A DNA stretch of 64,000 bases from Flectonema sp. DT1601 (lineage: Eukaryota): assembly GCA_964019425.1 (NCBI GenBank), contig OZ025793.1:1364001-1428000 (forward strand). The letters are read 5' to 3'. The position numbers and the translations under genes are program-made. The notes beneath the pieces are model-generated. The model saw only the letters and a program-made list of their open reading frames with translations. It searched no databases and was not told where the DNA came from. Position 1 is the first letter of the stretch; each line of letters begins with the position of its first letter. Of this stretch, positions 1 through 64,000 are shown one piece after another.

Positions 1-551
1 CCTTATTGGTGTAAACTGGAGGGAAGGTATGAGTGTGTTGTTGTTCCTTCCTTTCCTTTCCTTTCTTTTGTTATATCTTTTTAGACCAAGTTCTTGTACG
101 ACAACATCATCATAAGAACCACCTCGTGACATGTCTATGGTCTTTAGTCGAGAAAAGTCTTTTTTGTTGTGAAGCTGAAATATAGCACTCTGTGATCCAA
201 AAGCATTCCTGTTGTGTTGCTCTCAGCCCCCTATAAAAATGTGAAAAGAATGATAAAAACTTGTCTCAGGCTGATAACTTTCGATACTTCCTCTTCTCCC
301 TTCTTCCTCTCACTGCTAACGTTCCATAATAGGTAGCCCGCGTTTTATTATTTCCGAAGAGTTGATACAAAGTATCTTCTCAAACAGTTCTAACTCTTCG
401 AATTGAATTGCACTGCGAACTGCTACTGACACTTGTTGACTCATCGTCAAGTTTTGCTTCAGTTTTGTGTACAGGCAAATATAAATAGCATTAAAGTGAG
501 ATTTAAACGGTAGTGTTATTTATACTTTTTCCCTTCCCCAACAGGCGTACG

Positions 552-3230
552 ATGCCGAGATCGTATTTAAAATATGCCCCTCGAGGGTGTACTGGATTGG
601 TGTCTGCTAATGAGGGGAATCCGGTAGTTCTTTCAAACGGTTTAGTGTGCACTCCGGCTTTAGAGAATGTACACTTGTTCGACTCTGAGACTTTTGCTAT
701 TATTGGATACCTTCCAGGTGGAAGTGATGAAGGAGGTGTCACCTGTTTATCGAAATCAGCAGACAGCAGTCAGTTACTAATTGGGTACGGTGATGGTCAT
801 GTTTCAGTTTATCTGACTTCTGACTGGAGTCCGATAATGGACAGAGCGTTGGGTCATAAGTTGACTTCAAAAGTACTTTCAATCGCTCAGACAACTGACA
901 CTACTTTAGTAGCCTCCGGAGCGACTGATACTGACATCGTACTTTGGGATATTTCATCGCAGGACCCAATTTGTAGATTGAGAGGTCACAAGTCTGCGAT
1001 ATTGAATCTCCACTTTCTCGAGCAAACTGGAAAACGATTAGTGTCATTAGCAGGAGATGGTCAAGTGAAGGTTTGGGATGTTGAAATCCACGCCTGTGTT
1101 CACACCTTCATCGGAGCAACATCTCAAGCGACTTGCTTCTCAATTGATATTGCTGAGTCACGTATGGTTGTTGGTGGACGCGATAATATTTTGAAGGTTT
1201 ACAATTTAGAACACAACGACACTGAGAATGTCGAGGACATGTTTGAGCCGCACGGTTCCCTTGAAAGGCAGAACCACCGCCCCTGTGCAAATATCAAATA
1301 CAACAATTCTCACACTCTGTTAGCTGTTCAATCTACTGATAGAGTTATCGAATTCTACAGCGTCTTGGGAGAAAAGGGTGTCGCTGCTAAGATGTCACGT
1401 AAGAAGAAGAGAAAGAGAGAGAAGGCGAAGGATGAACAAGACGTTGAGAGAACTGCTACCTCAGAATATCAGCGTCTTGAAGATGTTGTTCTCCGCGCTG
1501 ACAGTAAAATCAGATCATTCGACTTCTTTCCTTCAAAAGAGAGCGAAGGTAGCAGTGCACCAGACAGGTTAATCGTCGCCTACAACGACAATCAATTTGA
1601 TGAATGGAAGATTACTTTTGTTGATAAGAATAATATTCAATTAACTAAAAGTAAGAAATGTGACATCATCGGACACAGAGGAGAGATTCGATCATCATCT
1701 TTATCTTCTAATAATAAAACACTCGCAACATGTAGTACTGCAGCAGTCAAGGTCTGGAGTATCGAATTAGAAACTTCTGGTGAAGAAGGATCAATTAGAG
1801 ACTGCACTCACACATTTCCAGTTTCGGAACCGAGTTCGTTGACCTTCCTTCCTGGTGACGAGCACCTTGTCGCAGGTACGAAGGATGGAACGATTGAAAT
1901 CTGTTCACTACCACGCTCAGCTGTAATCGAAACTATAGAAGCACACACAGGTGAGATCCAAGCACTGACTCTCAGAGGTGATAAGAGAGGGATCGCCACA
2001 GGAGGAAAAGATAAAATTGTTAAGATTTGGTCTCTCGACCTAACTGATGACGACGAGACTGGCGGAAAGAGAATCACTTTAGCCCAGCAAAGCACACTCG
2101 AATTCACAGACGCCATAACGAGTATTGTCTACTCACCGGATAGTAAATTCTTAGCAGTTGCTCTTCAAGACAATACCGTTAAGATATACTTCGCTGACAC
2201 TTATAAGTTCTTCTTATCACTGTACGGTCATAAGTATCCAGTCACTGCGATATCAATTAGTGATGACTCTAGAATTATTGCTACTGCTTCTATTGATAAG
2301 AATGTTAAGTTGTGGGGACTCGACTTCGGAGATTGTCACAAGTCAATCTTCGCACACGATGATTATGTAACAGATATTAGATTCGTTGGAGGAACACATT
2401 ATTTCTGGACTACTGGTAAGGATGGATTACTTAAGTGTTGGGATGCTGATCACTTTAGTCACATTCAAACTCTAAGAGGTCATCATGGTGCTATTTGGGG
2501 ATGTGAACTAAGTAGAGAAGGAGGTGTCGTAATTAGTTATGGAAGCGATAGAACTATCCGCTCTTGGGTACGAACAGAACAAATCTTATTCCCAGAAGAG
2601 GAGGCTGAAAAGGAAGCCCAAGAGCTCGCGGACAAGGAAAACGCAGCTTCTGCAGCACACGCTGCCCTCGACAAGGCAGACTTAGAAGTTGGTGTAGCTG
2701 GTCAACGGACAGCAATTCATTTAAAACATACTGAAGATCTTCTCGACGCTATCGATGTTGCCTCTGCTGAAATTGACAGAAAAGCAGAAGGTGACCACAA
2801 AGGAGTTGCGCATCCACTTTTGGGTTCTCTTTCTCCTCTCGAGTACCTCGGCAAGGCGCTTTCCGGAATTAAGAATCACGAACTCCGTTACGTATTGTCC
2901 GGCCTTCCTGCTGACTACTCAAAGCGTCTGCTGGCATTTTGCGTAGATCTCATCCGCGAGAAGAGTTGCCGTCTTGAAACCGTCTCTCGAGTGTCGTTCT
3001 TTCTCATTCGCCATTTCGCAACAGAACTTGCGGCCAATTCTGAACTCTCAGCCCTCGCAATGACACTCCACGGAATCCTATCTGATTCACTAACAAAACA
3101 AGTAAACAATCACGGGTTTAATAATGCTGCTCTTGCTGTTGTTCATCGAGTGTTGGATTCTAATGGAGGAGCGAATGATATATTTGACACAACGAAGATT
3201 GTTGGCCATCGGAAGAGAAGAGCTCCGTGA
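552..3230 (+). CDS. WDR3: WD40-repeat SSU-processome protein WDR3/Utp12/Dip2
   Basis: N-terminus MPRSYLKY; many GH...WD repeats; family-like segments FFLSLYGHKYPV, DKNVKLWGLDFGDCHKSIFAHDD and DRTIRSWVRTEQILFPEEEAEKE. ATG at 552 follows the pyrimidine-rich acceptor ...cccttccccaacag (544). Confidence 0.92.
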   Translation: MPRSYLKYAPRGCTGLVSANEGNPVVLSNGLVCTPALENVHLFDSETFAIIGYLPGGSDEGGVTCLSKSADSSQLLIGYGDGHVSVYLTSDWSPIMDRALGHKLTSKVLSIAQTTDTTLVASGATDTDIVLWDISSQDPICRLRGHKSAILNLHFLEQTGKRLVSLAGDGQVKVWDVEIHACVHTFIGATSQATCFSIDIAESRMVVGGRDNILKVYNLEHNDTENVEDMFEPHGSLERQNHRPCANIKYNNSHTLLAVQSTDRVIEFYSVLGEKGVAAKMSRKKKRKREKAKDEQDVERTATSEYQRLEDVVLRADSKIRSFDFFPSKESEGSSAPDRLIVAYNDNQFDEWKITFVDKNNIQLTKSKKCDIIGHRGEIRSSSLSSNNKTLATCSTAAVKVWSIELETSGEEGSIRDCTHTFPVSEPSSLTFLPGDEHLVAGTKDGTIEICSLPRSAVIETIEAHTGEIQALTLRGDKRGIATGGKDKIVKIWSLDLTDDDETGGKRITLAQQSTLEFTDAITSIVYSPDSKFLAVALQDNTVKIYFADTYKFFLSLYGHKYPVTAISISDDSRIIATASIDKNVKLWGLDFGDCHKSIFAHDDYVTDIRFVGGTHYFWTTGKDGLLKCWDADHFSHIQTLRGHHGAIWGCELSREGGVVISYGSDRTIRSWVRTEQILFPEEEAEKEAQELADKENAASAAHAALDKADLEVGVAGQRTAIHLKHTEDLLDAIDVASAEIDRKAEGDHKGVAHPLLGSLSPLEYLGKALSGIKNHELRYVLSGLPADYSKRLLAFCVDLIREKSCRLETVSRVSFFLIRHFATELAANSELSALAMTLHGILSDSLTKQVNNHGFNNAALAVVHRVLDSNGGANDIFDTTKIVGHRKRRAP

Positions 3231-3700
3231 GATGTTGAAGTTCACTTCGATAGTTTTGTGAGTTCAGAAGATGTCTACTTCTGAAGACATCATTCAGATC
3301 AAGTGAATGGTTCACTTATCAGTGTTGGGTACTTGCTTGTATCAAATGGTTGTATTTCATTGGAGGTCTCTTATTGGATGAGTGACAGCAAAAAATAAAA
3401 ACAAACAAAAAAAAGAGAAAAAAAAGAAGAGTAAATGAATAAATCAGTTCAGTGTTATGAAGGAGGTCCTGTCACTCCAGTTCGTCAAATTATTTTAATC
3501 GTTTGCAAAGTCCCCCCCTGCAGTTATCATCTAAGGTTCCTTTTGATTTTCAAAAGGAATGAAGTTTTATTACGTACCTCCTCACCCGGTCAGTTTTCAT
3601 CATTTTATTTGTTTCATTGAAGAGCTGTTTATGAAGTAGAATTGTTTTATATTTTTTCATTTCCAACAGGACACATGTGTGTATGATTCCATAACCAGAG

Positions 3701-3930
3701 ATGTCTTCCCCTCCATCGAAGGAAGAAGTAGCGCTAAAGCGTGCCCGAGTTCTCGGAATCTCATCTGCCATCCATTTAGTGATGTTATGGAATAGACCAA
3801 CTCGTATGGAGGCAGACATTGGGATTACATTAAATACACTCTCAGGTATTATTGGATTGGTTTGGTTCTTGACGAGGAGTACTTTCGGATTCCCATTATT
3901 TATTAACATCTTCTATGCTGCTGGAATCTC
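3701..3930 (+). repeat. 230-nt identical copy shared with 23903-24132 (N-terminal coding region)
   Basis: Identical by eye from the ATG to ...ctggaatctc at both loci. Confidence 0.95.
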
Positions 3931-5251
3931 TCTCATTATCAAAGTCTGGATAGATGGAAACAGTGATCAGATTCCCATCATGATTAGCTGTGGAGTATTA
4001 GTCACGGGAGCAATCATGTTGAGGAGTCATAATTCTGAATGGACGCAAACCAATTTATCACTCTTTCTATTTGGTGGTAGTAAGGCTTCACCATTCCAGA
4101 GTTCCATTACAGTCGTCATCAGAGATCCTTTTAAAGAATCTGAAGACACAATTCGTAGAAATGAAAGTAATCCTGTGATTCAATATCACTCTTGTTGGAA
4201 GAAGAAACACATCATACGAATACTAAATAAGAGAGGATGGTGTCCAGTAAAAGGAGATGGTCCAATTCAGGGAGGAATATGTTACGTGCAGAAGGTTTCC
4301 GGCTGCAAGTGCGGGTCCAACTGGAAGCTGCTTCCAAAGTTGCACGTTGACTGCATTGGTGGAAAAGTAAGTTTAGCAAAGTTACTGGCAAGGGACGGGC
4401 TGACTGGTGTGGCGCCACGGACTTTCAGCAACTTCGCTTCATTCCGTAAGGCGTTGACAGAAGGTAACGTATCGACAGGGAAGTGGTACGTGAAGGTCTC
4501 TCACTTGAATGGCAGGAGGGGAGTCATCTGTTTCAACTCACCAGCGGAGGCGGAGAAACACTGCGAAGCCGTTGAGAAAGATAAACCTTCCTGGTACAGG
4601 TACGTGATTCAAGAACAAGTACCAAACTTGTATTTATTTCAAGGGAAGAAGATGCTTCTTCGATTGTGGGGATTGGTAACTGTAGCGGGAGGTGAGGACA
4701 ACATTTGGTTCCACATCAGCAAACGTCTCCGTGCTAACATCATGAACTCATCATACGAGAACGACAGCACTGAACGAGATGCTGATGTTGAACATTGCAC
4801 TAAGAATGTATTCGACAATACATCTGATTGGGAACATTATGAACGTGTGTGGCCTAGGTGTGCTGAGGTTGCGGCATCAGTAGTGCAATCCATGATCCGT
4901 CTCTGGACTAAGAGAGGACTTCCTCCGATGTTGAATGATGGTCAGGGTTTCTTTAATCATTTAGCGTTTGATTTCATCCCAGCTGTTACCCCAAATGGTA
5001 TCCATCCTTACCTTATTGAAGTTAATGTTGATCCTTCATTTAGGAATCCTTGTCCTGAGACAAAGTATGTATTTATTTAGTATTCTTTTAATAGACGCTG
5101 TACAGTTATTGGTAGTCATACTTCCCACAGGGCATTCGCTGAAGATGTCGTCACGTTTTTTGTTGAAAAAGTCTCAAGCGACAGACAGCTTGCGATGCCC
5201 TGCCGTTACTTTACTTCGATGAGAATGTTAACAATTGAGTCGCTTAAGTGA
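3701..5251 (+). CDS. Tubulin-tyrosine-ligase (TTL/TTLL)-family ATP-grasp protein with N-terminal multi-TM module; exons 3701-5064 and 5131-5251
   Basis: Motifs WYVK..NGRRGV, YVIQEQV..GKKMLLRLW, FNHLAFDF, PYLIEVNVDPSF. Intron gtatgt...cccacag (5065-5130) removes the ORF stop and gives the C-terminus KAFAEDVVTFFVEK...LK*, homologous to exon 2 of the paralog. Confidence 0.75.
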
Positions 5252-6557
5252 TTGTACTGATCGAATTGTAATATTTACACTTTTTGATTACATCTCGAAG
5301 GGCTTACCTGATGAAACATTAGATTGATTATATTGTTGTTCAGTTGGTGTTGTCAATTAGTCAGCCTTTTTATTTAATTAACCTTCTTGTTACTGTTGTC
5401 TTCATTCGTTTTGTTTATTACCAAATCGTATTAGTTTCTTTCTTATTATTCTGTGTAAGGAAGTCATCACAGTAACTGACTTCTATTTCATTTACCCGTT
5501 TGAATTTAGATTCGTGTGCGTGTCATAACTTTATATCATTTCCACCACATCAGCCAACATCAGTTAATGTCTGACGATGGCAGCCGTGAAATTGATGTGG
5601 CGGCAAAGAACGTATTAGATGAACACGATTCGTACGAATCTCTGGAACCAACAATTCAATATCACTCTTGTTGGAAGAAGAAACACATCATACGAATACT
5701 AAATAAGAGAGGATGGTGTCCAGTAAAAGGAGATGGTCCAATTCAGGGAGGAATATGTTACGTGCAGAAAGTTTCCGGCTGCAAATGCGGGTCCAACTGG
5801 AAGCTGCTTCCAAAGTTGCACGTTGACTGCATTGGTGGAAAAGTAAGTTTGGCAAAGTTACTGGCAAGGGACGGGCTGACTGGTGTGGCGCCACGGACTT
5901 TCAGCAACTTCGCTTCATTCCGTAAGGCGTTGACAGAAGGTAACGTATCGACAGGGAAGTGGTACGTGAAGGTCTCTCACTTGAATGGCAGGAGGGGAGT
6001 CATCTGTTTCAACTCACCAGCGGAGGCGGAGAAACACTGCGAAGCCGTTGAGAAAGATAAACCTTCCTGGTACAGGTACGTGATTCAAGAACAAGTACCA
6101 AACTTGTATTTATTTCAAGGGAAGAAGATGCTTCTTCGATTGTGGGGATTGGTAACTGTAGCGGGAGGTGAGGACAACATTTGGTTCCACATCAGCAAAC
6201 GTCTCCGTGCTAACATCATGAACTCATCATACGAGAACGACAGCACTGAACGAGATGCTGATGTTGAACATTGCACTAAGAATGTATTCGACAATACATC
6301 TGATTGGGAACATTATGAACGTGTGTGGCCTAGGTGTGCTGAGGTTGCGGCATCAGTAGTGCAATCCATGATCCGTCTCTGGACTAAGAGAGGACTTCCT
6401 CCGATGTTGAATGATGGTCAGGGTTTCTTTAATCATTTAGCGTTTGATTTCATCCCAGCTGTTACCCCAAATGGTATCCATCCTTACCTTATTGAAGTTA
6501 ATGTTGATCCTTCATTTAGGAATCCTTGTCCTGAGACAAAGTATGTATTTATTTAGT
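4178..6557 (+). repeat. Near-identical ~904-nt direct repeat (4178-5081 and 5654-6557) covering the TTL domain
   Basis: Offset 1476 nt; three synonymous differences seen by eye; translated proteins identical over the tract. Confidence 0.95.
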
Positions 6558-6743
6558 TATCCAACCGTTGGCCTTATTAAATACTTCTTCACTTAACATA
6601 AGTGTGATACCAAGAAGGGATTAGAATGAAAAACAAACAGGGCTTTCGCTGAGGACATAGTTGAATTTTTTGTTGAGCAAGCAGCTGCCAACACACCTTT
6701 GATGATCCCCGATATGCAGTTCACTTCTATGAAGCTTCGTTAG
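5567..6743 (+). CDS. TTL/TTLL-family ATP-grasp protein, paralog lacking the TM module; exons 5567-6540 and 6641-6743
   Basis: Same TTL motifs as the upstream copy. Intron gtatgt...aaacaaacag (6541-6640) gives KAFAEDIVEFFVEQ...MKLR*. Confidence 0.75.
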
Positions 6744-7549
6744 TTATACTCAGGCTGTATAAAGCTTCACGATCCGATTCGGTGTAGCTTTCGGCTATTT
6801 GTTTAATACAAGCTGACTACGCACTGTTTTGATAAGAGTAAGTTTTCATCTCTCGTCATTAATTTCCGTTACCCCGAAATGTTGTTCTAAAAACATAAGA
6901 ACATCACATCAGCTCACTTCTCTATTTTCGTTATTCGAATGTCGACTTGTTGTCACATCTCTGCATAGAGCACTTTGTATTACTTTAGAAGGTACTGTAA
7001 GCTATCAGGCTGCAGTCCAACAACTGGATGAACAGTTTTAGTCCTAGCCCTCTTTTTTTTGTTTGTTTTTATTTTTATTTTTCCAATAAATTCTGTTTCC
7101 CAGTCACATCCAATGAGAGTATTAACAGCGTAGTATCTTAACTGTTTAATATTCTCTGATGTCACTGAAATAGTTGTTGAAGTTTGTTACTGTATTTTGT
7201 GAAAATGATCGCGGGCCGTTGCCCTGTGAACTGTTACTTCTACTGCAGTACAAAACTGTTGAACTAGTGGGATGGTGACAAGATTACCTTATTTCCGTTA
7301 TTTCTTATTATTATTTTTTTTTTTTTTATATATTCTTGTTTTGATTGTTCTCAAACACGTGTTTACATCTCTCCTCACTACGTCAACAATTTGTTATCAT
7401 ATCATAGTTACAGATGTTAATGTTTTCAGTCAAAAGTTAGGTTTGTGGCTACTTCTATGACAGGAACACACATACAACAGATGTCTTCTATATTTAATGT
7501 AATTATCTCTCAGCTATTTGCATAAAACACACCAAAACACTAAACAAAG

Positions 7550-7885
7550 ATGTTCAGCGCACGCTCAGTTCTTACCAGAGGAATGCTTAGAGGAAGCAGA
7601 CACTACTGCAGTCTTCCAAAGATGGAAACAGTTATGTTTGGTCAGGCTGATGTTGATGGAGATGGTTTCTTAGAAGTAGGTGAGTTAAATACTCTACTTA
7701 AGAATCAAGGTTGTAATCTAAGCAAAGATCAGGTAACAGTATTATTAGGAGCAATGGACACGGACAAGGACGGAAAAGTATCATTTACTGAATTCCAAAA
7801 CTATCTCTACACAGTTGACTTTGAAGGAGCAACAGATGACGAAGTCCTTTCTTCTAGTTGTGTGAGAGAACTCGCTTCGATCTAA
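7550..7885 (+). CDS. Two-EF-hand calcium-binding protein with probable mitochondrial presequence
   Basis: Canonical loops DVDGDGFLEVGE and DTDKDGKVSFTE; Arg-rich, acid-free N-terminus MFSARSVLTRGMLRGSRHY. Confidence 0.85.
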   Translation: MFSARSVLTRGMLRGSRHYCSLPKMETVMFGQADVDGDGFLEVGELNTLLKNQGCNLSKDQVTVLLGAMDTDKDGKVSFTEFQNYLYTVDFEGATDDEVLSSSCVRELASI

Positions 7886-8927
7886 TATTGTTATTCTCAT
7901 TTACGATTTTCTTTTTTTCTCCACTCTTTTGTCAGCTCTAGAGCACACGCGTGGTGTCATGATTGCCTCGTTTTTACGTTATCCAATTTCGCATAATTTC
8001 CCCTTCTTCCTCTCTTTAGTTTGTTCCTTTTCGATGAGAAAACTTCGTATCGGTTTTCTGTGTAGCATCTCCTTACATGTAGCAGCTTTCAAAGTATTTT
8101 TTCCTTTTGTTTTTTTAAATAACACGCGTGAGGTGAGGTGAAACTATATAAAAAAAAATTAAGAAGTCACCCCGTCGAAAGTAACGCATGTCCCGACCCG
8201 TCTTGGAAGACGTTTGTCAGCTGTCTGAATGTTATCGACGATTGTAATTTAGCTCTTGGAGCCTTACTGCAGACGTGTGATTGAAGTTGAGATAAGTTGT
8301 GCATTGCTCTTCTTGTAGTTATTAAGAAATATAAGCAGAAAGCTCACTCCCCCGTTTATGAGAAACTGACCATTTAAATGTTTTTACTTCTCAACCACTC
8401 TCATCCTTCCCCGTTGTCTTAGATTTAAACTTCACAAATGACGGCTACTTGCTAACCTGTTCACATTTTTGATTGCTTTATTACGTCTTAGGGATTGTAG
8501 CGACACGTATCACAATAAGAGACCTCTCTGGGTGTTCGACTTTATATTTGACTCTGTTTTTAGAAAGTCGTAGTGAGCATGGTCTTGGAAGGTCATATCT
8601 TTGTGTGTTGCGGTCAAATTTCTCCTGTTTCTCATCTATTGGGAGATAAGGGGAAAAACGGAAAAAAAAAAAAAAAAAAAAAAAGAAAGATTTTACGGTC
8701 ATTTGGCTTCTGTTCTATACCTATTTGTTATTTATTTGTTATACCCCCCTCTGCACTTCTTTAATTGTTTGATTCCCCTCCCAAGAGGTCCATTATTTTG
8801 AGGTAGTATTCGTGTTGCAAAAGCATTTGAATTCCACCTTTAAAATTGGTCCGTTTGATTAAAACATTTGCTTTTTTTCCTCCTCCCTATTCCCAAATAT
8901 TCCACGAAATAACATTACGTGTGTTTC

Positions 8928-9624
8928 TTAGGGTGAGCTCTTCACCCTGATTGACACTTGTAAAAAAAAAAAAAAAAAAAAAAGAAATTTCACCGAGTAT
9001 CAAGAGACGCTATTGCAGAGGGTGAGTTCTTACCCGAATTTCAGGTAGTGTAGCCATTGGATTCTAACACAAAAATAAGTTTAAAAAAAAAAAATGTGGT
9101 GACACAATGGTTGCTTTATGCAATCAGAATCAACAGCATTTAATGTTTTTATGTAACACTATTAACTACTCAGATGGTGGAGAGAATTAGAAACCAAATT
9201 CCTTCACAAGGAATTTGGTTTTTTCTTTTCGGGGTGAGATCTTATCCCCTTTTTCTTTTTGAATTTAATTATTGTTCTCATTGAAGTTGGTCACGTGTTG
9301 TACGAGAACTCTACTCGCTGAGAAGTTTCGACACACAAACAGATCAATCAGACCAGAAGAATGAAATGAAGTTCTTGTCATCATCACAATGAGACTGTTG
9401 AAGAATGAGTTACTTATCCGTCAACAGTTTTTATGTTTATCTGACAATTATTTTGCATAAGTTTTGACAGCAGAACGGGGGTGAGTTCTTACCTCCTTTC
9501 TGAACTGGTCGACAAGTAGATGTGGTTTTTGAGATGTTGTGCACAGAATAATTTTGTTACAGAAAACAACTCTTTTTGAACGTTAGTGACAGTAGAATGA
9601 GTTGAGGGTGAGTTCTTACTCTCA
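8928..9624 (+). repeat. Array of five related stem-loops, consensus GGGTGA-GTTC-TTACCC
   Basis: Copies at 8928-8950, 9020-9035, 9231-9247, 9477-9496 and 9603-9624; stems stay paired (with G-U) despite sequence changes. Confidence 0.8.
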
Positions 9625-10061
9625 TCTCAGTCGTCGGTCACTGGAAGCGGAGCAAAATAGAAATGAAAATATCTCTCTGAGGAATCTCGGAGAGTGTTTT
9701 CGGATGCAAAGACGGAATACCACCGCCTGTTGCTAACACATCAACAAGTAAATAGAAACAGTAATGAAAACAGTTTAAAAAACAGTAAAAAAAGAATAAA
9801 ATATCTGAAAGAAGACTCTTTGGAGCTTACTAACAAAAGAAATGAAAAGACAAGAAACCACATCTTCAATCTCTTGCTTGACTGTTTGTGGTGATGATTG
9901 GAATCCTGTTTTTAATTGGAATGAAATCTATTTTTAATACAGCTGAGGTGATGACTACGAGGAAGGTTAGCTCATAGAAGAGAGTAGTTCAACTGTCGGA
10001 TGGTAAGTTGATAGTTCTATTTCGATATTTATTACTTTTCCAGTTATTTTGGGACCACAAT

Positions 10062-11729
10062 ATGCAAGTTGCCTTATCATTTCTCGATACCAACTTCGAG
10101 GATGTCATATTTACAGCAGCACCAGAATCCTTAGTTGAGGACGCGGTGCAGGCAGCAGCTGCTGAGTGGGGTACTGATGCTCAAGACATTGAAGTAACCC
10201 TCGCTGGGGATTTACTCTCAACGAAGAGTCGACTCGTTGATCACGTGATGGGATTTGAGGATCAATTAATTGCGACAGTGAAAGAACATATATTTAGAAA
10301 GGAAAACTTCACTCAGCCCTGCTGTAGGAAGAATATGGTTCGACAATACAATCAAAGCCGCGATGGAACTCTGCGCCTCGACACTCCGACATTTGCGGTT
10401 GACGGTCGGCTTCGTTTTGATAGTTCCTGGCTGTCGATAATGTTCAAACAAATATCACTCGCAGAAGCGAGTCCCTCTGTCACTTCTATCTGCGACAACT
10501 TCTTCCGTTCCACTGCAATCACGGCGCTGGATCTGACGGGTTGCAGTTATGTAACCCACGTCGGAAGTTTCTTCTTATCCTCATCCGCTTCAATCACTAC
10601 ACTCGACCTATCAAGTTTAACGAGTGTTACGCACATTGGAGACGGCTTCCTTGCCAACTGCAGCTCCATTGAACGACTAGACTTGTCTGGTCTTTATAAC
10701 GTCAGTTATGTTGGACATTACTTTCTGTTATCGTGTTCGTTAATAGAAGAGTTAGACCTATCAGGTCTGCGTAACGTAGTATCTGTTGGGGATGCTTTTC
10801 TTCGAAAATGCACCGCCCTACGTACTGTAGACTTGTCTGCGCTTCAGCAGGTTGCAGAAGTTGGTAATTATTTTATGTCTTCCTGCAAGTCAATTATTTC
10901 AGTAGACTTGTCAGGTCTGCAAAGTGTTGTTACTATTGGAAAGTTCTTCTTAAGTGATTGTACTTCACTTTCAGAACTTGACTTATCCAGTCTTTGTAAT
11001 CTGACATATGTTGGAGGCTACTTTCTTAGCTCTTGCACTCAACTTGCTGCTCTTAACTTGTCTTTCTGCTGTCAAACATCAATCAGCGATGACTTTTTGA
11101 ATTGCTGTACATCACTTCAGTCGCTGACCTTCTCAGGTCTTCATAACATTCGAACTATCGGAAATGGATTCCTTAATAAGTGCGAGGCACTTACGGCACT
11201 CGATTTTTCAGGTTTTCATAATACCACTGCTGTTGGGGAACGTTTCCTTAATTATTGCGTTTCACTTACGGAACTAAACCTGGGAGGCCTCGAATCTGTT
11301 TCAACTATCGAAAAGTATTTTTTAACTTCTTGCATTTCCCTTGTGAGCCTTAACTTGTCTAACCTTTGTAGTGTTACAGCTGTTGGGGATAACTTTCTCA
11401 ATCGATGTAATTCTCTTGTGGAATTAGACTTGTTAGGGTTTATGAATGTTAAGACAGTTGGGGATATGTTCCTGGCTAACAATCCATCACTAACAAGACT
11501 TGACTTGTCGGGTATTAGTAACGTTGTGTTTGTTGGAGATGACTTCCTTCGGGGGTCTTCTTCTGTTGTAGAGCTTGACTTGTCAAGTCTCTGTAGTGTG
11601 TTGTCAATTGGAAGTAGGTTGCTTCATACTTGCGACTCAACTGCTTTACACATATCTGGTGTTTCGATTAGCAGAAGAGAATTTATTAAACGAAAGTCTG
11701 GCAAACAAGAAGCCTGCGTGATTTCGTAA
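10062..11729 (+). CDS. Leucine-rich-repeat protein (about 25-aa LDLSxLxxVxxIGxxFLxxC repeats) with ubiquitin-like N-terminal domain
   Basis: About 15 LRR units; N-terminal ~75 aa with a Ubl-like pattern; ATG at 10062 after the acceptor ttttccag. Confidence 0.85.
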   Translation: MQVALSFLDTNFEDVIFTAAPESLVEDAVQAAAAEWGTDAQDIEVTLAGDLLSTKSRLVDHVMGFEDQLIATVKEHIFRKENFTQPCCRKNMVRQYNQSRDGTLRLDTPTFAVDGRLRFDSSWLSIMFKQISLAEASPSVTSICDNFFRSTAITALDLTGCSYVTHVGSFFLSSSASITTLDLSSLTSVTHIGDGFLANCSSIERLDLSGLYNVSYVGHYFLLSCSLIEELDLSGLRNVVSVGDAFLRKCTALRTVDLSALQQVAEVGNYFMSSCKSIISVDLSGLQSVVTIGKFFLSDCTSLSELDLSSLCNLTYVGGYFLSSCTQLAALNLSFCCQTSISDDFLNCCTSLQSLTFSGLHNIRTIGNGFLNKCEALTALDFSGFHNTTAVGERFLNYCVSLTELNLGGLESVSTIEKYFLTSCISLVSLNLSNLCSVTAVGDNFLNRCNSLVELDLLGFMNVKTVGDMFLANNPSLTRLDLSGISNVVFVGDDFLRGSSSVVELDLSSLCSVLSIGSRLLHTCDSTALHISGVSISRREFIKRKSGKQEACVIS

Positions 11730-12793
11730 AAATTACTCTGTTTTTTCTTTTAAAGGCTCGATATTTTTTTTTATTTTTTTTTTTAAAAATTATTATTAAT
11801 ATAATGTATCCTCGTCTCAAGTTTGTTCTTTTTGGCAGAGGAACTGTCGGTTTTATTAAAATTTTCATAATTATTAAATTACGTTTTCTTGAACCCAAAG
11901 AAGTGACGTACAAGTCTTCTGTATTACACCACCTCCTTCCCTCTAACGACTTATTCAGGTTTTTTTTTTTTTTTTTTTGAAATAAAGCTGTTGATAAAAA
12001 AATTTATTTTTTTTTTCAAAAAAAAAAAAAACTGGAATGAAATACCACAACTAACTGACGAAGGACTGAAGGGGAAAGGATTGAAAATATGTATTTTCAT
12101 ATAAATAAAACTTTTCTTTTTTTTTTTTTTTTTTTTTTAAAGTCTTGATTTAGTTTAGTTTTGATGAATATTAAAACTCGTAAATTAACTCAGCTGCTTG
12201 TATTGTTGTGCATGATTAGTTTTAAAGTAATTGTTTTCTTAAAAGTTATTTGTCTGGTCTCGTGAGCTGTTGGAGTTGTTCGCTTTGATAAAAGTTAAAA
12301 AAAATAAAATAATTCTACGGTGTTAAGTTACTGTTTTATACTTGGGGGGGGGAGACGGTGTTTTAGTTCTCTTTTTTCCCCTTTACAAACAGTAAATACT
12401 TCTATTCGCATAAACAGCAAACTAATAATGTCTAATAACGAATCCTATCAACCCGGATGTGGATAAACATGAAGAATGTCGTTTTTGTTTTGTAATTCTG
12501 TTTGTCTTCCGTGAGCGCCAGTAGTCTGTTTTCTGTATTGCTGGTTGTTACAAAACAAATTCGTTTTCTAATATTTTTTTTTTTTTTCTTCTTTATTAAG
12601 ACTACTAATGTTTTTTTTTTTTCGTACTGCTGCAATGTCCTGTGGAATTAGCTTCTCAATTTTCTTTGTTTTTTTTGCTAAAGACGCCGGTTGACACTTT
12701 CTACTCGCCATCATTTAGCTTTTTTTTGTAGCTCACAATTTTTTTTAATTTTTTATCTGCGTTCTTTGTTGACTTACTTCCCCCCTCCCCTTA

Positions 12794-12870
12794 TGTGGAC
12801 GGAATCCAGTTATAATGATTCATGTAATTTGTTGCGTGGTAACCCTTGATTTATTTATCCAAGTCTCCCC
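12794..12870 (+). repeat. Dispersed repeat fragment shared with 32485-32564
   Basis: tgtggac(g/a)gaatccagttata(a/g)tgattcatgt...ttgatttatttatccaagtc occurs at both loci. Confidence 0.85.
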
Positions 12871-14400
12871 TTTTTTTTAGTCACTGCGTCATATGTAACT
12901 AATGTTTTTTTTGAGTTAGTTAATTTTTGATACAATACATATATATTTATATCTTTTTTAAATATACTCAAACTACTTTTTTTTTCCACTCCCTTTCTCA
13001 GATAACTGATGAGACATGTAAGTCGATACTTCACAATCTTACTTTTGTTTGTTCGAAGTTGAGGCTTTGACTCGAATCAGCTGAACGCGTACGAAATCCA
13101 GTCCGACTGTTGAGAAATTAAAAGAAATTAACAATGATATACATATCAAAGAGTCACGCTCTATATTTTTTTTTATATATTTTTTTTTAATTTTTTTTTG
13201 GGTAGTAAACAAGTAGTAGTAAAAAAATACTTTCTTGGCTCTCCCCCGAAATTACAATCTCAAAATTACTATATTTTCACTTGAGGCGTTGATACAACCT
13301 AAACATGTGAAAATAACTAGTAAGTTGATATTCCTGTTGTATAGAAATACACTTCACTATTTAGATACGAAATGTAAATTTATTGTGGGGGAGCAGAAAC
13401 CTATTTTGCTCTTTATTAGAATTATTTATAAAAAAATATTATTATTATTATTTATTTATTTTTTTTTTTGAAAAATGCTTCAATTTCACTTGATGCAATG
13501 GTCAGCATCAAGAGAAACAATAAAACTCTTAAATGTGAAGGGAAGTTAGTACTCTGAAATACTGACTGCAAGGCATCCATGGTAGTGGTCGGCTCCCTCA
13601 CATGTTTGGTCACTAGCCGAATGTGAGGTGATCTTTTTTTTTTTTTTTTTTTTTTTTTGACCTTAATCTACTGCGACAAACAAGTGACAACTTTACGATG
13701 TTCTCAACTCGTTTCGTCGCTGCTCATCAATCAAATTTTTATTACCAAACCGCCATAGAAGTCTTAACCTCATTCGTGTGTAGATGAGGAGCACATCTAT
13801 GTTGGTTTTCGTTTTATTTATCTCATGGTTGTAGTGTCCCTGCAAATCAGCTGGCTCTTTAAGTAAAAGCTGAGCTCACCAAAGATCGCTTTAATAAGTT
13901 CATCCTGTGGGATTTACGTCACATTATGCGTTCCTGTTATGACTTTACAACAAGATTTGGTCATTTGAAAAAGAAAAAAAAGACCAAGTGTTGTTTTGCC
14001 ATATTATGCGTCCATATTTTTTCTTTTTTTTTTTGTTTTACCGTCGTAGTTGGAGAAGAAACATTGAAAATTGTTATTTTTCGTTGCCTTTTTCTAAAAA
14101 TCTCAAATGATGCGTTCTCTCTTTAGCAATCTGCAGATAGTTTTATTTATTGTTACCGTCACAAGAATTGATTTCTTACTCTGTTAGGTAAACAGAACCA
14201 CAAAACGAATATGTCATCCTCGCTATTCGTTTTTTGTCGCTTGTTTATTGAGAGATCTAATTTTTTCCGCAGACATTGCATAATTCCCTTTTGTGGGATG
14301 TTTTTTCATTATAATTCTAAGATACTACTACTGGAGGATTTTATTATTATCAGTTTTCTGGGAGAAACGGCTGATTGATTCTAATGCGAAAAGAGAAAAC

Positions 14401-14435
<35 letters not shown>

Positions 14436-14437
<2 letters not shown>

Positions 14438-16164
14438 CTTTAATAAGAGGCCAAAAACCCTGTTTTTGAGAAAAATCGAAAAATTTGACAAAGGGGAAAA
14501 GGGGTGTGGGGGAAAAATACAAAAAAATTACAGGGTGAAAGACACCCCCCCGCGCATTGAAAAAAAACTGAGGTCAGCCCGCAAGGGGGCCAAAATAACT
14601 TGAGAAAATGCAACAACAGCCTAAAAAAACACTGTTGCTTAGGACCCCTGGGTTCGCTTTGATTTTAGCAATGTTGTAGGAGTAGAGTGCTTCCGTTTCA
14701 TGTTTTTCGGTGGGATATGATTGTGTGTAGCAAAGGTATGGTTGTTGCAAACAGGGGCTGAATACTTGTCAATATTTTCGTGATATTGTTCGAAGCAGGG
14801 ATCCATGCATAAGAAAACCTCGCTTTTTGAAAAAGAAGTCGATGACCTTACTTTTTTTGAGAACAAATCCGTGAACTGCAGTCCCCAAAAATATCAAATT
14901 TTCGTAGGTAGTGACATTTTGTGTGAGTTTGGTGTGTTCCATGACCAATAAGTTGAGAACATGGCCTTTTTTTGAACTGAGCATATGTCCCGACGTCTTT
15001 TTCAGACTTCTTTTGGAGGGTGAAAACATTGAAGATAGAAATCTCTAACAAGTAGTGAAAGACTTTCAGGGTCCAGCGTTTTGTCATCAGAGTTCTTCTT
15101 GCCTTCCCCCTGATACCGTCTACGAGGTCAACACCACCCATTAGTTTGTTGTACTGATGGATCTGTACCGGTAAGTCGATGGTCACTTTTTGATGGATTT
15201 CCTTATTTTAGTCCATCACGTGGCTGTCTCATAATTCTCCTCGAGAGGCAATGTGCTGAAGACATGTACTTCTTTTGGATTGCCCCTGAATATATGTGAT
15301 GCACATTGTGCATTATGTGATGCACATTGTGCTAGGACTGAAAGTACGAGGCAGAGAACTTCTCCACCCGTCCCTGCGCCTCCGCCTTATTGATCTCGGA
15401 CCATTTGGGAACTATTGTTTCCCAAAAGCTGTGGATTTTGTAGAGCTTGTCAGCAGGTACGGGGTTGGTGACGGTGTAAAACTTTAGATTGGTTCGAATT
15501 TAGAGGAACCGATCTCAGGAAGCGAAGTGGGGTGTGTACGCCGGGTCTGATGTACCGTTCCTGTAATCTGAGATATTTGGTTTATTACAGAGACCCACGA
15601 GGATATTGAGAGTTTGAGTTCAGCTACGTTAAGATTGAGTGCCTAGTTGTTGCTGCAGTGCGAAATCATCTCATCACCTTTGGGGTGAACACAAGTTAAA
15701 ATTTCTGCAGTTCCTTCATCAATTTCAGGTCTGACATGTTCTGCAAGGACCGCCGAAACGTGTGTCGTTTTACCTTGGTGATTTTCTTGCTCCATTTCAG
15801 AGGGGAAATGCTTGGCTCTATTGTACTCTCTTCATCGCTCGAAGAAGACTCAGGAGCACCCAAATCTGGGATAGGTGACCCTACTGAATCATTTTCGATG
15901 GAAATAGTTTTAGGGATTTTAATTTTTGGCTGAAAACATGGGATAGTCATGGGCAACCTGGCTAAGACTGTTCCCAGTGCAGAAAAAAAAAAAAGAACTT
16001 TTTCTCAGAAAAAGCTGGTGATTTTTGCAGCACGATCCCACATAAAATTTGTCGTTTTTGGGCAGCTCTGGCTCCACCCTTGTACTCACAAGGTACATTT
16101 TTCCCCTTTGTCAAAAAAAAAAAAACGCGAAAGGCCCCTATAGTGGCCTTCAGGGCTTAAAGGG
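14436..16164 (-). mobile_element. piggyBac-superfamily DNA transposon, decayed and internally deleted (1729 bp)
   Basis: TTAA at 14432-14435 and 16165-16168; terminal inverted repeats CCCTTTAA...AGGCCA and TGGCCT...TTAAAGGG; transposase remnants inside. Confidence 0.9.
14639..15956 (-). pseudogene. Fragmented piggyBac transposase
   Basis: Segments YNKLMGGVDLVD...KRWTLKVFHYLLEISIFN (third catalytic-Asp region), C-terminal VFLCMDPCFEQYH and acidic N-terminal SSSDEES lie in separate short ORFs; total length is too short for a full transposase. Confidence 0.85.
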
Positions 16165-17653
16165 TTAAATTAATTGTTTCCCCTGTAAATAGATTGCTAT
16201 TTATTATAAATCTATTTGAGCGTCTACCTAACCGATATTCGGGTGGTCTGTTGCTAACTAACTAACGAAATTAATCGACTCATATGATATGAATCGCACG
16301 GCTGGTTGTTGTCTGCGATTTTGTTTCTTTCCTTTTCCCCCTTTTTATTCACTTTCTCGATACCTAACTAACTCTGGTTGGTAAAACCTTCCAACCAGAA
16401 GGTACTCTGGAATGAATAAACAATTGTCACAGATGTGGTACTTGATATTTGTAAACACTGATCGGAGTAGTAAAACTAATATCAGGCAACCTAATCATTT
16501 CAAAAAAAATAAAAAAGACCTGTATACTTCGATTAAAAACAAACAAGAATTCTTCTCCAGAACGCTGTCTTTGTTTGATCGAGTGCCGGATGCATCCTGT
16601 GCAGTTTTTTCCTATTATATGAAATTTGGAGGTTCTGTTTTTTTTTTTTTTTTTTTTCTTTGGAACGATATTTTAGGAGATCAGTCAGCGTTTTCTGCGA
16701 GCCGACTTCGTTTCAGAAACAAATCAAACCAATTTATGAGCAACCTGCTTAGTTGTCGAGGTATCTCCACACATCAATTACCTTTTAGTATTGGCCTTCT
16801 TATTAAGTAGTTGTTTAGTCACCTCAATAAACGAGTTTTTGCAACCACACTACACGCAACGCAATGCAAACTTACGACTCAGAGCTATTACATGACTTCT
16901 ATTTATATTCTACTGGCTACAATCAAATAACCAATTTATGAATTCTAGTGAAACAGGTAACCAACTGCAGTCGGTTATTAGTTCACAATAAAAAAAAAAA
17001 ATCTACTTTTTCTGATTGGAATACAAACTTCGGAATTAGCTTCTGCATACCCACCACACGCACGTCTGCCTTTCAAATAGCATTGAATAGTTATGAGAGG
17101 GATGCACTTTTGTCGTGCTCCTTATTCTTGACTCCGGCGCAAACAAATCAAAACAAAACAAGAAACTTTCGAATTAATATTTATAACATAAGCCCTTCAA
17201 GTTCAACTGTTCCATGTGGTTGATAGCATTTTCTATTCATCCTTTTTGGGTTAATCTCCTGGGGAAGCTCTCTTTTGAAGTAATTGTGAGGGATTGCTGC
17301 TTTCATTGAGGGAATATATTTTTTCGCGCTTCCCGTTAAGGAGGTTAACTGAAACAATAAAAAAACAGAATCAGTCGTGCTTTTAAATATAAAAAAAGAC
17401 TTTGTACGTAACCATTTGAAGATGTTTATCAAACGCTACGTCTTACGGTAGACGCAGTGATACTGAAGACGGGTTTGCTTGCGTTGATTTCACGCTGTTC
17501 TCTATTGGTTAACAGGTAGGTACCAATCAGATGATGAAAAGAACACACGTCGGGATCACACATTCTGTTATTTCTCTTTTCTTGTTTCTAAATATCACTT
17601 TGTTTACACAGATTCGTACTGAGGGAAGTCATTCCTCTGTGCGAACAGCTACA

Positions 17654-19315
17654 ATGGAAACACTCGAAGCTACAGCAGGGAAGTTGCATGAGATGGCAGA
17701 CTCGATGATTGCTCAGAGTGCCGGAATGAAGAAGGCAGTAATAAAAGATAAAGTAGATGAGATTGTCACTTTCTACAATGATAAAATAAAGAGCTACATG
17801 GAACTACTAGACAGTGACAAGGAAGTCATTGACGAGCTTCACGAGAAGGTTCGCGTGTTGGAAGAACAAGCTGCTAAAGGAAGTGATTCAGGAAATATGA
17901 ATGAGTTGCTTCAACAAGAAAAGAGAAATCGATTACAAACAGAAGAGCAGTCGATATCAATTACAACACAACAAGAAGAAACAATTAACAGACTTGAAGC
18001 GAAGCTAAAACAACAAGAAGACATTATTCAGCAATATCAACAGAAGCTGAAAGAAGCCGGAATTCCGTTTCATTGCCAGCCCAGCGTCAAGCACCTCGCT
18101 CTAACTCCGAGAGCACGATCTGGTACACTTAACTCGACTACGGGACTGGATGGCAATTTCAATTTGACGAGAACGTCCTCAGTGAGAGAATCTTCTTTGT
18201 TGTCACAAACTGCTCCGACTACTCCGCTGTTGAGTACAATGGATCGGACGTTTGGTTCCTTTCAAAACAGCGCAAGCGCTGTAGCAACTCCTCGCACAAG
18301 TTCAGGAAGTGGTCTTCAAGAATCTGGACTACCTTCTGTATCTGCGTTGCAGAATTCTAATTATACACGTTCTGCAGATTTTACCTCTCGCAGCACCTCA
18401 GCCGATTGTAGTGAGCAATCGTCTTCACTCGCTAACATTCAACAGGTAATGGATGGCGGCACTCCTTCACTGTCGCGTACCTTTACACCGAATACTTTGC
18501 AGTCTCGTGGAGAATCAATTGACAGATCGGTTAGCTCTATGGGATACAAACATGGAGCTCAAACCTTTGACAGCAACCCTGCGATGTCGAACTCATTTAA
18601 AGCACATCAATCAATGATGAGCAGCCTTCCGCAGTCAGCTGAGACTCCGTCTTTGGGATTAGGAGGAGCAGTTGGCAACTCTGCGGGGGAGAACTCGTTG
18701 AACGCATCTGCAAGGAGCTTCAGACCGCACAGCGATGGCGGTTTGGCAACACCTGTAAATGGACAACCCGGTTTTGCTGTCCCAAGTATCGCCGGGAATT
18801 CTTCTCTCTCTGCTAGTTATCCCTCAGTGGATGCCCCTGGGCAGTCCGCGATAAGTCAACTTCGTCAATCAACTCCTCGTGGGCAGGCTATGCAGGCACA
18901 GATTCTAGCAGACCCTGTCTCGAGTTTTATGAAAGAAATTCAGCAGCTTAGAGTCAACAGTGCCATGAACACTCCGAGAGCTGGTGAGGTGCCGTCCGCA
19001 GGTGCTGCTGCAACTTATCAGCGGGCTGCAACACCTCGCGGGATGGTAAACTTTAATAGTGTAGTACCACAGCAAAGTCAGCAGCCAGCTACTTCTAACA
19101 AGGATGCTGTTTCCTCGTTTCTCGAAGATGTTCGCACTTCGCTCGACTCCCTCAATGACACTAACAAAGCCGCTACACCAGTCTCGTCAACTACGAACTT
19201 CAGATCCCTGATTGGTGACAACAACATTCGCGGCATTGCAGCACAAGCAGCTCCAACAAGAGCTTCATTTGATGCATTTGGGAGTGCGAAGGACTTCGCA
19301 ATCCGTCGAAATTAA
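17654..19315 (+). CDS. Hypothetical protein with N-terminal coiled coil and long Ser/Thr-rich disordered tail containing recurring TPR tripeptides
   Basis: Long ORF; ATG at 17654 after the acceptor ttacacag; heptad-rich first ~135 aa. Confidence 0.75.
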   Translation: METLEATAGKLHEMADSMIAQSAGMKKAVIKDKVDEIVTFYNDKIKSYMELLDSDKEVIDELHEKVRVLEEQAAKGSDSGNMNELLQQEKRNRLQTEEQSISITTQQEETINRLEAKLKQQEDIIQQYQQKLKEAGIPFHCQPSVKHLALTPRARSGTLNSTTGLDGNFNLTRTSSVRESSLLSQTAPTTPLLSTMDRTFGSFQNSASAVATPRTSSGSGLQESGLPSVSALQNSNYTRSADFTSRSTSADCSEQSSSLANIQQVMDGGTPSLSRTFTPNTLQSRGESIDRSVSSMGYKHGAQTFDSNPAMSNSFKAHQSMMSSLPQSAETPSLGLGGAVGNSAGENSLNASARSFRPHSDGGLATPVNGQPGFAVPSIAGNSSLSASYPSVDAPGQSAISQLRQSTPRGQAMQAQILADPVSSFMKEIQQLRVNSAMNTPRAGEVPSAGAAATYQRAATPRGMVNFNSVVPQQSQQPATSNKDAVSSFLEDVRTSLDSLNDTNKAATPVSSTTNFRSLIGDNNIRGIAAQAAPTRASFDAFGSAKDFAIRRN

Positions 19316-20018
19316 AACCGAAATTTAAAGAAGTCTTTAGACAGCAATTTGTTCTCTAACATCACTTTTGATAGAAAACAGTTTTATTATTAATAGCCTT
19401 TGTGAGTGAAAATCACAATCACTCCGAAGTGTTGTAGACAGCGAACAGTTTACTGGTCGCTACAATTGTATTCCCTTCCTCTAGTCTCCCTTTAGAAGTT
19501 TTTGTTATTTATATCATCTCCCTATTCACCTTTTTGATTTATTAGACTACAACAGCTACCAGGTAGTGCTACGACTCACTACTGTTCGTTATATTGTTTT
19601 GAGTTATTGAATGAACTACTTTCTGTTCACTCAAATAGAATTAATTCGTATTCTTTTTGTTTGTTAAATGATCTCCAACCCGTCCCCAAGTTGTTGCATT
19701 GCAAGGCACTGTTGTTTGTATTCTTTTTTTCTTATTGTTGCTTCCGGATTGCGGGTAACAAATAAAATTATTTTTCAAAGTTGTTAATCAGAATTACTTA
19801 AACTGTTCTGAAGTACTTTCTTCTGCAGGATTTTATTAACATCGCTGAGGGAGAGAGCTGATGGTAGTTTATTGTAATTGGAAGTATTTGTTCTTCGCAA
19901 ACCCGCAAAGGATTGGTTCATGTTGTTGGATGGCAACAATAGTTTTAAATAAAAAAAGGACCTGCGAACTTTTTGACAATCAGTTGTTTACTTCAGTAAG
20001 CGTTGCCGTCTCCACAAA

Positions 20019-21984
20019 ATGGTACTCTCCCCACCGCGATACTCGCGAAGGTTGTCGCCAGTTCGACAGCGACCTCCGAGTTTTAACGACGACATCGATG
20101 CGCTGATGATGAATTTAGTATCTCGTGAAGAGAGAGTTCGACTTCAAGAACGAGACCTCGTCAAACACAACAGAACTGTGCAGGACAGAGAAGTTCGGTT
20201 AGTTGTCGGAGAGGAGCGACTTCAGAACAAACAAGAACGCGAAAAGATGATTCTAAATGGACAACAACAACGTATAAAGACAGCAGAGCAGAATCTAGTG
20301 ACTCACAACAAGCAAATGGCAGAACGTGAAACAAAAATAACTCACGAAGAGCAGAAATTAAGACGCGTGAGCGAGCGGGAAAAGCAGCTGCTGAGGGAAA
20401 TCACCGAACGTGAAGAACAAAAAGCAAAGCAAATGAACGAACGAGAGGAGGCAATGCAACAAAGAGAAGGCGACATCACAGCCGCTATGAACGCGGCCAA
20501 GTCGCATTCCATGGAGTTGGAAAAGTTGCAGGAACTCGAAAAGAAATTAGTTGATCGCGAAGTCTCTGTAGGGCAAAAAGAGGACCATTATCTGACAAAC
20601 GAGCAGCGACTCAATCAAGAATTGGAACGCATTCAGGCTGAGGGAAGTAATTTATTGCGAGAAAAGGAAACTTTCCGCGACACAGTACTCCGCCGTGAAG
20701 TCGCTTTCCGCGACCGCGCAGATGAGCTCGATCAGCACGGTGATCAGATTACTACCACAGAAGCAAAACTTCAGCACCAGCTCAATCTCGCAACCCTCCG
20801 TGACGAAGCCGCCATGAAGCGAATTCAGTTTCTTGAGGCCCGTCTACAGGTTTGTTTTCTTTAACATTAGCCGAGTAGTTTTGAAGCAATAAAACCATCC
20901 AAACAAACAGTCGAAGGAATACGAGCTCGCAGAAAAGGAAGCCGTTCTTTCCTCCGAGCAGCAGCGAGTTGTCGAGAAAACCAAACAAGTCGATGAGTTG
21001 GACCAGCAAGCACACGTGAAGTTTGCAGAAGCGAGTCAGAAATACACAAAACACGTTAGTCAGTTGCAAGAGAGGGAAGAAGCTGCTACCTCAAAGATGT
21101 TTGAAGCCGTTACGATGTTGCAGCAAATTGAACGTCGAGAAGCAGCCACCGCGGAACTCCTGAGGGAAGTTGAAATCCGAACACAAGAACTCGACAGAAA
21201 AGAATCTGAAACGTCACTCGCAAAGGAAGCTTTGGGACAAAAACAATCCTACGTTGAGAAGAAGATTGAAGAGCTCCGAGAAGCCCAAAGTGATGTAAAT
21301 TCTTATAAAGAGCGGCTTACTATGCAGCAGGGAATGGCTGCTCAACGAGAGGCAACTCAACGAGTCGAGCATCAGGCTCAAGAGAGCAAAGACAGTCAGC
21401 TAATAGAACGTGAGAAGAAGCTCGAATATCAAGAACAACAACTAACACATCAAATTGAATGTTATGAAGCCTCTCGCAGGGCCTGGGAACTACAAGCTAA
21501 TAAAGGAACGAAAGATGCGACGACTTCTTGTGGAAGCGGCTATGCATTCACAGAAGACAAGTCAACGATGGCTCGAGGTGATTTAATCTTCAGAGGTGTT
21601 AGTGTTGGAGTCACTTGTAATATTCAACCAACAAGAAAGATGGGCCCATGGTGTGCCTTCACTAATGAACTGCTGAAGGGAATCACTACCGAAACATCTC
21701 CTGATACACCTCCTGAAATTGAAGATATTCCGAGAAGGATAGTTGATGACAACTCGAGAAGGGAAATTGAAGACAATCCGAGAAGAGTTGCTGCAGCTGC
21801 CACTCGAGTTATTCCATCGGTCACGATGGGCTCGCCATCTGTGGGTCGGCTTTCACCAGTTCGCCCTCGAGCTGGTGGAAGTGTTGGAAATAAGATTCCC
21901 GTTTTGACATCTTCGCTATCCATCCCGATATCAGATATTCAGAAATATGAAAGTAATCTCACTTCACCTTTACGAAGGAGATAA
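20019..21984 (+). CDS. Long E/R/Q-rich coiled-coil protein (634 aa); exons 20019-20849 and 20911-21984
   Basis: Phase-0 intron gtttgt...aaacaaacag (20850-20910) joins two coiled-coil ORFs in frame. Confidence 0.8.
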
Positions 21985-22262
21985 CAATCTACTACCTGAT
22001 TAGATTGAATGGCTTTTTTCTTATAATTAAATCCGTTTATTTCTGTACTAGAAATCCGTACGAGGGCTATTCCCCGTTACTTGTATTGTACCAAACACCT
22101 CTGTGTCTCTCTCATTAACTTTACGCTATTTAACTGAAACAGATTATGTAGCACTCTGAAGAGGAATAGTGGAGGTGGGATATTTGAATTAATATTTTGT
22201 TACTAATTTGTGTATTAGATATCCAAACAATAAAATGATTAGTTAAAAAGACAAAGTGAGTA

Positions 22263-23726
22263 ATGTCTTTAGAGAGAGAAGCCGTGTTGGAATATTTAAA
22301 ACAAAATAAATTATATTCGACTATCGATGTTCTACTTCGAGAAGAAGATCAGCAACAAGAAGGAGGACAGTTGGTATTAAAACAACTAAAGGAAGCTATC
22401 GTTGGACTCAGTGGAGGACACAAACTTCTTGGGAGAGCTGATTCAGAAATCCGAAGACTATTATCAGAAGTCGTTGAGCATTTAATTAAAACGAAAGCGA
22501 AGAAAGAAGACAGCGAAGTAGTGACGGAAATCTTATTTTTATCATCAAATCAATTACAGATGTCGAAGGACACAATTCTCAATTTACACCGAAATCTTGG
22601 AACAGAGTACACCGGTCAGATGAAAAGAAATATTCGAACTTCAATAAGTGCCTTGACAATTCTAAAACAGTTTTGCGAACGTCACAAAAACACTTCTCTT
22701 TTAAACTCTCTCGTTGATGAGTCGAAGTTTTGTTTTGATCATTTGATTGCGTCTGACGTTTCTTCTTTTTGGAATTACAACAACAAGTCAATTGACAGAT
22801 CCAACCCACCTGTTCCACGAAGTACAGCCGTTCAGATTTTAGAGCACTCTGTAGAAAGTAACGGACCTTGTTTCCTATCACTTAAAGGATGGTCAGGTGA
22901 TGATGATTCTTCTTTTATTATCGCTGCTTCGGAAAAGTGTTTGGCGAAGTTAACAAAACATGACCCGTTGTATTCCAACATATCATCCAATGTGACAGTT
23001 TTGTTGCAGTATCCGACAGATAATAATTTCATGGCGGGAACCGAACTGGGCAGCATCACTCTGCACAACACCTCTAATCTGGCAGAGCTTTGCCAGTACT
23101 CTGTTCCTTGTGGAGTTACTTCTTTAGGTGTTAGTGGTGATATTTTATCGAGATTTGTTTCCACTCATGTCGACGGTCAAATCCTTCTTTGGGACCACCA
23201 CGAGAGCAGCACAACTGGGAGACCCATTCGACAGTTAAGCGGCTCTTCTGACGGTGGATTCGTCCCGACAAAGGTTGAATGTAAAGATGCAAACACAATA
23301 ATTGTCGGTGGGACTGAATCTGTTCTATTATACGATCTGAGAATAGAAGGAAGTAGTTGTCTTGTTGGGAGATATCAAATACCTGTCGACAATTCCATTC
23401 CATTACAGAGTGACGACAGTCTTCCAATTGTAACTTGTCTTTGTTCAGTTTTTGAAGGAGTCGCATTTGGTATTTCAAGCAATCAGGTTCATTTTCTAGA
23501 CCTCCGTACGGGCACTTCTAGTTCAGTATTTCCAACACCTTGCGTACCGACAGCGATTTCTTTAAATTCAAGATGTACTAATGAAGTAGCTGTCGGAATA
23601 AACAGCTGCGGGATTCACTTAATGAACTCATCAAGAGTAGACATCAACACCTACCAGTGTGGGACACCTGTAAATATGAATTGGGAAGGTGATCTTCTTA
23701 TCGCTGTAACACATCCAATGCAATGA
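22263..23726 (+). CDS. LisH-motif plus divergent WD40 beta-propeller protein
   Basis: LisH-like start REAVLEYLKQNKLYSTIDVLLRE; WD-like ends DGQILLWD, VLLYDLR, VHFLDLR. Confidence 0.65.
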   Translation: MSLEREAVLEYLKQNKLYSTIDVLLREEDQQQEGGQLVLKQLKEAIVGLSGGHKLLGRADSEIRRLLSEVVEHLIKTKAKKEDSEVVTEILFLSSNQLQMSKDTILNLHRNLGTEYTGQMKRNIRTSISALTILKQFCERHKNTSLLNSLVDESKFCFDHLIASDVSSFWNYNNKSIDRSNPPVPRSTAVQILEHSVESNGPCFLSLKGWSGDDDSSFIIAASEKCLAKLTKHDPLYSNISSNVTVLLQYPTDNNFMAGTELGSITLHNTSNLAELCQYSVPCGVTSLGVSGDILSRFVSTHVDGQILLWDHHESSTTGRPIRQLSGSSDGGFVPTKVECKDANTIIVGGTESVLLYDLRIEGSSCLVGRYQIPVDNSIPLQSDDSLPIVTCLCSVFEGVAFGISSNQVHFLDLRTGTSSSVFPTPCVPTAISLNSRCTNEVAVGINSCGIHLMNSSRVDINTYQCGTPVNMNWEGDLLIAVTHPMQ

Positions 23727-23902
23727 ACTTATCCCCGCTGGGGGCGACATCGATCTCATCAAGAGAACAGTTGATAACCAAACAGTTCATTTGATGTTTA
23801 CTTTATTACTTCAACAGATAACAGAAATTAATTGTGTGGAATGTACTCGTGTCTCTGTTGTTTATTATTCATTCTGAATCAGTCAGAACTTTCAAACACA
23901 AA

Positions 23903-25270
23903 ATGTCTTCCCCTCCATCGAAGGAAGAAGTAGCGCTAAAGCGTGCCCGAGTTCTCGGAATCTCATCTGCCATCCATTTAGTGATGTTATGGAATAGACC
24001 AACTCGTATGGAGGCAGACATTGGGATTACATTAAATACACTCTCAGGTATTATTGGATTGGTTTGGTTCTTGACGAGGAGTACTTTCGGATTCCCATTA
24101 TTTATTAACATCTTCTATGCTGCTGGAATCTCGTGGGTAATGAAGGTTTGGTTGGATGGTGAGAACGACGGAATCCCCGCAGCCATCAGTTGCGGTACAC
24201 TAATTGCTGGAGCTGTGGGGTGGAGGAATCAGACTTTCGATTGGACTCAGTCGAAGTTGCACAAACTTCCGACGCAAATCCCTTCGAAATTAATTTCATT
24301 ATTTCTGGGTAACAGACCATCTCAACCGATTGCTAATCATGGAAGGACTTCTCCAATCGATAGAACGAAACCACCAAAAACCATCGCAGTCATCATCAAT
24401 CCTGAAGCAGGTCGTGGAGGTGCAAGGGTTGCTTGGGAAGAAGCAAAAGCCGTTCTAATCTCGAAGGATATCAAAATATTGAGTGTTCTTGAAACTCAGA
24501 AGTCAGGTGATGGAACTCACTTGGCCCGCGACTACGATGGTTCAGCTGACTGTTTGGTAGCAGTCGGGGGTGACGGTACTTTAAGTGAAGTGTTGAACGG
24601 AATTATGCAGCGCGAAAAGAAACTACCATTGGGATGCATTCCTGGAGGGACCTGCAACAACTTCTGTTTTGATTTAGGAATCAAAACCCCAACAGATGCT
24701 GCTTCTCGTATCATTACTGGTTGTATCGCTCCCATTGATGCTGCGCAGGTTCACCACAATGGGAGAGTTACTTACGGACTTAATGCGCTTGCTTGGGGTG
24801 TTGGTCTCAAGGCTGTCCAATTCGCTGAAAAATTGGGTTTTCTGGGACCTTTGAAGTTCGACGTCGGCGGTTTGCTGGCAATCTTAACTTTTACCCCGAC
24901 AATTGTAACTGCAAAGCTTACAAAGGGAGACAAGAAGTGGAATGTAACTCAGTGTTGTGTAATTGCTATGTCGCAGGTGTGCCAGAGAGCTGGAAATGGA
25001 TTTCGATTCGGTCCGATGGCTAAGTTAGACGACGGTCTTATGGACACTTGTATGTTACGTCAGATATCAGTCTTACGAACACTTGAACTGTTTGATGAAG
25101 TAAAGAGAGAAGGATCTCACATTCATGGATACGATACTGAATACTTTCAGTGGGATTCCATGTATTTCGAAACACCGACACCGACACCAATCTCTCTTGA
25201 TGGTGAAGATACTGGCACCACACCAGCTACAGTTAATGTTCTACACAAGGCTTTTGAATGCTATGTGTAG
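23903..25270 (+). CDS. Diacylglycerol/sphingosine-kinase-like (DAGK_cat, YegS/BmrU-like) lipid kinase with N-terminal multi-TM module
   Basis: Motifs IINPEAG, AVGGDGTLSEVLNG, IPGGTCNNF, LDDGLMD, LDGE. Confidence 0.88.
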   Translation: MSSPPSKEEVALKRARVLGISSAIHLVMLWNRPTRMEADIGITLNTLSGIIGLVWFLTRSTFGFPLFINIFYAAGISWVMKVWLDGENDGIPAAISCGTLIAGAVGWRNQTFDWTQSKLHKLPTQIPSKLISLFLGNRPSQPIANHGRTSPIDRTKPPKTIAVIINPEAGRGGARVAWEEAKAVLISKDIKILSVLETQKSGDGTHLARDYDGSADCLVAVGGDGTLSEVLNGIMQREKKLPLGCIPGGTCNNFCFDLGIKTPTDAASRIITGCIAPIDAAQVHHNGRVTYGLNALAWGVGLKAVQFAEKLGFLGPLKFDVGGLLAILTFTPTIVTAKLTKGDKKWNVTQCCVIAMSQVCQRAGNGFRFGPMAKLDDGLMDTCMLRQISVLRTLELFDEVKREGSHIHGYDTEYFQWDSMYFETPTPTPISLDGEDTGTTPATVNVLHKAFECYV

Positions 25271-27128
25271 TTGCAGTCTGTAGCTACTCGATTTTAAAAA
25301 ACAGAAGCAGTCAGTACACTGCAAGGTTAAGTATTCTACATTAACTGTATTGGTAGACAACAACATTGAAAGAGGAAGTTAGAAGGAGAGGTGTCATTCG
25401 GTGTCACTTAACAGGTGTCGCAGTTAATTCTTAAACATTGTTTTATATAATGAGGTGAGAATCAGGAAAAAAAAAGAAATAATGTAAAAAAAAAAAAAAC
25501 GAACGAAAGGGATCGCATTGTCGACAAAAAGAAAAGAACAGAATACGATCTGTAGAACATCTTACGATGTGATGATCACTCTGAGAGTGTAAGTTAGTGA
25601 TAAGTGAGAAACAACAATTCTTGTCCTCCTGTTTAGTGTTGTTTTACTCACCAAATAATAAGTTCCAATAATATTATCGAAATTCTTGTGCGTGACAGCA
25701 GCACAGATTGTTATATTTTCTGATTTCGCTCATCGTTTCACTCCCTGACGCTCAACCTGATATGTACGTGGTCCCCGAAATACCAGATTCGACTACAACA
25801 TCTTCTGGTCAATAAGACAAAAAAATATATAATTTTCCCCCTGTTTTATGTTTTCTTTTAATTTTTTCTTTAATTAACAACTGCAAATATTTTTTCATTC
25901 AAGTACTTTTGATATTAATTTTAATTTTTTTAATACCTAAAAGTTGTAACTTGTTTTTTTTTTACGAGTTTTTTCAAAAAAACACTTTTTTGAAAGCCTT
26001 CAATCGTAACTAAATTACCGCAGTTTCCATTCAGACTTTTACTTTGATATCATCGTTGTGTCTTTCGTATTAAATTGACACTCCTTGTGGTTATCTCCCT
26101 GACCAATAAAATACAGTTTAGTTATAATTTTATAAGTGTTTTGTTACAGCGACAACAACGGTTCTAATCTTATTTAGGTAGTCTCAGTTGTGTGTTGACA
26201 AGTTGACAACATGTTTCAGAGGACTATTTATTATCAATTGGCTCTAATCTGATTGATGAGGTCAGTGAAAAGGTATCCAAAGAATGAGTTATTTCTACAG
26301 GTCTGTAAACACTTGTAAATACTTATAGATGGATATTCTATCTCACAGAACACAACGAGTGATGACCGATCACTTCCCTCATCGCTGATGGGCCTAAGTA
26401 AAGTGGTAAGATCTTCGCACTGCCTTTGCTAGTTATTTTGTTCTTTTTTTTCTTTTAGACTCAAACGAGTCGTAGCGTACGGACCACCTACTTTCCTATA
26501 ATATGATAACTGTACGACGTGCGATAAATTAGTTTTGATCTCTGCGATTTCAGCAGAATTATAACTTCCAATGTGAATGAGAAAACAGATGTGGTCGTAC
26601 TGCTGAGTGTCACTTAGTCCTGTGAATTACTGATCGTACAGCCTTTACAAAACTGTAACTTTAATGTACAACTTGCTCTGTGGCACTCTGGTGTTTTTTA
26701 TTATTTGTTTGAATTATCTGAAAGTTCTTTTAAAACTTATTAATCTTTCTCCCCCTTTCCCCTCCTAACTTTCTTTTTATCCCAATTCTTCTCATTGTTC
26801 AAATCGCTTTTTCTAATAATATCTAACCAAAGAAATAGACGGAGTGGGGTCGGTTATTTTATTGTTTCTTTTCTTTTCCCCTTAATTACTTGTTGGCTAG
26901 CGTTCATGTAGAAGGATGTTGGCTCCGAAAATGAAATTGAGTGATTATGAGTTGTGTTGTCTTTCTGAATACACATAATTCTTAAAGAAAACCAACACGA
27001 ACGGTTTATCGATCCTATGTACGAACCATTGTGAAAAAGAGCCATCACTGAAATGAGAATTTCTTACTCGGTGAAAACTAATACCAAGCTGGCCCACATA
27101 CCGATTGCATTGGTTTTCCTTTGCAACC

Positions 27129-27166
<38 letters not shown>

Positions 27167-27425
27167 GGGAAAAAAAAAAAAAAAGGAAAATAATATATTA
27201 CTGTTGTTATTGCGGAGTTGTTTTCGACATTGAAGCCAGACGAGTACTGTTCGATGTTTTTTTTTTACTTTTAGTTTCTTTAAAGGAACGGATAAATATA
27301 AGAAGAGATGCCGAGCCTATTTATGGAAAGCTCTGCTGCAGGTTCATTTGTGAACTAAACATCTAACTGTTGAGTAAGTCTATTTTCGTTACTATTTTTC
27401 TTTAAAGGGATCACAATTAAACAAT

Positions 27426-28984
27426 ATGTCTTCCGATCACTCAGAACCAGAGGTGGAACTACCAGAGGAAGAATTACCGATGGAAGGATTATCAAAGGGA
27501 CCTGCTGATGACGCTTCTCGTCATATAATTCAGTTGAGAACTGAACTGGTTTTGAGAGCAGCGGAAGTTGACGGAGTGGATGCTATGGCTGATGTGATGT
27601 TAATGAGAACATCACTTTACACGGCTGGTAAACGTCTTCTGATTGAAGATATTGATGTCTCACAGGAAGTACCGCAACACGATTTAGAACTACTTGCTGA
27701 CAGACTATCAGGTGATGATGAAAATAATTTCAGAGAATGTTTAAAACTACTCGATCAGATTGAATCTCGAGTTACGAGTTCTCCACAATCTGGTGATCGT
27801 CCAAAAGTTCCAACCAGAGGAAGGAGATCAAGCAATGCCTCGTCTGGTTCAGAACAACAAACAACTCCACAATGTGACATGTTTCAAGTTCCATTTGCTC
27901 GACGAATGCAAACACTGACGGTATTGTTGGCAAACTTCTTTACCGGACTTCCTTTATTTTTTGTTGTTTACTTCTCAATGTACTTCATTCCGTTATTCTG
28001 GCCAGTCGTGTGGATTTATAATATTTGGATGATTTACGACATCTTCGTATTGAGATCTGGTGTAATCCCCCGACCACTTAGTAAGTGGTATCGTAATGCT
28101 GGGTATTGGAAGCTATACCGTGATTACTTCCCAATTAGATTGCGTGTTGAAGGTGCGTCAAAGTTCGTGAAGGTTGACGAGAATGGGGAGCCACAGACTT
28201 ACTTATTTACACTTCACCCTCATGGAATTCACTCCTTTGGAGCGTTCGTTAACTTTGCAACGAACGCTACGGGTGTTGATGATCTGCTTCCAAATATTAC
28301 AATGTACGTTCAGACGCTGGGTATTCAATTCAAACTTCCTATTTGGAGAGAATTAGTAGCCTGGGGAGCCTGTGGAGATGCTTCAAAAGAATGTCTCACT
28401 CGAGTACTATCAGGTAACGCAGGAAACGCTGCACTTTTAGTTGTTGGAGGTGCTGAAGAGGCTTTGGATGCCGCACCTGGAACCTTTGATTTGGTTCTTA
28501 AAAAGAGAAAAGGTTTCGTTAAGATTGCTTTACAAACTGGAACTAACTTAGTGCCAACATTCTCATTCGGAGAGAATGATGTTTATATTAATATGGTACG
28601 TGATAATCCTTCTACTCGTAAATTTATGAAAACTGTTCAGAGAGTTCTCGGATTTGCTGTTCCTCTAATTCAAGGCCGTGGAATCTTTAACTACAGCTGG
28701 GGTCTTCTTCCACACAGAAGACCAATTACAACTGTTGTGGGTCATCCAATTAGAATTAAAAAATGGGAAGGGTCATTCAACTCACCAGAGTTCAGTAAGA
28801 GGATTAACGAAGTTCATGACCAATACACTGAAGCGTTGCGTGAATTATATGATCGTCATAAGGTGTGTAATTTATTATTTTTTTTAACTTTCGAATAGCA
28901 GGGGAGTTGGTACAAAATAAAAAAATAAAAAAACAGAACATCCACGCGCTCGCTAGATGTGATACCCTCCGTTTTACTATGTGA
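27426..28984 (+). CDS. DGAT2: Diacylglycerol O-acyltransferase 2 (DGAT2/MOGAT family); exons 27426-28862 and 28937-28984
   Basis: Motifs YFP, HPHG, GGAEEAL, RKGFVKIAL, LVPTFSFGEND, VVGHPI; phase-0 intron gtgtgt...aaacag. Confidence 0.9.
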
Positions 28985-31900
28985 GAAAATGGTAACTAAT
29001 TGACGTGGAAAATAATTTTCAAAATGTTAAAAATATCACCTCCTTTCGGTATGCGACACTTGAGCTGAATGAATACTCATTTTATATTTCCCCTAAATAA
29101 TTATATTGTTCTCTATCCTTGTGATGTATTGTTTTATTTCTCAAGACAGACAGGTTTGAGAATAAATTAAAAAAAGCAACAGAACTGCTTTCTTTTTTTT
29201 TTAAAAAATATTTTCTTATCTCGGTAGAGTGATGCAAAACAGTCTTTCCTTTTTTTTTTTTTAATTTGTGTTTTTTTCCTTCTTTTTTTTCGTCAATCAA
29301 ACGTGCTGATCCTTTTTATCAAGATGTAGTGCACTCCTGGAATGTTACTGTTTTGGTTAATCAGCCCACTCCCATGTTGTTGTTGTTGCTGTTTTTTTTT
29401 TTTTTTTTTTTTTTAATATTATTCATTGTCTGACATCTTTTACTGTCTCCGCGTGTGAAATTTGTGTTTTTAGCATCCCTTGTTATGGAAATGAGTAGAC
29501 TCGCTAACTAAGTCTAATTGTTAATTGTTCACTTCTTAGTGAGAGTTTTGCGACGGTGTAATAAGTTTGTTACGTAAGATAACTTCCATTTGTTGATATT
29601 CTTCCTTCAGCTCACTCCAGGTTCCGTTTAGTAGTCTCGTTTATTGTTATTAAACCGCCTCCCTAAGGTATGGTAGCGAGATTGTGATTACTTATTTTTT
29701 TTTTTTAGCTCTCTACTCGTTTGTTCTTTTTCTCTTGTTTCAAATAATAATAATATTATCACCAACACACAACTCACATAACAAGAATTGAGTCTTTCAG
29801 AGATACCAGTTCTCGAATTCTAAAGGCTCAGAGTAGGAATACCACCTCTCTTGTGTTTCTTCCTCTCTCAGTAGGACTTCTGCGGTGTCCTGGATTAGGT
29901 TCTTCCTGTTTTCGTAAAGTGGCGTGTTTTCCTTTATTGACTCTACTTGGTCGTTTTAATTATATAATTTAATTCGATACTTTGTAAAGGTGCAGCGATT
30001 ATACTTTCTCTCTGCGCTGCGCTCTCCCCGTCTTTAGGGTTTTGGCTCTTCAAACTCTCCCAACGAGCTGAAAATCTCTGTTCTGCTATCAGTGTCCCTT
30101 GTATAATAAATACTCAAAGGGTTCCAGGTAGAACAAAAAACAATAAAAGGATCGCTAATGTGGAATGTAATTATTAAGGTCAGCTGAATAAAAAAAAAAA
30201 AAAAAAAAAAAGGATAGCGAGCTGTGCAAGTCGCTCCACTATAGTTTCGTAGAGAAGCTCGCCATGTTGTCGAGCTCACGAAATATATTTTTTTTATGTT
30301 TTTTTTTTTCTTTTTTCTTTTTTTTGAAAGTTTTCCGTTCTCCGAATTTGATTCGACTCCCTTCAGACTTCGCTCCAAACTAACCCGCGTAGTCTATTTA
30401 ACATCTTCGGCTATTCGAAGCCATTCTTCTGTTTAGAAAAGTAGTTTTCATCAACGACATCGGTAGTTGACAACCGGTCTGTCTGACCCACGGAGGTATT
30501 CTCAGTGCACTGCACTCGAGGTATGGCACTTTAGAGTATTTATGGAGCTAATTGCGGAAGTGCTGTGACAGTACTAGTCCAGAAGTGTAAAGTAATTTAT
30601 TAAATCCCAGAGTGAGTTCTCTGGTTACTTTTCAATTACTTTGCATGAGACAGTTTCTAGTCCCTTCTGCTGAGTCCAAATCTTATAAATGTTTTCGGTT
30701 GTACATTCTGTGAGTGTCCTAACTGAGGAAGGACTTAACTGTTTGACAGATGTACTCGTTATTCTTTTCGTTAACTTTCGGTACGTCATTTGAGAAGTTG
30801 TTGTTATCTCAGAATTTACTACGTCCCGTATCCCCCATTTTCTAGTCGGTACTTCGCAATGCGAAGACGAGCGATCGCTTGAGCGCTGACTGTGCGCATA
30901 TTTCAGTTTTCATAAATTTGCAATTCCATTTTTATAAAGTAATTTCTGCAGGTCAGCTACCAGATGTCACTTCGTAGATTTCAGTTGTGGAATTGTTGAT
31001 TAGAACAACGCGACACTTGCATTGAAGGAAAGTAACCATCTCATCGCCTTGTCACATGTTGCTGGTCCAAAGAGATAGACGTGATGTACTTTCTATTTCA
31101 GAGTTGATGTCTTTATTATGAAGTCTTGATTTGTATTATTTTCTTGCGACAGTCATCAAACAATATCTTTAAAATGTGTGGAGGAGAATTGTACATCTCT
31201 GAGAATGGTTTGTGGGCCACCACAGCACCTCACTGGACTGCTAGTGTTGCGATACTGAAGGAGGAGGAGGAGTTTGTTCAGAAGTACAGCCGAGCCAGCG
31301 AGTCTCATTCGGCTGATGCAAAATAGCTGAACCACTTCCCGCTTGAAGCTGAGGAGTTGTTTTGAAGGATTTTGTTAGAAGTTCATTTTATGACACGGCA
31401 AGAGGGGTCTTTCAGATGTCTTAAATATCAAAGTAATATCCCCTCAGTTGTTATTTCTTAATGATGTCTCTGAGAGTGAGTTCTCTTTTAAAGTTGAAAT
31501 CAAATCAAATGATCGAATGCGAGTTCTGAAAGATCATTCGAACTGAACAACTCAGACAACTATTTGAGTTGTTGTTTTTGTGGTCTACCAACCAACCTGT
31601 TGTTGTTCTACAACAACAGGTTGAAATCTCTGAGTAGCTTACGTTGGTATTCAAATCTAACTCCGACCTCATCGCAATTTGAGTGCGAAAATAGAAACAT
31701 TTCGACTAGTCGTCCTTCAGCCCCTGCCATTGAAGATACGACTGTCTGTTAGCAGCACGGCATCGATCTCGTTCCTATCTAATTGAGAACTGCTGTGTTG
31801 GTAAGCATCCACCTGATTAGTATAAATATTCAATCTCTCTTAGAGATCCCGCTGGAGAGGCTGCGCTCTGCGATAACATCGACGGGTTTCTTTCTAACTT

Positions 31901-32134
31901 CGTATCTAACTCTCATTCCGCAATCAGTCAGTGAGGTTATTATTATTGCTACTCAGAAGTCAGGTTCAGAGCAATTGACAGAATGAGCGAATCAGAGCTC
32001 CACAGTTCCATTCTCGTCACCAGTCTCTTGTGTTGTAGTTGTTGTTTATGTATTTTAACATGTTACAATGAAAAAATATTTTCTCCGATTTCAGAACTAT
32101 TATCGCCCAACCCGAGCGACTGTTCGCAACTCTA

Positions 32135-32434
32135 GGTCCGGCGCAGTTATGACCCATAAACTGACTGTCATCTCACCTGATCCTTTTGTTTTCATTTCTT
32201 GCTGAGTGATATGGCAATGTGCTGCCCAATTTTTGTGCTTTTATAAAGCTTTCAGTATGCCCACAGTATAATTATATATGATTCGGATAACGTGGGGTGA
32301 ACGATCCTCGGTACTGTTCGGGGGTTTCTATTTTTCTTTCGTGGTATGTGGGCATATGGCACATATGGTCGTATCATAAAGGAAGCTGCTGTATATGGAA
32401 TAAAAAAGATTTTTTATTTTTTTCACCTCCCCCC
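32135..32434 (+). repeat. ~290-nt structured dispersed repeat, copy A (copy B at 36680-36966)
   Basis: High identity with copy B, starting at ggtccggcgcagttatgacc; long self-complementary fold. Confidence 0.9.
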
Positions 32435-33537
32435 ACTTGACAGCATTTCTTTCTCTGGTAGTTTATTTAAAGCATGCGATTTTGTGTGGACAGAATCCAG
32501 TTATAGTGATTCATGTCTAATTTGTTGCATGTTAACATTGATTTATTTATCCAAGTCCCTCCCCACTCCCAGATCATTTTCTTTTTGTTTTTTCTTGAGT
32601 TGTTTTTCAACCTGTTATCCTCTGGGCAAGGTGGGAGCCGATCACTTCCAGCCGAAGCTATAAAATTGCAATCTTCGCAATTGGGTCCTTACTAATGCAG
32701 GCTACCCACAACTAATTGACTGATAACTATTAATACTAACTAACTCAATCAAGTCAGTGTGCCTATTCGGGTCACTTACTTCCGTCACATTTCGGTGAGT
32801 GACTGTTTACTTATTTGTTTCTTCAGATCTTCTGTTACTGTTCATCATATTAACGGTCTAGAGAATATCATCCTTATGTGTGTTCTCTTCTCTGTTGTCA
32901 TGCGAAGGAACACAAGAAGGCTCTTTCTACTAATAAGGAACGTTCACTAATAATCCTCAGTGGTATGGATTAGTTTTCGGTCAAACGTGAACCAAATATT
33001 TCGCCGCCGGAATGTTATTTTCGAGGTTCTTCAAAACCGAGTGTGTTATTGTCTTTGTGAAGTTTTGTTTATTGCAACTGACGCACCCCCTCCACAGAAA
33101 GTTCTGTGCTTCCTCTCGCTAGGCATCGTCATCTTCAGGAATGTTAAATTCTCTTGTTTGGTATCAAACAGTTCTATTCCCCCTCGCATTGCGGGAGGTG
33201 AACCTTTTTGAGCGGAAACTTAATATTGGAGGATGTTACATTTCCACTCAAAGTAAACTACTGGACTGGTTGCAACCATTACCTCTGTCTGCCTACTTAC
33301 ACAACCAGACTTACCGGGTAACTTTAAGTTGGTTGTTCCGTGTGTTGCGTATGTTTTCTTTTTGTTGTTGTTGTAGTCGTTTTTTTTATTTTTTACAAAT
33401 AAACCCGCTTGTGCTCCTTAACGGTTGGTTTTTTTTCTTATTGTTCTCCCCTTCCCATATGAAGCCTCGACTAGAGTTAATTATGTATTAATAATTAATA
33501 ACAAGTTTTATTGTTTTTCTAAAAGTACAAATCTGAT

Positions 33538-34632
33538 ATGAATTTAGTAATTACATTCCCTGACACGTATTTTACTGATTTCGTGTTCTCTGTACACGAG
33601 GGTTCTGTTGCTGATGATGTACTGAAAGCAGCCGAAGAAGAATGGAACATTAACACCGATGTCGTCAGCATCACGCATGATGGGGTTCCCCTCGAGTTAA
33701 GCAGTAAGTTAATGAATCGTGGATTACAAGAAGATGCGACTCTCGCTTTGAAGCAAGCTGCTGACAAGGTGTATACTTCTTTTGATCTGTCGAATAGCTA
33801 TCAAGAAGTTGAAGACTTCTTTAAAAAGAACCCGGAGAAGTGTTGTTACATGAATGCTGAAACTTTAACAGAGGGAAGTGACTTGGAATTAAAATTGCTA
33901 AACGTACCGCGTATTGCTTTTATAAACGCTGGTAGCGTTAAGGGAATCCGAAATAAGTTTCTGTTCAATTGCTATCAGGTCCTTTCTGTAGACTTATCAA
34001 GTTTACATTCAATTACTCGGATTGGTGACAATTTCGCAAATGGATGTAGACGGCTTACTCGTTTAGATATTTCGTCTTCGAAGGGGATTTCTTCAATCGG
34101 AGAATATTTTCTTGGGAACTGTTCAGCACTTGAATCTGTTTCGTTAGATCTTCCCTCCTTAGAAAGTATTGATGAACGGTTTCTACTCAACTCAGGTATA
34201 CGAGAATTGGATTTATCTTCTCTTGTGAAACTTACTTCCATAGGAAGTGATTTCCTCAGAGGATCAAGTGTAAAGAAAGTGATTCTACCCGACAACATTA
34301 CTGAAATTGATAAAGGGTTCTTGTGTCGTTGTTCATCTCTTTGTAGTATTGATCTTAAACCTCTTTCACGTATTACTATTCTTCCTCAAAACTTTCTATG
34401 TTGTTGTCCTTCTCTTGTTGGTCTGGATTTAACTCCTTTATCAGAAGTTGTTGAGATTCAGAGCTTGGTTCTCTCTGAATGCGATTCTATTTTATCCATT
34501 GACCTCTCTCCTTTAGTGAATGTACTCGAAGTCAAAGAAGGACTGCTACGCGGATCTGAGTGGATCTCCCACTTACAGATTAAGAGATTCTATGACGAGG
34601 TACGCAAAAGGACATCATCAGCGAACCGTTAA
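33538..34632 (+). CDS. Ubl-LRR protein, paralog of 10062-11729
   Basis: Homologous N-terminus (FPDTYFTDFVF..AAEEEW versus FLDTNFEDVIF..AAAAEW) and the same LRR type. Confidence 0.85.
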   Translation: MNLVITFPDTYFTDFVFSVHEGSVADDVLKAAEEEWNINTDVVSITHDGVPLELSSKLMNRGLQEDATLALKQAADKVYTSFDLSNSYQEVEDFFKKNPEKCCYMNAETLTEGSDLELKLLNVPRIAFINAGSVKGIRNKFLFNCYQVLSVDLSSLHSITRIGDNFANGCRRLTRLDISSSKGISSIGEYFLGNCSALESVSLDLPSLESIDERFLLNSGIRELDLSSLVKLTSIGSDFLRGSSVKKVILPDNITEIDKGFLCRCSSLCSIDLKPLSRITILPQNFLCCCPSLVGLDLTPLSEVVEIQSLVLSECDSILSIDLSPLVNVLEVKEGLLRGSEWISHLQIKRFYDEVRKRTSSANR

Positions 34633-35054
34633 ATTGGAGTACTCACTGTTGGTGTTTGTTTGTCACAATAGGGATTAGTTATTTTGGTACCTTTCCCTAT
34701 CCTGTTTAATAATTGCTTCCTCTCCTTAACGGAACACTCTTAATGAGACAAGCGCTAGGATTCTAATGCCGCAGCGTCCGGTACTTGTACTTATTTATAA
34801 TTTCTTTTTACAATTTTTGGTTACACTGTTCGTGTTGTTGTAAAGTCTGTTAAAGATCAACATTGCAAGTTTGCGGGTTTGCAGAGTTGGTCAAGTTTTC
34901 TTTTGCCGTTACTGAGTACCCTAGCCTTTCGTGTGCTACTACGATACACAAATTTGCTTCCCTGTTTATTTGTTTAGCTGTTCTGGTAGTATGACCCATT
35001 TTTTTAATTTGAAAGGAAGTAATAATTTAAAAACTACTTCCCCCCTCCATTAGT

Positions 35055-36437
35055 ATGTTTAGGAAGCTATTACCCGCTTTAAGTAAAGTTACGTACCGAC
35101 CGTTCAAAAACCAGATTCGATTCAAAATGGCATCTCCTGACAACAAGTACCTTCAGGAAAGGGGAGTGAATGATTTGATGCACAGGGCAGTGAAGCATCT
35201 CGGGGCAGCAAGACCAGACGGGATTGGTGCGTGGCTGGCGACGTACTTCAAGCAACCGGCTACGACGAATGTTGAGAATAACGATGCTGATGGCCAGTGG
35301 TTACTTGATAACAAGGTACCTGTAGCGATGGAACAGGCAACTGTCGCCCTTGTCGCTGCGAAGCCTGCGGACCCAGCCGCGTGGCTTCAGCAGTACTTCG
35401 AAAAGCAACTTTGTGATGGTGGAATTGGTGACATTGAAGAAGTGAAGCCAAAGATCTTCTGCAGAGGACCTATCCCATACGATGTTGAGGCTGGGAAGAA
35501 ATACTTTTGGTGTTCATGTGGATATTCTCAAAACCAGCCATTCTGTGATGGTTCTCACAATGCGATTAACAAACAATACGGTTCAAAGTTCTTTCCAAAA
35601 GCATTCACAGCAGAAGCTAAGGAAACGGTTCTCTTTTGCGGTTGTAGAAGAAGTGAGGAACCTCCAATCTGCGACAGCAGTCACATTGATATTGAAGGAG
35701 AAGGTGGTAGAGATCCTGTCGTATTCGACTTCAGCAAATACAACGTCGAGTCAGCGAAGCACTACAATCATGACACAGTTCACTTAACTCTGAAGATCAT
35801 CGGCGGCAAGATGCACAAAATGGATTCCTCGTACCATTTCTCAATTCGGGCCGAGGAAGGTGGAAAGTCCAGACCGTACACACCAATTGCGATTGACTTC
35901 GCCACTGGCACAGTTCAGTTTCTAATTAAAAGGATTGAAGGGGGTGCCGTCTCACCGAAATTGTTTGATTTAAAGTCTGGCGATCAAATCCAAATGAAAG
36001 GACCTTCACCGGGTGAGTTTGAGTGGGAGAAGTCGAAGTACGGAAGAATCTTTTTAATTGGTGGCGGTTCTGGACTTACTCCGCTCTTTCAAATTGTTGA
36101 TGCAGCGATTGCTGACGCGGACAAGACTGCGGAGTTCCATCTGCTGTACGGAAACAAGACTGCTGATGATATTTTGTGGAAGTCTGAAATGGATGCTTTA
36201 CAATCAAAGAACTCTTCAACTTTTAAGACAATCACACATTGCATTAGTCGAGGTGATCTTCCATCTGAACAAAACTTTATTAAAGGGAGAGTCACTAAAG
36301 AAGTCATCGCTTCGAAGACTAATTCAATTACTGACAAGGACTACGCTGTCATCTGTGGTTTACCTGAATTCAACATGGCTATGTCGAAGGCTTGCAATCA
36401 ATTAGGATTTAGTAAAGATAAGATCATTCAATGTTAA
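35055..36437 (+). CDS. Probable mitochondrial fusion: 2x Dpy-30/RIIa-like docking domain, 2x CDGSH [2Fe-2S] domain, FAD/NAD(P)H cytochrome-b5-reductase-like oxidoreductase
   Basis: WCSCGYSQNQPFCDGSH and FCGCRRSEEPPICDSSH; RPYTP, GGGSGLTP, ICGLP; two YL..V..L....L....P......WL..YF helical repeats; presequence MFRKLLPALSKVTYR. Confidence 0.85.
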   Translation: MFRKLLPALSKVTYRPFKNQIRFKMASPDNKYLQERGVNDLMHRAVKHLGAARPDGIGAWLATYFKQPATTNVENNDADGQWLLDNKVPVAMEQATVALVAAKPADPAAWLQQYFEKQLCDGGIGDIEEVKPKIFCRGPIPYDVEAGKKYFWCSCGYSQNQPFCDGSHNAINKQYGSKFFPKAFTAEAKETVLFCGCRRSEEPPICDSSHIDIEGEGGRDPVVFDFSKYNVESAKHYNHDTVHLTLKIIGGKMHKMDSSYHFSIRAEEGGKSRPYTPIAIDFATGTVQFLIKRIEGGAVSPKLFDLKSGDQIQMKGPSPGEFEWEKSKYGRIFLIGGGSGLTPLFQIVDAAIADADKTAEFHLLYGNKTADDILWKSEMDALQSKNSSTFKTITHCISRGDLPSEQNFIKGRVTKEVIASKTNSITDKDYAVICGLPEFNMAMSKACNQLGFSKDKIIQC

Positions 36438-36679
36438 TGATTACTACTTGTTAGTACTGATCTTCTTGTTTATGATATGAAGTACCACAGGCGGGAGGGA
36501 TGGAAGTCGTGTCGGTTCTGTCTTTCAATAGTTCTGAAGACTAGTGAAGGAGCTCACGGGTTCTTACTTACTACAAGATTTTTATTTCTTTTTGAAAACG
36601 CCTAAAGTTACTTTGTCTCCAGGGTTTTCATTTTTTCCAGCAACCTCATATGCTTAGCACCCTTAGCACACATGGTTTT

Positions 36680-36966
36680 GGTCCGGCGCAGTTATGACCC
36701 ATAAACTGACTGTCATCTTACCTGATCCTTTTGTTTTCATTTCTTGCTGAGTGATATGGCAATGTGCTGCCCAATTTTTGTGGTACTTTCGGTAAGCCCG
36801 CAGTACAATTATAGAGCTTTGGACAACTGGGAGTGACGGATCCTCGGTACTGTTCCGGGACTTCTTTCGTGGTATGTGGGCATATGGCACATATGGTCGT
36901 ATTATAAAGGAAGCTGCTGTATATGGAATAAAAAAGATTTTTTTTTTTTTTTTCACCTTCCCCCCC
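36680..36966 (+). repeat. ~290-nt structured dispersed repeat, copy B
   Basis: Matches 32135-32434. Confidence 0.9.
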
Positions 36967-37185
36967 TCATTTCTTTCTCCCCCCCCAGTCCCATTAAAAA
37001 GAAGTTATTCCCTTTTTATGTTTCCTGTTTTTGTAAAAGTGCCTTTTCTTTTGATATTAACAACTAAAAGTATTTTTTCATTCGTACTTAATACCTAACG
37101 TTGTTACCTTACGTTGTCAAAGTTTCATCGTCGCTCGCGGAATTTCTCTTTTGTTTTCATTAGTTTTTCAACCAATTAACAAACT

Positions 37186-37501
37186 CCGAAACCAACCACC
37201 ATTTGTTTGTTGTCCTACGAATTTTTGCGTTTGATTTTTTCGATTGACTGATGATTATTAATACTAACAAAACTAAGTAACTCTTGAAACTAGAGAAGGG
37301 CAAACGTGATGAGTAGGACAGGCCTGGCACCGCAGTGTCCCCCCTTGCTTTCTTCGCTGAAGAGGGCTGGGTAAGGGGAATGGTCCGAAGAAAGATTGTT
37401 TTTAATCTTAGCCCGAAACCAACTTGTTTGTTGTCCTACGAAATTTTGCCTTTTTTTTTTTTTTGATTGACTGATAATTATTAGTAGTAACTCTTGAAAC
37501 T
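37186..37501 (+). mobile_element. Retrozyme-like partial tandem repeat (period ~227 nt; direct repeats 37186-37291 and 37413-37501)
   Basis: ccgaaaccaac...ttgtttgttgtcctacgaa...gattgactgat...gtaactcttgaaact occurs twice and brackets hammerhead motifs; no ORF. Confidence 0.55.
37341..37421 (+). ncRNA. Hammerhead ribozyme core with non-canonical strand order; predicted cleavage after C37385
   Basis: CTGAAGA 37357-37363; stem I TTTCTTCG 37349-56 / CGAAGAAA 37386-93; stem II GGGCTGG 37364-70 / TTAGCCC 37408-14; GAAA 37415-18; stem III ACCA 37418-21 / TGGT 37381-84; GUC triplet 37383-85. Confidence 0.7.
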
Positions 37502-38928
37502 GATTTACGAGAAATTTGGAATAAACTCACTGACAAGGAGTTTAAGATTTATAGCCTGAAACTACCAGTGTTAAACGGAACAGCAGAACAATTCATTTAA
37601 TGTTTTTTTCACTACAATCTTATTTTCTCAACTTCTAACTAATGTCCCCCAATTGGTCGCGAAGAAGCGAAGTTCTTTGAAAAATTACTTTTTTCCCCCG
37701 TTGTTCTTATTTTTTGTTTCCTTTTTTTTTTTCTTTGCAAGTGATAATTTCATTTAAATGTAAAGTTTGAAACTTAATAAAATAAAATGAAACTTTTAAA
37801 GTAACTTGTCCCACTTGAGACAGCTTCCCGACGTCTTTTGATCGCCTTTGGTGAACATCAGCCAAGAGATTTGTCTCCAACGCTTTTAATTTTCCTTTTG
37901 TACCTACAAATGGAGAATCGTGACATGACTTTTGTTCCAGAGTAAAAAATATAAAAAGCAAAGTATTTTTTTTTTTTTTTTTTTTTAATGTTATGATGTA
38001 TACTACAACTATATTATAATATATTATTAACTTTCGAAGAGTTTCATTTGGTGACTTTTGAAATTCCTTGCGTGAGTGAGTGTCGCTTCCCAGTAGATTT
38101 TTCTTTTTTCAGTCATCTCATTTTCGTTAATATTTTTTCCACAAAACGTGCGACTGAAGGTTGGCTGGCACTCTGCCGTTACCTTCCAGAAATGCTTAAG
38201 TAGCTTGAGGTTACTTTTCTCCCGCCCGTTCTAGCGAACGTGGCGATAGTAATATGAAGGCTTCTGATTTTGAAAAATCTCTCTTTTTATTTTATTTTAT
38301 TTTTTATTTTTAATAATATTTTACAACTTTGAAAAAAAATAACATTTTGTCCTCCTTTTGAGAGGTTCCTTTTTTTCTTTTTTTTTTTTTTGTTCTAATT
38401 TTTTATAACAAAATTTAAACTCAACCCTCCTAAACGTTGTCTGCATTAGATTCTCTTCTGTAGACTCTCTGATGAGAATCAAACTGAGCTGTGGTACGTC
38501 ATCCCGTAGGTATCAGCCAGGCCTTCAGGATTTCAATAAATATTTTTTGTAGTAAAGGGCGTGCCGTCAGTTTGTTAGTTGACCCGAAATACGGATATTG
38601 CAGAGCGTGTCTCTCAACCATCCACACAAATATAAAATGATTGCTTTTAATTAAGAAGCAAGTTCAATGAAACGAGCTAGAGTCCGACTGCCATCTTCCC
38701 ATCTTACGACTTTTAATGCAAGAAGACTCCCTTGTCAGGGTGACACCCGGACAGGTGACTTGTTAATTTTCAACTAAATAATTATTTTGTGTTTAAATTA
38801 AATAACTTTCTCTACTTCACCAGCTGGCAGTAAACAAAATTATAAGAAATCGAAATAACAACAAAAACAAACCCAGTTAGCGATAGATTTCTGTTGTTAA
38901 GTTCTCTCCCACCAGTTGAATACAATTG

Positions 38929-39309
38929 ATGTCCCTGTTAGGAATTCATTGTACCCGCAGGATGATGTCAACAGGGTGTCGTATTTGGCACAATCCAAAA
39001 TGCTCAAAGTCTCGTCAAACATTAAAACTGCTTGAAGACCGCGGTATTGAACACACGGTGTATAAATATTTAGAGGAAAAACCCACCGCAGCTGATATCG
39101 AACAAGTCATTACGAAACTGGGGATTGAACCACGGCAGCTGTTGCGTAAGTCGGAAGCATCGTACAAGTCGCGTAATTTAGAAGACAAGAATTCTGACCT
39201 CATCACTGCGATGGTTTCTGATCCAATTCTAATTGAGAGGCCCATCGTAGTCACAACGGAAGCTGCGAGAGTTGGGAGGCCTCCAGAGCGAGTTCTCGAG
39301 ATTTTGTAA
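38929..39309 (+). CDS. arsC: Glutaredoxin-type arsenate reductase (ArsC family), bacterial-like, with short N-terminal extension
   Basis: IWHNPKCSKSR, PRQLLR, LIERPIVV, RVGRPPERVLEIL. Confidence 0.88.
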   Translation: MSLLGIHCTRRMMSTGCRIWHNPKCSKSRQTLKLLEDRGIEHTVYKYLEEKPTAADIEQVITKLGIEPRQLLRKSEASYKSRNLEDKNSDLITAMVSDPILIERPIVVTTEAARVGRPPERVLEIL

Positions 39310-39497
39310 TGTTGTGAAAGATTCAAGTGGGGTATCTAATCCTGTGATGAGACAGAACTTGGGAAGTAATTTATTTTAAGTTCATAACATGTAGTCGTTC
39401 GATAGTTCTACTAAACATTAGTTGTTGTAGTTTCTGATGGGAAGGTGTCTTGTGTTTTAATTTATTTATCTTCAACAGATCATTTTAAAACAAAGAG

Positions 39498-41198
39498 ATG
39501 GCTTCCCTTCGCAGCCGCACTCCTGTTCGTGATGACGGTCCAGCGACGCTACTCGACCCTTCCTGCCCGCAGTTAGAAAGAACTTTTCGGGGTCACAGAG
39601 GTATGGTACGCGGTGTGTCGTTCAGTCCAACAATGCAGCAATTATCAACTGGATCAGATGATGGATTAGTTATGGTTTGGAACTTTAAAACTAGCATGAG
39701 AGCGTATCGCTATATTGGACACAAGGCAGCAGTTAATGCGGTTACATTCTCTCCAACTGGTGACGTACTCGCTTCTGCATCGACTGATAAGACAGTAAAG
39801 CTTTGGATTCCAACAGTTCAAGGAGAGAGCACAACTATAAAAGGACACAGCGGGGCAGTGAGAAGCGTTTCGTTTTCACCCGATGGGAGAAAGATTTTGA
39901 CTGCCTCAGATGACAAAACTCTGAAGTTGTGGAGCGTAGCAACTCATCGATTTATTAACACTTTATCTGGGCACACTTCATGGGTTCGATCCTGTGCCAT
40001 TAGCCCTGATGGAAGGCTCGCAGCCTCTGGTGCTGATGATAAACAGCTAAAGTTGTGGGACTTGGAGAGGAGGAACTGCATCGCTACTTTTTACGATCAC
40101 CAGGCTGCTGTCAGTTCGGTCGCTTTTCACCCAGACGGTACCTGCATTGCTGCGGCTAGTCACGATTCTACAATAAAGCTGTGGGACCTTCGTATGAATC
40201 GCGAGTTACTTCAACACTACAACGCTCATGATGATCAGGTCAACAGCCTCTCATTTCACGTGTCTGGAGATTGGTTGCTCTCAACTAGCAACGATGCGAC
40301 TGTAAAGGTTTGGGATGTGAGAGAGGGCTATCTAGCGTACGTAGTGTCAGCACACAGTGGGGGGGTCTCAAGTGGGGAGTTTTCGCCAAACGGAGAATTC
40401 TTTGCGACTGGTGGATGTGATAACATGGTCATGGTTTGGAAATCCAATTTCGACAAACATGAACGTCTCCCACAGGCGCAGACTCAAACTCAAACTCAAA
40501 TACAACATTCCCAACAAACAGTAAGAAGAGGTCCCCCAGTTGATGTTACAAACCTTTCTCACAACTCGTCACGCGTTTCTAAATTGCAGAAGTCAGCGGA
40601 ACTGAAAACTCAAAAGCTCCCATCTCAACCGGCTCCTGAAGTGCCTTCTACTGGCAGGGTTGCCGAAAGGTTTGAAACTCAGGCATACAAACCACCAGCT
40701 CTCCCTCTTGAGATTGGTTCTGGTGCTGAGCTGAGCGATAAAATGGAACAAATCTTTCGACAACTCGATATCATATCCGGGACGATGCAGAGATTTCAGG
40801 AAAGAGTTGCATACTTAGAAGACAAAAGTTTGGAAACTCAACCAGCTGTTGTACAACCGACTATTGCAGCAATAGAAGCTAGACAGGATAAGTCCGATGC
40901 AGAGCTTCAGAATATCGCAGCGCTGCTACTCGAATCGAATAAAAAGAACGAGCAAGTGATCACACAGTTGGCGTCTACAATTCAGTCGATGCAACTTCAG
41001 ATGCAATCCTCTGATGCTGTTGCTCAACAAAAACCACAGCAACAGCAAATGGAAGTATCACCTGCTGCTGACACTACCGGAACTGAATTCCCTCGGGAGA
41101 CGACCGAGCCACGCGATTTGCAAGAGCAGTTACGTCTCTTACAAGAAGAAGAAAAAGCGCTTTGGGGGAAAGCTGAACAGGAAGCGTGTCCTCCGTAA
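39498..41198 (+). CDS. POC1: Centriolar/basal-body protein POC1 (7 WD40 repeats plus C-terminal POC1 coiled coil)
   Basis: PQLERTFRGH, VWNFK..MRAYRYIGH, LWIPTVQGEST, LLQHY; coiled coil MEQIFRQLDIISGTMQRFQERVAYLED. Confidence 0.93.
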   Translation: MASLRSRTPVRDDGPATLLDPSCPQLERTFRGHRGMVRGVSFSPTMQQLSTGSDDGLVMVWNFKTSMRAYRYIGHKAAVNAVTFSPTGDVLASASTDKTVKLWIPTVQGESTTIKGHSGAVRSVSFSPDGRKILTASDDKTLKLWSVATHRFINTLSGHTSWVRSCAISPDGRLAASGADDKQLKLWDLERRNCIATFYDHQAAVSSVAFHPDGTCIAAASHDSTIKLWDLRMNRELLQHYNAHDDQVNSLSFHVSGDWLLSTSNDATVKVWDVREGYLAYVVSAHSGGVSSGEFSPNGEFFATGGCDNMVMVWKSNFDKHERLPQAQTQTQTQIQHSQQTVRRGPPVDVTNLSHNSSRVSKLQKSAELKTQKLPSQPAPEVPSTGRVAERFETQAYKPPALPLEIGSGAELSDKMEQIFRQLDIISGTMQRFQERVAYLEDKSLETQPAVVQPTIAAIEARQDKSDAELQNIAALLLESNKKNEQVITQLASTIQSMQLQMQSSDAVAQQKPQQQQMEVSPAADTTGTEFPRETTEPRDLQEQLRLLQEEEKALWGKAEQEACPP

Positions 41199-41939
41199 AA
41201 AGATAGAAACTGCTCTGCTTGCAGTGAATTAATTAATTGATTTCTTTTATTTCTGCTACTCAACCACACGTTGAGTTTCCCATTAGAGTCCTATCCCTCC
41301 TTCCCCTTTCCAACTTCGCTATTTCATAAGTAGTTCCCACCCCCTTAGATAAAACAGTACGGTCAGTAGGCATCTTACATGATCACGGCCCCCTCCCATA
41401 CTAACAACTTCTTAGTTGTGCGGTCTCAGTCACCAAGAGAAGAGAATTGTGAGATTCAAACAGGAAAAAGAACCAACTGCAGTCCATTATTAGTACTGCG
41501 AAGGGTCGCTTTTATCGTTCGAATTTGTTTACAACAGCTGTGTGGCTGTGTGGTTAATTTTGGATTATTTTTTTTCTCTCTTTAGACTTTAGTTCGTCAC
41601 GAGAATTTAACATTCTATTGTTTCTGTAGTGACCACCACCCTCCATAGAGATCTTCGCAGTGTTAGTGAGTGCTATGTTTTCCTACAGACTGTAGAAATA
41701 GATTTTCTACTTTTTCTTAAAAAAGAATTTTTTATTTTTTATTCTCGTTTCTTTTGTTGAGTTCTGTTATCGGGTGCCGCAGAGTTGCTCAAGTGTAGCG
41801 TTTCACGCTGCGAGCAAGTGGAAGAGTACCTTGAGACGGAGTGACTTCAATTTCGCCGATCTAATTTATTTTGACGCTTCAGAGAGAAGTAACTACTACT
41901 CAACCTGTTGTTATTATTATTTCTTCAGTGTCATCACAG

Positions 41940-44900
41940 ATGGAAGAGTGGAGAGTTCCTTCATCAGGTCACCTGACGTGTGCCAATGACGGGATAGTAA
42001 TAAAAGTGCTCAACGGTGTGTCTGAATCTCTTCGTGTAAACGGCAATCGTTTGTCCACACGTGACGATGAGAGCATTCGTATAAAAGTGAAGAAGGGAGA
42101 CAAGTTGACTTCGACGAAGGAATGTTTGCTTGCCGTTAGTACAAAAACAGCAAAAGTAAAAAGAAGTTTGAAAAAGAAAAAAGTAGTGAAAAGGGTAGCA
42201 AGAGAAGAGTTGCCACAAACGATGGCGTCAACGCTGCTGGGCAAGTTGTTGAATGCGGTTCAGAGTAAGACGACAGCAACCGAGAAAACGCAGCAGGGAG
42301 AACTCTACGAGGCTGCTTTAGACCAGCTCGCTGATTCTCTCTTTGGACTCGACTTGGAAACTGTGGTTCAGTCGCTGACGGGTGACAGCTCTTCAAAAAT
42401 TGCAACGATATTTCTCCCTGAGGAGCAGAAGCCCAGCTACCCATTCCATGCTACTCCGCATGATGCGCTTTCGTTGTACCGAAGAGTTCCTCGTTCGGTA
42501 TTGAGCCTCCCTCTACCTCCTCATGTTTCGATGCAATTTGAACAAATCTTCAACTACTTCTCATCTGGAGCAGCTCTATTGTCGACATCACAAACAGCGC
42601 CAAACGTGTCAGCGAAGTTGGTTGTTGTGAAGGGAGACGAGGAGGGTTCAGAGAGGGGGGCATTCAAACCTGATTTTGGTAGCAAGCCTTTCTCTGCATT
42701 TGTTATTCAAGTCGATGGTTTAGCTGAGTGGGGAGGAAGTGAATTAGAGTCAGGTGATGTTTGTTACATTCCTGAAGTATGCGGCACGTTGGAAGTAACA
42801 TCAGTGCACGGATGCGCTTCGATCGTAGTTTCGTTTTGTTGGAACACAATCTCAGAGTTGGTGAAACCTGTTTGTAGTCAACTTACTGAGGGCGCGGATT
42901 GTTCCGTTTCTATGTCAGAACATTTATCAAATCTGTACAACTCTTGGGGAACCTTTCCAACTCAGTTTACTTCAGACCTACTCCGTCTATCTCGAGAATA
43001 CAATCACCATCGAGAGAGTTACTTGCGTATTAATCAACCAGTGGGGTCAGTGAGGAGCCCATTGCTTTCGGGGACGCTGCACGCGAAAATGGATTTTATT
43101 AACTTCCACCGTGTTGCCTGTGAAACTATTTCAAAACTTGAAAACAACGCTGACTGTGGCATCAATTACCAAAACCAAGCTGCGATTGGTACTGTTGCTG
43201 ATTTCACCGAGTACGGTGTTGCGGCATTCGAAATAGCTCACAAGGGGTCATCACTGACAAACATCTTATCAACTGTCATTTCACTGAGTGAACAAACACC
43301 TTTATCGGAGACTGATACTATAAAAGAAAGACACCCAAAGGGATTCTTCCCCGTTCATTATCGACTCAATAGACAAGACATGGGGCTCCACATGGACACT
43401 TCTCCTACATGCGCTGTTAGGATGTTTTTGGCAAATATTCTGAATGGGGGTGTTGGTCAGTTTCTTCAACATCACCTCGGTAGCAAGTCTCGTTTAGTTG
43501 AGCTTTCTTGTTTATTGTCACACCCGGGAGCGAAGGGTCAGCCACCGCACAGCGACTCGACAAGTAGATCATTAGATTCTTGCAGTCCTGCTCACTTAAT
43601 ATCTGTCTTCGTACCTCTTGTAGATGTGACTGAAGAAATGGGACCTCTGGAAGTGTGGCCGCGAACACATTCAATAGTTCAGCTTCTCCCAAACTCTCTC
43701 TCCCTCTTGCGCTCAAACACTATTCAAACTGGTGGATTTCGAGAGTTCTTCTCAGAAGCAGAAGAACAGCAAAACACAGATGACCTCCCCAAGTCTCCGC
43801 TCAGTAATATTTCCTTAACTAGTGTCTGTGCAACAGTGCCTAAGGGACACGCAGTTTGTATGGACAGCCGATTGTATCACAGAGGGTCTACAAACAGCAG
43901 CGATAAAACAAGACCTGTTTTCTATTTTACTTTTGCCTCAGAGGAAGGAGAATTACCTGAAGGATCAACTTATTCTTTATTAGAGAGCATGGAGGGGAAA
44001 GTTCTCTCTGATTTTTGGACTTCATCGAACAAGCACACCAAAGAGAAGCCATCTGAGGGATGTGAGCCTGCCGAAGTGATTTCTCTTTCTTCGGAGTTTA
44101 GTTCAGAAATCAGAAACCATCTTCATGATGGAAACACTCGATCGATAATCCAGAGACTCCCTCCTTGTACTGTTAGAGGTGCTAATCAACAACAAGAACG
44201 ATCTGAAGATACATTACACGACCACTTAGTAGATGTCCAGGAAATTCTAATTCAAGAACACGGACAAGCTGAGATGAACCGTTTAGCCTCAAAGTCTAAA
44301 AGCAAAAGGGGAAATATGAAAAAAGAAAATGGAATCTTAGCAGCACTTGAATGGATTAAAAACTCGACCGAAGAGATACGAGAAACTGCGGGGAGTCAAA
44401 TACAAAACGGGGAATGTTATTTAATACACAAACAACTAGCACTATCTCCATGTTCTGAAGCTGTTGCGCTGCGGGCTGATATATGCGGGGAGAGCGTGTG
44501 TGTGACAGTCGGCGATCATTTTGTTCACAAAATATGTGAGTCGTTGATGCTCTCAGAGTATCATTCTGTCAGTGCAACCTTTTGTATTATAAAACCTCTT
44601 TGCAGTTCGCACAACTTGGCATCAGAATGCTCTCCTCAGAAAGATGTTTTCATCATCCGTTGTACCTCAGATGGGTGTCTCAGTAAGTTAGCTGACTTGT
44701 TGCCACTCACACAAGCCCTTCGCCTTCAGCACCCGTCAGCAACTGCAATAATTTCGAATACCTCCGACTGCAACGATTCGATCTTTTTGACGATTAGTGC
44801 GGAAAAACGATGTTCGCTGCTTCCCATCAACTTTATGAGAAAAAGAGAGATTGATCCTTCGTATTTGAGAGACAACTCTCTCAAGGGTTGGAAATATTTT

Positions 44901-45344
44901 GAATCCACGCGAGTATATCCTGTTCCCAACGAAGATGACTTACCGAAAGTTTTGTATTTTATTGAGCGAAGTAATGACACTGAAGGAGGACAGACGGATG
45001 GCGTACTGCAGGCGAACCCTTTGGCGGTAGTCAAGTCTGTTTGTAGTCCTTCTGAGTTTCCTCCGATCTCGTCGATTGTTTCAAAGGCTGTTCAAGATCT
45101 TCTTACTGAAGGAGTTCTGTCTTCGTCAGATCTCTTTGTTGTGACCCTTCCGACATCATCTCTGTTAACAAATCAATTCATTATCGTATCAGGTGATCCT
45201 CTCGCTACTACTTTCCTCAAGCACATGGAGTCACAATCAGTTGACAGTAATAGCTTACCTTTGAAAACATCACTTCATCAGATGCTCTCCTGCAAGACTG
45301 AGTTGCAAACGGAGTTGAGAAAACTCTTCTTGTTGTTGGGCTGA
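41940..45344 (+). CDS. Large protein with PhyH-type Fe(II)/2-oxoglutarate dioxygenase domain and an upstream degenerate cupin/JmjC-like segment
   Basis: QPPHSD, GPLEVWPRTH, VCMDSRLYHRGSTN..RPVFYFTF (HxD...H...R); upstream FVIQVDG..W and LESGDVCYIP; ATG directly after cacag. Confidence 0.7.
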   Translation: MEEWRVPSSGHLTCANDGIVIKVLNGVSESLRVNGNRLSTRDDESIRIKVKKGDKLTSTKECLLAVSTKTAKVKRSLKKKKVVKRVAREELPQTMASTLLGKLLNAVQSKTTATEKTQQGELYEAALDQLADSLFGLDLETVVQSLTGDSSSKIATIFLPEEQKPSYPFHATPHDALSLYRRVPRSVLSLPLPPHVSMQFEQIFNYFSSGAALLSTSQTAPNVSAKLVVVKGDEEGSERGAFKPDFGSKPFSAFVIQVDGLAEWGGSELESGDVCYIPEVCGTLEVTSVHGCASIVVSFCWNTISELVKPVCSQLTEGADCSVSMSEHLSNLYNSWGTFPTQFTSDLLRLSREYNHHRESYLRINQPVGSVRSPLLSGTLHAKMDFINFHRVACETISKLENNADCGINYQNQAAIGTVADFTEYGVAAFEIAHKGSSLTNILSTVISLSEQTPLSETDTIKERHPKGFFPVHYRLNRQDMGLHMDTSPTCAVRMFLANILNGGVGQFLQHHLGSKSRLVELSCLLSHPGAKGQPPHSDSTSRSLDSCSPAHLISVFVPLVDVTEEMGPLEVWPRTHSIVQLLPNSLSLLRSNTIQTGGFREFFSEAEEQQNTDDLPKSPLSNISLTSVCATVPKGHAVCMDSRLYHRGSTNSSDKTRPVFYFTFASEEGELPEGSTYSLLESMEGKVLSDFWTSSNKHTKEKPSEGCEPAEVISLSSEFSSEIRNHLHDGNTRSIIQRLPPCTVRGANQQQERSEDTLHDHLVDVQEILIQEHGQAEMNRLASKSKSKRGNMKKENGILAALEWIKNSTEEIRETAGSQIQNGECYLIHKQLALSPCSEAVALRADICGESVCVTVGDHFVHKICESLMLSEYHSVSATFCIIKPLCSSHNLASECSPQKDVFIIRCTSDGCLSKLADLLPLTQALRLQHPSATAIISNTSDCNDSIFLTISAEKRCSLLPINFMRKREIDPSYLRDNSLKGWKYFESTRVYPVPNEDDLPKVLYFIERSNDTEGGQTDGVLQANPLAVVKSVCSPSEFPPISSIVSKAVQDLLTEGVLSSSDLFVVTLPTSSLLTNQFIIVSGDPLATTFLKHMESQSVDSNSLPLKTSLHQMLSCKTELQTELRKLFLLLG

Positions 45345-45679
45345 AACTATTTTATATTATTATCAAGTTCTGGTTGTCGCTTTCTACATGCAATTCGTGG
45401 AAATAATTTGAACGACTTCCAACAGCTGATAGAACAACTGAAATGTTGCGGAGCTTTGTTTTGCTACTTGACGACGACATTAATATTATATTTCTACAGG
45501 GGAACGACAGCCGGATAAAATGTTTGCGTTTTTTTGATTTTACTTATTCCGAAGCAATTAATTCCTTTTCGAATTGTACTTCGAATCGCTACTCAGACTG
45601 TTAGATTAACTACGAAGTCTTTCTCAGTTAGTTATTGTTGTGATTCTTTATTTTTGCTTACAGCATCTCATTCCTAATC

Positions 45680-47135
45680 ATGGCACACCACGTCGCATTT
45701 TGGGGACTCGGCACAGCTGCTGTCTTTGCATACAACAACCCGAAGGGATTGAACGGTAACTGCGTATGTCTTTTTTTTATTGTAGCTGCAAACGGATTGT
45801 TCGTCGAAGAGAATCGTGGCAGCGTAGCTAAGGACCGGTTCCTTTATTGTGCGGCTGGGTGAGTAAAAATATATTTTATGAAATGAGTCGATTCTTTTTT
45901 ATTTTCTAATACACGTAAGGGCTTCTGAATAATGAGAACAATCTCTTTGTGATCTGAAGTTATACGTGAGTGTTGTTATCACATTGCATGGAAAAAAATC
46001 AAAAAAATCAACAGATTGCCAACTGCATCAACAAGTGCATCAGCGGAATTGAACCAATTACTCAGAAGCCAATGAACCAGGCTTTCGTTTTCGTAAAGCC
46101 GCACGCAAATACTGAAGCTGTCAGAAAACTTGTAAAGGAGAAGTTAGAACAGGCCGGATGTCGTGTTACCAGAGAAGGAGAGATCTCAGGAAAAGAAATC
46201 GATGAACAATCATACATCGATGTTCACTACTACGCTATCGCCTCGAAGGCTGTGTTGTTGCACCCGAGAGAGTTGAACGTTCCTGCTGATAAGTTCAAGC
46301 AACAGTTTGATATCTCTTGGAGTGATGCTCTCTCAAAGGGATGCGTCTACAACGCCAGACAGGCTTGTCAGAAGCTCGGAATTACTGAGGCTGAACTAGA
46401 CAGCAAGTGGGCCACCGCTAAGAAGGATAAGAAGCTCATCAAATTCGGAGGAGGATTCTATTGCGGTCTCATCCCAACTGACACAGAACCAATGTACGTC
46501 TTCAACGGGTTCTTTATGCAGATGCGTTCAAAGTTCACTGATCCAGCTACCTCAATTCACTACTACACAGTTGACTTCAACCCGGAGAAATTGAAGTGGT
46601 CCAGCTTTAGAAATGAAGTCTTGGGAGGAACTGACCCAGAAGACGCGTCAAGCGGATCCCTGAGAAAGTTGATCCTCGAGAACTACCAGGATTTGGGTCT
46701 CGGCTCAAAGCCAAACGTTGGTGACAACGGTGTTCACGCTTCCGCATCACCATACGAGGGACTTGCGGAACGTATGAACTGGTTGAAGATGCCAGCTTCA
46801 TCTGACAGCTTCGGAAAGCTGCTCCTCAGCAAGGGAATGTCCCTCAAGGCCATCAGAGACTGTGGTGTTGACCCTCAGGTATGTCTTTATCCTTTTTTGA
46901 TTTGCAGACTACTGCACGCATTCTATTCCAAGCTGTGAGAGTTATGCAAACAATAGGTAGCAATAACATTTTTAAAACAGGTCAACATTGGCAGCGGAAA
47001 AATGGGATCCTTCTTCGACGCCGTTGAGGACATGGATGTTGATACATGTGCCACCAAGGTATGATATGTTTTTATTTTATTATTTACAAACTATTAGATC
47101 TTAAAATAAGTGGAGAATGGTTCGCAATTGGAAGA

Positions 47136-47190
<55 letters not shown>

Positions 47191-47223
47191 AAAAACCTCC
47201 CACAGTGTGCCTCCCTCGCGTAA
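45680..47223 (+). CDS. Nucleoside-diphosphate-kinase-like protein; predicted exons 45680-45763, 46015-46878, 46981-47058, 47206-47223
   Basis: AFVFVKPHA, FRNEVLGGTDP, GSLR, DNGVHAS (NDK catalytic His position). Three phase-0 gtatg...cag introns keep the frame; the first and last exons are less certain. Confidence 0.7.
47141..47188 (+). repeat. (CT)24 microsatellite inside a predicted intron
   Basis: Perfect dinucleotide run. Confidence 0.95.
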
Positions 47224-47803
47224 GCAGTGCTTGAAGTACGCATGTTGGAAAAGAACGGTTCGACACATCGATTTGGGAAAGTGCTTTTAGTGTTGTTTAC
47301 TTTGTTACTCACTTGAAAACAATTGGGAGCGAAGTGACAAAAATTGGGTGGTTTGGGGACCTCGTAATGGTCAGGGAAAAATTAAAGAAAAAAAAAAAAA
47401 GAAAAATACCAATAGTTGTCACAAAAAAAAAAAAAAAAGAAGGAATAAAAGAAAATCGGGGAACCCTTTTATCGCGTCTTTTAAATTAACTTATTTCTGG
47501 TTTCCCCTTTAATTACTACCTCGCAGAGTTCTTCTTTGAAATAGGGGGGGGAAAGGTTAACAACTAAAGGAGGTTTCTTTTCCAAATTTCACTCTTTTGG
47601 AGTTCTAAGAATCCATAAGAAATATCACTCGAGAGACGATTCGGTGAAACCCTTTTCATATTCTTGTTTATTCTTAACAGTTTACCAAAGTATTTAATAT
47701 TGTCAGCTGTCGTGGGAGGGATGACTTCTTTCTTCTTTTTAAATTAAAAACAATTATTGTTGTTTCCTATTTATGAGATCCTCTTTCGAAGTAGTACACA
47801 AAC

Positions 47804-48256
47804 ATGTCCGCGTCATTATTCTCCCAGCAGTACTCTCAGTACTCTCACGCTAATCAATCTGCTGTGAGCGCAGCTACCTCAGTTGGAGGTCCTCTCCGTA
47901 CACACCGACAGCAGGAGGGTTTCATGCGATCAAATTTGAGCTGTTTTCCTGACACACAACGAGAGAATCTGACGGAGCAGTATTTGGAGGAGCATCGCCG
48001 CCTTTTAAAAGTTAAAGAAGTTGAAGATCTTCCGTACACAATTCAGTTCGAGCAGAGATACCATTGGAAGCAGCAGCTCGCAATTCCCACCACTAAACCC
48101 CCCGTTCGAAACATTCCTCATGAAGCGAAGACACAACTCAGATCAGACTACAGAAATCAGCTCAAGCGCGAGAGAAAGATGGCCAGCCGACTAAACTCAA
48201 AAGATCCAATGGGACCTTATTCAAACAGAATTGGAAGAAAACTTCCCTGGGAATGA
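47804..48256 (+). CDS. Hypothetical protein (150 aa)
   Basis: ATG-initiated ORF on the cluster strand with coding-like composition; no motif recognised. Confidence 0.65.
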   Translation: MSASLFSQQYSQYSHANQSAVSAATSVGGPLRTHRQQEGFMRSNLSCFPDTQRENLTEQYLEEHRRLLKVKEVEDLPYTIQFEQRYHWKQQLAIPTTKPPVRNIPHEAKTQLRSDYRNQLKRERKMASRLNSKDPMGPYSNRIGRKLPWE

Positions 48257-48448
48257 ATCACCGAAGACTACTTCACTGTCAGAACTTTATTATTAAAGTT
48301 GTGTCATGACACTCGTAGTGGATGATAAATGTTAGAAGTTATTTGTTCGTAAATTGTATTTAGAATTGAAAAAGAAGTTGTGTTACTTTCTCTCTTACGT
48401 GTCATCTACCTGTTGTTAATTTCTATTCTTTCAGCAAAAATATCATAA

Positions 48449-49387
48449 ATGGCTGGGGGAGCAGCTTTCGTTCGACCGAAGGCACCATCACAGGTACACT
48501 ACGATGTCCCTTCTGCAGTGTCTCCACTGATAACGCGAGCAGAGGGAAGAATGACTCAGATGACGAAATGGAGAAAGGATTACCGCTATCGACTTAAGGA
48601 TACCGAAAAGAGTGATTTGTCATCAATGATGGGAAGACAACAGATGTACTCAACTCTGATGTATTTCGGCATCGGTTCTGTTTGGTGGTTCTCGGGACTG
48701 AAGAATTCTCCGGAGTTTTACGACAGGTTTGGTGTTAAAGGAAACTTAAAGCAGAATCTTCTCGGACTCCAACCACACAAATTACAGTTTGGAATAACTG
48801 GAAGATTGATGTCATCGTTTGCCGTCACAATTCCTTTTAGTTTGTTATTGGCTCAGGCTCAAGATGATTATTATCAAAGGGCGTTACAGTACAATACAAT
48901 CTTTGGAGGGTTTTGCCGATACCTTGAGCAGCAGGGAGAGATGGTTGCTCACGGCAATGCTGTAATTCCTTATATTCCAGCTGGTTCTTATTTAAAGAAA
49001 GGAGAGAAGAAGCTGAGATCGTCGAGTACTAACTCAGAAACATTGCAGACTCAAACAATGCAGTTGAGCGAGCCAACGAAGGAAGCGATGAGAATTATAT
49101 CTCAGAGAGAATCGGATGTACAGGCAGCTAAGAACAACATTAATTTAAGTAGCAACAACAATGAAGTTGTTGGCAATTCAAGTGACCTGGTTATTAATTT
49201 AAACGAAAGTCCGGCACCTTCGGAAACATCAGCACAACCACCACCACTTGCAGGAGTCATTCATCCGTCTGTAAGAGCACTCGGTGGTGCTCCAAAACAT
49301 TTCGTAATTCAAGATCCTGACATTGGCGCCAGGCCGATTGACGATGCGACAGAAGACTTTATTGCTCACGTGTACGGAAGGCTCTAA
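48449..49387 (+). CDS. Hypothetical membrane protein (312 aa, about 2 hydrophobic segments)
   Basis: ATG 15 nt after the acceptor ttctattctttcag; hydrophobic stretches LMYFGIGSVWWF and FAVTIPFSLLLA. Confidence 0.7.
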   Translation: MAGGAAFVRPKAPSQVHYDVPSAVSPLITRAEGRMTQMTKWRKDYRYRLKDTEKSDLSSMMGRQQMYSTLMYFGIGSVWWFSGLKNSPEFYDRFGVKGNLKQNLLGLQPHKLQFGITGRLMSSFAVTIPFSLLLAQAQDDYYQRALQYNTIFGGFCRYLEQQGEMVAHGNAVIPYIPAGSYLKKGEKKLRSSSTNSETLQTQTMQLSEPTKEAMRIISQRESDVQAAKNNINLSSNNNEVVGNSSDLVINLNESPAPSETSAQPPPLAGVIHPSVRALGGAPKHFVIQDPDIGARPIDDATEDFIAHVYGRL

Positions 49388-49820
49388 TTCAGGTGGCAGT
49401 CTGCTGGTATTCTGCGACCTAATTTATGATCAGAGCAATCTGATGTGAACTTTGCTGACGAATACTGACATCCAGAAACTCGCAGACTCGCGTTGTAGAG
49501 TTACTTGGCGTCCTGTTTGAAGTATTTTATTTCATTGCTAATGCAGTACTGCTGTTGTTTATTTTCCTTTTTATGTTACATGGCCGATGGCTTTTAATTT
49601 GGTCGGAATTGGGATGCTCGTTTAGCTGAGGGACTTACTTACTGTTTTCTGTTTTAAAGATTGACCGAGTGAGTTCTCGTAGTGAGTTTTAATAAACTCC
49701 AACAGGTGTACACAAGATGACAACATTTCCATCGTATCAACGAACTGTATGAGTCGTTGGATTACTTTCTATTAACTGATAGCAGTTTATTATTATTTCA
49801 ACAGAGTTGTTTATTTTCGG

Positions 49821-50580
49821 ATGTCAAATAAATTTGACGATGCCAGACTGAAGACGTTGGTTGAGGTGGCAAAATATCAAAATGGTGCCATCGACTGCCT
49901 CATGAAGGGAGACCTTAGTGGTGCTCATGCTTCTATGAGGGGTGGAAGTAGTATTCTACTAACAGCTGCCAGGGATCAATTATTTAGCATAGAGGATGCA
50001 ATCGGGATGTACGTCAATCATATCTTCAGAGCAGGTTATTTTATGGAAATGAAAAAAGGTTCCAACAAGTATGTCAATCCGTTCACAATATTACGAGACA
50101 CCTGTTGGTGACTTTTATCACATCACAACCCTCATCAGGTTTTTATACAGGACGGATGCCGTCCCACAGCAACTTCTGAACGGCATTCACTTTCAACTTG
50201 ATGGCAACACTTCGGATCGCGGGGGACCTTCAGGTTACGGACGTGAGAACTCCGACCCCAATATTGTGAAGTACGTCCGTCGAGCATTTTCATATATTCA
50301 GAAAGTGTCTCCCACAATTGTTTTCCAGAGTAGGGAAGAGAAATTTGAAAAGAAAGGAAGAATCTATTTACTGAAATCGCTCTCTGTCGTAGACGACCCG
50401 GTGGTTGGCCCCGTGTTGTCAGTCCCGACTGGGGTAGAACCTGTGAAGGAAATCAGTTTTTCGATTCCTCGAAAGCTTTCGGCTGACTTACTAATTAAGA
50501 ATTACGAAGAGATGGCGAAACAAACTACTGAAATAAATTTCATGAAAATTGTGGAGGAGTCGATACTTGACGTCAGGTAG
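49821..50580 (+). CDS. Hypothetical protein (~205 aa); predicted exons 49821-50008 and 50151-50580
   Basis: Phase-2 intron gtacgt...ttatacag joins two overlapping ORFs (…DAIGM|TDAVPQ…). Confidence 0.6.
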
Positions 50581-50836
50581 TTCTTTGTTTATCTCAACAC
50601 AAGAAAGTATAGTTAGTCGAACACTGCAAAAGAGTCTCTCGCAACCCTAGCCTTAGAGTCACGGAGTATTCATGATGACTTTAGCCTTAACAATAATAAC
50701 TCAATTACTTCTTACAGATACCAAATACAATTCTTCTTTAAAGTGATGCAAGCTATCTAACACGGAGGTGTTCAGACCTGCAATAGGTGTTTTAATTATT
50801 GTTCTCCCCTCAGTAGTGAACCTACCCCCTGGGGGG

Positions 50837-53800
50837 ATGGCATCCCTGAGAACATTGTTCGTCGGGTTGGTTGTCCTCCAATTAACCAGCTTAACAAAAG
50901 CGATAAATTGCGAACTACTAACGCAAGACTGGCATGAGGTGCCGGGAAAATGCACCGGAATTGGCGTCACTTCGGACGGACCGATGGTTTGTGGGCCGTT
51001 TGGTCTGTGGCCGAATATTCCATTTTGTTTGGGATTCACGAGCAACGGGGCCTTCAAAAACCTTGCGTGTGCTAAGAAGCTCTGCGAGCAGGAGCACAGG
51101 TGTGGTGGTCTCTTATGGAAAGGAAGTGAAGGGAAGATGTATCCAATGGGTTGGAATCTGGGACCCCCTGCAGGATGTGGCGAAGGCACTCGCACTGCAG
51201 AAGATAATTGCGAAGGTCCACAGTGTGTCTGGGACACGGTGAATAGCGTTTGCAGTTATTCAACAAGCTACTACGATGATCCCTGTTTGACTGACTGCTC
51301 ATGTCATCTAATGCTTCAGACTCCTGAAACTTTCGGAAGCTGCAATGCGGGATCGCTACTTCTTGGTGGACATTGTGTCTGTGACCCAGATACTACATTC
51401 TGCGGTGATACCGGTGAGTGTATGCAACTCAGTGATTCACAAGTAGGAAGAAAGTATTCTGTTCTACAATCGGCGGGAGTAAGAAATAATCCGATAAAAG
51501 TTCGGCCTGTGCTGCGACTTGGCAATCGTAAGGCGATGTTGCACCCTATAAATTTTGCAGCTCGTCGCATTTCAATTAGAAATGAATTAAGTCCTCAAGT
51601 GAACTCTTCCAACTCCACATCACACACTAGTGCACTGACTAGTAAACTTCGAGTTTCTGTTGTCAAAGTGGCTCCACAGGGAGACCCGAAACAGCGCGAA
51701 GAACGCAGAAATGCCACTGTAGCTGCGAAGTTGAAGCGCGCCCTCCAGGTTACAATCCTTCAGGATGCAGTCCTCCCGGATGCAGTGCGAGAACCTTACA
51801 GCGTGGCAGCCGAGGGTTCCAAATTCAGTAACACGTCAAAGGAAATGAATCAAAAACTCAGTCAGGCTGAGGGCATTAGTGACTTACCAAAGGAACAGCT
51901 CAAAGAGCAAACAGCAGAAGATCCCTCAGCCTCCCGTGATGTTGGAGCCTTATCGAGGCTCATTGCGGAGCTGATTCACGAAAACGAGTTTGAAGTTCGC
52001 GACATTGACGAGCTAGCTCTTGCTCCCGCTGATGCGCCGTCTGAGGACGCTCCTCCGATAGCTGTTGTGAGCATCACCCGAACACCCATGGACGCTCCCC
52101 AAGAGGTACCGGAAGACGCTCCTGAAGAAGCACCAAAAGACGCCCCCGAAGAAGCACCGGTGGACCCTCCTGAAGATGCACCTGAAGATCCTCCTGAGGA
52201 AGCACCTGAAGACCCTCCTGAAGATGCACCTGAAGATCCTCCTGAGGAAGCACCAGAAGACGCCCCCGAGGAAGCACCGGAGGACCCTCCTGAAGAAGCA
52301 CCAGAAGATGCCCCCGAAGAAGCACCGGAAGACCCTCCTGCAGAAGCACCGGAAGACGCTCCCGAAGAAGCACCAGAAGACCCTCCTGAGGAGGCACCAG
52401 AAGATGCCCCCGAAGAAGCGCCGGAGGACCCTCCTGAAGAAGCACCGGAAGACGCTCCCGAAGAAGCACCAGAAGACGCCCCCGAAGAAGCGCCGGAGGA
52501 CCCTCCTGAGGAAGCACCAGAAGACGTTCCCGAGGAAGCACCGGAGGACCCTCCTGAGGAAGCACCGGAAGACGTTCCCGAGGAAGCACCGGAGGACGCC
52601 CCTGAAGAGGCTGCTCCCGAAGAAGCACCAGAGGACGCCCCTGAAGAGGCTGCTCCCGAAGAAGCACCAGAGGACGCCCCTGAAGAGGCTGCTCCCGAAG
52701 AAGCACCGGAGGACCCTCCCGAGGAAGCACCGGAAGACGTTCCCGAGGAAGCACCGGAGGACGCCCCTGAAGAGGCTGCTCCCGAAGAAGCACCGGAGGA
52801 CGCCCCTGAAGAGGCTGCTCCCGAAGAAGCACCGGAGGACGCCCCTGAGGAAGTTGCTCCCGGAGAAGCACCGGAGGACGCCCCTGAGGATGAGCCTCCG
52901 AGTGATGCTCCTGATAACGGAATTCCTGAGGATGCTCCAAACGATTCTCCGAATGAATCCCCTTACGATGGAGCTGATGATTGTAGTGGGGATCCTTGTG
53001 ATTCAAATCAATTCTGTGAGGACACTGATGGTGAACTGAATTCTGAATTCACTTGCATTTGCTCCTGGCCACTCTACGGGGAGAGTACTGGTAGTGCGGC
53101 ATACTGTCGAGACGTGTGCCCTTCTTCTTTACCCTTTGCGGTCGACATCTCTGATGCGACCCTGGGAGCGACAATAACTTGTTGTAATACAACGGACTGC
53201 ACAGAGGCTGGTGCTTTCACAGGAAATGATTATATTGATTACGTTTGTTTTGATGATCCGTCTCCTTCTGGATGTTCATCTGATCCTTCCTGCGGCTACT
53301 ACCCAGAGGAGTGTCCAATAATGTGTGGTTCTTGTGGTGATGACTGTGATTGGAACCCATGTTATGATCACAGTTGTATTGATGATGATGGTGAAGTGAA
53401 TTCAAGGTTTACCTGTCACTGTAAGAGTCCTTTTTGGGGTGATGTCTACGTTGATACGGTGGCTCAATGTCGTCTAATGTGTCCAGCTACTGAACCTTTT
53501 GCCGAATCGCTGGACGGGACGACAACAACCTGCTGCGCAACTGAAGGCTGTACAACGGCAGGTACCCTTGAAGGATCTTACTATTCTTACGACTGTCGTG
53601 ATAATACTTATCCTTCATATTGTACTGCTTCCAATGCTTGCATCGACTACCCTGATGACTGCCGAGTACAGTGCGATCTGTGTTTAGATGACTGCGAGCG
53701 TGATCCCTGCAATGGATTCACCTGTACTGATGCTGATGGTAATCTGGATTCAGTTTTCAAATGTTATTGTGAATATCCTTATTGGGGTAATGTGGGTGAG

Positions 53801-56800
53801 AGTGCTGCAGCAGATTGCACCCTCATGTGTCCTGGTGCAACTCCATTCGCTATTGATATTGGAGGGTCGATAACCTGCTGTGCGACACAAGACTGTACTG
53901 TGGAAGGTTCTCTTGTTGGAAACTACATCGAATATGAATGCATTGATAACAACTTCCCTGATACTTGCACTGCGACAAATGCTTGTACCGACTACCCGGA
54001 GAGATGTCCTCTAACGTGTGGCATCTGCTCTACGGATTGCGAGCGTGATCCCTGCAATGGATTCACCTGTACTGATGCTGATGGTAATCTGGATTCAGTT
54101 TTCAAATGTTATTGTGAATATCCTTATTGGGGTAATGTGGGTGAGAGTGCTGCAGCAGATTGCACCCTCATGTGTCCTGGTGCAACTCCATTCGCTATTA
54201 ATATTGGAGGGTCGATAACCTGCTGTGCGACACAAGACTGTACTGTGGAAGGTTCTCTTGTTGGAAACTACATCGAATATGAATGCATTGATAACAACTT
54301 CCCTGATACTTGCACTGCGACAAATGCTTGTACCGACTACCCGGAGAAATGTCCTCTAACGTGTGACATCTGCTCTACGGATTGTGAGCGTGATCCCTGC
54401 AATGGATCCACCTGTACTGATGCTGATGGTAATCTGGATTCAGTTTTCAAATGTTATTGTGAATATCCTTATTGGGGTAATGTGGGTGAGAGTGCTGCAG
54501 CAGATTGCACCCTCATGTGTCCTGGTGCAACTCCATTCGCTATTAATATTGGAGGGTCGATAACCTGCTGTGCGACACAAGACTGTACTGTGGAAGGTTC
54601 TCTTGTTGGAAACTACATCGAATATGAATGCATTGATAACAACTTCCCTGATATTTGCACTGCGACAAATGCTTGTACCGACTACCCGGAGAAATGTCCT
54701 CTAACGTGTGACAAGTGCTCTACGGATTGCGATCGCGATCCCTGCGACGGTCATGATTGCGTTGATGATGATGGGAATTTAAATTCAATATTTAAATGTT
54801 ATTGTTCTTATCCTCTGAGGGGTTCATCTGACAATGAAATCCCTGTTTGTAATGAGATGTGTCCAAGTACTCAGCCTTTTGCAGTTGATGTTGGAGGAAT
54901 TATCAGCTGCTGTACCGAATCTAATTGCGTAACAGTTGGAACACTAACTGGGTCGTATATTAGTTATGAATGTTTAGATAATATTCTTCCAGACAGATGC
55001 ACAGCAACCATTGCATGCACTGACTATCCTGATGAATGTCCCGACACTTGCAGTAGGTGCGCCACTGACTGTGATAGATCTCCCTGTGGAGACGACAGAT
55101 GTGAAGATTATGATGAAATTCTCAATTCAAATTATGATTGTTATTGTTTGCATCCGAAGTGGGGCGAGGCACACAATGCAATAGCGACTTGCAAGGACAT
55201 GTGCCCGAGTACTTCACCGTTCGCTGTTAATGTCGGCGGGTTAATCACCTGCTGTACTAAACAAGACTGTACAGAATTGAGTGACTTGAGTGGAGAGTAC
55301 ATCAGCTATGAATGTTTGGATGATATTAAACCTGACTACTGCACTACTACCACGGCCTGCAGCGACTTCAAAGACTCCTGTCCTGCTACCTGCGATATCT
55401 GTGCAGATGACTGCGATCGAAGTCCCTGCGGCGAACACCGATGTGAAGATTTGGATGGTGAACTTAATTCTAATTATAATTGTTACTGCAATTATCCTCT
55501 TTGGGGAACTTCTGAAAATTCAGATCTCGTTTGTAATTCGATGTGCCCTTCCACAGAACCATTTGCAGTTGATATTGTCGGAACGATAACTTGTTGTAGC
55601 ACTGAAGACTGTACAGTACATGGAACGCATTCCGGTCTATACATTAGTTACGAATGTTCTGATAATATTTACCCCGGCAAGTGTTCTGATGTCAACGCGT
55701 GTACTGACTACCCCGATGAGTGTCCTCTGACGTGCGATAAGTGTGCTGATGATTGTGACAGAAGTCCCTGCGATAGCAATCGCTGTGTAGATGACGACGG
55801 TTCTCTGGACATGAATTTTATTTGTCACTGCTTGTGGCCAACTTGGGGGTCACATCAAGGTGGAAATGTAAATATTTGTTATGAAATGTGTCCGGCTGAG
55901 GAACCGTACGCTATTCAGATAGACCCTGAGACAATTGCCTGCTGTCAGTTTACTGACTGCACTACTGGTACGATAAGAGGGAATTATATAACTTACGAAT
56001 GTCTGGATGATGTGGAACCAGACATCTGTTCCTCGTCAACTGCATGTGATGATAATGAAATTAATTGTCCTTTTACTTGTGGAGGTTGTTTTGATGACTG
56101 CGACTCAAATCCTTGCAGTCATGACGGCTCTCAGGAGTGTATAGACGACGGTCTATTTGACGGAGTATTTATTTGCCATTGTTCGTATCCATACTTTGGA
56201 GAGTCCGTTGATAATCAAGCAGCAGTTTGTCATGAAATGTGTCCTTCGTCAACACCCTACGCGTTTCAATTATCTGACGGTGGGACCACTTGTTGTAATC
56301 GACAAGATTGCCTCCCTGGTGTTGAAGATTCAGATATTAAAACTTATAATAGTATATTAATGGACTTTGAATGTATTGATCATCAGTATGAGTGTTTGTT
56401 TGCTGCTCAGTCAGATACGTCAGCATATTGTGGGGACACTGAAAACTATGCGAAGTGTTCTTTTAGTTGTGAATGTCCTGACGACTGCGAGTTATATCCT
56501 TGCGGGTTTGAACAGCAATGCACCGACAACGATGGAATATTTAACGGAGCGTACACGTGTTCGTGTGTTTATCCACAGTTTGGAGAAGATGGTTCTTCAC
56601 AATTGGGTGACTGTAACTATCTGTGTCCGGGAACGTATCCACTCGTAGAACAATTAGGTGACGAGACTCGATGTTGTAAACAACACCAACCTGATCCTAA
56701 TAATGACTGCGTTACTCAAGATGAACTCAACTACCAGGATTATCTTTGTATTGATGACCCGGCATTCGATTGTCAAAATGTTGATTGTACGATCGACGGC

Positions 56801-59800
56801 GATCATTGTCCTCAAGCTTGCAGCAGCTGCAACAACGACTGCGACCACTCCCCGTGCGGTGACCAGATTTGTATCGACGATGACGATGAACTAAACTTCG
56901 AGTATTTCTGCTACTGTACATATCCACTTTATGGAGAGACTGCTGTTAATTCAAATATTGAAGATTGTAAACATGTTTGTCCACCCGCATTTCCATTTGC
57001 TGTTGACATCAACGGTGAGACAACTTGTTGCTCATCGATGGAATGCACTGGTCAGGGACCACGGGGGAACTACGTCAGTTATATTTGTTTTGATAATCCA
57101 GAGCCCAGTATCTGTTCTGACAGTCTTATTGCCTGCAGTGAGTACCCAGAAATATGTGCTGTAACTTGTGATCAATGTCACTCTGACTGCATAGTTGACC
57201 CTTGTGGTGACACATCAGTTCAGTCCTGCTTTGATAATGACGGTCAAATAAATTCTGAGTACACTTGTAAATGTATTTATCCATACTGGGGATCTGATTC
57301 CTTTGCACAGAAGGCTGAGTGTTTGCAGATGTGTGAAGTTGATATTCCTTACGCGTCGACGTACAACCCGGATCAGGATACGACTGCTTGTTGTAATTCA
57401 CAAGACTGCCTTCCAGGAAATGAAGGAAAAGACATCCAGACCTACTCTGGTGAATACATTTCTTACGATTGTTATGACCATCCTATTTCTTGTGAAGTTG
57501 CACTGAGTGACTCTCAAGTTACTTACTGCGAAGATGCTACGAATTACTTAAAATGTCCTTCAACGTGCGGATGCGGAAACGACTGCGTTACCGAACCCTG
57601 CGGACTTGAACAAACATGTAGCGACTCCGGAACAGATAAAGACGACTCCTTCGAATGTGCATGTATTTTCCCATCTGTCGGCGATACAACGCAATCAGTA
57701 AAGGCGGAGTGCAGTGGGATTTGTCCTGAGCTGCAGCCGTGGGCAACGTATGACGCCGGGAACGACGTAACAAATTGTTGTTTTTTAAAAACTTGTGAAA
57801 TTGTGTACTCTGAAAGTGATGTTTCTCAGTACCCCGGAAAGTTAGAAAGCTGGCGTTGTGTTGACAATCCAGAAGTATGCAGCGACCCTAATTCAATTAA
57901 CTGCGATGAGGGAGTCTGCCGCTTTGCATGTGACAGCTGCCCCAACGATTGTGATCTCAATCCCTGCGGAGACTCATCAATTCACTTGTGCACTGATGAG
58001 GGCGGATTGGATGGAGTGTTTACGTGCGAATGTATTTATCCATTTACTGGTGACACTGTTGAGAATGGTCCAAATGATTGTATCAAAATGTGTCTGCTTT
58101 CTACTCCATTTGCAGTGAAAGGAGAATTCAGTTCATTGTGTTGTGATAATCCTTCTTGTTCTGGTGTTTATAAAGAACACGTCGCAGATACAACTTCGTA
58201 CTTTTGTTCAGATTTAACTTATTGTGCTGATGTGAATCCTTGTCCCTCAGCTGCAAGTGACTGCCCCCTTATGTGCGATGAGTGTCCTAATGACTGTTCT
58301 GTCGGGACACTCTGTCCGGAAGAGTGCAGTGACGACGATGGACTAGTTAACTACGAAGGCTTTCACTGTCTCTGCCCATCAGTAGGTGTTGAAGACCCTC
58401 CTGAGAATGGCTGCTCCTCCCGTGACACTCTTGCGAATATCGACGATCTCAATTCGTACTGCGGCTTGTGTCCGATTGCTTGCGGTCTGTGCCCTGGTGA
58501 TTGTGAAGGACGAAGTGTTTGTCCAGGTGGTATGTTATTATTCTTCAGAGATGTTGTAGTTAGATCGTATCCAAAGATTACGAAAAACAATAAATAAACA
58601 AAACAGATACCACCTGCCTCGATATCGATGGTCAGATTAACTCCGCCGGTCTCTACTGCGCTACAGAAGGTTCCGATTGTGCTATTTTCCCCTGCGGACA
58701 GCAGGAGTGCATCGACAACGATGGTGCAGTAAACGGACATTTTCTCTGCAACTGCAGATCTCCATTCTCGGGCAGTGCACACAGAAGGCCTGCAACTTGT
58801 ACTGGGATGTGTCCTTTTAATTATCCTTTACTAAGTGAAGATGGCTTTTGTTGTGAGACTCCAACCAGCTGCATTGATTGTCCAGCAGATGTCTGCAATG
58901 CGTACGATTGCTCAGATTTACTTGACAACTGCGATCAGATAGCAAATGATGGAATGTGTTTAGCTCCGATAGACGGATCTGAGGAGTTGTACGAATCAAA
59001 GTGTCCGCAGTCATGTGATCTTTGTTGGAAGTTATGTGGTGGTGTTTATGGCAATCCTTGCCCTGCAATGTCAACTTGTGAAGAAGTAGATTTAGACTCT
59101 ACACAGGTTGCTGTCTGCAAATGTGATCAATTGGGGGCCGTCATTATCGACGGCGTTTGTCAAGAGTCGTGTCCACTCGAGAAGCCGGTTGCGATTACAG
59201 GGATCCGCGGTCTCAGTTTTTGTTGTGAACTAAAATTAGACCTTTGCGAGCCTTGCAATTCAGAGCGCTGCTGGTCATACGAATGCTCAGATATTAATGA
59301 AGAAACTTGTTCTAGTGAATCATCATTCCCTGATACTTGTAATGATATTCAGTTTGAAGGGATGGGTGCTAATGATTACTGTAAGAAGACATGTGGACAT
59401 TGTGATCTCCATTGTCCAATAAACTATCCGTATCCAAATGACGATGGATCTGCTTGTTGCGAAAAGCCTCACAGGTTCTGTGATTTTCCATGTCCTGATT
59501 CAATGACGTGCTCGCAGTATTTTACTTGCGAGTTCACTCATCAGGGGTACTGCTCGAAATTTACTCCTCTCGACTGCGATAGTGAAGTAATAGAATTTGA
59601 GATTCAACAGCATGCGGGGTATTTAGTTAGGGATATCTGTGGGAGTCTTTGCTCTTCAGTGTGTGCGGATTCTGACTGCCATTACAATCCGTGTGGAGAC
59701 GGTCAGATTTGTATCGACAATGATGGATCTGTCAACAAAGAGTTCCACTGCATTTGCGGTGTTGGCTACTTCGGGGATCGTTACAATGAACCCGCCTCGT

Positions 59801-62800
59801 GCTCTTACGCCAGTTGTCAAATTGCAGGAATTTGGATTGCCTCCTGGGAATCTCTTCGTTGCGATGATACCTCCAACACGGAGTACATTCGTATCACACC
59901 AAATAATGAGGTTTTAATGAATGGGATTTCTGGATCAATTGAGTGGACAGCAGCAGATATATTTAACATCAAATGGGAGATAGACGGCGACAAACCCGAG
60001 AAATTTGTTGAGACGTTTAAATTGAACTCGGAAAAAACGAAAGCTGACATGATAGGAACTCATCGATATGAACCTCTAGACTGTGGGTCAATTGAATTGA
60101 TAAGAGATGCTGCAATGTCTCCTGAAATGGCACTCGATCCTTATGATGTTGTCCCCTGTTTAGACAATGCAGAATACAGTACAATAAATTGTCCAACAGA
60201 ATTCTATTACGCGGACACATCAACTCACGGTCAGTGTTGTCAGTTTGGCGACTGCTCACAACATGCGGTAATGGTGTGCGCTCTATTTCCGTGTGTTTCA
60301 GCTGATGGTGAGTACGAACCTGAGATTGAATACAAAGACATGGGTGGTGGGGAGTGCAGAACAGGAAATGGCCGAACGCGAATTTCTGGCTGGAGTCGAA
60401 GTTTGACTTTCGGAAATCTCGAAATGTCGGAATTGACAGAAGCCCATTGTCGAGGATATTGTACCAGTTACGGTGATGTTTGTACTGGTTATCAATACAG
60501 AAAAGGAACTAACGGACAAGTTGAGTGCACGCTGTATGATCCTTACCTGCAGTGGGCTGACTCGGCCTGGTGGGTTTGGGAGAGTGTACTCGGAAGTGGT
60601 GGAGAGTATCCTATGTACGTTCTCGATTCCGAGGACTACATCGCTTGTTATACAAAGAGCTCAGCGATTAGAGGGGCCTTCGTATTTATAACTCTGAGTG
60701 AGAACAGTTGTTGTAATCTTGAAACCCCTGGTGAGAATATCCGAGAGGTTGAAGGACAAGTTACTCAAGATGACTGTCGAACTCTGTGTTTCTTAGAAGC
60801 TGCCTGCACTGGTATTGAATTCCAAGTACTGACTCAGACATCAGAAGAAAGCACAGGGAGGTGCATAATTATTTTTAGCCAGAAACTTTTTCCAGGCAAG
60901 ACTTGTGAAGCTAGCTGCCAAATAAAAGAAGTAAACTATCCTATATCATATAAACCAGATAGCAATTGTTGCTTTGAGGCAGGTTTGAACATCGAACAGG
61001 AGGCTGCAGATATGAATCAGGTTGAGATGGATTGTGTTCCCAATTCTCAATTCTGTGACTTAGGCTGTATGGCAGACATTCATTGCACTGCAGTACTTTA
61101 CAGAGAAGATAACGCAATCTCTGAGGGTTGCCATAGTTGTTTGGCTTTCAAGAAGCCACCAACGCCTAGTTTCACACGATCCAAGTGTGGCTCTACTGCA
61201 ACATTTGAATGCAGTGTGAGACAGACTGCTAATTACTACTATCGAGTAAATTACAGGTTCTGCGACGGTCAATTCGCTCCATTGGAATCGAAAAACGAAT
61301 GTCTGACCGCAGCCAGGGAATTGAAACTGCTGACACAGCCTCCGGAATTTGAGTTTTCAACACCTGAGAACCCATACGGTTGTTGGATAAATCATCTCAA
61401 CGGTGATATCTCTTTCAACCAAAACGGAGATACATCAGGTAACAGTGAGTGTCCTATCGCACTCGGTAACTGTTGGGTGATATGTAAACCAAAGCCTGTT
61501 CATAATTCATTATCAATATCAACCTGGGAGGGATGCTTCTTTGACGACACGGAGTCACGCGCTATGGTCGGACCTTTTAAACCTCCTGAAGGTCGTGGAA
61601 CACCCGTCAATTGTTATATACGATGCGCTAAATATTCATACTTTGGAATCCAATACAACGATCAGGGTGTGAGAGAGTGTTGGTGTTCAAACAAAATCAA
61701 TTCAATCTCTCAACATGGTGAAGCTGATAATTGTAATCAGTGTACATCACTTTATGATGAATCTTTGTTTACGGGTATTAATATTAATTGTGTTTATTCT
61801 CGCAAGAATTCTGGTTGCTCTATCAACCAACACATTGGAAGAGGGGTCTGCGCTGAGAGCCAACACATTTTCCTTAACTCTTGGCCGGAGTGTGAAGCCG
61901 CATGCATATCACAACCTCTATGCCGTTTTGTTTCGTGGGACTCAACATCCGCTTCATGCGAACATACGATGCAAGAACAGTGTACAATGATATCTTCAAA
62001 TCACGAGACATACGACAGAAAGTTCTGCGATGAAGGGGAGTCGGTCTCTTTTGTGAAGGAGATACTGAGTTTTTCATACCAGAAATCTATCGACGGCGGT
62101 GGAAAGTGCGGCGCTCGAGCGGTCGATCCTGAAGAGTGGAAGAAACTTGGTTGGTGCGGATACAGCGTCACTACTGAAGGGCTTTGCGTGTCTGTTCCTG
62201 AAGACGACGTCGTATCAGTTCAACCGTTTAGACTTGGAGACGGATGCTTTTGTGAGAATGAGCTGACAGGTTTGAATCTTGGAGCCTGCAGTGTTGATGA
62301 TGGTCTTTGCAAACCTGTTACAGCACCACCTACACCAATTCCAACAGAGCGGCCAACACCTCCTCCGTTGGCCACAATCGAAGGAACCTTTCTCGGTGAC
62401 TGGAAGGGCATCGGATTTTGTGTCGATAAGATTGGAACCAAAATGGCGAGCTACGAAAACCTTTTAATAAAACCTGTAGTCACTGTCACTCTGTCAGATG
62501 ATCAGATGCAGCCTTCTTCTAATGGAGGTCTCGGACAGTTCTATCTCGGAGATGCTTTTTGGGAAATGCGCTGCCGTGAGAAGATAGTACAACTTGGTAA
62601 GTTGAACTGCGATGTGAAGGGTTTTGCTTTTACGAAGGCGACGGATGATAATTCGATTTCTCCGATTTGTTCGGCAATTGTGTCGAAGAGGATTCTAGAA
62701 ATTGAGGGGGATGGTGAATGGGTTTGGACGCCGTCTGAAATTACAATTCAAAGCGAGTACCCAGTTGACGGTGATAGCAATTCAGATTCTGACTGCTACA

Positions 62801-64000
62801 CATATACTGGTGGTCCCTGCAGTCAAGCGGATTCATGTGCAGCCTGCTACGAAGCAAATTGCGTCTTTCAAGAAGGTGTCTGCAGAAGGAACACAGCTGA
62901 AGCGAATATCTGCACTTCGGACTGTTTTGTTAGCTTCCGTGACTCCTGTGATTCCGAAACAGTTGCCCGCTTTGGTTTAACTGTCAGATCCGCGTCGCAA
63001 ACAAAGTACGAAGATCTTCGAGAAATGTTCTTCACTCAGCCAGTTCTTGGAACTATAAATGGTTTGACTCAGCCGACTGACCACGATTTTGATTTCGTTT
63101 ATTTGGTCGACAAGGAGAGCTGTGAAGCTGCAGGATATCTCGACATCACTTTAGCCGAGGAATGCAAAGTTGCTCTTTGTGGTCTCGTTGACGTCACACT
63201 TCTCATCGATGTGCCAAACCCTCCCTCTAGTCACATCACTGCTGGAACTGCACCACTCGGCTGTTCAGTTCAGTGCAGTGATGGGAGTGGAGCATTTTGT
63301 TCCTACAAAAACAGTTGGTTTCAAAGTCCTGTTTTTAATTATGCACTTGGAAATCCGAAGCCAGACTGCAGGAACACGGCAAAGCAAAACATCCGTTGCG
63401 TTTGCAAAAGAGATTTAGGTCCTGTTTTAACACCCGACGAAAACTGTCTTCAAGGGGGAACTGCTGATTACGTTTTACAAGAATATGGACCTGGATGTGG
63501 AACGACTGCTCTAACTGACCCGTCAGGGAAAACGGTTCCGTCAGCTGAAGTGACGGATGTGATATCGATGGATGAATGTCGAAAAGCAACTTGTTCTCTA
63601 TTGGGATACAAACTCGGTGATGGGAACTCTATTGCTTGGAATTCGTACCCAGTTCTGGATGGAGATCAATATCGATCTGCTTACAGTGGAGCCGGTATCT
63701 ATATCACGGCAAGGGACACTGAAGGTGTCACAATCGACACATCAGTCGGAGATGAGCCATTTCGCGGAGGATGTTCAGCTGTGAGAGATGCTTCTGGTAA
63801 TCCCTACCAAGTGTTTTACCTTCCTCAGAATGTTTGTCCTTTTTACAATTCGTCTGTCGGTAAATTCGGAAGTTGCAACCTCGACAACGGCTGTCAATCA
63901 CATCCTGACGGTAGCTGTACAGCTCTCAGAGAAGGGTTTGGATTGTGTACTAAGAAACTCCCCTGTCTGTGTCGGAGATTAGCTCCGAAGATAAAGGACG
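50837..64000 (+). CDS. Giant secreted/surface Cys-rich protein (>4,300 aa, 3' end outside the window); exons 50837-58529 and 58607->64000
   Basis: Signal peptide MASLRTLFVGLVVLQLTSLTKA; acidic Pro-rich spacer; about 15 EGF-like plus ShKT-like ~115-aa modules. Intron gtatgt...aaacag (58530-58606) resumes the module (DTTCLDIDGQINS). Later PAN/apple-like and WSC-like (WEGCFFDD...YFGIQY..ECWCSN) domains; the frame was open wherever checked up to the window end. Confidence 0.85.
52091..52890 (+). repeat. Coding minisatellite (12-nt unit) encoding PEEA/PEDA/PEDP tetrapeptides
   Basis: Repeated cc(t/g)ga(a/g)ga(a/c/t)(gc/cc)n units, seen in sequence and translation. Confidence 0.95.
53687..54725 (+). 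repeat. Three near-identical 345-nt tandem coding modules
   Basis: DCERDPCNG..CTDADGNLDSVFKCYC...CPLTC starts at about 53687, 54032 and 54377 with only a few substitutions. Confidence 0.95.

What the first reader, a model, noticed from the sequence alone, without database searches (positions are those of the whole stretch)
37341..37421. Hammerhead ribozyme with scrambled (non-circularly permuted) strand order, possibly a split or dimer-activated ribozyme
Seen in sequence: all conserved hammerhead core nucleotides are present with correct pairing. These are C3-A9 = CUGAAGA (37357-63), G10.1-C11.1 (37364/37414), G12-A15.1 = GAAA (37415-18), U16.1/C17 in GUC (37383-85), an 8-9-bp perfect stem I, a 7-bp stem II and a 4-bp stem III. 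Established: type I/II/III hammerheads are circular permutations of the order CUGANGA, GAAA, UH. Here the order is CUGAAGA, GUC, GAAA, which is none of them. Both linkers are themselves structured. CCCCTTGC (37341-48) pairs with GTAAGGGG (37371-78), closing the CUGAAGA strand as a hairpin loop. GATTG-TTTT-TAATC (37394-407) caps the GUC/GAAA module. With stems I and II these form a gap-free four-way junction. Inference: the RNA is two hairpin modules that assemble a hammerhead by loop-loop pairing. With only 2 nt between the modules this looks sterically hard in cis unless the 37341/37378 helix melts, so cleavage may need two copies (tandem monomers or a dimer). Standard hammerhead models would be expected to miss this topology.
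Basis: partly seen in the sequence, partly recalled or inferred. Interest (0 to 1): 0.92.

Follow-up and report, generated by a model that had tools for sequence, protein, structure and literature searches.

The report
Type-CSG hammerhead in a diplonemid repeat
This stretch encodes all the parts of a hammerhead ribozyme (a predicted self-cutting RNA) in a rare scrambled order that I found published for only two orphan environmental sequences, and here it sits in a small multi-copy, likely mobile repeat of a protist that is likely a diplonemid, which would give that rare RNA a host and a probable job.

Summary
Every core base and helix is there, and 0 of 3,823 shuffled windows give the four-helix pattern. 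The strand order is not new: it is the type-CSG hammerhead of Eckert et al. 2023 (PMC10085705). Their two sequences have the same 8-bp I/II helix and 2-nt linker and cut during transcription of single-copy constructs, so a dimer is not needed. What is new: (1) the host is likely a diplonemid, and the paper found CSG in no known organism; (2) stems I and II are each 2 bp longer, and a hairpin replaces the short linker, giving a perfect four-way junction that the published search pattern misses; (3) it lies in a ~210-bp unit preceded by a diverged partial copy, and 8 of 10 laid contigs carry pieces of it with other flanks; (4) one low-depth variant has the U3-A8 core swap; (5) the older upstream copy resembles the 3' half of published CSG-1/2. 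Best reading: a cis-acting, probably slow ribozyme of a small non-coding retroelement. Cutting, copy number and the mobilising enzyme are untested.

The parts
37341..37348 (+). 5' arm of the I/II helix that closes block C
   Evidence: 8 bp with 37371-37378, 1 G-U; same place and length as in published CSG-1/2
37349..37356 (+). stem I, 5' strand
   Evidence: 8 of 8 Watson-Crick pairs with 37386-37393
37357..37363 (+). core C3-A9 (CUGAAGA)
   Evidence: sequence; a variant contig reads U3/U7/A8 (aligned by eye)
37364..37370 (+). stem II, 5' strand, starting at G10.1
   Evidence: 7 bp with 37408-37414, 2 G-U
37371..37378 (+). 3' arm of the I/II helix
37379..37380 (+). 2-nt linker between the I/II helix and stem III
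   Evidence: sequence; 2 nt also in CSG-1/2
37381..37385 (+). stem III 5' strand (37381-84, U16.1 = 37384) and C17; predicted cut between 37385 and 37386
   Evidence: 4 of 4 pairs; cut site inferred by analogy with hammerheads
37386..37393 (+). stem I, 3' strand
37394..37407 (+). extra hairpin (5 bp plus 4-nt loop); fourth arm of the four-way junction, where CSG-1/2 have a 5-nt linker
   Evidence: mid-pair probability 0.99 in the nested ensemble
37408..37421 (+). block G: stem II 3' strand, C11.1, GAAA (37415-18), stem III 3' strand
   Evidence: a diverged contig stops matching exactly at 37421
37293..37320 (+). 5' side of an outer rod that encloses the ribozyme: basal stem from 37293, GUGAUGA 37306-12, 8-bp helix arm 37313-20
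   Evidence: fold and pair check; an RNA-library contig starts matching at 37293
37432..37456 (+). 3' side of the outer rod: helix arm 37432-39, GAAA 37440-43, basal-stem partner, running into a T-run
37413..37501 (+). 3' part of the repeat unit (block G plus tail), directly repeated upstream
   Evidence: local alignment with 37186-37291, score 113, 0 of 1000 shuffles; nhmmer E 2e-10
37169..37291 (+). older, diverged partial copy: stem I 3' strand and short linker like published CSG-1/2, block G, tail; no block C
   Evidence: comparison with the published alignment by eye
32715..32743 (+). 29-bp remnant of the tail in a paralogous intergenic region
   Evidence: 26 of 29 identical to 37243-37271, 0 of 1000 shuffles

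Best explanation
The stretch has every conserved base and helix of a hammerhead in the order C-S-G and is likely a cis-acting type-CSG self-cleaving ribozyme, carried by a small multi-copy non-coding repeat that likely moves as a retroelement in a protist that is likely a diplonemid. Shown by sequence: the four helices, the core, the ~210-bp unit (37293-37501), the diverged partial copy in front of it, and other copies with other flanks. Inferred: the RNA first forms two hairpins (I/II helix; stem III with the extra hairpin). Their loops then pair as stems I and II, the four-way junction holds the far ends of stems I and II together in place of the usual loop-loop contact, and the chain is cut after C37385, probably slowly. 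Inferred, less firmly: the cut frees the element's RNA from the host's long unidirectional transcript (or trims tandem copies), and an unidentified reverse transcriptase, perhaps of a Penelope-like or other non-LTR element, copies it into new sites as 5'-truncated and head-to-tail partial copies.
For: Core and helices exact, and beyond chance. Same architecture as the two tested CSG ribozymes with different stem sequences: I/II helix 8 vs 8 bp, linker 2 vs 2 nt, stem I 8 vs 6, stem II 7 vs 5, stem III 4 vs 5; stems I and II are both 2 bp longer, so their offset is kept. Those two cut in single-copy transcripts. Variant X1 record 3 matches 37370-37421, stops matching exactly at the end of stem III, and its 21-nt loose 5' end agrees with 37348-37368 at 17 of 21 places; the 4 changes are position 2.1, C3 to U, N7 to U and G8 to A (by eye). 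U3-A8 for C3-G8 is a described core covariation in Penelope-like-element hammerheads (PMC4209133, passages). 8 of 10 laid contigs show element pieces joined to flanks not in this stretch, with 5' match starts at 37188, 37293, 37340, 37343 and 37401; in 3 of them (X1 record 2, X2 records 5 and 7) the printed upstream flank holds the tail's CTAAC motif. Host: WDR3 is 62% identical to the Diplonema papillatum protein, other named hits 45% or less; 20 of 20 long ATG ORFs and the ribozyme lie on the + strand, as in Diplonema gene clusters (PMC10161547, passages).
Against: No cleavage assay. The nested minimum-energy fold pairs the stem I 5' strand with G8-A9-G10.1 (-27.4 kcal/mol, z -1.87), a trap that forms first; ViennaRNA cannot model the pseudoknotted fold. 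Two RNA-library contigs bridge the cut site and none of the 10 begins at 37386, although contigs cannot show ends or strand. The U3-A8 variant is one 151-nt contig of depth 2; its 10 other differences were not printed, so compensation in the stems, including the partner of the changed position 2.1, is unseen. At least one copy looks decayed (X2 record 8). No reverse transcriptase or GIY-YIG hit in 101 intergenic frames. No clear target-site duplication: the 15-bp repeat at 37277/37487 may be part of the tail. No whole genome is held, so copy number is unknown, and the contigs of X2 and X3 may come from related organisms.
Confidence: 0.62

Rival explanations
1. The element descends from a working type-CSG ribozyme, but this copy is trapped in an inactive hairpin or cuts too slowly to matter; it is a passenger repeat.
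For: The competing hairpin buries G8, A9 and G10.1 (-18.7 kcal/mol for 37341-78; pair probability about 0.5 in the nested ensemble). Uncut sequence is present in two RNA-library contigs. Published CSG rates are low. Decayed copies exist.
Against: This copy has no broken core base or stem pair. The identical or near-identical ribozyme recurs in two other runs. The U3-A8 change would also weaken the trap (inference).
Confidence: 0.14
2. A host-retained ribozyme that cuts the polycistronic pre-mRNA or a 3' UTR between the CDGSH/reductase gene (ends 36437) and the ArsC-like gene (starts 38926), in the way SIDER2 retroposons promote mRNA cleavage in Leishmania.
For: Sense strand of a unidirectional gene array. 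Diplonema is thought to control genes after transcription (PMC10161547, passages). SIDER2 precedent (PMC5509151, search listing and start of abstract only).
Against: Copies have varied flanks and truncations. The paralogous region near 32.7 kb keeps only a tail remnant. No evidence of a conserved position.
Confidence: 0.1
3. One reading: the fold cannot close in cis because of the 2-nt linker, so cutting needs two molecules (dimer or tandem copies).
For: The authors of the CSG paper note that the short linker joins points far apart in the hammerhead crystal structure. Dimeric hammerheads are common in animal retroelements (PMC4209133, PMC7229834; passages). I saw no concentration series for CSG in the parts read.
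Against: Single-copy CSG-1/2 transcripts with the same linker and helix cut, CSG-2 almost fully in 2 h. The adjacent copy lacks block C and has a different stem I strand, so it cannot complete a dimer here. Stem III is a full 4-bp helix, unlike the minimal helix III of dimeric hammerheads.
Confidence: 0.1
4. A chance arrangement, or another small RNA (for example a box C/D-like or kink-turn RNA) whose sequence only mimics a hammerhead.
For: GUGAUGA at 37306-12 and CUGA at 37357-60 look like boxes C and D (motifs recalled). The nested fold is only modestly stable (z -1.29 to -2.0).
Against: 0 of 3,823 shuffles give the four-helix pattern. It matches a tested architecture helix for helix. A variant keeps U4, G5, A6 and A9 and swaps the 3-8 pair. 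No Rfam snoRNA match.
Confidence: 0.04

Closest known systems
Type-CSG hammerhead ribozymes CSG-1 and CSG-2 (Eckert, Friedrich, Weinberg, Weinberg 2023, PMC10085705; read parts 1-6 of 8 of the main text, supplement part 2 and all 28 CSG passages)
   Same: Block order C-S-G, full core, 8-bp I/II helix directly flanking stems I and II, 2-nt linker to stem III, GUC cut site. The older upstream copy also shares CAACCA, UUAA and CCGAAAC with their 3' halves.
   Different: Different stem sequences; N7 is A; stems I and II 2 bp longer, stem III 1 bp shorter; a hairpin replaces the 5-nt linker and makes a perfect four-way junction; enclosed in an outer rod. Found in a 343-kb eukaryotic contig and in a multi-copy repeat, whereas the published ones (5 sequences, 2 unique) came from soil metagenome DNA with no known host.
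Type-SGC hammerheads (HRIMA-1 and variants, same paper)
   Same: Non-circular permutation; a helix brings stems I and II together.
   Different: Order S-G-C; found almost only in metatranscriptomes, beside hairpin ribozymes that the authors assign to circular virus-like RNAs.
Animal non-LTR retrozymes (Cervera and de la Pena 2020, PMC7229834, passages; Li et al. 2026 bioRxiv 10.64898/2026.07.22.740005, part 1 of 5)
   Same: Small (170-400 nt) non-coding, low-GC hammerhead repeat with head-to-tail copies.
   Different: Those carry type I hammerheads in each of two or more units; here the type is CSG, only one unit is complete, the host is a protist, and circular RNA is untested.
Hammerheads in the pseudo-LTRs of Penelope-like elements (PMC4209133 and PMC8557442, passages)
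   Same: Ribozyme near the 3' end of a unit, partial tandem layout, U3-A8 core variant.
   Different: Those are type I or minimal motifs flanking an RT/GIY-YIG ORF; no such ORF was found here. PMC8557442 does not mention euglenozoans or diplonemids in its main text.
Pr77 HDV-like ribozymes of trypanosomatid L1Tc/ingi/SIDER elements (PMC4035085, PMC3383444; search listing and start of abstract only)
   Same: A self-cleaving ribozyme in a euglenozoan retroelement, thought to release the element from host co-transcripts.
   Different: HDV-like fold at the 5' end, not a hammerhead.

Membership tests
Hammerhead ribozyme | Core C3-U4-G5-A6-N7-G8-A9, G12-A13-A14, pairs G10.1-C11.1 and A15.1-U16.1, non-G at 17 | tested here: met
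Hammerhead ribozyme | Stems I, II and III abutting the core | tested here: met
   8, 7 and 4 bp; null models
Hammerhead ribozyme | Site-specific self-cleavage after H17 | not testable with these tools
   needs an in vitro assay; contigs cannot show RNA ends
Type-CSG permutation (Eckert 2023) | Uninterrupted blocks in the order C, S, G | tested here: met
   against the definition
Type-CSG permutation (Eckert 2023) | [quoted passage not shown] | tested here: met
   8 bp and 2 nt, as in the published alignment
Type-CSG permutation (Eckert 2023) | Covariation in the stems among homologues | tested here: inconclusive
   One variant shows the U3-A8 core swap, but its stem changes were not printed; collection scans found no homologue
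Published CSG-1/CSG-2 sequence family (not filed here) | Fits the published RNAmotif pattern (CUGAUGAG, at least 4 stem III pairs before UH, at most 8 nt between stem I and stem II) | tested here: not met
   By eye against the pattern: N7 is A, 3 pairs, 14-nt linker
Animal non-LTR retrozymes (not filed here) | Type I hammerhead in each of at least two tandem units | tested here: not met
   type CSG, one complete unit; definition
Animal non-LTR retrozymes (not filed here) | Non-coding unit of about 170-400 nt | tested here: met
   209-bp unit, 227-bp repeat spacing; the frames over it have no credible Pfam hit
Animal non-LTR retrozymes (not filed here) | Expressed as linear and circular monomers | not testable with these tools
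   only contigs were available; no joints listed
Autonomous Penelope-like element (not filed here) | RT plus GIY-YIG ORF between pseudo-LTRs | tested here: not met
   0 of 101 intergenic frames hit an RT or GIY-YIG family; flanking genes are host genes
Pr77 / SIDER retroposons (not filed here) | HDV-like ribozyme in a 77-79-nt 5' hallmark | tested here: not met
   no Rfam match in the window; the motif is a hammerhead

The most novel reading that the evidence does not exclude
Type-CSG hammerheads are the processing ribozyme of an undescribed family of small diplonemid retroelements. The orphan soil-metagenome CSG-1/2 belong to the same family and so come from a related protist. Within the family the ribozyme has evolved from a short-linker form (older upstream copy) to a four-way-junction form nested in a second hammerhead-core-like or kink-turn-like rod. 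This would give a non-circularly permuted ribozyme its first cellular host, a function, and thousands of natural variants for covariation.
Probability: 0.35. Interest if true: 0.76.

Novelty: new variant of a known kind. Interest (0 to 1): 0.55.

Why it matters
Eckert et al. rated the biological evidence for type CSG as weak: two similar sequences, little covariation, no known organism. A third example with different stems, a perfect four-way junction, a natural U3-A8 variant and a eukaryotic host would settle that CSG is a real, evolving class. It also points to a role in retroelement RNA processing and shows that the published search pattern is too tight. Diplonemids are among the most abundant marine protists (PMC10161547), and my paper searches found no hammerhead described in their nuclear genomes. 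The four-way-junction form is a good construct for solving how a 2-nt linker fits the hammerhead fold.

Tried and rejected
Rfam: no gathering-score hit in the window; 6 chance-level hits near the element. Whole-genome search: no assembly is held. Pattern scans for relatives: viral contigs 0, 6, 0 and 7 loci, metagenome contigs 107, prokaryote genomes 9. Only 2 of these 129 loci pass even a loose CSG stem filter (L037, whose stem I is four G-U pairs; L066, with a 3-bp stem III), and I rejected both. The positive control failed: the pattern fits published CSG-1/2 by eye but did not return them, probably because short contigs are not held, so these negatives say little. A phage sequence seen in 8 loci (L001, L004-6, L042, L043, L097, L107) has some CSG-like pieces but no stem I; rejected. 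X2 and X3 have no contig cover on the unique flanks of this locus, so they do not show that this copy is transcribed, and no silent control stretch was laid. The right-hand stops of the contigs come from a repeat that the tool skipped and are not RNA ends. An 18-nt motif from the upstream flank of X2 record 6 is absent from the window (0 matches at 3 mismatches). The paralogous region at 32.6-33.1 kb could not be used as an empty site: it shares no significant match with 37293-37412 or 37502-37800. Reading the outer rod as a second complete hammerhead fails: G at position 3 and 3 of 6 mismatches in its would-be stem III. A box C/D reading was considered and not tested against rRNA. No covariance model was built, because only one full sequence was held as a file. 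Earlier findings by sequence, genome and relatives returned nothing.

Full report
Observation. The core reads CUGAAGA (37357-63), GUC (37383-85) and GAAA (37415-18), with G10.1-C11.1 at 37364/37414. Stem I has 8 Watson-Crick pairs, stem II 7 pairs (2 G-U), stem III 4 Watson-Crick pairs. An 8-bp helix (37341-48/37371-78) closes the first module and a 5-bp hairpin (37394-407) sits between stems I and II. These four helices meet without a gap, and the junction can slide by one pair. It is the only strong hammerhead-like match in the window. In 3,823 locally shuffled windows, 1 gave a CSG-order match with stems of 8/7/4 and none gave 6/5/4 plus an I/II helix of 6 bp or more. Rfam has no match.

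The order is published. Eckert et al. 2023 (PMC10085705; I read main-text parts 1-6 of 8, supplement part 2 and all 28 CSG passages) split the hammerhead into blocks C, G and S and name all six orders. This one is C-S-G. They found 5 such sequences, 2 unique, in soil metagenome DNA, none in a known organism, and both cut at the predicted site during transcription, at 0.004 and 0.026 per min. Their alignment shows an 8-nt I/II helix, a 2-nt linker, stem I 6 bp, stem II 5 bp (6 with the A9-G12 pair that they draw), stem III 5 bp and a 5-nt linker. The window's copy keeps the helix length and the 2-nt linker, adds 2 bp to each of stems I and II, and swaps the 5-nt linker for a hairpin, all with different sequences. 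It fails their RNAmotif pattern at three points (N7, stem III length, linker length; by eye). A search for 'type-CSG' finds only that paper; a search for non-circular hammerheads with retrotransposons since 2023 lists 5 papers, of which only this one mentions type SGC (listing only).

The dimer idea is not needed. The published single-copy transcripts have the same short linker and cut. The authors themselves note that the linker joins points far apart in the crystal structure, and I saw no concentration series, so a dimer is not excluded. At this locus no second complete copy is adjacent.

Host. Three window proteins sit on one 343-kb ENA contig. WDR3/Utp12 is 62% identical over its full length to the Diplonema papillatum protein, 54-64% to three unnamed EukProt entries, and 45% or less to other named hits. 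All 20 ATG ORFs of 150 aa or more lie on the + strand, like the unidirectional clusters of D. papillatum (PMC10161547, passages). So the host is likely a diplonemid, and the ribozyme is on the strand that would be transcribed. It lies 0.9 kb after a CDGSH/FAD/NAD-binding reductase gene and 1.5 kb before an ArsC-like gene. That genome paper has no 'ribozyme' in its main text and no 'hammerhead' in 7 supplementary files; it lists 8 files, so one was not searched and may bear on this. A search for 'diplonemid' with 'hammerhead' lists 4 papers with 1-2 mentions each, none about this by title or start of abstract (listing only).

The element around it. 37413-37501 is directly repeated at 37186-37291 (score 113, 0 of 1000 shuffles). 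The repeat starts inside block G. The ribozyme is enclosed by a rod: 37313-20 pairs with 37432-39 (8 of 8), and a basal stem starts at 37293. The internal loop between them reads GUGAUGA on one side and GAAA on the other, like a second hammerhead half-core with G at position 3, or like a kink-turn. 0 of 1,521 shuffles give this pattern, but it was defined after I saw it, and I cannot explain it.

Other copies. Three public runs hold parts of the stretch, and I laid them twice. Of 10 contigs on 37120-37520, one from X1 is identical to the window's unique flank over 150 nt, so X1 likely holds this organism. Eight carry element pieces joined to flanks not in this stretch, and one (X3 record 10) cannot be judged. 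The 5' match starts vary (37188, 37293, 37340, 37343, 37401), and in three the printed upstream flank holds the tail's CTAAC motif, which suggests head-to-tail partial copies or a preferred target. Two RNA-library contigs hold the whole ribozyme: X3 record 10 with 0 differences, and X2 record 6 (depth 25.5) with a change at 37327, a one-base gap at 37339 and one unlisted change. Both bridge the cut site, and no contig starts at 37386. Contigs cannot show ends or strand, so this only says that uncut, re-joined, antisense or DNA forms exist. X2 record 8 looks decayed. X2 and X3 are marine metatranscriptomes and may hold related species.

A core variant. X1 record 3 (151 nt, depth 2) matches 37370-37421 with 10 unprinted differences and stops matching exactly at the last base of stem III. 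Its 21-nt loose 5' end agrees with 37348-37368 at 17 of 21 places (by eye). The four changes are position 2.1, C3 to U, A7 to U and G8 to A, while U4, G5, A6 and A9 stay. U3-A8 for C3-G8 is a described core covariation in the hammerheads of Penelope-like elements (PMC4209133, passages). This is the best sign of selection on ribozyme function, but it rests on one low-depth contig, and the partner of position 2.1 is unseen.

A link to the published sequences. Just upstream of the repeated block G, 37169-37192 reads CAACCA, TTAA and CCGAAAC with the spacing of the 3' halves of CSG-1/2 (1 match in the window, 0 of 100 shuffles; the pattern was set after I saw the likeness, and the region is A/C-rich). 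The likeness extends a little upstream by eye, with the GUC site decayed and block C absent. This suggests that the older copy is a relic of a short-linker CSG ribozyme related to the published ones, and that those may come from a related protist. It is a lead, not a result.

How it most likely works. Shown: the core, five helices, the repeat layout, other copies. Inferred: two hairpins form, their loops pair as stems I and II, the four-way junction holds the far ends of stems I and II together in place of the usual loop-loop contact, and the chain is cut after C37385. A competing hairpin that buries G8-A9-G10.1 is the nested minimum-energy fold, so cutting is probably slow or conditional. Inferred less firmly: the cut releases or trims the RNA of a small non-autonomous retroelement, as hammerheads do in retrozymes and Penelope-like elements and as HDV-like ribozymes are thought to do for trypanosomatid L1Tc (listing only). 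No partner enzyme was found: 0 of 101 intergenic frames hit an RT or GIY-YIG family (I sent 101 of the 139 frames and left out the 38 beyond 58,594). I could not test whether diplonemids have Penelope-like elements.

Searches for relatives failed. 129 loci from five pattern scans with hits (two more scans gave none) held no convincing CSG fold. The published sequences were not returned either, so the collections are not a fair test. Earlier notes of this scan report another type-CSG copy in another genome and many rearranged hammerheads in animal Naiad and HERO elements. I did not test them; they are leads only.

Verdict. A real feature and very probably a ribozyme or a recent descendant of one. 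It is a new variant of a known but very rare kind, not a new topology. The added value is the host, the mobile-repeat context, the four-way junction and the natural core variant. Interest 0.55; 0.76 if the family link and retroelement role hold.

Noticed in passing
window 37306-37320 and 37432-37443: A second hammerhead-core-like half (GUGAUGA, 8-bp helix closed by G-C, then GAAA) encloses the whole ribozyme. It also reads as a kink-turn-like internal loop. 0 of 1,521 shuffles give it (pattern set after the fact). Position 3 is G and the would-be stem III is broken.
   Followed up: partly
window 37293-37464: The rod begins exactly at 37293, where an RNA-library contig starts to match, and ends in a T-run, so the structured part could be a discrete ~165-nt RNA.
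   Followed up: partly
window 32135-32455 and 36680-36979: A ~300-bp non-coding direct repeat (85% identical), each copy followed within about 300 bp by the element's tail motif. It could be a segmental duplication or a second repeat family.
   Followed up: partly
window 12791-12870 and 32482-32564: An 80-bp dispersed intergenic repeat, 87% identical.
   Followed up: no
window 14851-15207 (- strand): Fragment of a DDE transposase (PF13843, E 2.6e-06) in the long intergenic region 11.7-17.5 kb.
   Followed up: no
window 3701-3930, 4178-5081, 5654-6557, 23903-24132: Gene mosaics from recent duplication: the first 230 bp of ORF 3701 are identical to the start of ORF 23903, and 904 bp of ORF 3701 recur at 99.7% in ORF 5567.
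   Followed up: no
window 35055-36437: A protein joining two CDGSH iron-sulfur stretches to FAD- and NAD-binding reductase domains, directly upstream of the element.
   Followed up: no
window 37262, 32734 and loose ends: The element's tail carries TACTAAC/CTAAC after a T-run, which resembles a splice branch point (motif recalled). The element may carry or target trans-splicing signals.
   Followed up: partly
L001, L004-L006, L042, L043, L097, L107: One phage-contig sequence recurs in 8 loci with CUGAAGA, GUC and GAAA in C-S-G order, a stem III, a partial stem II and a palindrome, but no stem I.
   Followed up: partly
L075:659-728 region: A conventional type I (CGS) hammerhead candidate with stems of 5, 6 and 8 bp in a metagenome contig.
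   Followed up: no
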